Assembly: GCA_963755715.1 (NCBI GenBank)
Contig: CAVWLW010000028.1
Location: 1-40,520, forward strand
Length of the DNA stretch: 40,520 nucleotides
Source of the DNA: an uncultured delta proteobacterium
GTDB taxonomy: Bacteria; Desulfobacterota; Binatia; UBA9968
Direction: 5' to 3'
Under the pieces are notes generated by a model. That model was given only the letters and a program-made list of their open reading frames with translations. It had not been told where the DNA came from and ran no database searches. Positions 1 to 40,520 of the stretch are shown here, piece by piece. Position 1 is the stretch's first letter, and each line of letters starts with the position of its first letter. The translations under genes and the position numbers were made by a program.

Positions 1-436
1 CAAGTGCCGCGCTCGTCATCGAATTGCCGAGGATCATGCCCGCGATAGGAATGATGTACCGAGGTTCGTACCAAGGGTCCACCCGTACGACAACACCGAT
101 CACGTACGCGAGCGTCGCGGCTGTCGAGACAGTCAGCGCCATCGCGGCAATCCACGCTCCGCCCGGCAGTGGCTTGCCGAGACGAGACACCGCTGCCTGC
201 GTGGCCACCCCTGTCATAACGCCAAGGATCAAGAGGACCCAATACCAACGTGCGGCCGCGAACACCGCGGCAAGGATGAGACCAACCACGTAGAGCTGAA
301 CGATAGCTCGAACAGTGCCGACCACGAGATCGCGCTCGAGTCCGAGCGACTGGCGAATCGACACCACGACGATCGCGGCGACGAGGAGGAGCGCCATCGC
401 CAGTTGCCCAACCGACAGATCGATGATCGGGCTCAC
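1..436 (-). CDS. fetB: ABC transporter permease, FetB/YbbM (UPF0014) family; 3' part runs off the window
   Basis: Not in ORF track. My translation from GTG at 436 (GTGA overlap with the ATPase stop) is MSPIIDLSVGQLAMALLLVAAIVVVSIRQSLGLERDLVVGTVRAIVQLYVVG, matching the FetB/YbbM N-terminus (L.L.....R..VQL..VG). Confidence 0.85.
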   Translation of the reverse strand, partial: MSPIIDLSVGQLAMALLLVAAIVVVSIRQSLGLERDLVVGTVRAIVQLYVVGLILAAVFAAARWYWVLLILGVMTGVATQAAVSRLGKPLPGGAWIAAMALTVSTAATLAYVIGVVVRVDPWYEPRYIIPIAGMILGNSMTSAAL

Positions 437-1200
437 GTGTGGCCGCTCCCGCCGGCGATCTTCTCGCCCGCCAGAAAAGCCCGAAGGCGCGCGTCCATTG
501 GAGCATTGGCGTCTGGACCGTCCAGTGACTGGAACGCTTCGATCCGCCCCTTGATCAGATAAAGCAATCCGCCGCCGAGTCTGTGGACGAGATCAGGCTG
601 GTGCGTCACCGCGATGATGCTCAGGCCACGCGCCGCGCAAAGGCGCGAGACGGTCTCAACCACAAGAAGCGCGTTAGGTGGATCGAGCGCCGATGTGGGC
701 TCGTCGAGGAGAAGCGCCTGCGGGTCGCGCAGCAGTGCCCGCGCGATCGTCACGCGCTGCTTCTCGCCCCCGGAGAGCGTCATCGCTTCACGGTCGAGAA
801 GCGTCGACTCAAGTCCGACTTCATCGAGTGTCGCTCCCAGTCGCTCTTCCGAGAAGTCGCCTCGTACGCCGGCAGGGCGGATGCAGAGATTGTCGCGGAC
901 CGTTCCTTCGAACATCACGGGTGTCTGCATGACAAGCGCGACGCGACACCGGAGCTCACGGGGATCCAACGATCGGGTGTCGCGCCCGTCGAATCGCACC
1001 GTTCCCGACGACGGCTCGACGAGGCGGTTGAGACAGCGAAGCACAGTCGACTTCCCGGAACCAGACGGGCCGACAAGCGTGAGCGCGCCCCCACGCTTTA
1101 CGCTGAAAGAGATATCATTCAGGATGTCAATTGCGGAATGCCCGCGACCCCCCGGATAGGCGAGGGAAAGATGGTCTATCTCGAAAATCAGATCGTTCAC
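433..1200 (-). CDS. fetA: ABC transporter ATP-binding protein, FetA/YbbL-like
   Basis: Walker A GPSGSGKS, signature LSGGEKQR, Walker B LLLDEPT, H-loop VTH; coupled to fetB. The ORF is open to 1281, but GTG at 1200 (VNDLIFEI) is the likelier start. Confidence 0.8.
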   Translation of the reverse strand: MNDLIFEIDHLSLAYPGGRGHSAIDILNDISFSVKRGGALTLVGPSGSGKSTVLRCLNRLVEPSSGTVRFDGRDTRSLDPRELRCRVALVMQTPVMFEGTVRDNLCIRPAGVRGDFSEERLGATLDEVGLESTLLDREAMTLSGGEKQRVTIARALLRDPQALLLDEPTSALDPPNALLVVETVSRLCAARGLSIIAVTHQPDLVHRLGGGLLYLIKGRIEAFQSLDGPDANAPMDARLRAFLAGEKIAGGSGHT

Positions 1201-1333
1201 CTTATGCTCTCGTTCGTTGTTCAGAAATCCCATCCGGTGAAACTTGTCATGAGAGAATAGTACTCGCTCCGTACCTTTCATCGGTCAACAGGCTCGGTGC
1301 ATGATTGGCGGCGCAAATACTAATCGTCTCCTT

Positions 1334-1599
1334 GAGCGTTCCTCCCGGTCGCTCCTCCGAGAAATCGCCTCGTACGCCGGCAGGACCGATGCAGAGATTA
1401 TCGCGGACCGTTCCTTCCAACATCACGGGTGTCTGCATGACGAGCGCGGCACCGGAGCTCGCGGGGATCTAGCGATCGGGTATCGCGCCATCGAATAGCA
1501 CCATGCCCGACGACGGCTCGACGAGACGGTTGAGACAGCAAAGTACGCTCGACTTCCCGGAATCAGACGGGCCGACAAGCGTAAGCGCACGCCCCGCGC
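1334..1599 (-). pseudogene. Degenerate partial duplicate of the adjacent fetA-like ATPase (copy of ~826-1096)
   Basis: Colinear, high-identity nucleotide match to 826-1096, with Walker A changed to GPSDSGKS and small deletions that break the frame. Confidence 0.85.
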
Positions 1600-1650
1600 G
1601 TCAATGGGGGCAAGTACAAAATCGATGTGAGGATGCCCCCCGGCGAGTAG

Positions 1651-2031
1651 TTACGGTTCTATTGTCCTCAGCTCCGCGAGAAGAAATTCCCGACTTGGCA
1701 ATTCCCGGCCGTCCTTAAAACGAATGAGGTAGGGTTTGCCGGATGTGCCGGAGATGCTGGCGACCTTATCTATAAAGTCGCGCGCGGTTTTTATTTCAGC
1801 GTCGTTGGCTGCCCATTTACCGCGCAGAAAACGAGCGGCGGTCGCGGGTTCATAGGACCAGCCATTCCGAATGATTTTTACGTCTTTAAGTTGGCCTACC
1901 CGCCCAATCAATGCTTCGATTTTCTGCTTTTCAGGAGCAGGCGCGGTTTGTGCGGCTGTTAGACTTATGCAGGTTGTCACCAGGATCGATACGCACATAA
2001 ATATTGCTGGATAAATCGTCCTGATTTTCAT
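1651..2031 (-). CDS. Exported DUF5329/YfeK-family protein
   Basis: Signal peptide; IIRNG..Y...AA..L..KW and FIDKVAS.S..SGKPYLIRF motifs typical of DUF5329. Confidence 0.8.
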   Translation of the reverse strand: MKIRTIYPAIFMCVSILVTTCISLTAAQTAPAPEKQKIEALIGRVGQLKDVKIIRNGWSYEPATAARFLRGKWAANDAEIKTARDFIDKVASISGTSGKPYLIRFKDGRELPSREFLLAELRTIEP

Positions 2032-2367
2032 AAACCAACCACCGCTAATTTAGACATTAAGTGGAGAAAAAGGCCTATTCAAGATCGCGCACGGCTTTTC
2101 TCCTGAAATTTGCCACAGATCGCGGAGAACGGGCGACTTATTAACCGATGTTGCCCAAACTCATCGAGACCAGGTCGACGCCTCTCCCAATCCTGCCGGG
2201 GGCTCCGTTTTCGCGCTCTATTTGCCGCTTAGCCACGCCGCATAATAAGCCCCGGTCTCCGCCTTTCAGGAATGTAATCTTTGCGAAATCTTTAGGTAAT
2301 CCTTCGGCATTGCTTCGTTGTCCATCCGGCGCAAAAATGATTTATTACTTTCATCGGAGGATTGTGA

Positions 2368-3517
2368 GTGACAGTGACCGGCGAGACAAAGAAGGCGTTT
2401 CGTTATCGCTTGGATCGAGCGACACGCGGGTGCGTCATGCGGGTGATGAATTGGTTGACTCCGGCGGCGCCCGAGCAGCGGGCCGATTTTCGTCAAACGG
2501 AGATCCAAAGAATTCTCCTGGTGCGAAGCCTTTTTCGCATGGGCGATTCCATACTCGCGACGCCGGCGATACTGCTCTTTCGGAAAAACTTTCCCGCGGC
2601 GCGGATCGACTTTGTCGGGCCGCGCATCTCCAAAACTCTTTTTCGAAACTTGCCCATCGACCATCACTACGAAGCGGCTCGGAGTTTTCCCAAAGTCTGC
2701 TGGTCCTATCTCGCGTTACTGAAAAGAATTCGCAAGGCAAAGTATGATTTGGCCGTCGACGTTAGCGGCTCGAGCGCAGCCTTGGGTTCGTTCATCGTCG
2801 GATTTTCCGCGGCGCGTTTCCGGGTCGGATTGAAAGGGCAATGGGACCGCTGGTTCAATATTCGACTTGTCAGATCGTCGCCGCTCAACAAATATGCCGT
2901 CTTACCCGAGTTGGTTCGTTCCATGGGACTGGAAAGCCCACCGGTTTATCCGACATTGATCCTGTCGGCTGGGGAAATCGCGCGAGGCTGGCCGGCGCAT
3001 CCAGGCTCTTATCCCCGGCGCCGCTGCTCCGGTCCTCGGCGTCTTCGTCGGCGGACGAAAGGCTCGCGGCAAGCGCTGGGCCAAAGAAAACTTCCTGGAA
3101 CTGGCGCGGCGACTGCGCGCAGAGGGGATGCAGCCGATCGTTTTTATCGGCCCGGAAGAGAGCGATTTACTTGGCTACTTCTCTGACGCGCTCGGGCCCG
3201 GCGTGCCGGTCCTACTCGAGCCCGACGTGCGCGCTTTTGCCGCGCTCGTTGCCAATTGCAAACTCTTCGTCGGCTGCGATAGCGGCCCGGTTCATCTTGC
3301 TTGCGCGCTCCGCGTAAGAACGATTGCAATCTTTTTGCAGGCGAATTTCGATCATTGGGGACCACCCGCCGAGCTCGCCCGAGTCGTGTTCCGGCCGAAC
3401 GGCGTGCCGGTCGACCTTGTCGTCGACGCATGCCACGACGAACTGCGGCATACTTCAGCCGGCCAAACGAGCAGTGTCGCCGCGTTTGATCCTGGTTTAT
3501 CCAGCACGCCATCGTGA
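2368..3517 (+). CDS. Glycosyltransferase family 9 (LPS heptosyltransferase-like), split by one frameshift near 2990
   Basis: N-terminal RILLVR...MGDSILATP..L...FP.A.I and YDLAVD. After the shift the frame reads VFVGGRKARGKRWAKENF...LFVGCDSGPVHLACAL, the GT9 C-domain motif. Confidence 0.8.
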
Positions 3518-3673
3518 AGCGCCGGACAACGAGCCTTATTACGGTCGCGCTATTTATTTTCGTGTGACTTGTGTGCAAATGGCGCATGAGTGGAGCCCGA
3601 AGCTGAAAGAAGGAGAATTCGTTTTCTTGTTCGCGCTTTCTCGGGGCTCGCGAATAACCGGGGAGCAAACTCG

Positions 3674-5068
3674 ATGAACGTACGTCGATCGAGAAAACAC
3701 GCCAGCTTGCTGATCCTGTTTATGGGCTTGGCGCAAAGCTGCGTCGGTTACACAGCCAAGCCTCTGGATAATGAGGTCAAAAGCGCTCTTACGGCGCCGG
3801 ATATGGCGCAAATCCGCATCGAAGCGCGACAAATCAAGCATCCGATATTAAAACCGATCGAACTGGATATGAGCGATGGGTTGTCGGCCGACGAAGCGGC
3901 GATCCTAGCTGTCCTGGCTAATCTTAAGCTTCGTTCCGTGCGCGACCAACGGGGTATTGCATCTGCCCAGGTCCTTCAGGCGGGCATTCTCCCCAATCCG
4001 CAGCTCTCCTACACGCGGGACATTCCAACGGGAAATGCCGAGCAGGGTTTGGTTCCGGGATACGGCATTAATCTAAACTGGGAGGTGACGGCGTTGATCT
4101 CTCGGAGCGCCAAGATCGCTGCGGCGGCTTCCGATGCGGCTGCCGTAAATCTCGACGTGGCCTGGCAGGAATGGCAAACAGCCGAAGCGGCGAAGTTGCA
4201 GGTTCTGCACCTTCATTTTCTCGACCGTCAATTAGAGATTGCCGGAGCCGAGGAAGAAGGCTTGCGGCAAAATCTCGATGTCGTTAGGCGAGCGTTCGAT
4301 CGCGGCTTCGTGACGACGATCGAGGTTGCCGCCGCGGAAGCGGCGTTGAACAAAACGCGCGCCGACGTGCTCATGAAGAAGCAGCAACGGGAACAAGAGC
4401 GTCTGACCCTCAATGAGTTGCTCGGCTTTCCACCGGAAGTTATTTTGCAATTACAGTCACAAGACGAGATTTCCTGGACAAAAGCGCTGCCGCCATTGCA
4501 AGAGTTCACCGACGAGATCGAGGACCGGCGGCTCGACTTGTTGGCGCTTAAAAGCGGCTATCAGAGCCAAGAGGAGCGGCTGCGTGCCGCGATTCTGCAG
4601 CAGTTTCCGAAAATCAGTCTCGGCTTCTCGCGCGCCAGAGACACCACCGACGTCGTCTCGACCGGCTTCGGCATTACTATTGACCTGCCGCTTTTCGACC
4701 GAAACCAGGGCGGTATTGCTCTGGAAAGCGCAACGCGGTCCAAGCTTTTCGACGAATATATTGCGCGCGTGTTCGAAGCGCGCGGCGAGGTGGCGCACAT
4801 TCTAGCCAACGTCGAGTCGCTAAGGCGCCAGCGCGAAGTTGCCGAAAGATCGATTCCGACAATGCAAAAAGTAGTCGAATCTTACGGAGTCGCCCTGCGG
4901 CAGGGTAACGCCGATGTCGTGACCTATTACAATGCCAGAGCCGAATTGACCGCCAAACAATTGGAGCTGATCGATCTCAATCATCAACTCGACGATCTGC
5001 GCGTCGGGCTTGAAATCGCGAGCGGAGGTTATTTGGCACAAGGAGACAAGAAGGGAGCAATCCCATGA
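3674..5068 (+). CDS. TolC-family outer-membrane efflux protein
   Basis: Signal or lipoprotein-like N-terminus ending in C; PNPQL, FPKISLG, IDLPLFDRNQG OEP motifs; GGGGAG RBS before ATG 3674; ATGA-coupled to the MFP. Confidence 0.88.
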   Translation: MNVRRSRKHASLLILFMGLAQSCVGYTAKPLDNEVKSALTAPDMAQIRIEARQIKHPILKPIELDMSDGLSADEAAILAVLANLKLRSVRDQRGIASAQVLQAGILPNPQLSYTRDIPTGNAEQGLVPGYGINLNWEVTALISRSAKIAAAASDAAAVNLDVAWQEWQTAEAAKLQVLHLHFLDRQLEIAGAEEEGLRQNLDVVRRAFDRGFVTTIEVAAAEAALNKTRADVLMKKQQREQERLTLNELLGFPPEVILQLQSQDEISWTKALPPLQEFTDEIEDRRLDLLALKSGYQSQEERLRAAILQQFPKISLGFSRARDTTDVVSTGFGITIDLPLFDRNQGGIALESATRSKLFDEYIARVFEARGEVAHILANVESLRRQREVAERSIPTMQKVVESYGVALRQGNADVVTYYNARAELTAKQLELIDLNHQLDDLRVGLEIASGGYLAQGDKKGAIP

Positions 5069-6165
5069 AGCGGATGTTATCGATCGGTTTCAGCATTGCG
5101 CTCGTCGCTGGCGCTTTGGCGATCGGTTACCTGCGGTTTTCTTCTAACGGACAATCGCATGCCGAAGATGCGGGGTCGGTCTCAAAGGCAGGATCGTCGT
5201 CGGACGTCGAAGCGCCCGTGAAGGTTGCGCCGATTCGGCAAGGCGCCGTTACCGAGGAGATCACAGTTTACGGCACGGTGGTGCCGGCAGCCGGCGCCGT
5301 TCAAACGGTATCCGTGCCTTTTGAGAGCCGGGTGCGCCGCATTCTCGTGAGCGAATCACAACGCGTTTCCCAGGGCGATCTTCTGTTGGAAATCGAGCCG
5401 AGCGCGGATGCCAAGCTTCAAACCGATCTCGCCCGCAACGAATTCGAATCGGCGCAAAAGGCGCTCGATTTTCTGCAACAGCGCTTCGATCTCAAGCTGG
5501 CGACCAATGATCAGCTGCTGCAAGGAAAGCAGGCTTTGGAACAAGCTCGCGAGAAGCTCGAGAGTCTGCGGCGCCGAGAGCTTGACGGCACGCGCGCTGT
5601 TCATGCCGGCGTTCACGGGTTGATCTCGAAGATTTCCGCACAGGAAGGCGCCATTGTCCCGGCCGGGAGCTCGATGATCGAAATGGTCGCGCAAAATCGT
5701 CTCGAAGTGCGGCTGGGGATTGAGCCGGAAAACGTCGACAAGGTGAAACTTGGCCAGGCAGTATCGCTGGCGCGCGTGAACGCGCCGGCTGCCAAAACTG
5801 TTTCCGGTCTGATCCGTAAAATTTCCCACGCCGCCGATCCGACGACTCGTCTCGTGCAAGTTTTTACCGCGCCGCCGGCAAACGCCAACTTTCTCTTGGG
5901 AGAATTCGTTGCCGGAAAAATTGCCATCGCCTCCGAACGGGGATTGATCGTTCCTCGATCCGCGGTCCTTCCCGAAGAAGATCATTTTATTCTTTTCACG
6001 ACCAAAGAAGGTCGGGCTCAAGAACATCAGGTGCACGTCGGCTTGCAGGATCAGAACGAAACCGAAGTCATCGCCGATGATCTCCGGCCGGGCGATCTGG
6101 TGGTTACGGTGGGAAATTACGAGCTAAAAGACGGGATGACAGTCAAAGTCGACGCATCTCGATGA
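5065..6165 (+). CDS. RND efflux periplasmic adaptor (MFP) subunit
   Basis: N-terminal TM; lipoyl half-motifs (V..GDLLLEI; GLISKI..QEG..V..G); DPTTR and VPRSAV...L.PGD.VV..G; lies between TolC and RND genes. Confidence 0.9.
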   Translation: MKRMLSIGFSIALVAGALAIGYLRFSSNGQSHAEDAGSVSKAGSSSDVEAPVKVAPIRQGAVTEEITVYGTVVPAAGAVQTVSVPFESRVRRILVSESQRVSQGDLLLEIEPSADAKLQTDLARNEFESAQKALDFLQQRFDLKLATNDQLLQGKQALEQAREKLESLRRRELDGTRAVHAGVHGLISKISAQEGAIVPAGSSMIEMVAQNRLEVRLGIEPENVDKVKLGQAVSLARVNAPAAKTVSGLIRKISHAADPTTRLVQVFTAPPANANFLLGEFVAGKIAIASERGLIVPRSAVLPEEDHFILFTTKEGRAQEHQVHVGLQDQNETEVIADDLRPGDLVVTVGNYELKDGMTVKVDASR

Positions 6166-9100
6166 ACTTTGCCGGTTGGACACAGCGACATCGGTCTTCG
6201 CTCTTGTTCTTGATTGCGGTGTTGGTCGTCGGCGGCGTGGCGGAGATCCGCAATCTGCCTGTGGCGCTCTTCCCGTACATCAGCTTTCCGAGAGTCGTCG
6301 TTAGCCTCGATGCCGGGGATCGTCCCGCCGAACGGATGATGATCGAGGTGACCTTGCCGATCGAACAGGCAGTTCGAGCGGTCCCCGGCGTGCGCAATCT
6401 GCGCTCGACGACGAGCCGCGGCAGCGCGGAAGTATCGATCAATTTCGCTTGGGGCGAAGACATGGTGGCGGCCCTGTTGCAGATCGAGTCAGCAATCAAT
6501 CAAGTCATGCCAAACTTGCCGTCCGGCACCACTTCGAATGTTCGCCGGATGGATCCGACGGTGTTTCCCGTGCTCGCCTACAGCTTGACCTCTGACAGCC
6601 GTTCTTTGGTCGAGCTTCGCGACATCGCGTTGTACCAACTGCGGCCTTTGCTTTCGACGATCAGCGGAGTCGCCAAGATCGAAGTTCTCGGGGGTGCTCA
6701 AAGAGAGTATCAAGCGATCGTCAATCCGGCGCGTCTGGATTCTTACGGTCTGGCTTTGAGCGACGTCGCCAAGGCGCTCTCGGCCGCCAACGTGATTCAG
6801 GCCGTGGGTCGCCTGGAAGATCATTACAAGCTTTATCTCGCCATGTCCGACACGAGGCTTGTGAGCCTCGAGCAGATCCGCAACACGATCCTCCGCTCGG
6901 GTCCCGCGGGTTTGGTGCGGCTCACAGACGTAGCCACGGTCAGCGAAGGGACAGCGCCGCAATGGGTGCGCGTGACCGCTGACGGCCACGACGCGGTGAT
7001 TTTTCAAGTCCATCAACAGCCCGGCGGCAATACGGTGCAGATCGCCCGCGATATCAAAACCAAGCTCGCTGAATTTCGCAAACAGCTGCCGGCCGGCGTC
7101 AAGGTGGCCAACTGGTACGATCAAAGCGAGCTGATCGTCTCCTCGGCGCAGAGTGTGCGCGACGCGATCATCGTCGGCGTTGTTTTCGCCGTGCTCATTC
7201 TTCTGCTGTTTCTGCGCAATTTGAAAGTCACCTTGATCGCCGCGATTGCCGTGCCGAGCGTGCTCGCCGCCACGGTGCTGCTGCTTTACGTTTTTAACAT
7301 GAGTTTTAATATGATGACTCTCGGCGGCATGGCGGCCGCCGTGGGACTCATCATCGACGATGCGATTGTCATGGTCGAGCACATCGCGCGCCGGCTGGGC
7401 GAAGGCGGCGCGCTGCGGGGGCGCGCGCTCCGAGCGGCTACGGAATTTACCAAATCCCTCGCGGGATCGTCGGCCTCGACGATCATCATTTTTGCGCCTT
7501 TGGCGTTTCTGTCCGGCGTCACCGGCGCTTTTTTCAAAGCGCTATCTCTGACGATGGCGGCCAGCCTGGTTATTTCTTTCGTGGTGGCGTGGTTGGCGGT
7601 TCCGCTGCTGACGGATCGTTTTCTGAACGAGCAAGACGCGGGACAAGAAAAACAGGGCCGTTTTACCGCGCGAGCGCGCCGGACTTATGAGACGCTGCTC
7701 CGCCGAGTGCTCGTTCGCCCGGTGGTCGTGTTGTTCATCGCAGCCGTGCTGATTGCCGCCGGTTGGCTGTGCGAGCGCAACCTCGGCTCCGGTTTTATGC
7801 CGTCTATGGACGAAGGCGGCTTTATCCTCGATTACCGCTCTGAACCGGGTACGTCGCTCACCGAAACAGATCGCCTGTTGCGCCGGGTCGAAGCAATTCT
7901 GCGCGCGACGCCTGAGGTGGAGACCTATTCGCGGCGCACCGGCTTGCAGCTTGGCGGCGGATTGACGGAGGCCAACATGGGCGACTTCTTCGTGCGCCTC
8001 AAGCCGCTGCCCCGGCGCGACATCGAGGCGGTCATGGACGAGGTGCGTAAGAAGGTGGAAGGGCAGGTGCCGGGGCTGGAAATTGAGCTGGCGCAGTTAA
8101 TGGAAGATCTGATCGGCGATCTGACCGCGGTACCGCAGCCGATCGAAATCAAACTTTATTCCGATGATGGCAACCTGCTGTTGAAGCTCGGACCTGCAGT
8201 CGCCAATGCTATCGAAAAAATTCCCGGCGTGGTCGATGTCAAAAGCGGCATCGTGCTGGCGGGTGACGCACTGGACATTCAAATCGATCGAGTCAAAGCC
8301 AGCCTGGAAGGCGTCGATCCCGATGCGGTCACGCAAATGGTGTCAAACTATCTGACCGGAGTCGTTACAACTCAGGTCCAGAGCGGGCCGAAGATGATCG
8401 GCGTGCGGGCGTGGATACCGCATGGCCTTCGAGCCACTCAACACGACCTCGAAGACTTGCGCATGCGCGCGCCGGACGGCCACTTATTTCCATTGAAGAG
8501 GGTCGCAAATCTCACAGCGGTGACCGGGCAGCCGGAAATTACCCGGGACAATCTCAAGCAAATGGTCGCCGTCACCGGCCGAATCAGTGGCCGGGACATC
8601 GGCTCGGTGATTGCTCAAGTTAAGCAGGCATTGGCTCGTCCGGGAATCGTGCCCTCAGGGGTTTACTACGACTTGGGCGGTCTCTACGCCGAACAGCAGG
8701 ACGCCTTCGCGGGCCTCGTGGCGGTTTTTTTTGGCGCCGTCGCTCTGGTTTTTTTGTTGCTGCTCTTTCTGTTCGAAAGCTTTCGCGTGGCCTTTGCGGT
8801 GCTCGTGACGACGCTGTTTGCGATGGCCGCAGTCTTTGTCGGGCTGTGGCTGACCGGCACGGAAATAAATGTATCATCGATGATGGGCATGACCATGATC
8901 GTCGGTATCGTGACGGAAGTGGCGATTTTTTATCTAGCCGAATACGCCGATCTCAGCGGCGAACGCGATCCGGTGGCGCGGCTGATCCAGGCCGGCAACA
9001 ACCGCATGCGACCGATCGCCATGACGACCCTGGCGGCGATTTTTGCTCTCCTGCCGCTCGCGTTAGGCATCGGCCAAGGGGCCGCGATGCAACAACCGCT

Positions 9101-9218
9101 GGCTATCGCGATCGTCTCCGGCTTGATGATTCAGTTTCCTCTGGTATTGATAGTGTTGCCCGCGCTCCTTTTGTTGCTCGGCGCGCGTCCCGCCGAAGCC
9201 CGAGAGCCAATCTCTTAA
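6162..9218 (+). CDS. RND efflux permease (AcrB/CzcA superfamily), 1018 aa
   Basis: LPVALFP, PIEQAV, GLIIDDAIVMVE (TM4), FAPLAFLSG..G.FFK, R.RPIAMTT..AIFALLPLA, PLAIAIVSGL. Confidence 0.93.
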   Translation: MNFAGWTQRHRSSLLFLIAVLVVGGVAEIRNLPVALFPYISFPRVVVSLDAGDRPAERMMIEVTLPIEQAVRAVPGVRNLRSTTSRGSAEVSINFAWGEDMVAALLQIESAINQVMPNLPSGTTSNVRRMDPTVFPVLAYSLTSDSRSLVELRDIALYQLRPLLSTISGVAKIEVLGGAQREYQAIVNPARLDSYGLALSDVAKALSAANVIQAVGRLEDHYKLYLAMSDTRLVSLEQIRNTILRSGPAGLVRLTDVATVSEGTAPQWVRVTADGHDAVIFQVHQQPGGNTVQIARDIKTKLAEFRKQLPAGVKVANWYDQSELIVSSAQSVRDAIIVGVVFAVLILLLFLRNLKVTLIAAIAVPSVLAATVLLLYVFNMSFNMMTLGGMAAAVGLIIDDAIVMVEHIARRLGEGGALRGRALRAATEFTKSLAGSSASTIIIFAPLAFLSGVTGAFFKALSLTMAASLVISFVVAWLAVPLLTDRFLNEQDAGQEKQGRFTARARRTYETLLRRVLVRPVVVLFIAAVLIAAGWLCERNLGSGFMPSMDEGGFILDYRSEPGTSLTETDRLLRRVEAILRATPEVETYSRRTGLQLGGGLTEANMGDFFVRLKPLPRRDIEAVMDEVRKKVEGQVPGLEIELAQLMEDLIGDLTAVPQPIEIKLYSDDGNLLLKLGPAVANAIEKIPGVVDVKSGIVLAGDALDIQIDRVKASLEGVDPDAVTQMVSNYLTGVVTTQVQSGPKMIGVRAWIPHGLRATQHDLEDLRMRAPDGHLFPLKRVANLTAVTGQPEITRDNLKQMVAVTGRISGRDIGSVIAQVKQALARPGIVPSGVYYDLGGLYAEQQDAFAGLVAVFFGAVALVFLLLLFLFESFRVAFAVLVTTLFAMAAVFVGLWLTGTEINVSSMMGMTMIVGIVTEVAIFYLAEYADLSGERDPVARLIQAGNNRMRPIAMTTLAAIFALLPLALGIGQGAAMQQPLAIAIVSGLMIQFPLVLIVLPALLLLLGARPAEAREPIS

Positions 9219-9335
9219 ATTTACAGCCTACGGACTGATAATGTGGCCCAATTGAATTGCGGTGTTTCTCGACGACGGCATTTTATATGCGTTAATTAGA
9301 AGAGCAGGCCGGCAATAAATGTTAAGGAAAGAAAG

Positions 9336-11033
9336 ATGAGTGATCGGACTAAATTGACCTCGCACCTTGTCCTGCTCATTGCGCTGTGCGGGATCTTGTA
9401 TTTTCCATACCTCGGCAACGTTTCCTTCTTTGACAAGGGCGAACCGAGAGAGGCTTTGGCTGTGCAAGATATCGTGCAGCGCGGCGAATGGCTGTTCCCA
9501 CTCAAACGGGCGACGGCGATTCCATCCAAGCCGCCGCTGTTTCACTGGTCGGCGGCGTTGGTTGCCAAAGTCACAGGTAAATTGGACGAGACCACTATCC
9601 GGTTTCCGTCCGCCCTTTACGCCACGCTCGGTGTCCTCTTTGTCTATGTTCTCGGCAGAAAGTTATATGGCGGGGCAATCGGACTGCTTGCCGGGGCGAT
9701 ACTCGCCACGACCATGGTTTATAACGATCAAGCCTTGAGCGCGCGGGTCGACATGACCCTGTGTTTTTTCGTAACCCTCAGTTTAGTTATTTTCTATGCG
9801 CTTTATCGCGGCTTTCTAATCCATTCCCTGTGGTATTTCGCGTTGTACGCGCTGGTTGGCATCGGCACGCTGGCAAAGGGCCCGCTGGGAATACTTTTGC
9901 CGGGACTGGTGATCGCGGTGTTTCTCGCCGTAAAAAGAAAATGGGATTTAATCCTAAAGTTCGCCTTCCATCCGGGTGTGATCATAACTCTCCTCCTCGC
10001 GGTCGGATGGTACGGGATGGCGTTTACCCGGGGCGGCGAAGGATTCGTCGATCGCCAACTGCTTCAAGAAAACCTCAAGCGCTTTTTCGGCGGTTCCGGG
10101 CACAGCCATCCAGTTTATTATTACTTCTCCTATCTTTTCAGTTTGGGATTGCCGTGGAGTCTTTTTTTGCCGTTCATGCTTTGGGACGTGTTTCAGCCGG
10201 GTGCACGCGGCGACGATGATCGGCTGTTTTTCAAGTCGTGGTTTCTGGTCATGTTCGTTTTCTTTTCGTTGTCGGCGGGAAAACGACCCGTCTACCTCTT
10301 GCCTTTGTATCCGCCGCTGGCGCTGTTACTCGCGGCCTGGGTTTATCACCATGGCGTTTCAACCGGCGCACGACTGATTCTCTATCGCATCGTTGCCGGC
10401 ATCGCCGTTTTGACCGGTGCGCTACTATTGGTCATCACCATCGGCGCGATTTGGAATCATGAGCCGGGCTGGTTCTTCGGACCGATCGCCGGTTTGCTCA
10501 AACCGAAGGACCGCGCCAATCTGTTGGTCGTTCAAGATGCCTTGGACACGTTTGGCGCCGTATTCACCGTGGTAGCATTCTTATCCGCTGTACTCTGGTT
10601 GGCGCTCGGACGCGCCTTTTGGCACGGCAAGATCCGCCAAGCGGCTCTGCTGCTCGTATTCATCGGCGTGTCGCTTGGATTCATCAGCCGGGCCGTCGTT
10701 ATCCCCGTGATCGCGACGAGCAAAAGTTATCGCGACTTTGTCATGAACATGGAGCGGCGAATAGGGCCCGAAACGGCGGTCTATCTTTTCGGGGAATTCA
10801 ACAGCGACCCCGTAGTGTTTTATCACGGCAAGGTGATCGAGCCGCTAGAGCGGCCGCTCGCTGAAGTCGCAGCTAAGATCGGCGTGGGCAAAGATTACCT
10901 CATCATGCCGGAGCAGACCTGGAAGAAGATTGAACAGATCCGACCGGCTCTGCCGGCGCCGCTCTTACAGAGTGAAGGCAAAGGCGCGGAAGGCGATGCG
11001 CCTTTGGTTCTGGTACAGATCAATCTGTCTTAG
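9336..11033 (+). CDS. ArnT-like glycosyltransferase family 39 (lipid A/membrane glycosylation)
   Basis: DKGEPRE, SKPPLFHW, RFPSA, ARVDM, LAKGPLG, LPWS, GKRPVYLLP.YP motifs; multiple TM helices. Confidence 0.87.
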   Translation: MSDRTKLTSHLVLLIALCGILYFPYLGNVSFFDKGEPREALAVQDIVQRGEWLFPLKRATAIPSKPPLFHWSAALVAKVTGKLDETTIRFPSALYATLGVLFVYVLGRKLYGGAIGLLAGAILATTMVYNDQALSARVDMTLCFFVTLSLVIFYALYRGFLIHSLWYFALYALVGIGTLAKGPLGILLPGLVIAVFLAVKRKWDLILKFAFHPGVIITLLLAVGWYGMAFTRGGEGFVDRQLLQENLKRFFGGSGHSHPVYYYFSYLFSLGLPWSLFLPFMLWDVFQPGARGDDDRLFFKSWFLVMFVFFSLSAGKRPVYLLPLYPPLALLLAAWVYHHGVSTGARLILYRIVAGIAVLTGALLLVITIGAIWNHEPGWFFGPIAGLLKPKDRANLLVVQDALDTFGAVFTVVAFLSAVLWLALGRAFWHGKIRQAALLLVFIGVSLGFISRAVVIPVIATSKSYRDFVMNMERRIGPETAVYLFGEFNSDPVVFYHGKVIEPLERPLAEVAAKIGVGKDYLIMPEQTWKKIEQIRPALPAPLLQSEGKGAEGDAPLVLVQINLS

Positions 11034-11038
11034 CGCTG

Positions 11039-12032
11039 CTACTTGAAAAATCCTTCTTTCTCCAGTTCTCTGAGTGCGCGCATGTCGACGAAATCGTCGA
11101 ACTTGATGGTCTTCCCCTTGGCTTCTTTGCCGATTTCATCGAGCACGGTTTGAATACCGGCGACAGTGGGAAACGGCCGCGGATCCAGGACACGAACGCT
11201 GCGCGAGAGCGCATAATCAATGGTTTCCACGTCGTCGGTTTTCAATGCCGCGCGGATCGCTATCTTTGCGTTCGTTGCGTCGGTCTGAAGCGCTCGGATC
11301 GATTCGGACATGCTCTTGATCAGCGCCTTGGCCAGTTTCAAATTGCGGTCGATGTATGGGCCCATCATGTTGAGCGAGAGAAACGGATACTCGATTTTCG
11401 TATCGGCGAGGTCGGTCAGTATGTTGAATCCTTCTCGTTTCGCCTTCGGGACGAAGTCGGCGGCCATGATGGTGCCGTCCACTGTGCCGCTCAGGATCGC
11501 TGCCATGCGCGCGCCCGAATTGCCGATTTGCAAGAGTTGTGACGTCCTTGTCCGGATCCAGGCCGCCGTCTTTGAGTGCTAGATTACTTTGAAAGTGCGA
11601 TCCCGAACCAAAGCGGCTGACCGCGATCCTTTTGCCTTTTAACTGTTTCATGGATGTGATCGACGGCGCGGTGATGTAGACGTGATTGAATCGATTGGCG
11701 ATGACGGCGACGATGCGCATGTCGGCACCGCGCATTTTCGCCAGCATAGCTTCCGAGCCTTGTGACAACGAAACGTCAAAGGTGCCAGAGATCAGCGCTT
11801 GATTGAGCAGCGAACCGCTGTTGACGTAGACGACCTCTACGTCGAGTCCGTTGCGTCGGAAAATACCCAAGCGTTTGCCGATTTCCAACGAATAACTGCT
11901 TATTCCCGTGCCGCTATAGCCGAGGCGAATCTTGTCGAGGGTTTGCGCCGGCGCCTCAAGCGCGCCAATGCGAACGATCAAAAGCAAAGCCCCGAGAACG
12001 ATCATGGCGCGGCCTCGGCATGAAATCTTCAT
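11039..12032 (-). CDS. ABC-type substrate-binding protein, NMT1/THI5/SsuA family; one frameshift near 11537
   Basis: GAGGAG RBS and signal peptide; G.F.RNGLDVEVV, LKGKRIAVSRFGSGSH, GLDPDKDV, then LQIG....R.AA..SG.VD in the adjacent frame. Confidence 0.82.
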
Positions 12033-12216
12033 GGGCGGCTCCTCTTCTTGGGCATTCATGACGGTGATCGGTTTCAGAATAGTTGATATAGCCTTTGCGA
12101 AGGCTTTCGACAATCTATTTTTGGCGGCTCGGTCAAACGAGCCATGCGGCTAAGTTCATGATAAAGTCGCGCCGGTTTCCAATTACCGGAGATTTTCATC
12201 GACATAAGGAGGACAA

Positions 12217-12936
12217 GTGAAAACCGATCTCGCTTTAGCGCGCAAGGTGGCGTTGTCGTGCCGCATACTCGCCAAGCTCGGCATGTTCAAAGAAACCACG
12301 GGCCACGTCAGCGCTCGCCTCGATAAAGAGCACATGCTGATCCGCGGCCGCGGACCGAAAGAAACCGGACTGCTTTTTACCAAGCCGAGCGATGTTATTG
12401 TCGCCGATCTCGACGGCCGCAATCGGGACAAGAAAGCCGGGCTCAAGCCGCCCAACGAAGCGGTCATCCACGGCGAAATATACAAGGCGAGAGCGAATGC
12501 GGCGGCCGTCGTGCATGCCCATCCGCCTTCGGTGGTGCTTTGCAGCATGGCGGGAATCGAGCTCAGACCGATCTTCGGCGGCTACGATCCGAGCAGCATG
12601 CGGCTGGCCTTGAAACCCATTCCGGTCTATCCACGCACGCTGACGCTGAACACGGTCGAGCAAGTCCACGCCATGCAGGCGGTGATGGGCGACCAGGATA
12701 TTTGCATCCTGCGCGGCCATGGCTTGATCGCAGTTGGACCCAGCGTCGAACAGGCGACGCTCACGGCGATCAAGCTCGACACCTTGGCGAAGATGAATTT
12801 GCAAGCGGCTTCGCTGGGCAAGGTTCCGTCGATCCCCGACGAAGACATCGCCGCATTCCAAAGCCGTTTGAGTAGAGGCAACAGCTCGGTGGACGCGCTG
12901 TGGCGATATTATTCCGAATGGTTGGTCAAAGGCTGA
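12217..12936 (+). CDS. Class II aldolase/adducin family metalloenzyme
   Basis: GHVSAR, PPNEAVIH..IY, VVHAH and LRGHG metal-binding motifs; AGGAGG RBS before GTG. Confidence 0.88.
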   Translation: MKTDLALARKVALSCRILAKLGMFKETTGHVSARLDKEHMLIRGRGPKETGLLFTKPSDVIVADLDGRNRDKKAGLKPPNEAVIHGEIYKARANAAAVVHAHPPSVVLCSMAGIELRPIFGGYDPSSMRLALKPIPVYPRTLTLNTVEQVHAMQAVMGDQDICILRGHGLIAVGPSVEQATLTAIKLDTLAKMNLQAASLGKVPSIPDEDIAAFQSRLSRGNSSVDALWRYYSEWLVKG

Positions 12937-13003
12937 ACCGGCCGGCTTGTAACCCGTAATCGGCGGTGCTTATCTATCGAAAAACCTCGCGCCCTGAGGA
13001 GTC

Positions 13004-13938
13004 ATGACTATGGATATGGATCGTCGAACCGTTATCAAGGCTGGACTTGGTTTAGGCGCTTCGTTGTTGCTTCGTCCGGCGGACATTTTCGCGCAGACCC
13101 AGCCCCTCATCCAAAAACAAATTCCTTCGTCGGGGGAAAGCATTCCCGTCATAGGAATCGGCACGGCGCGCCGCTACGAAGAAATTAAGAACGACTCGGA
13201 GAAAGCGCCGCTGCGCGAAACGATCCGGCAATTTCAAGCGTTGGGCGGCAAGGTGATCGACAGCTCGCCGTCTTACGGCACGGCGGAAGCCGTGGTCGGG
13301 GAGCTCGTCGACGAGCTCAAAGTGCGCAACTCGCTGTTTCTCGCCACCAAAGTGAGCTTGCGCAACATCGGGCGTGAAGAAGGAATCAAACAGATCGAGG
13401 AGTCGTTCAAGAAATACCGCACGAACAAGCTCGATCTGATCGCGGTGCACAATTTGCGCGATACCGACACGCAGTTGGCCACGCTGCGCGGCATGAAGCA
13501 GGCGGGGCGCGATTCGCTACGTCGGCATCACGACCTCATTCGATAATCAGTACGGCGAGTTCGAGCAGACGATGAAGAAGCAAGCTCTCGACTTCATTCA
13601 AGTCGATTACGCTCTGGATAACCGCGACGCCGGCGAGCGCATCATTCCGCTGGCGCCCGATCGCGGCATGGCGGTGATGATCAATTTACCCTTCGGGCGC
13701 GGGACGTTTGTTCAACGCGGTGCAGGGCAAGAAGTTGCCGGAGTGGGCGAGCGAGTTCGATTGCCAATCCTGGGCGCAGTTTTTTCTCAAATACATCGTT
13801 TCGCATCCGGCGATCACCTGCGCGGTGCCCGGCATGGCTCAGGCGAAATACGTCGTCGACAATCTCGGCGCGGCGCATGGCCGCCTGCCCGACGCCGCCA
13901 TGCGGCGCAAGATGGAACAGTTCATCGACAATGTCTAA
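13004..13938 (+). CDS. Aldo/keto reductase with Tat-like signal peptide; two frameshifts near 13511 and 13702
   Basis: DRRTVIK twin-Arg; IGIGT, IDSSPSYG.AE..VG, FLATKV, DLIAVHN. Bridging frames give IRYVGIT, DFIQVDY, PFGRG-RLF, WAQFFLKY..SHP. Confidence 0.83.
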
Positions 13939-13968
13939 ATAGCCTGAGCGAAGGGTAGGGGATTAGGG

Positions 13969-15318
13969 TTGACGGAATCCGGCGCCACGTTATCGAGCGG
14001 CTTTTGGCAGCGCTTGCTTCGGCCGGTGATCGACGTCGAACCCGCGGAGATGCGCGCACTCGGTTGGTCATGGCTTTATATCTTTTGCGTTCTTTTCTCC
14101 TATTACATTCTGCGCCCCATCCGTGACGAGATGGGCGTTGCCGGCGGTGTGGAACATCTCCAGTGGCTGTTCACCGGCACACTGCTCGGTATGATCGCCG
14201 TCAATCCGGCGTTCGCGGCGCTGGTCGCGCGCCTGCCGCGCATCAGATTCATCGCCATCAGCTATCGGTTTTTCGTCGTCAACCTGCTCATCTTTGGACT
14301 TGCTCTTCATTGGGCCAGCGCGGCCCAGAACATCTGGATCGGCCGGGTGTTCTTTATCTGGACGTCGGTCTTTAATCTATTTGTCGTTTCGGTTTTTTGG
14401 GCGTTGATGGTCGATGTGTTCGACGCCGGGCAGGCCAAGCGGCTCTTCGGCTTTATTGCCGCCGGCGCCACTCTTGGCGGTATTTTCGGGTCGAGCCTGA
14501 CCGCATCCCTGGCGCCGCACGTCGCGCCGATTTATCTCTTGCTGATTTCCGCTGCGCTGCTGGAACTCGCCGTGTTCTGCGTGCGCCGCCTGTCGCGGTT
14601 GTCCAGCGCGTTGCTTCCAAGTTCCGTTGCGCCAAGGGATGAAACCGTGATCGGCGGCTCCATCTTCGGCGGTCTCCGTCACGCTCTCAGCTCGCCGTAT
14701 CTGATCAACGTAAGCGTTTACATATTGCTCTTTGCGACCACGTCGACGTTTCTCTATTTTCAACAGGCCGAAATAGCCAGACAAAGCTTTGCCGAGCGCG
14801 GCGCGCGCACCGCTTTCTTTGCGCGTGTGGACTTGTGGGTAAATATTCTTACGCTCGGCGCGCAGCTCTTTTTGACCGGGCGCGTGTTGCGCTGGATCGG
14901 CGTCGCGCTGACCCTCGCGCTATTGCCGCTGATGAGCATCTTAGGATTCAGCGCTTTGGCGTTGACGCCGACGATTGCGGTCTTGGTAATCTATCAGGTG
15001 ATTCGCCGCGCCGGCAATTTTGCTTTTGCCCGGCCCAGCCGCGAGGTTTTGTTTACGGTCGTGCCGCGTGAGGACAAATACAAGGCCAAAAGTTTTATCG
15101 ACACCGTGATCTACCGTTTGGGCGATCAGGTCGGCGCCTGGTCTTATGCCGGCTTGGGATTGTTGGGCATCGGCATGGCAGGGATTTCGCTGGTTGCGGT
15201 GCCGCTTTCTATCGCCTGGCTAATTAACGGGCTTTGGCTTGGGCGCAAGCAGAAAATTTTGGAAAGCGCGGAAATGCCGGCTTCGAGCACTGCTTCAGCG
15301 CTGCACGTCAGCCGCTAG
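13969..15318 (+). CDS. MFS transporter of the NTT/ATP:ADP antiporter-like (COG3202) family
   Basis: SYYILRPIRD, FNLFVVSVFW..M.D.F...QAKRLFG.I..G, RPSRE.LF......KYKAKSFIDT..YR.GD motifs. Confidence 0.82.
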   Translation: MTESGATLSSGFWQRLLRPVIDVEPAEMRALGWSWLYIFCVLFSYYILRPIRDEMGVAGGVEHLQWLFTGTLLGMIAVNPAFAALVARLPRIRFIAISYRFFVVNLLIFGLALHWASAAQNIWIGRVFFIWTSVFNLFVVSVFWALMVDVFDAGQAKRLFGFIAAGATLGGIFGSSLTASLAPHVAPIYLLLISAALLELAVFCVRRLSRLSSALLPSSVAPRDETVIGGSIFGGLRHALSSPYLINVSVYILLFATTSTFLYFQQAEIARQSFAERGARTAFFARVDLWVNILTLGAQLFLTGRVLRWIGVALTLALLPLMSILGFSALALTPTIAVLVIYQVIRRAGNFAFARPSREVLFTVVPREDKYKAKSFIDTVIYRLGDQVGAWSYAGLGLLGIGMAGISLVAVPLSIAWLINGLWLGRKQKILESAEMPASSTASALHVSR

Positions 15319-15850
15319 TTTTTCGCCGCGGTCAAGTCGATGTCGATGTTTTCTTCGCGTTGAATCTCGGCGAAGCGCGCGCGCAATTGGTTGATGTTGG
15401 TCCGCACCGGAATCGCAATATTCGCTTCGAGCTGAAAAATCGGCGTGCCGCTGACCGGCGCCGCGTAGGTTTTGGTTTCCATCGATTCGATATTGATCCC
15501 GAGAGCGCTCAGCGCGGCGCTGATCTGATAGACGATGCCGGGATGGTCCATGCACGAGGCGGTCAATTTATAGGGCAGAAAAGATTCCGGCGTTTTTCTG
15601 GTCGACGGCGTCTTGATGGATATCGCGAGACCGGTCTCGGTTTCGATCTCGCGATAATCGCGGCCGATCTTCACCAGATTTTACCCTCGCCGCTGATCAG
15701 CACGATCACGGCGAATTCGCCGCAAAAAACCGCCATCTTGCTGTCTTCGATGTTACAGTCGTGGCGCGAAATAAATGCCGCGATGCGTTGAACCAAGCCG
15801 ACTTGATCCGGTCCGATCGCGGTGAGAATTAAATGGTCTTTATCGGCCAT
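15315..15850 (-). CDS. GcvR-like double-ACT-domain protein; frameshift in an A-run near 15680
   Basis: My translation from ATG 15850 is MADKDHLILTAIGPDQVGLVQRIAAFISRHDCNIEDSKM (ACT1). Adding one A at GGTAAAATCTG joins it to DHPGIV..I...L...GINIESM (ACT2). Confidence 0.82.
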
Positions 15851-15870
15851 GACAATACCCTAGAAAATTC

Positions 15871-15906
15871 GTTCAAATAGTTCAAATCGTTCAAGCCGTT
15901 CAAAGC
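15871..15906. repeat. Four tandem 9-bp GTTCAAnnn units
   Basis: gttcaaata gttcaaatc gttcaagcc gttcaaagc, in the intergenic region upstream of the GcvR-like gene. Confidence 0.85.
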
Positions 15907-15966
15907 GTATGATGGCTGAGCTCTTCGATGCATGCGGGACGGGCCTGCCGACGCCTGTAGTTTTCT

Positions 15967-17259
15967 CTAGGTCAGAAAATATCCGTTCATGATCGCGTCG
16001 TGCCAGAGCTTGGCGACCGGGGGCACGATGCCTTGCGGCAGTTGTGTATGCGTCCAGCCCCAGGAGTGGATGCCGGCGCCGAGGGAGATGCTTTTTACCT
16101 TCGGCGCGGGATCGAGCTTGGCGAATAGCGGCAGTGATCTTTCGCAGCGCTGGAGCGTCACCGTGTCATCGTCGATGCCGTGGATCGAGAGAAAATTCGG
16201 CACGGGTTTTATGCCGGGGCCGCTGAGCTCGCGCGTGTAGCCGAGATAGCGCTGCACCAATTTCCCGGTCTCATCGTGTGAAAGCTTCAAGCGTTCGGCC
16301 GCAACTCGCGCGGCGGCTTCCAGCGCTTTGGTTGAATTTTTGTGGACGAAATCTTCGGCCTTGAAGTTGGGGCGCTTTTTCGCTGTTTCCCAGCGTTCAA
16401 AAGTGAGCTCGATGAGCATGGGTAGGCCGATGTCTTCGTTTTTCATTCCCTCGTACATGTAGCGCGCAGTGTCGCGCCAGGTGCGCAGGCGCAATTGATT
16501 AAACGGAAATTCCCAGTCATCGCCGCTGATCAAGGGATACATCCAACCGAAAGGCGAGCTGCCGTAACCGACCAGGCCGGCAATATTCGGCACTCGCTGC
16601 GAGGCCATCATGGCGAACGGGCCGCCGGTGGAGTGGCCGTGAATGTAGATAGAGAATTCGCCGTCGGGAAAATGGCGTCTGGCGGTTTCCTGGATCGCTT
16701 GTTCAAAAGCGGCCGGCCAGGCGGCCATGCGCTGGAAAAATTCCGTGCCTTCCTTGGCCGAAAGGGAAATCAGCGTGCCGTAATCTTCGCGCTTCGAAGT
16801 GTCCTGGACGATCGTGTACTGGTCCGGCGTGATGCGCATTTCTTTGGTCCAGAGCGGCGTGCGCGCCGTGCCATCGCCGTTTTCGACGTCTCCAGGCCAA
16901 TCCCGATCAGGATCGCGAAAATAGAATCGTCCGGGAAAAGTCATCGAAACGACTTTGATGCCAAACTTGGACGGCAGGGTGCGCGCGATGCGCTCGACGG
17001 ATTTGAAATCGGACACGCCGCCATGCAGCAAGAACACGCCGGCTTTTTTGCCGTCGGCACCACTCGGAATGCGCTTCGCATCTTGCGGCTGATAGATCAC
17101 GGCGCCGATGTCCCAGTCCATTTCCAGTTCCCTGATGCGAAAAATATCTTCACGCACGTCGATGGCGATATCCGGCATGGCCGTGACTTCATGATGCAAC
17201 TTGATCACATCTTCGAGCGCGACGGCGGACGGCGGGTGCCAGGCGGGTTGGGCAGTCAT
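15967..17259 (-). CDS. Alpha/beta-hydrolase fold protein of unknown substrate
   Basis: Oxyanion-type LLHGG, nucleophile elbow GHSTGG, IHG.DDD acid, GIHSW candidate His; ATGA overlap with the upstream phosphodiesterase. Confidence 0.68.
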   Translation of the reverse strand: MTAQPAWHPPSAVALEDVIKLHHEVTAMPDIAIDVREDIFRIRELEMDWDIGAVIYQPQDAKRIPSGADGKKAGVFLLHGGVSDFKSVERIARTLPSKFGIKVVSMTFPGRFYFRDPDRDWPGDVENGDGTARTPLWTKEMRITPDQYTIVQDTSKREDYGTLISLSAKEGTEFFQRMAAWPAAFEQAIQETARRHFPDGEFSIYIHGHSTGGPFAMMASQRVPNIAGLVGYGSSPFGWMYPLISGDDWEFPFNQLRLRTWRDTARYMYEGMKNEDIGLPMLIELTFERWETAKKRPNFKAEDFVHKNSTKALEAAARVAAERLKLSHDETGKLVQRYLGYTRELSGPGIKPVPNFLSIHGIDDDTVTLQRCERSLPLFAKLDPAPKVKSISLGAGIHSWGWTHTQLPQGIVPPVAKLWHDAIMNGYFLT

Positions 17260-19217
17260 GGCAGGCTCTCCTGTGAAGATTTTTGTCGTTGCTCCAAAGG
17301 CGGCGCGCCGATAATTGACGGCGCGAGGGCCTCGTTCAGCACCCGGCCGGTTGCGTCTTTCGGTTTGGGAATACCTATGAGCCGGGCGAGCGTCGGCGCG
17401 AAATCGATAATGCGCACGTTGGCAAGCTTCTGTCCGGCGCGCACGCCGGGGCCGTTCAGCACCATCAGCGTACGCATGGAGGCTTGCATCGGGTCGGCGC
17501 CGTGGGTGCCGTAGGGCTCGGTGTCGGTGATGAGCGGGCCGGCGCCGAGGCGCGGATCAAAATCGTAACCCGGCGCGAGATCGACGTAGAGATCGCCGCC
17601 GACTTCGCCGCCGAGCTCTCGGCTTGTTCCCTCTGTTTCCGCATCGTAAACCGATTTGACGACGGCGCGCTCGCCGTCGCGAATGGCCAGGAGTGCGTCG
17701 CGCGCTTTGGCGATCAATGCCGCGCGCTCTTCCGGCGCCACAATGCCGCTCTTTCGATCCGTCGAATTGATCAACAAATAGCCGTTGTTCACCGCCGGAT
17801 AGAGAATCCGGGTTTTGCTCAGGTCGACTTTGCCTTGCCCGTCGAGAAACAAGAGCCCGGCTTCCTGGAGCGCGCGATTGAGCGCAACCCGTTTGTTGAT
17901 GCCCTGCATACCGTGATCGGAGATCACGGCAAAAAGACTATTCGGCGGACGGCGGCTTAGAAGTAAACCGAGATGGTCGTCCGAGGTGCGATAGACCTTT
18001 TCTAAAAACGGGCGGAGTTGGTTGGCCAAATCTTGACGATAGCCGGGAAAGGTCGTGTCGAGATAACCACGCCACACGTGCTCGGCTTCGTCGGGAAACG
18101 GCGTGTAAGCTAGGTAAAGATCCCAAGGCAAGTTTTCCATCGCCCAGCGATTGGTTTCCATCAATTGATGCTGCGCAAAGACGACTGTTTCGAGATAGCG
18201 ACTTTCTGCGCCGCCGCTGCCGCCGTTCGGAAGGGTTCGACCGAATGCGCCTTGATTGTAGAGAAGACTGGCGCCGTTGCCGATAAAAGTCCGCACCGTG
18301 GCGCCGGGAGGAACTGCCGTTTCCGGTACGGTTAGGTCGCGCGCCGGGCGTGTGTAGTAAAGAAAAAAATCGCTGCCGTCGGGCTTGAGATCGAACAGAC
18401 GAAAGTAGGTTTTGGTGTCTTGATTGCCGCTCGATTTCACCGCGATCGGTTCGCTCCAAAATAGTTCTCCGCCGGCGCTGGCAGGCGCCGGCTTGAGCTT
18501 GGTTTTGATCTCCCGGGCGTCGCGCCCGGTGGCGATGAGCAGTGTATCGTAACCGATTTGAGTATCGATGGGATCGTCGATGAGGAGTCCGTAAAAACGC
18601 GTTTCGCCCACCGTGAAAGCGATCTCCACCGGCGGCGCTTCACTGGCGGGTGAATCGATCCATATCGCGGGTTCGTTTTGGATCGATCGTTTGGTCACGA
18701 TCCCGTCGCGGCCGGCGGTCAGCGTGTAGCCGGAAAATCGTATGACTTGCTCGGAGAGCTCGCCGGCAAACGCCGGCATATGCGAGACCACCACTTTTTT
18801 CCCCGCGCTCTCGGCGGCGGACCAGATTGGCTGAGCGCGCAAAGGCGCCTCGGCGAACCCGGCGAGGCTGTCGAGGATCGTGAACTGGGCGCGCGGCGCG
18901 CGCGGCACGCGATTGCCGGTGATACCGGTGATGCGCGGCGGCGCGCCCGTCATGAGCGAGGCAAAGCCCGGCGCGGTCTTCGATGGAAATCCGGCAACGA
19001 CGTCGTCGGCGAAAACGCCGCTTTCGATCAGCTTCGAGAGATGGGGCAGCTTGCCCTGCTTGAGCATTTCACTCACGAAAGATGGGACGGTGCCGTCCCA
19101 GGCGAGGACGATCGCTTTGCTCGCGCTCTGGCCGAAGACCGGGCGCGGCTCGCCGTGGAAAGAGACGGCGAGCGTGATCAGCAGGACGAGAAGCGAACGG
19201 CGGCGCGTTATCATCAT
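17256..19217 (-). CDS. Alkaline phosphatase superfamily, nucleotide pyrophosphatase/phosphodiesterase-type exported enzyme
   Basis: LAWDG, FPSKT (Thr nucleophile), PDEAEH, ISDHG, GTHG, IDFAPTL; TRRRSLL Tat-like leader. Confidence 0.85.
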   Translation of the reverse strand: MMITRRRSLLVLLITLAVSFHGEPRPVFGQSASKAIVLAWDGTVPSFVSEMLKQGKLPHLSKLIESGVFADDVVAGFPSKTAPGFASLMTGAPPRITGITGNRVPRAPRAQFTILDSLAGFAEAPLRAQPIWSAAESAGKKVVVSHMPAFAGELSEQVIRFSGYTLTAGRDGIVTKRSIQNEPAIWIDSPASEAPPVEIAFTVGETRFYGLLIDDPIDTQIGYDTLLIATGRDAREIKTKLKPAPASAGGELFWSEPIAVKSSGNQDTKTYFRLFDLKPDGSDFFLYYTRPARDLTVPETAVPPGATVRTFIGNGASLLYNQGAFGRTLPNGGSGGAESRYLETVVFAQHQLMETNRWAMENLPWDLYLAYTPFPDEAEHVWRGYLDTTFPGYRQDLANQLRPFLEKVYRTSDDHLGLLLSRRPPNSLFAVISDHGMQGINKRVALNRALQEAGLLFLDGQGKVDLSKTRILYPAVNNGYLLINSTDRKSGIVAPEERAALIAKARDALLAIRDGERAVVKSVYDAETEGTSRELGGEVGGDLYVDLAPGYDFDPRLGAGPLITDTEPYGTHGADPMQASMRTLMVLNGPGVRAGQKLANVRIIDFAPTLARLIGIPKPKDATGRVLNEALAPSIIGAPPLEQRQKSSQESLP

Positions 19218-19260
19218 TTGGAAAATAGTGCTGTGGCGGGAAAGAGGCCCAGTGACAGGG

Positions 19261-20244
19261 TCATTGCGCCGTGCGCCGCGCTTCGTCCAGGTAAGTCATG
19301 TCCATATATTTGTCCGTCTTGGGCAATGGCGGCCGCATGGTACCGTCCTCGACTAGCAACTGTAAAACTTTGTCCATGCCTTTAGCGTTGACTTCGCCGT
19401 CTTTGGGAATCGCATTGTTCGAGATGAAGTAGCGCCATGCCGCTTCGGAATGCTTTTCGCTGAATTTGAATCGCTTGGCGATGATGCGCACGGTGTCTTC
19501 CTTCTGCGTATAAATCCAATGCGACGCGCGCAACGTCGCGCGGAGAAAGCGCACGAGCACGGCTTTCTTCTCCTGCGCCCATTCCGCGCGCACGTTGAAG
19601 ACGGTTTGGGTGAAATTCGGCGTGTATTTCGCGGTGGAGCCGAGATTGGTGAAGCCCGCCTCGTCGGCGACGAAAGTATAGGGCGGGCTCAAAATGCCCG
19701 CAGCGACGTTGCCCGTCTGCATGGCGAGCCAGCGTTCCGGTGTGCCGCCGATGGCGAGCATCGCGTAGTCGCGCGGGTATTCCAGCCCGTTAGCCTTGAG
19801 CATCTCCTTCATTAGCACGGTATCGCTGGTAATCAGGCCCGTCACGCCGATCGTCGTGCCTTTTAACTCTTTGATCGATTTGTATTTCGCCGGCGCGTAG
19901 AGATCGTAAACCGGCGCGTTGATCAGGCCGCCGACGATTTTAAGATTGGCACCTTTCTCTACGGCTCTGATGGTGGTCATGGCGGAAGAGGCGGAAATTT
20001 GCGTCGAGCCGCCGATCAGCGCTGGAATCGCCCGCGTGCTGGCATTCAGGACCACCGCTTCGACGAACAAGTTCTCTTTGGCAAAGAAACCTTTGTCCTG
20101 GGCCACGTAGATCGGCAAATTATTGAGCGAGAGCGTGATCGTGCCGAGGGTGATTTTGTCAGGAGACGTTTGCGCGCTTATGGATTGTCGTAAAGCGCCA
20201 AAGGCGACCACGGCGCTCAAGAGAATTATACCGAGTCTGTGCAT
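19261..20244 (-). CDS. ABC-type substrate-binding protein, NMT1/THI5/SsuA family
   Basis: Signal peptide after GGAG RBS; PIYVAQDKGFF.KE, ELKG.TIGV, GL...D.....IGG...R..A...G.V.A, FLRA. Confidence 0.85.
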   Translation of the reverse strand: MHRLGIILLSAVVAFGALRQSISAQTSPDKITLGTITLSLNNLPIYVAQDKGFFAKENLFVEAVVLNASTRAIPALIGGSTQISASSAMTTIRAVEKGANLKIVGGLINAPVYDLYAPAKYKSIKELKGTTIGVTGLITSDTVLMKEMLKANGLEYPRDYAMLAIGGTPERWLAMQTGNVAAGILSPPYTFVADEAGFTNLGSTAKYTPNFTQTVFNVRAEWAQEKKAVLVRFLRATLRASHWIYTQKEDTVRIIAKRFKFSEKHSEAAWRYFISNNAIPKDGEVNAKGMDKVLQLLVEDGTMRPPLPKTDKYMDMTYLDEARRTAQ

Positions 20245-20408
20245 CGAATCTCCGTTCGGCGTGCTGATCGTTAGCTGCGGAGTTGAGAGTAGCCGATGCG
20301 ACATCGACGGTCAATGCGATTGCGTCGCGCGGCTAAAGGTTAGACAGAACGGCGCGGATTCGATATGAGCCTATCCAATGATTCGACGTGTCAAATGGGA
20401 GACGCCCA

Positions 20409-21248
20409 ATGATCAGAACCATCGGCAAATTCAAAGAAGTTAGTATTGTCTGCCTGGCTTTGGCTGTGCTGGCACCGGGATTTGCGGCTGGACAGCAAGG
20501 TAAGGGCGGATCCTCGACCGATGAGCTGCTCAAGTCAATCGGCCTCGCCAAGCCGGCATTTGCGCGCGCGCCGGATTTCAATTTAAGAGACGGCACTGGT
20601 GGCATGGCCAGCTTGAGCGGCAATCGCGGCAATTTAATACTACTCAATTTCTGGGCGACCTGGTGCGGACCGTGCCGAGAAGAGATGCCGTCGATGGAGC
20701 AATTGAGCCGGTCATTCGGCGGCCAAGGATTCACCGTACTCGCCGTCAACCAGCGCGAAAGCGCGGCGCAGGTCGAGCGCTACATGAAAACCAACGGCCT
20801 AAATTTTCGCGCGCCCTTAGATACCGATGGCCGGGTATCGGCCTCCTATCGTGTCTACGGCATTCCCGCGACGTATTTGATCGACGCCCATGGTCAGGCG
20901 ATCGGCATGAAATCCGGTACGCGCGATTGGGCGGCGCGTGAAGTGGTCGATGTTTTTCGCAAGCTCATCGCTGACGGCGGCGGCAGCGGTTCGGTGGGCG
21001 GATCGATGGAACTCGAACCGGCGGCGCCTCTGCCGAAAACGCTGCGCGCGAAAGGCACTGGAGTTTTGGTGCATGGGCAGCAGGACGCGCAATCGGAAAT
21101 CATCGGCAAGCTCGACCGCGGCGACGACTTGGTCCCGCTCGGCAAAGTCTCCGGCGCCGGCGAGTTTTGGTACATGGTGAAGACCAAGACTGGTGCGATT
21201 GGATGGGTGAGGGGGGCGGAGGTGGAGGAATTAAGGAGCCAAAAATAA
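20409..21248 (+). CDS. TlpA/ResA-like redoxin with C-terminal SH3b-like domain
   Basis: APDF.L, LNFWATWCGPCREEMP, YGIPATYLID; Gly/Ser linker followed by V.......S.IIG.L..GD....LG......WY.VK...G..GWV. Confidence 0.82.
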   Translation: MIRTIGKFKEVSIVCLALAVLAPGFAAGQQGKGGSSTDELLKSIGLAKPAFARAPDFNLRDGTGGMASLSGNRGNLILLNFWATWCGPCREEMPSMEQLSRSFGGQGFTVLAVNQRESAAQVERYMKTNGLNFRAPLDTDGRVSASYRVYGIPATYLIDAHGQAIGMKSGTRDWAAREVVDVFRKLIADGGGSGSVGGSMELEPAAPLPKTLRAKGTGVLVHGQQDAQSEIIGKLDRGDDLVPLGKVSGAGEFWYMVKTKTGAIGWVRGAEVEELRSQK

Positions 21249-21417
21249 ACTTGCGTCGGTCGTTTCGACGGGTTAATTAAGGGTACAATATCAACAGCGG
21301 CCGCATGGCCGCACTATCCTCCTTATATTTTTCGTTGCGCCAAAACTCCTCCTAGAGTTCGCCGCCAAAATTATCTAAAATCGCCGCTTATGGTGCGCCG
21401 GCTGGAAGGAGGCTCGC

Positions 21418-23448
21418 ATGGTCAAAAAGATTCCCACAAAGATCGAGAAACACGGTCATGTGCGCGTTGATGATTACCACTGGCTGCGCGAGCGGGAGGA
21501 TCCCGAGGTCATTAAATACCTGAACGAGGAGAATGAGCGCGCGGCCAAAGAGATGGCGCATACGGGCGATTTCGAGGAAAAGCTTTTTGAGGAGATCAAG
21601 GGGCGGTTCAAACAGACCGACATGTCGGTGCCGTACAGGCGCGACGACTACTTCTACTACACGCGGTATGAGCAGGGCAAAGAATATGCGATCTACGCGC
21701 GTAAGCGCGGTGCGCTGGATCAGCCAGAGGAGATTATGCTCGACGCCAATATACTGGCGGAGGGGCATGAGTTTTTTTCCATCGGCGGCTCGGCGGTAAG
21801 CTCTGGCCAGGACATTCTTGCCTACGCCATCGACACGCAGGGGCGGCGTATTCATACCGGTTACCTAAAAAACCTAACCACCGGTGAGATGCTGCCGGAT
21901 GTGTTGCCCAACGTAACGGAGAATCTCGCCTGGGCGAACGACAACAAGACTTTATTCTACGGCAAGCAGGACGAGATCACGCTGCGCCAATATCAAATCT
22001 ACCGCCACGTCGTTGGCACCGATCCGGCGGAGGATCAACGGGTCTACCAAGAGGACGATGAGACCTTTGTCGCTTACATTTTCAAAACCAAGTCAAAGAA
22101 GTTTCTGATGATCGTCGCCTCGCACACCAACAGCCAAGAATACCGCTATCTCGAAGCCGATCGTCCGTTCGGTGAGTCTAAAATCTTTCTGCCGCGCGAG
22201 CGCGAGCATGAATATCACATCGATCATTTCGACGATCGGTTCCTGATCCGTACCAACGATCATGCGAAAAACTTTCGTTTGATGTGGACACCGGTGGAGA
22301 AACCAGAGAGGGAGCATTGGCAGGAAATCATTCCTCACCGGGATGGTGTTTATCTCGGCGATTTCGAGCTGTTTAAAGAGCATTTTGTTTTAGAAGAACG
22401 CGCGCGCGGGCTCACGCAGATCCGGATTGTTCCCTGGTTCGGCGGCGCAGGGCATTACCTCGAGTTCGACGAGCCCGCGTACCGCGCCAATCTCAACGTC
22501 AATTTGCAGTTCGACACGACCACGATGCGCTTCGAGTACACGTCGATGAAAACGCCGCTCTCGATCTACGATTACGATATGGCGACGCAGCAAAGAACGT
22601 TGCTCAAGCGCGAAGAGGTGCTGGGCGGCTTCGATACGGAGCGTTACGTAACCGAGCGGTTTTTTGCTGCCGCGCCGGATGGCACGGAGATTCCGATCTC
22701 CTTGCTGTACCGCAAGGGCACGGTGAGAAACGGCGACAATCCGCTTTTGCTCTACGGCTACGGCTCCTACGGCTTCAGCATCGATGCGTCGTTTGCGTCG
22801 CCGCGCCTAAGTTTGGTCGATCGCGGTTTTGTCTACGCGATCGCGCACGTGCGCGGCGGGCAGGAGATGGGGCGACGCTGGTACGAGGACGGCAAGCTGC
22901 TCAAGAAGAAAAACACATTTACTGATTTCATCGCCTGCGCAGAATTTCTTATCCGGGAAAAATTCACCAAGCCGGAGAAGCTGTTTGCCATGGGACGGAG
23001 CGCCGGCGGGCTATTGGTGGGCGCGATCAGCAATATGCGCCCCGATCTATTCAAAGGGATCGTCGCCGAGGTGCCTTTCGTCGACGTGATGACCACCATG
23101 CTCGACGCTTCGATTCCTCTCACGACCGGTGAGTACGACGAGTGGGGCAATCCCAATCAGAAAGAATATTACGATTACATGCTTTCTTACTCGCCCTACG
23201 ATAACGTCGAGAGAAAAGCTTATCCCGCCATGCTGATCACCGGCGGGCTGCACGATTCTCAAGTGCAATACTGGGAGCCGGCCAAATGGGCGGCTAAATT
23301 GCGCGAGCTCAAGACCGACAAAAATCGCTTACTGCTCAAAACCAACATGGAGGCCGGCCATGGCGGCGCTTCGGGCCGCTTCCGCCGCCATCATGAGACC
23401 GCGTTCTCGTACCTGTTTTTGCTGGATCTGGCGGGGATTAAAGAATAG
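21418..23448 (+). CDS. ptrB: Oligopeptidase B (S9A serine peptidase)
   Basis: DDYHWLR, LYGYGSYG, HVRGG, GRSAGG catalytic Ser, HDSQVQYWEPAKW, GHGG; AAGGAGG RBS. Confidence 0.93.
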   Translation: MVKKIPTKIEKHGHVRVDDYHWLREREDPEVIKYLNEENERAAKEMAHTGDFEEKLFEEIKGRFKQTDMSVPYRRDDYFYYTRYEQGKEYAIYARKRGALDQPEEIMLDANILAEGHEFFSIGGSAVSSGQDILAYAIDTQGRRIHTGYLKNLTTGEMLPDVLPNVTENLAWANDNKTLFYGKQDEITLRQYQIYRHVVGTDPAEDQRVYQEDDETFVAYIFKTKSKKFLMIVASHTNSQEYRYLEADRPFGESKIFLPREREHEYHIDHFDDRFLIRTNDHAKNFRLMWTPVEKPEREHWQEIIPHRDGVYLGDFELFKEHFVLEERARGLTQIRIVPWFGGAGHYLEFDEPAYRANLNVNLQFDTTTMRFEYTSMKTPLSIYDYDMATQQRTLLKREEVLGGFDTERYVTERFFAAAPDGTEIPISLLYRKGTVRNGDNPLLLYGYGSYGFSIDASFASPRLSLVDRGFVYAIAHVRGGQEMGRRWYEDGKLLKKKNTFTDFIACAEFLIREKFTKPEKLFAMGRSAGGLLVGAISNMRPDLFKGIVAEVPFVDVMTTMLDASIPLTTGEYDEWGNPNQKEYYDYMLSYSPYDNVERKAYPAMLITGGLHDSQVQYWEPAKWAAKLRELKTDKNRLLLKTNMEAGHGGASGRFRRHHETAFSYLFLLDLAGIKE

Positions 23449-23475
23449 TCAGCGCAGAATAGGATCGCGGGCGTC

Positions 23476-24804
23476 TTAGTGTTTTGAGCTTTTCTTTTTT
23501 TCTTCCCACTCTTCAAGGCGCTCCTTGATTTGCTTTTCCTGCCCCGACTCCGACGGGGCATAATAGCGTTTGCCGAGCAGCTCCTTTGGCAAATGCTCCT
23601 GCTCGACGAAGTGGTCTTCGTAATCGTGCGCATACTTGTAATCTTTGCCGTAGCCGAGATCTTGCATCAAAGGGGTCGGCGCGTTGCGCAAGTGCAACGG
23701 GACCGGAAGCGCGCCATGTTGGCGCACATCTTCGGCGGCGGTGAGCATCGCCTTGTAGGACGCATTCGATTTCGGCGCGCTGGCGAGGTAGGTCACCGCC
23801 TGCGCCAGCGGAATCCGTCCTTCGGGAAGTCCGATGAAGTGAAAAGCGTCTTTAGCGGCGACGGCGACTTGCAGCGCTTGCGGATCGGCGTTGCCGATAT
23901 CTTCCGCCGCGAAAATCACCATGCGCCGGGCGATAAAGAGCGGATCCTCGCCGGCCTCGATCATGCGCATCATCCAATAAACCGCGGCATCCGGGTCGCT
24001 GCCGCGCATGCTTTTGATGAACGCCGAGATTACATTGTAATGCTCGTCGCCGGCCTTGTCATAACGGAGCGGGGTTTTTTGCAAGGCCTCTTGCAAATGC
24101 GCAAGCCCGATCTCCTTTTGGCCTTGTGCTTGCGCGAGTGCGGCGGCTGCTTCCAAAGCGTTGAGCGCGACCCGGCAATCGCCGTGGGACTGCTCGATTA
24201 GAAACGACCGGCCCGGCGCGGTAATCTCAAGCCTCAACGATCCCAGTCCCCGGTTTGGGTCGTGCAGCGCGCGGTCGACGATCGTGCCGATCTCCGCCGG
24301 TGAAAGCGCTTTAAGCACCAACACCCGGCAGCGCGAGAGTAGCGGCGAAATGACTTCGAAAGAAGGATTCTCCGTCGTAGCGCCGATCAAGGTTAAGGTG
24401 CCGCGTTCGACGTGGGGCAGAAAATTATCCTGCTGGGCTTTGTTAAAATGGTGGATCTCGTCGACGAACAGCACCGTCGCTTGGCCGGCTCGTTGTAGCT
24501 GCTCGGCCTCCTGGATGATTTTTTTTAAATCTTTGACGCCCGAAGTTACGGCAGAGAAATGCACGCAGACCGCGCCGGCTGAGTCGGCGAGGATTTGCGC
24601 AAGCGTGGTTTTGCCGCTGCCGGGCGGGCCCCAAAAGATCAACGATTGAAGCTGGCCCGTTTTGGCCGCGCTAGTCAGAATCTTACCCGGACCGAGCAAG
24701 TGATCTTGGCCGACGAATTCCTCGATCTTGGCCGGCCGCATGCGCTCCGCCAAGGGTTGCGACGACTTGCGTTGCCGGGACGGCGGTGGCGCGAACAGAT
24801 CCAT
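23476..24804 (-). CDS. rarA: Replication-associated recombination protein A (AAA+)
   Basis: PLAERMRP, GQDHLL, WGPPGSGKTT, DEIH.FNKAQQD, GATTENPSF, SAFIKSMRGSDPDAA, EDIG.ADP, VP.HLRNAP. Confidence 0.95.
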   Translation of the reverse strand: MDLFAPPPSRQRKSSQPLAERMRPAKIEEFVGQDHLLGPGKILTSAAKTGQLQSLIFWGPPGSGKTTLAQILADSAGAVCVHFSAVTSGVKDLKKIIQEAEQLQRAGQATVLFVDEIHHFNKAQQDNFLPHVERGTLTLIGATTENPSFEVISPLLSRCRVLVLKALSPAEIGTIVDRALHDPNRGLGSLRLEITAPGRSFLIEQSHGDCRVALNALEAAAALAQAQGQKEIGLAHLQEALQKTPLRYDKAGDEHYNVISAFIKSMRGSDPDAAVYWMMRMIEAGEDPLFIARRMVIFAAEDIGNADPQALQVAVAAKDAFHFIGLPEGRIPLAQAVTYLASAPKSNASYKAMLTAAEDVRQHGALPVPLHLRNAPTPLMQDLGYGKDYKYAHDYEDHFVEQEHLPKELLGKRYYAPSESGQEKQIKERLEEWEEKKKSSKH

Positions 24805-24906
24805 GATTTTATGCTAGCACAGCTCGCCGGCTTGGTTGTAGGCCAAAGTATTGTTAGCGGAGCGACAAAGTTGTGTGCTAAAATCAACTCCAATGACGAG
24901 ACCCTT

Positions 24907-25272
24907 ATGATCACTGGAAACGACAGAGAAAATCCTTCCTTTATCCACGGCGCGACGCCGCGCACGGTGTTGTTTGCGAACTCCTCGATCTCCGGCAAGC
25001 TGAGCTATAATCTGCCGGTCAAAATCGACGGCCATTTTACCGGAGAGATCAAATCGACCGAGCTTTTGGTGATCGGTGCCAATGCGCAGGTCGACGCGCA
25101 TATTTCGGCCCGCCAGGTCCATTTGGAGGGCCGGTTGGTGGGATCGGTGCAGTCGATGGGTTGTTTTGAAGTGATGCCGGGCGGCTATTTCAAAGGCGAA
25201 GCCCGAGTCGCTGAGTTGCGCGTTCACCCGGGGGCGATCTTTGACGGGAACGGCAACGTTTTAGGCGGCTAA
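24907..25272 (+). CDS. Bactofilin (polymer-forming cytoskeletal protein)
   Basis: Beta-helix repeats ISGKL....VKIDG.F.GEI.....LVIG..A.V.A.I.A..V.L.G...G, ending GA.FDG; ATG 24907 is in frame with ORF 24595-25272. Confidence 0.83.
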   Translation: MITGNDRENPSFIHGATPRTVLFANSSISGKLSYNLPVKIDGHFTGEIKSTELLVIGANAQVDAHISARQVHLEGRLVGSVQSMGCFEVMPGGYFKGEARVAELRVHPGAIFDGNGNVLGG

Positions 25273-25282
25273 AATGCGGGTG

Positions 25283-25624
25283 CTATTCTTCGCCCTGTAG
25301 CCGTGCGGCCTTCCCCGATCTTTCACGAAGATAATAGAGTTTGGCGCGCCGTACACGGCCGCGTGATACGACTTCGACTTTGTCGATACGCGGCGAGTGA
25401 ATCGGAAAAATGCGCTCGACGCCCACGCCGTACGAAATCTTTCGCACTGTGAACATGGCGCGGTTGCCGCTGCCCGACATCGCGATCACGATGCCTTCAA
25501 AGATTTGCGTGCGTTCTTTTTCGCCTTCGACGACTTTTACATGGACGCGAACAGTCTCGCCGGGGCGGACCGCGGGCGGTTCTTGTTTCGTTTGCTGTGC
25601 TTCCAGTTGACCGACAATATTCAT
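25283..25624 (-). CDS. rplS: 50S ribosomal protein L19
   Basis: [52 protein letters not shown]. Confidence 0.97.
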
Positions 25625-25640
25625 GATTGACTCCTGTTTA

Positions 25641-26270
25641 TCACCGGCATCCTAACAGGCGATCCAAAATAATGGCCGCCGCCGAGCGCACCGATAGGTG
25701 ATTAAAATCGGCGCTCCCCTCGATCGCTTCCAGCGTGTAGTCTGCTTGTGAAAGTATGGTTTCCGTCAGGCCCCATCCGGTACCGAAGAGCAGGAGAAAG
25801 GGCCGAGTCTGTCTATTTAACATGTCTTTTAAGGCGACGAAAGAGGTGCGCTTTCCCGCGGGCCGTGCCGAGGTGGCAATCAAAATCGGCTTGGCGCCGG
25901 TTTCACGCTCGATCGCGATGATCGCGTCGTCGAGAGCGTCGCAAATCCGCGCGAGCGCAAGCGCTTCTTTGCGCGTCGCGTTGTACTGGCTGCCGTATCC
26001 CGTTTCCCAATGATCGATGATCTTGAGCGCGAGCTTTTGCAGCGGTTTGACCGGCGTCACGACAAAGAGGCCGCGGACGCCGTAGGTGCGGCCGGCGCGG
26101 CAAATATCATGAATGTCCATGTTGGTGACCGCGGTGGTGACCACCTGACCGTTCTTGTCGTAAACCGGATAATGCAGAAGCGCGAGATAGACTGCGGTGC
26201 GCGCGCGCGATGCGCCGCCGCTCATCAATATCCACGCCGGCCTTGGCAAATAAATCCGGACGACGCTCAC
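25641..26270 (-). CDS. SPOUT-type RNA methyltransferase (DUF2168 family), probably the C-terminal domain of a TrmD fusion
   Basis: [62 protein letters not shown]. Its frame overlaps the trmD tail and has no convincing start of its own. Confidence 0.85.
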
Positions 26271-26916
26271 GCGTGACGGCTAAGCTCTGACGGCGACGCC
26301 ATTGTTTGATGCGCTCATGATCTCCGGAGAGTAAGACTTCCGGAACCTTCATACCGCGAAACTCTTCGGGCCGTGTGTATTGGGGATATTCCAGTAAACC
26401 GTCGGTAAAAGATTCCTCCGCGGCGGAATTTTCGTTGCCTAATACGCTTGGCACCAGGCGGGCAACCGCATCGATCAAGACGATCGCCGCCGGCTCGCCG
26501 CCGCTTAGCGTGTAATCGCCCAGAGAAATTTCTTCGTCGACAAACGCGCTGACTCGTTCGTCGACGCCTTCGTAACGGCCGCAGATGAGGACGACATTTG
26601 GCTCTCGCGAAAGCTGCATCGCGGTGTGCTGGTCGAAGACTCGGCCGCGCGGCGTCAGCAGGATCACGCGAGCCTCCGGCGCTTGGCTGCGCGCGCTCTC
26701 GATGGCGGCGACCAACGGCGCCGCCTTCATCACCATGCCCTGGCCGCCGCCGTAGGGTGAGTCATCGGTGGTGTGATGCCGATCGCTGGTGTAGTTGCGC
26801 AAATCGACGATATCAATTTTGATTAGACCGTTGTCCTGCGCTTTTCTTAAAATGCTGTGGTTGAGAGGAGAGCCCAGCATCTGCGGAAAAATCGTGATGA
26901 CGGTGAAATTAAGCAT
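26107..26916 (-). CDS. trmD: tRNA (guanine-N1)-methyltransferase TrmD (real coding frame probably ends ~26200 and continues into DUF2168)
   Basis: [62 protein letters not shown]. Confidence 0.95.
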
Positions 26917-26947
26917 GGCCTGAAAGCGACAGCGGGATTTGCTGAAA

Positions 26948-27460
26948 TTACAGATCCAGCAATCCAGGCGGCGGATTAATCGTAACAGCGCCGGCGCTGA
27001 AATCGACTTTTTCGATGATTTCCTTTACCGCCGGAATCAAATGCTCCTTGGTCGGGCCTTGCACCACGTAAAGCTCACCGCCGCGGGTGGACAGCGTCGA
27101 TGAGATCGTGCCGATGCGTTCGCCGCTCACTGAAAAAACATCGAAGCCAACGACCTGGTAATGATAATACTGACCCGGCGCAAGGGCTTCGAGCGCGGCT
27201 TCCGCCACGGCAAGAGTTGCGCCGATGTAAGGTGACGCCTCGTCGATGCTGTTCAGATCGCGCAGTTTAATGAGCCACTGATGCTTGTGCGGGCTGCCCG
27301 CTTCGAGCTCGTGGACCGATTGATTGCCGGATTTTTCGACGATCACTTCGCTGCTAGAAGACAGCGCGGTGGTAGCCGGATTAAAGGGATTGAGTTTCAG
27401 CCAACCCTTCAGGCCGTGCGTGCCAACGATTTCACCAAGGGGAACTAACGGTTCAGCCAT
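26948..27460 (-). CDS. rimM: 16S rRNA maturation factor RimM
   Basis: LG.IVG.HGLKG..K, L..GQYY..Q.VG, HLIPAV.E.I..VD......I.PP.GLLDL; located in the rpsP-trmD operon. Confidence 0.92.
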
Positions 27461-27481
27461 CGGCGTACACACCGAGGCCCG

Positions 27482-27718
27482 CTACTTTTCCTCGACGATT
27501 TCCAGGACGACCTTGCGATTGCTGATCGTGGCAGCTGCGTTGAGCAGGGTGCGGATCGATTTTGCCGTGCGTCCTTGCTTGCCGATGATCCGTCCCAAGT
27601 CTTCCTTCGCGACCTTGATTTCAAATACCGACGTGTCGTTGCTGGTCGTCTCTTTGATCTCGACCGCATCGGGATTGCTGACCAAGGATTTTGCGAGGTA
27701 TTGGACCAAATCCTTCAT
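27482..27718 (-). CDS. khpA: KH-domain RNA-binding protein KhpA (UPF0109)
   Basis: L..LAK.LV.NPD.V, VA..DLGRIIGKQGRTAKSIRTLL; directly follows rpsP. Confidence 0.92.
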   Translation of the reverse strand: MKDLVQYLAKSLVSNPDAVEIKETTSNDTSVFEIKVAKEDLGRIIGKQGRTAKSIRTLLNAAATISNRKVVLEIVEEK

Positions 27719-27728
27719 GAAAAACCGC

Positions 27729-27974
27729 TTAGCTGGCTTTTTTCTGTTTCTTGATCAATTCGGAAACCGTCTGCGATGGTTTGGCGCCCTTTTTGATCCA
27801 CGCGTCGATTTTGTCTTGATTGAGCTGGACGCCGCCCGTTTTGATTCTTGGATCATAGGTTCCAACCTGTTCGATGTAGCGACCGTCGCGCGGAAAGCGC
27901 TGGTCGCTGACGACGATACGGTAAAACGGTTTTTTCTTCGCCCCGTGCCGGCTCATACGAATAGTTACGCTCAT
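27729..27974 (-). CDS. rpsP: 30S ribosomal protein S16
   Basis: IR.SRHGAKK.PFYRIVV.D.R.PRDGRYIE.VGTYDP, W...GA.PS.TV. Confidence 0.97.
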   Translation of the reverse strand: MSVTIRMSRHGAKKKPFYRIVVSDQRFPRDGRYIEQVGTYDPRIKTGGVQLNQDKIDAWIKKGAKPSQTVSELIKKQKKAS

Positions 27975-27992
27975 ACTTGTATTTCCTTCTCC

Positions 27993-29333
27993 TTAGTTGA
28001 AAGGGTTGGGCATGCGGCTGAAGAGCGATCGCACGCCCATCTTGCTCACCCGTTGCATCATTTTTTTCATTTCCAAGAATTGTTTCATTAGACGATTGAC
28101 GTCGGTGACAGTGGTGCCGCTTCCTTGAGCTATGCGCCGACGCCGGCTGCCGTTCAAAATCGCCGGATTGCGGCGCTCTTGAATGGTCATGGAATTGACA
28201 ATCGCTTCGACTCGCTTCAGCTCTTTTTCCGCCTTCTCCGGGTCGACCTGCGAAGCCAGCTTCTTGCCTCCCGGAATCATTTCCAGCAAGCCGCCGACGG
28301 GTCCCATTCTCTTGATTTGCTGGAGCTGTAATTGAAACTCTTCCAGCGTGAATTGCTGTTTCTGAAAGGCCTGTTGAAGGCGCGCGGCGTCTTTTTGCTC
28401 GACGTTTTGTTGGACTTTGTCGATCAGCGAGAGCACATCGCCCATGCCGAGGATTCTCGATGCCAGCCGGTCCGGGTAGAACGGTTCGAGAGCGTCGAGT
28501 TTTTCGCCGATGCCGGAAAACAGGATCGGCTTGCCGACCATCTGGCGAATCGACAGCGCCGCGCCGCCCCGCGCGTCGCCGTCGAGCTTGGTCAGAATAA
28601 TTCCCGATAAATCCAGTTTGCCGTCAAAGCCGAGCGCCTGATTGACGGCGTCCTGGCCGGTCATCGAGTCCGCGACAAACAGGATCTGATGCGGCCGCAC
28701 GGCATCTTTGATCGCAGTTAGCTCGTGCATGAGCTCTTCGTCGATGTGCAGCCGGCCGGCGGTGTCGATCAACAAAACATCGTAGAATTTTTTCTTGGCT
28801 TCATCCAAGGCTTGCCGGCAAATCGCCACCGGCGAATTTTCCGGATTGGAGTCATAGACCGGCAGCTCCAGTTCTTTGCCGAGGATCTTTAACTGCTCGA
28901 TCGCCGCAGGACGATAGATATCGGCCGGGACGAGGTATGGGGAGCGCTTCTTGTCTTTCTTGAGATGGCGCGCGAGCTTGGCCAAAGTGGTGGTTTTGCC
29001 TGAGCCCTGCAAGCCGACCAGCATGATCACGACAGGCGGCGCCGCTTTGAGATCGAGCTCATGAAAGTCGCCACCAAGCAGGCCGACCATTTCGTCGCGA
29101 ACGACCTTGATGAATTGCTGCTCCGGCGTGAGGCTTTGCAGCACTTCCTGACCCATCGATTTGGTTTTGACCGAGTCGAGGAAAGTCTTGACGACTTTAA
29201 TGTGGACATCGGCTTCGAGTAGGGCGAGACGGACCTCGCGCAGCGCATCGTCGATGTTTTTCTCGGTGATTTTGCCTTGACCACGCAGCCGTTTGAAGGT
29301 CAGCTCGAGCTTGTCAGTTAAAGATTCGAACAT
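27993..29333 (-). CDS. ffh: Signal recognition particle protein
   Basis: MFESL, GLQGSGKTT, DTAGRL, TKLDGDARGGAALS, RILGMGD, M-domain NSMT..ER...SRRRRIA.GSG. Confidence 0.97.
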   Translation of the reverse strand: MFESLTDKLELTFKRLRGQGKITEKNIDDALREVRLALLEADVHIKVVKTFLDSVKTKSMGQEVLQSLTPEQQFIKVVRDEMVGLLGGDFHELDLKAAPPVVIMLVGLQGSGKTTTLAKLARHLKKDKKRSPYLVPADIYRPAAIEQLKILGKELELPVYDSNPENSPVAICRQALDEAKKKFYDVLLIDTAGRLHIDEELMHELTAIKDAVRPHQILFVADSMTGQDAVNQALGFDGKLDLSGIILTKLDGDARGGAALSIRQMVGKPILFSGIGEKLDALEPFYPDRLASRILGMGDVLSLIDKVQQNVEQKDAARLQQAFQKQQFTLEEFQLQLQQIKRMGPVGGLLEMIPGGKKLASQVDPEKAEKELKRVEAIVNSMTIQERRNPAILNGSRRRRIAQGSGTTVTDVNRLMKQFLEMKKMMQRVSKMGVRSLFSRMPNPFN

Positions 29334-29379
29334 GAATACAGACGCTAAATTGCGATATTTTCAAGGAAAAGTTCAAAGC

Positions 29380-29408
29380 AAAGTAATATGAAATATTTCC
29401 GGAGTCAA
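29380..29408 (-). promoter_or_regulatory. Sigma70-like promoter for the ffh-rpsP-khpA-rimM-trmD-rplS operon
   Basis: Minus strand TTGACT-N17-TACTTT, between the groL terminator and the ffh start. Confidence 0.55.
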
Positions 29409-29414
29409 GGTAGG

Positions 29415-29464
29415 AAAAAATAAGAAGGCCCGCTACATGCCTCAATCATCGCATGTAGCGGGCC
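29415..29464 (-). terminator. Intrinsic terminator of groES-groEL
   Basis: Perfect 14-bp stem GGCCCGCTACATGC / GCATGTAGCGGGCC with 10-nt loop, followed on the minus strand by TTCTTATTTTTT. Confidence 0.85.
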
Positions 29465-29488
29465 GTTCTACTCAATTTGGAAAGCAAC

Positions 29489-31180
<1,692 letters not shown>

Positions 31181-31468
31181 CTACTCGATAACGCCCAGGA
31201 TGTCGTCCTCGCGCATAATCAGGTGCTCTTCGCCGTCGATATTGATCTCGGTGCCGGAATATTTTCCGAACAGGATCCGATCGTTCACCTTAATGTCGAG
31301 TGGAGTGATCTTGCCGTCGTCATTTACTTTTCCCTTGCCCACCGCCACGACTTTTCCTTCCTGCGGTTTTTCTTTGGCGGTGTCGGGAATGATGATCCCC
31401 CCTTTGCTCTTTTCCTCTTCCTCGATGCGTTTTATAATGACCCGGTCTTGCAAAGGCCTAATTTTCAC
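31181..31468 (-). CDS. groS: Co-chaperonin GroES
   Basis: [35 protein letters not shown]; AGGAGG RBS with GTG start. Confidence 0.97.
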
Positions 31469-31568
31469 TTCCTGCCTCCTTTCAGATTTTGGCTTAACTC
31501 ACTAATTTTTAAGGGATTTGCCTCGAAGCTACGTCGGCGCCAAAAACGCGGTAGTCTGAAGCAAAACG

Positions 31569-31596
31569 AATCTAAGCATCAAATGGATTATGTCAA
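31569..31596 (-). promoter_or_regulatory. Sigma70-like promoter upstream of groS
   Basis: Minus strand TTGACA-N16-TAGATT; no CIRCE seen nearby. Confidence 0.45.
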
Positions 31597-31644
31597 GGCT
31601 TTTCCCATGAAAATTCGTTTTGTCGCGCGCTTTTCGCGACCTGA

Positions 31645-31920
31645 TCAGCGGCGCTGCTTGCGCGCCTCTTCCTCGAAATATTTCCGGTACAAGATATCCC
31701 ACTCGCGGCTGCCCGGCGGGACGCGACGCGACAGAGAATCGATTTTCTGGCGCACGATGTCATCGATCTGATCCTCGCGCTGAAAAAACCCATGCAGCAC
31801 TTGTTTGGTTTGCGTCAGTGCCCGCCCCTCATTCGGAAAATCGCCGAGATTCGCTTTGCGCAACCCATCCATGACGAGGTGAGCGAGATGCGAGATGCGG
31901 CTTTCCGACAGGCGGTTCAT
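31645..31920 (-). CDS. DUF507 family protein (second of pair)
   Basis: RLSE.RI..LA, ID..VR.KI.SL.R.VP.GS.EWDILY.KY..EE motif; ATGA-coupled to the upstream DUF507. Confidence 0.8.
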   Translation of the reverse strand: MNRLSESRISHLAHLVMDGLRKANLGDFPNEGRALTQTKQVLHGFFQREDQIDDIVRQKIDSLSRRVPPGSREWDILYRKYFEEEARKQRR

Positions 31921-32192
31921 AAAATAAACCCTCTCTTGGCGGCGAGCTTTTGCTTTGCCAAGAGAAACATTTTGTACGGATCCAAATCCCGCGCGCCGGT
32001 GCTGTGCGATGCGAGCATCTTGCGGGCTTCCTCCTCGATCGCTTCTTCCTCGGCAAAGTTTTTTGCGATGACCTCGATAATCTTAGCCTTGAGCGCGCCG
32101 TCGGCGGCCTTGGCGACGATCAAATCCTGGTCATGATAGTTGGCCACGAGCTGGCTGGCGATGCGTTCAATTTGCTCTGGCTTGATTTTCAT
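31917..32192 (-). CDS. DUF507 family protein (first of pair)
   Basis: MK....IE.IA, EE.I.EEA..ML, D..KMF...K.KLA.KRGFIL motif. Confidence 0.8.
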   Translation of the reverse strand: MKIKPEQIERIASQLVANYHDQDLIVAKAADGALKAKIIEVIAKNFAEEEAIEEEARKMLASHSTGARDLDPYKMFLLAKQKLAAKRGFIL

Positions 32193-32196
32193 GAAC

Positions 32197-32432
32197 TGTT
32201 GAAAACCTTGTGGATAACGTTTCGAGAACCGGTGTGAAAGCTGGTAAAAATTGTGGGTTCTTTTGGATTTCTATCCGGCTGACAATGCGAAGTCAATCAC
32301 TCCGCGGCAACCCCGACAGGTTTTCTCGAGCCTGCCAAAGGCGAAAATTTCTTGTACATATCGCGCTTTTTTGTCAGTATAATAGCTTCAAAACATCGGT
32401 TACTCGGCGTCGCTTCATAGAAGTTATCCACA
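32197..32432. promoter_or_regulatory. DnaA-box cluster in a divergent intergenic region
   Basis: Perfect boxes TGTGGATAA (32209-32217) and TTATCCACA (32424-32432); degenerate TGTTGAAAA (32197-32205) and TGTGAAAGC (32233-32241); TATAAT at 32378-32383. Confidence 0.65.
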
Positions 32433-32461
32433 GGTAAACCGAACGGCCGGCTTGGTTAGAT

Positions 32462-33395
32462 TTGCAACACCCGAGAAAGAATCGCTTGACTGTGCATAAA
32501 CCGCCGCGCTTGAGGCCTGGCGCGCGCATCGGCGTCATGGCGCCGGCCGGGAGCGTAGACCGACAAGCGGTCCAGTCCGGCATCGCGGCGATCCGCGCCG
32601 AAGGGTTTGAAGTGGAATTGGCGCCGAACTTATTCGCAAGCAACGGCTATCTGGCCGGCGATGCCAGGCTGCGCGCTCAAGATCTGCTGGAGCTTTTTCG
32701 CCGCCCCGATATCGATGCGATCTTTTGCGCCCGCGGCGGCTTTGGCTCGATTCAATTGCTTCCTTATTTGACCGTGGAGGTGGAAAAGTTCCCCAAAATT
32801 TTTGTCGGCTATAGCGATATTACTGTTTTGCTCAATTGGATCCGCCAATTTTGTGGAATCGTGACATTCCATGCGCCGATGGTGGCGATGGACTTAGCGC
32901 GCGGCTTGAGTCAGCAGAGCAAAACGCATCTCTGGAGCGTGTTGACTGGGGAAACGGCTGAATGGAAACTCACTTTGGGAGAAATGATCAAACCCGGCAG
33001 GGCCGAAGGCGAAATGATGGGCGGCTGTCTGTCGTTGTTGGTAACCACGCTGGGGACGCCCTACGAGATCGATACGGTGGGGAAAATATTATTTTTGGAG
33101 GATATTGGCGAGAAACCTTACCGCATCGAGCGGATGCTCACCCAGCTCAAAATGGCCGGCAAATTGGCCCATGTGGCGGGTGTTCTGTTTGGCGATTTTA
33201 CCAACTGCGAAGACGACGGACCGAGGGGCATCAGGCAGGTAGTCGAGGAGCTTTTCAGCGACTGCGGCCTATCCGGTGGTCATGGGAATGAAAGCCGGTC
33301 ATGGCCAGGAGAATCTCACGTTGCCTTTCGGCGCGACGATGGCCCTGGATGGAAATAGTGCAAGCTTGGAGATGCTTGAATCACCAGTGGCTTAG
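32462..33395 (+). CDS. ldcA: Muramoyl-tetrapeptide LD-carboxypeptidase (S66); frameshift near 33265
   Basis: YLAG....RA.DL, ARGGFG, GYSDIT (Ser), LFLEDIGE.PYRIERML (Glu). The shifted frame gives YPVV.GM.AGHG.EN.TLPFG (His) to TAG 33395. Start is uncertain. Confidence 0.85.
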
Positions 33396-33535
33396 CTCAA
33401 AAAACGGACTCGCTGCCCGACCCATCGAACTATCTCCGCCGGCTCTTTGTTTATTGCGATCATGAAAAAGTTGCAAAAACTCAGTTCGGCGGCGCCGCAG
33501 ATTTGTTTTATTCATTGGCGTTTGGACCGTTGATC

Positions 33536-34663
33536 ATGGATTTTCACGGAGTCGCAAAATCGTTTGACGAGGCGGTGGCGGACGGCGTTTTCCCAGGGGC
33601 GGTAGTCCTGGTCGGAAAAGACGACGACGTCGTTTATGAACAGGCCTTCGGCAGCCGTTCGCTTCTGCCGAACAAGACGCCAATGCGTTTGGATACTATT
33701 TTTGACTTGGCGTCCTTGACGAAGCCGTTGGCAACCGCCGTAGCGATCATGCTCCTTATCCGCGAGCGCAAAATGCGCTTGGATGATCAGCTCACTCGTG
33801 TCATTCCAATGTATGGCGTTTTAGGCAAGAGTCTCACGACTTTTCGTCACCTGCTCAATCATTCGGCCGGATTGCCTGCCTGGAAGGCTTTTTTCGAAGA
33901 CATCATCAAAAATGAAAAGTCGGGTCGAATCAATTTCATCGCGAGCCGGGCGGCGAAGAATTACGTCTACGAGCAGGTTCATCGCGAGAAGGCGGTCACC
34001 CCGCCGGGGAGTCAAAGCGTGTACAGCGATCTCGGTTTCATAATTCTCGCCGAAGCCGTGGAAATTCTCACCGGCAATAGCTTTGACCGCTTCTGCCAGG
34101 AACGGATCTTCAAACCGTTGGGACTTCGTTCAACCGGTTTTGTCGATCTGACTCAGCTTCGAACGCGGCGTCTGCAACCGGTCGAAGAGGTCATCGCGCC
34201 GACGGAAAATTGTCCGTGGCGAAAAAAAATTCTCTGCGGCGAAGTGCATGACGACAACGCCTACGCCATGGGTGGGGTGGCGGGTCACGCCGGACTGTTT
34301 TCTTCGGCACACGAGGTGCACGCGTTTTTGGTTCGAATGAGCCAGTGTCTGCACGGCAAGGACAGTTTTTTACCGCAGGCGGTGGTGCAAGAATTCCTCA
34401 CTCGCGGTAGCTCGCCAAAGGATTCGAATTTTGCGCTTGGTTGGGATACGCCGACTGCGGGTAAATCCGCCGCCGGCAGCTTTTTTTCGCCGCGTTCGGT
34501 CGGACATCTCGGGTTCACCGGCTGCTCGATATGGTGGGATCTGGAGAAAAATTGCCACGTTGTGCTCTTGACCAATCGGGTTCATCCGTCGCGAAAAAAC
34601 GATAAGATCAAAGATTTCCGGCCGCATATCCATGATCAGATTATGAAAGTACTCTTCCCATGA
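33536..34663 (+). CDS. Beta-lactamase-family serine hydrolase (AmiE/YbbE-like), no signal peptide
   Basis: FPGAV, FDLASLTK (SxxK), YSDLG (Y-x-D), GEVHDDNA..MGGVAGHAGLF, GHLGFTG, LLTNRVHP. Confidence 0.82.
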   Translation: MDFHGVAKSFDEAVADGVFPGAVVLVGKDDDVVYEQAFGSRSLLPNKTPMRLDTIFDLASLTKPLATAVAIMLLIRERKMRLDDQLTRVIPMYGVLGKSLTTFRHLLNHSAGLPAWKAFFEDIIKNEKSGRINFIASRAAKNYVYEQVHREKAVTPPGSQSVYSDLGFIILAEAVEILTGNSFDRFCQERIFKPLGLRSTGFVDLTQLRTRRLQPVEEVIAPTENCPWRKKILCGEVHDDNAYAMGGVAGHAGLFSSAHEVHAFLVRMSQCLHGKDSFLPQAVVQEFLTRGSSPKDSNFALGWDTPTAGKSAAGSFFSPRSVGHLGFTGCSIWWDLEKNCHVVLLTNRVHPSRKNDKIKDFRPHIHDQIMKVLFP

Positions 34664-36076
34664 GCGATCTCCCGCGCGCGGGCAGCCACATTCATTTGAT
34701 CGCGGTGTGCGGCGTCGGCATGGCCTCGCTTGCGGGTCTCTTGCAAGCGCGCGGCTATCGGGTCACGGGCTCCGATCAAAACATCTATCCACCGATGAGC
34801 ACCTATCTGGCGGAAATCGGCATCGAAGTACTTTCCGGTTACCGACCGGAGCACGTATCGAACCGTCCGGACTTGGTCGTCGTCGGCAACGCAATTTCGC
34901 GCAACAATCCTGAAGCGCAAGCCGTGCTCGGTCAAAATATTCCCTACATTTCTTTTCCGCAGGCATTGGGCAGGTTTCTGATCGGGGCGCGAACTTCGCT
35001 GGTGATCGCCGGCACGCATGGAAAAACTACGACGACGGCGCTGGCCGCCTGGGTATTGACTCGCGCCGGGTTGGACCCGGGATTTTTCATCGGCGGCGTG
35101 CCGCTCAATTTCGACAGCGGATGGAAAGTCGGCACAGGCGATCACATTGTCATCGAAGGGAGATGAGTACGACACGGCATTTTTTGACAAGGGTCCGAAG
35201 TTTCTTCACTACCGGCCGCGCCATGTGATTCTTACCGGCGTCGAGTTCGATCACGCCGACATCTACCGCGACCTCGACCACGTGAAGACGGCCTTTGGCC
35301 GCTTGGTCGATATCATCCCCGCCGACGGTTCGCTGGTTGTCTGCGCCGACTATCCGGCGGCATTGGAAATTTCCAGCGGCGCTCGTTGCGGAAGCGTGAC
35401 TTACGGCGACTGCGGCGACTGGACAGCGGGCGATATCCGATTCGATCAAGGGCGGACCTTTTTCGAGCCTTGCTATCGAGGCAAGTCCGAGGGCCGGGTC
35501 GAAGTCAGCCTGATCGGCCGGCACAATCTCAAGAATGCTCTGTCGGTTTATGCGATGGGTCGAGCGATCGGCTTTGAGAGGGAGCAATTGCTCGATGGGT
35601 TTCGCACCTTTCGTGGCGTCAAGCGGCGTCAAGAGATCCGCGGCGAGCAGCGCGGCGTGTTGGTCATCGACGACTTTGCCCATCATCCGACCGCCGTGCG
35701 CGAGACGATCGAAGGAGTCAAGGCAGCCTATCAAGGACGGCGGCTCTGGGCCATCTTCGAGCCGCGCAGCAACACCAGCAAACGAAACATATTCGAGAAA
35801 GAGTTTGCCGGCGCGCTGGCGCTGGCCGATCAGGTCATCATCGCAGACGTCTATCAGCCGGAAAAGGTTCCCGAGAATGAGCGGATTTCCGTCGAAAACG
35901 TCGCGCGCGAGATCAATCAGCCTTTCGCTGAGCCGCGCGCTCGGGTCATTGCCGGCGCGGCCGAAATCGCGTCTCACGTGGCGGGCGCGGCCCGTTCGGG
36001 CGATATCGTTTTAGTGATGTCCAACGGCGGCTTTGACGGCGTGCAGGAGAAAATCTTGCAAGCTCTAACGAGATAA
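34660..36076 (+). CDS. mpl: Murein tripeptide ligase Mpl; one extra G near 35160
   Basis: HLIAVCGVGMASLA, GSDQ..YPPMS, GTHGKTTT, IEG|DEYDTAFFDK.PKFLHY, EFDHADIY, GVKRRQE, DDFAHHPT, FEPRSNT, MSNGGF. Confidence 0.9.
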
Positions 36077-36304
36077 ATAAATCCGCGCGCATTCCTGGCT
36101 GCAAAAATATTCGCCCGATATTGCCAACGCTGCTGATTTGGGCACATAGCTATGGCACTGCGGGTCGAATACCATCTCTTCCCCCTCAGCGGTGGATTTT
36201 TGCCGGGTCGACAACTTGCTTTTGCCGCCTTTGAGAAAAGACTTCAGCGCCGAAATGGCGATATAGCAAATAAGTAAAATCAGAATGAGACGGAGCAGCA
36301 ACAT
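36065..36304 (-). CDS. Small membrane protein with TRASH/YHS-like metal-binding motif (PP0621-like)
   Basis: N-terminal TM helix, then EEMV.DPQC.SYVP......YFCS.EC. Confidence 0.7.
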   Translation of the reverse strand: MLLLRLILILLICYIAISALKSFLKGGKSKLSTRQKSTAEGEEMVFDPQCHSYVPKSAALAISGEYFCSQECARIYLSR

Positions 36305-36333
36305 TGGCGCTCTCAGGCCAGGCAGACGGGGGG

Positions 36334-36837
36334 TTAGGCGTGATACAGATGAATCTTTTTGTCGTCCTTCACGTTGATTAAAAGCTCGGAGATGGTCACG
36401 CCGAGCTCCGGGTGAATGACTTGCGGGGCGATTTCGCTCAAGGGGATGAGGACAAATTTTCGGTGGGGCATTTCCGGATGCGGGATCTTGAGATTTTTCT
36501 TTTTTAGCACCGCCGAATCATAAAGGAGAATGTCCAAATCAATGATCCGGGATCCCCAGCGCTTTTTGACTTTTTTGCGGCCCATCACGCGTTCGATATT
36601 TTTAAACTTCTGGAGCAACACGTCTGGCTTGAATTTCGTTTCGATCTCGATCGCGGCGTTGACGTACCAATCTTTGGCGTCACCCAACGGTTCGCTCTCG
36701 TAAAGCGAAGATTCTTTGAGAATCTTCGTGTCGGGCAGCTTGGCGAGACGGGTCACCGCTTCCAAGAAGTTTTCCTTTTTGTTGCCCACGTTGGAACCGA
36801 TACCGACGTAGACTTGGTGCGCAATCGCGTTCGCCAT
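36334..36837 (-). CDS. folK: 2-amino-4-hydroxy-6-hydroxymethyldihydropteridine diphosphokinase
   Basis: YVGIGSNVG, SSLYESEP, IE..MGR....RWG.R.IDLDILLY, L.IPHP....R.FVL.PL.EI.P. Confidence 0.95.
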   Translation of the reverse strand: MANAIAHQVYVGIGSNVGNKKENFLEAVTRLAKLPDTKILKESSLYESEPLGDAKDWYVNAAIEIETKFKPDVLLQKFKNIERVMGRKKVKKRWGSRIIDLDILLYDSAVLKKKNLKIPHPEMPHRKFVLIPLSEIAPQVIHPELGVTISELLINVKDDKKIHLYHA

Positions 36838-36860
36838 GCTGCCGTTTAAGGGAAAGAGTT

Positions 36861-38033
36861 TTAGAGTTTGACCCGTCTAATCCTTTCCGCAACCTCCCGC
36901 AGTCGTTCCTTATCCACGCACACGGTAAAACGGACGAAACCCTCGCCGGCATCGCCAAATCCATTGCCGGGTGTGGTCACAACTCCGGCCTCATCGAGCA
37001 GCTTGGCCGTGAAGTCGGCAGAGGAAAGTCCTTTGGGACAGGAGACCCACACGTAGAACGTGGCGCGCGGCTTCTCACACTCGAGTCCCACGGCGCGTAA
37101 CCCGTCGACCAAAATATCGCGTCGTTCTTGATAGATTTTGCGCGACGGCTCGACGATTTGATCGCCCAGGCGGAGCGCTTCGATGCCGGCTTCCTGGACC
37201 GCTTGAAAAATCCCGGAGTCCAAATTGGATTTGGCCTGCGCTAGGCCGCCGACCAACTCGGGGTTGCCGACGGCCATGCCGATGCGCCAGCCGGTCATGT
37301 TGAATGTTTTCGACAAAGAATGAAACTCGATCCCGACTTCGCGACTGCCTTCGACTTCGAGAAAGCTCATTGGCCGGTAGCCGTCGTAACCCATTTCGGT
37401 ATAAGCCGCGTCATGACAAACGATGACGTTATACTGGTTGGCAAATTCGACTACCCGTCCGAAAAAGCTTTTGTCCGCCACTGCGGCAGTGGGATTGTTC
37501 GGATAGTTGATCCAGAGGAGCTTTGCCTGCTTGGCAATGTCCGCCGGGATTGCGTCCAAATCCGGCAAAAAATTATTTTCCTTTTTCAAAGGCAGGAAAT
37601 AATTTTTGCCACCGCTGAAAGCGGTGCCGATGTGGTAGACGGGATAACACGGACTCGATACCAGGACGACGTCGCCCGGGTCGACGAAGGCCACGGCCAT
37701 GTTGCCGATGCCTTCTTTCGAGCCGATCAATGATACGACTTCTTGCCCAGGGTCCAAATTGACGTTGAAGCGGTTCTGATACCATTTGGCGACGGATTCT
37801 CGGAATTCCGCCATGCCGGAGCTGTTCGGATAGCGATGGTTGACGGGTTTACTGGCGCCTTCCAACAGCTTTTCGACGATAGCCGATGGGGTGGGAATAT
37901 CGGGGTCACCGATCCCCAAGTCGATCAGATCAACGCCGCGCGCTAGAGCGGCGCGCTTCCGGCGGTCTATTTCGGCGAACAAATAGGGCGGCAACTCATT
38001 GATTCGTTTTGCTTTTTTAATGCTGAGGGACAA
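36861..38033 (-). CDS. dapL: LL-diaminopimelate aminotransferase (PLP class I/II)
   Basis: LPPYLFAEID, LGIGDPD.PT, LIGSKEG, NYPNNPT, HDAAY, EFHSLSKTFNMTGWRIG; GGAGG RBS before TTG 38033. Confidence 0.85.
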   Translation of the reverse strand: MSLSIKKAKRINELPPYLFAEIDRRKRAALARGVDLIDLGIGDPDIPTPSAIVEKLLEGASKPVNHRYPNSSGMAEFRESVAKWYQNRFNVNLDPGQEVVSLIGSKEGIGNMAVAFVDPGDVVLVSSPCYPVYHIGTAFSGGKNYFLPLKKENNFLPDLDAIPADIAKQAKLLWINYPNNPTAAVADKSFFGRVVEFANQYNVIVCHDAAYTEMGYDGYRPMSFLEVEGSREVGIEFHSLSKTFNMTGWRIGMAVGNPELVGGLAQAKSNLDSGIFQAVQEAGIEALRLGDQIVEPSRKIYQERRDILVDGLRAVGLECEKPRATFYVWVSCPKGLSSADFTAKLLDEAGVVTTPGNGFGDAGEGFVRFTVCVDKERLREVAERIRRVKL

Positions 38034-38142
38034 CTCGGTAATACCTCCGTGACAAAATCGCAACGGTTGTACCTGTTTTTTTGATTTTTGACAACCGGCG
38101 GTGAAAACCGCATGCTGAAAATTCTCTGAAAGAACGCGGCAA

Positions 38143-38643
38143 ATGGACATTGTGATAGACGGTTACAACTTGATCGGGAGCGAAAGCGGCTTGAGTGGAG
38201 CTCTCGAGCACAAGCGCAATTGGCTGATAAAGCAGTTGGTCCAATACCAAGAGATTAAAAAATTCAATTTAACGGTCGTGTTCGACGGCTGGCGCTCCGG
38301 GCAGGCGCATGAAGCAGCCGAGCGCGTTGGCGGGATTGCAGTGGTTTATTCTCGGCTTGGAGAAAAGGCCGATGCCGTCATCGTGCGCATCGCCCGCGCC
38401 CAATCCAGCGGCGCCGTGATTGTGACGTCCGACCGCGAGATTCGCAGCGCGGTTGAAAAATTGGGCGCGGTCACGGTCTCCGCGGCTGAATTTAACCAAA
38501 TTCTTCGCTCGCTCGACGGATCGTACTGCAGCGACGACGATGATGATCAGTCGGACTTTCGCACCGCAAAAAAGGGCAATGCAAACCGACTCTCGAAATC
38601 CGAGCGCCGGCATAACGACAAGTTGAAAAAATTAAAACTTTGA
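38143..38643 (+). CDS. NYN-domain ribonuclease, YacP/Rae1-like
   Basis: IDGYNL, VVFDG, VVYS..GE.ADAVI, VTSDREI and a basic C-terminal tail. Confidence 0.85.
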   Translation: MDIVIDGYNLIGSESGLSGALEHKRNWLIKQLVQYQEIKKFNLTVVFDGWRSGQAHEAAERVGGIAVVYSRLGEKADAVIVRIARAQSSGAVIVTSDREIRSAVEKLGAVTVSAAEFNQILRSLDGSYCSDDDDDQSDFRTAKKGNANRLSKSERRHNDKLKKLKL

Positions 38644-38705
38644 CCGGAAGAGATTTCTTCGAGCGATTTTGCGCAGGTTAGAGGCGAAAGGCGGTGGAAA
38701 CCGAG

Positions 38706-39386
38706 TTATTTATTTTGCGTTTTTTCGATTCTACTCAACAGACCATTGTTAAAAATAAGCACTGAGCCGTCAGGGTAGAACCAATGTTCTTCGGAGACCT
38801 TGATCGCACCGCGCACCTTCATGACCCGTCGAGGCGGGCCCAACACTCGCTTTACTTCCGCGGCATCTAGTCCTGGCGTTGCTTGCTTTTTGATCGCCGC
38901 TTCCTTCACCGGCAGAGACCAAGGTTGCGCGTTAATCCAATCGATTCTCTTCTTATCCTCGATCGATTGCTCTTCGGCGCGCTTTTTCTCGTCGGCCAAC
39001 GGGTCGGCGCTTAAGATGGTTGCGTTAAACTCCTCGAAAAACATTTCCGGTCGAATGTAGCCGACTTTGCCCGACTCGAACTTGACCTTATAGTACGGGT
39101 CCTTGGCCGCGCGTCCGGCAAGCTCAGTGATTTCAAACGATTCGTTTTGTGCTGGTCTGAACGTAGCCGCGCTGGGTGCCGGCGCGCTTAGAAAAGCCGG
39201 TGTTTTTTCATTGCGCGGGTTAAGCCAAAATATTTTTCCGACGCGAGCTTCCAGCGCATCGAGTTGTTTATCCGTGTAATGGTCGGAAGAAAAAACCTTC
39301 GAGTGCATGAACAAGAGAGCGAGTCCTAGGATGACGCCGCAGGCGACGGCTTCGTTCCTGACCATAAGAATTTTCGTGCGTTTCAT
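38706..39386 (-). CDS. Hypothetical exported or membrane-anchored protein with C-terminal SmpA/BamE-like motif
   Basis: N-terminal hydrophobic segment; YYKVKF.SGK.GY; G....EV..VLG.P.........E.W.Y......F.NG. Start is uncertain (39365-39425). Confidence 0.6.
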   Translation of the reverse strand: MKRTKILMVRNEAVACGVILGLALLFMHSKVFSSDHYTDKQLDALEARVGKIFWLNPRNEKTPAFLSAPAPSAATFRPAQNESFEITELAGRAAKDPYYKVKFESGKVGYIRPEMFFEEFNATILSADPLADEKKRAEEQSIEDKKRIDWINAQPWSLPVKEAAIKKQATPGLDAAEVKRVLGPPRRVMKVRGAIKVSEEHWFYPDGSVLIFNNGLLSRIEKTQNK

Positions 39387-39554
39387 ATGTCGCGGGCTCA
39401 CCCAGGTTTGACGCCGGTGTTTCAATGGCGCCCTTTATGAGCGTTAACTTAACACGTATGAGGCGTGACGCAATATTGTTTAGACGCGCGTGTGGGCGAA
39501 GCATGCCGAGTTAATTTTATCGATGCGCGTGAAGGTGAGAGAGTCATCGCCGCC

Positions 39555-39584
39555 AAATAAAAAAGGGGTCGTTGAGACCCCCTT
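39555..39584 (-). terminator. Intrinsic terminator downstream of the tRNA-fMet 3' fragment
   Basis: Minus strand GGGGTC-TCAAC-GACCCC followed by TTTTTTATTT. Confidence 0.75.
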
Positions 39585-39591
39585 GGCGGTT

Positions 39592-39615
39592 TGGTTGCGG
39601 GGCCGGGATTTGAAC
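39592..39615 (-). other. Isolated 3' fragment (nt 53-76) of initiator tRNA-Met; probable att site of an integrated element
   Basis: Minus strand GTTCAAATCCCGGCCCCGCAACCA: T-loop, 3' T-stem, acceptor CCCCGCA (A72, fMet hallmark), A73, CCA. The upstream sequence (GGGGGATAT) cannot form the T-stem, so the tRNA is incomplete. Confidence 0.82.
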
Positions 39616-39758
39616 ATATCCCCCTCACGTCCAACAAGTTTCATAAACTTCTAACTACGCGGAAAGACAACACGGTGAAAAGTCGCAAAGCCGGCTAATG
39701 TCGATCTTTATGCATTAACTATCGTGAAGTTTTCGAGAAGTCCGAAGGGGCTCGCTCG

Positions 39759-39797
39759 AAAAAAAAGGCCGCCGAGAGCCTGGAACTCTCGAAGGCC
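39759..39797 (-). terminator. Intrinsic terminator inside the putative island end
   Basis: Minus strand GGCCTTCGAGAG-TTCCAGG-CTCTCGGCGGCC followed by T8. Confidence 0.7.
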
Positions 39798-40057
39798 GGA
39801 AACGTTCGACGTTATGGCAAGGATTGTTTCCGCATGGGGCGGAAATAGCGCGATGAGACACTGGCAAGGGGCGCCCGGATGCTTCAGCGGTCGCTGGGAA
39901 TTATTTGTCGGAAAAGCGCTGTCCTATAGTTCACGGCTCCGCCTCGCACTCATCAAACTGCGCATTGGTATGCCCGCCTAATCCAAAATATCCGCGAGCA
40001 TTGAGACTCTTCTGAGGAGCGAACTGTATTTCATGCGGGAGTGCTACTCTTTCACGC

Positions 40058-40204
40058 CTACGCCGCTTCTCTCGATGCCTCGTGCTCCTCGTACGCCCTC
40101 TGCCGCCAGTCCGGCACGTAGCCGCAGTTGCGGCAGTAGAACTCCTCGGGAATGTGGTCGTGACATCGTGGGCAGCTACACCCATCGTCGGTTTCTGCTT
40201 TCAT
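40058..40204 (-). CDS. 48-aa Cys4 zinc-ribbon microprotein (absent from ORF track)
   Basis: My translation is MKAETDDGCSCPRCHDHIPEEFYCRNCGYVPDWRQRAYEEHEASREAA*; CPxC...FYCxNCG knuckles; GAGGG upstream of ATG. Confidence 0.7.
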   Translation of the reverse strand: MKAETDDGCSCPRCHDHIPEEFYCRNCGYVPDWRQRAYEEHEASREAA

Positions 40205-40310
40205 GTCCGGCCCTCATTTCCAATTTGTTTGCATGCGTTATCCGCAGTCATCATTGCGAAGTAGGCAACCTCGGCACACAAGGCGCAACTAAGGCGCACG
40301 GCTAGTTGAC

Positions 40311-40490
40311 TCATTTACGTCGGCGACGCATGGCAAGGGCCAAACCTATAAAGCCAGCGCCGAGCATTAACCATCCGACCGCAACCGGGGTCGCATGAGC
40401 CTGCTGGGGCCCAAGCGAGACTAGCGGAATAGAAATAAACATTGCGCCTACAACGACTGCGGCAACCACCAGAAAAATGATCTTGCGCAT
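40311..40490 (-). CDS. 59-aa membrane microprotein: signal peptide followed by a PEP-CTERM/VPLPA-CTERM-like tail
   Basis: GAAAGGA RBS; MRKIIFLVVAAVVVGAMF...QQAHA | TPVAVGWLMLGAGFIGLALAMRRRRK. Confidence 0.65.
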   Translation of the reverse strand: MRKIIFLVVAAVVVGAMFISIPLVSLGPQQAHATPVAVGWLMLGAGFIGLALAMRRRRK

Positions 40491-40520
40491 TAACAAATTT
40501 CCTTTCGATGGTTTGCTAAC

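Follow-up and report, generated by a model that had tools for sequence, protein, structure and literature searches.

A 3' fragment of the initiator tRNA gene at the boundary of a small tRNA-gene island with a decayed integrase in an uncultured soil bacterium of the Binatia

Near the right end of the window, i.e. the whole 40,520-nt stretch of DNA analysed here, the last quarter of an initiator tRNA is followed by a terminator and preceded by sequence that does not belong to a tRNA. The locus therefore raises the question of how the 3' end of a tRNA gene became separated from the rest of the gene, and to what the DNA beside it belongs. The window is the complete contig C28 of an assembly of 7.4 Mb in 76 contigs. 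We conclude, with a probability of about 0.88, that the fragment and its terminator are the original 3' end of the chromosomal initiator-tRNA gene, which was split off by a small tyrosine-integrase element. The locus is an ordinary tRNA-gene island boundary with a decayed integrase, situated in a genus-wide hotspot, and what is new about it is confined to the host lineage and the element family.

The orphan fragment and the intact initiator tRNA

The orphan fragment occupies positions 39592-39615, where the plus strand reads TGGTTGCGGGGCCGGGATTTGAAC; the tRNA lies on the minus strand, as the reverse complement GTTCAAATCCCGGCCCCGCAACCA. Sequence comparison demonstrates that GTTCAAATCCCGGCCCCGCAACCA consists of G53, the T-loop, the 3' T-stem, the 3' acceptor strand, A73 and CCA of a complete tRNA on another contig of the assembly, C65, being identical to C65:5356-5379. 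Since the match runs from G53 to CCA, the assignment to nucleotides 53-76 (T-loop to CCA) in the first-pass annotation, made from the window alone, is exact. Judged by its sequence, the segment 39592-39615 is the direct repeat of the att core at the distal junction (attR in the orientation of the tRNA). At up to two mismatches, the 24-mer is present in exactly two copies in the 7.4-Mb assembly (C28:39592-39615 and C65:5356-5379) and its backwards control in none, and therefore the orphan fragment is not a product of chance.

The same annotation had described a terminator behind the fragment and unrelated DNA in place of the 5' three-quarters of the tRNA, and both descriptions hold. Directly downstream of the fragment, the minus strand carries a hairpin (39584..39562) of nine pairs, five of them G-C, with the tail TTTATTT, and the region around it contains 4 terminator-like sites vs 1.2 +/- 1.2 in shuffles. 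This rho-independent terminator of the tRNA-fMet gene (39552..39584, minus strand) is composed of the stem-loop at 39562-39584 and a T-tract reaching to about 39552. Neither ARAGORN nor Rfam detects a tRNA in the entire window, implying that the 5' three-quarters are truly missing.

The public runs with the best share of sampled words (0.18-0.24) are all soil, rhizosphere or wetland metagenomes, available as contigs. A single 135-nt soil-metagenome contig (run X1, record 4) spans 39579-39713 with two differences, so the junction is present in at least one run, which is perhaps not the source sample. Runs X1, X2, X4 and X6 match the stretch in short pieces with no joints, the uncovered parts being uninformative on excision.

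A complete tRNA-Met(CAT) was located by ARAGORN at C65 c[5356,5432], and its 3' end is the same 24-mer as the orphan fragment. An intact tRNA-fMet with this 24-mer had been predicted beyond the window, to the right and in the same orientation. The full copy does exist; because the window is an entire contig, however, it lies on a separate one, and its co-orientation follows only from the geometry of the contig ends. Three tRNAs with the CAT anticodon are found in the assembly, and the C65 copy alone possesses the C1/A72 mismatch and A11:U24, which we take to be initiator marks; positions 1 and 72 are paired in the other two. It is also the sole initiator tRNA gene detected in the assembly. The C65 tRNA lacks the full run of three G:C pairs next to the anticodon loop: G:C pairing is limited to 30:40 and 31:39, with A:U at 29:41. 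We still read it as an initiator, because anticodon-stem variants with two G:C pairs occur in some bacterial initiator tRNAs. Congeners with an empty site, described below, have the same base in the displayed 5' part of the tRNA-fMet anticodon stem. The initiator tRNA of the genus (C65:5356-5432; congener loci L006, L008, L013 and others) has A29:U41 and retains two of the three canonical G:C pairs.

Empty sites, occupied sites and the termini of the element

The chromosomal side of the junction is marked by a core flanking gene, a 239-aa ORF at 38706..39425 on the minus strand with a weak, sub-threshold match to DUF7262 (Pfam E 0.0024). A search of 18 congeners found homologues in 15, and 12 genomes of other families had none. 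At eight of these 15 congener loci (G018, G012, G006, G014, G002, G007, G008 and G010) the site is empty: beyond the flanking gene come a complete tRNA-Met(CAT), which contains the identical 24-mer, and a Nudix gene. This Nudix gene is 73-85% identical to C65:5495-5920, which adjoins the tRNA on C65, and the aminotransferase of C65:5933-7135 lies beyond it in seven of the eight loci, the eighth being cut by a contig end. The flanks now found on C28 and C65 are thus adjacent in eight congeners, implying that they were formerly adjacent here. Most of the empty-site relatives shown have an equivalent hairpin and T-run directly after the full tRNA. The first-pass annotation had suggested a search for such an empty site, and had held that a continuous sequence across 39615 shared with relatives would speak against an island boundary; no such continuity is seen in the informative ones among the 15 congener loci.

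In four other loci (G017, G009, G015 and G003), an orphan fragment with 1-2 mismatches is followed by DNA unlike that of the window, which marks the site as a hotspot. G003 has three 24-mer copies; at its locus L016, two fragments stand in tandem and each has a terminator of its own. On a single 1.6-Mb contig of G015, the tRNA-fMet is followed by an intact integrase, a 5.5-kb island and a second 24-mer (1 mismatch), beyond which an island of about 46.9 kb leads to the orphan fragment and the flanking gene. This stretch (G015:C4:1355472-1407951; loci L046 and L047) thus contains tandem islands bounded by three 24-mer copies.

The remaining three loci are uninformative. L005 (G001) and L012 (G005) are situated at contig ends, and in L014 (G004) the flanking gene and the full tRNA are separated by about 6 kb that hold three more ORFs, where no repeat is recognised even when five mismatches are allowed. 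In L005, whose flanking gene is that of the closest relative (96% protein identity), the last ~115 nt of G001:C22 hold the equivalent of window positions ~39483-39585 in inverted orientation, terminator included; this small inversion may be genuine or an artefact of the contig end.

Of the two junctions, that of the orphan fragment has its island side towards the right end of C28, and that of the intact tRNA towards the left end of C65, a geometry consistent with an island between them. Neither of these contig ends has a suffix-prefix overlap of 12-200 nt with any contig end. Since the two junctions lie on separate contigs that do not overlap, we infer the physical continuity of C28 and C65, their co-orientation and the size of the island. 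A module on C238 of G033 was considered as a bridge across the gap and rejected, as it stands in a different context, beside tRNA-Ser and tRNA-Arg.

The DNA to the right of 39615 had been interpreted as island cargo on first inspection, and this interpretation is supported. The same DNA also forms the end of a second inserted element. The island terminus at 39616..39855, putatively the P' arm of the former attP, is conserved in C43 of the same assembly, in G033:C266 (97% identical) and in G011:C259 (77%); positions 39599-39855 are 91% identical to C43:87338-87593, the same terminus of a second element. On C43, this left terminus and an integrase 3' end (78% identical to C65:5253-5382) flank 6,682 bp (87354-94035). 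In G011:C259, a decayed integrase 3' end runs straight through a degenerate core into the left terminus, an arrangement that reads as an attP-like or tandem junction. At its tRNA-fMet, G033 carries this island too, with 97% identity at the left junction and 87% at the integrase end. From these pairings in C43, G011 and G033, we judge that both termini belong to one element type.

The C43 element (C43:87338-94051; L020:2339-9052) is itself a remnant, in which the 6,682 bp lie between 16-bp direct repeats (87338-87353 and 94036-94051) and only the last ~49 codons of the integrase are left. Its interior contains ORFs that, as named from their translations, encode a PDZ-type lipoprotein, an RlpA-like protein and a response regulator. 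The genes flanking it are about 150 bp apart, i.e. the site is empty, in 10 of 19 congener loci; the unpublished G005 contributed one of the 19 (L064), which does not count towards the 10. Between these genes, G018 and G004 have a hairpin within 1-2 mismatches of GGGGCGGG-TTTCAAA-CCCGCCCC, and the 16-bp repeats of C43 correspond to the left stem and loop of this hairpin. Therefore, the relative on C43 was inserted into a terminator hairpin resembling the T-arm of a tRNA. Contigs of runs X4 and X6 that start at 39599 and 39600 represent the flank of a C43-type site and not of the tRNA-fMet site.

Further remnants are scattered in the genome. Integrase remnants of the same broad family are present at G000:C24:164111-164444, beside a CAT-anticodon tRNA, and at C7:507-959, beside tRNA-Gly. 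Short modules on C9, C25, C62, C50, C74 and C53 are common to loci near tRNA genes. Since many such modules are shared in this way, the genome may hold a mosaic population of small islands.

The integrase and the content of the island

An integrase had been anticipated near the intact tRNA, and a tyrosine integrase indeed adjoins the tRNA-fMet at C65:4293-5399, its 3' end running into the tRNA. The gene lies directly downstream of the tRNA, converges on it, and is spread over ORFs in three frames (C65 4293-4652, 4546-5022 and 4902-5399), two of which match PF00589 (Phage_integrase): C65:4546-5019 to profile positions 5-59 and C65:4902-5396 to positions 95-167. An intact relative of 367 aa adjoins the tRNA-fMet of G015, with a PF00589 E value of 7.6e-12 and a near-threshold score against Phage_int_SAM_3 (22.0 bits; cut-off 22.6). 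When aligned to C65, residues 1-65 of the G015 protein fall in frame one, 65-242 in frame two and ~220-367 in frame one again. Because the relative aligns end to end across the frames, the C65 integrase is a full-length gene with two frameshifts, near 4477 and 5003, and is thus a pseudogene.

In principle, these frameshifts could be assembly errors. However, they lie outside long homopolymers, the neighbouring genes are intact, and in G033, a sister species, the integrase copy has independent lesions: an in-frame stop and two frameshifts, none at a position affected in C65. Different lesions in two assemblies speak for real decay, and suggest that the island is older than the species split.

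The integrase ORF extends 41-44 nt into the tRNA gene, so that its last 14 residues, MVAGPGFEPGTSRL, are encoded antisense to the tRNA. When the family of the G015 integrase is counted with one genome per species, the 3' end overlaps tRNA-Met by 41 nt at four of seven loci; one further locus lies beside tRNA-Glu/Gln and two have no tRNA. The hosts are labelled as Candidatus Binatia, delta-proteobacterial and Blastocatellia MAGs.

A 9-mer, TCGAGAAGT, may be an arm-type integrase-binding site. It occurs once in the window (39733-39741), at C65:5312-5320 and 5323-5331, and on C43 at 87471, 93984 and 93995, so that both element copies have it 44 and 33 nt before the att core and 118 nt after. We regard it as a candidate because the pairs on C65 and C43 are homologous and the core-proximal pair lies within the integrase coding sequence.

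Between the terminus and the contig end (39856..40520), the window holds island cargo with ORFs and a GC content of 0.535 vs 0.565 for the rest of the contig; overall, island GC is 0.51-0.535 vs 0.56 for the genome. One ORF of 48 aa (40058-40204, minus strand) is Cys-rich and zinc-ribbon-like and is located inside a multi-copy module (~40031-40276), copies of which are spread across the genus in G000:C62 (94%), G018 (three), G039 and G038 (two each), G014 and G037. Another ORF of 61 aa (40311-40496, minus strand) is hydrophobic, with two hydrophobic stretches and the end RRRRK; it resembles a signal peptide fused almost directly to a C-terminal membrane-anchor or sorting tail. Neither ORF was placed in a Pfam or PHROG family.

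On C65, an HTH_3 regulator (4078-4290, E 2.5e-10) and an HNH endonuclease (3015-3305, PF01844, E 1.2e-12) lie upstream of the integrase, alongside several family-less ORFs; Pfam and PHROGs gave no family for the other seven island ORFs. Some of the family-less C65 ORFs have protein-level matches of 56-72% in elements of other congeners, and therefore are, or were, real genes. The 59% match of a 169-aa ORF rests on the unpublished G005. The sum of 39616-40520 (905 bp) and C65:1-5355 (5355 bp) gives the island at least 6260 bp.

A related element in G037 combines the same HTH-integrase module (68-74% nucleotide identity) with Prim-Pol (PF09250, E 6.4e-36) and pieces of AAA_25. Short collinear tblastx traces are all that remains on C65, and Pfam and PHROG searches of the assembled island ORFs detected no Prim-Pol/helicase or helper-dependent packaging domain, Prim-Pol being found only in the G037 relative. 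The island thus appears to be a deletion-riddled remnant of a small integrase/HTH/Prim-Pol element, of which the gap between the contigs could hide more.

Origin of the boundary and its relatives among known elements

The arrangement would be explained if the attP of the incoming element carried a copy of tRNA nucleotides 53-76 at the extreme 3' end of its integrase gene. Recombination within the 24-bp identity, starting in the T-loop, would have rebuilt a complete tRNA-fMet at the integrase-proximal end (C65, 5356-5432) and left the chromosomal 3' fragment with its terminator (39552-39584) at the distal end, in the window, away from the intact tRNA. The island would then run from 39616 to the contig end and continue across the assembly gap into C65:1-5355. 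Since the integrase is frameshifted, the element is probably a fixed and immobilised remnant rather than an active one; most likely it is decaying and no longer excises itself.

The tandem islands of G015 and the repeated fragments of G003 suggest that the orphan could belong to an island other than that of the integrase. It would then bound an older or different island within a tandem or composite array, with further att copies and islands in the gap between C28 and C65, and the C65 integrase would be that of another element. The mosaic, multi-copy nature of the cargo modules and the break of the assembly inside the island are compatible with such an array. Nevertheless, the assembly contains only the two copies of the 24-mer, exactly these two termini are paired in the C43 remnant and in the G011 junction, and G033 combines this left junction with this integrase end; we therefore consider an array unlikely.

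It is far less probable that C28 and C65 originate from more than one strain or organism, in which case the two junctions would not be those of one insertion. The source is a MAG of 76 contigs with an estimated completeness of 93.6% and contamination of 4.21%, and some tRNA pairs are found on two contigs (C12/C47 and C17/C33). Against such a binning or assembly artefact stand the nature of both junctions as island junctions of the same site, the adjacency of their flanks in the eight congeners, the single copy of each flank in the assembly and the same junction pair in G033. A tRNA pseudogene that arose without any mobile element, through a local duplication or deletion, would account for a truncated tRNA and nothing further. 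We give this idea hardly any credence, for the tRNA is truncated just where a perfect 24-bp repeat lies, a repeat that ends next to an integrase, relatives have empty sites, and the DNA right of 39615 is the terminus of another inserted element as well. Displacement of the tRNA 3' end by a small tyrosine-integrase element is thus the reading that we retain.

A broader picture, to which we give even odds, is that the genus has its own elements of 5.5-7 kb with integrase, HTH and Prim-Pol genes, the integrase of which ends inside the sole detected initiator tRNA gene. These elements may pile up in tandem and use terminator hairpins that mimic the T-arm, as on C43, as secondary sites. The copy in the window would be a decayed member, inherited vertically since before the split of G000 and G033.

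The preference of integrases for sublocations within tRNA genes was reportedly the subject of earlier work by Williams in 2002. PICI-like small integrative elements and satellites carry an integrase, an HTH regulator and a Prim-Pol/helicase replicase. The G037 relative, with its HTH-integrase module and Prim-Pol, resembles them, and the size range of 5.5-7 kb fits; the assembled island, unlike these satellites, has no Prim-Pol, and we do not claim membership. In SSV-type integrases, attP is located inside the int gene. The att core here likewise overlaps the integrase coding sequence, but the overlap concerns the last 14 codons, so that the C-terminal tail is changed and the catalytic domain is not split.

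The gene metV encodes an initiator tRNA. The metV islands of E. coli and Salmonella, to which PMC7545054, PMC2907695 and PMC3573123 relate, similarly place foreign DNA beside an initiator-type tRNA-Met; by description, those islands are large with secretion or virulence cargo, whereas the present one, of at least 6.3 kb, carries HNH, HTH and family-less ORFs. The T-loop is a known sublocation for tRNA-targeting integrases according to the available portion of bioRxiv 10.1101/2020.11.02.365908. As far as that portion describes tRNA-gene islands and prophages, our locus agrees with them in a repeat spanning the T-loop, 3' T-stem, 3' acceptor strand and CCA, in restoration of the tRNA at the integrase end with displacement of the 3' fragment to the far end, in an integrase adjoining the intact tRNA and in a site that is a hotspot. 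It differs from the islands described there in its uncultured soil lineage host, in the sole initiator tRNA gene found as the target, and in an integrase ORF that reaches 41-44 nt into the tRNA gene and is a pseudogene. The part of PMC12429752 at hand concerns tRNA genes carried by prophages and not integration sites. A search for literature on Binatia integrases and tRNA, supplements aside, returned none.

Conceptually, the locus does not go further than the established model of tRNA-targeted islands. Its value is that it sets bounds to horizontally acquired DNA in an uncultured soil organism and accounts for the assembly break, with 39616-40520 and C65:1-5355 representing accessory, decaying DNA. 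The natural attB/attP pair together with the intact G015 integrase could be tried as a tool for site-specific integration in the lineage, and the tRNA-fMet gene of the genus is a recurrent landing site.
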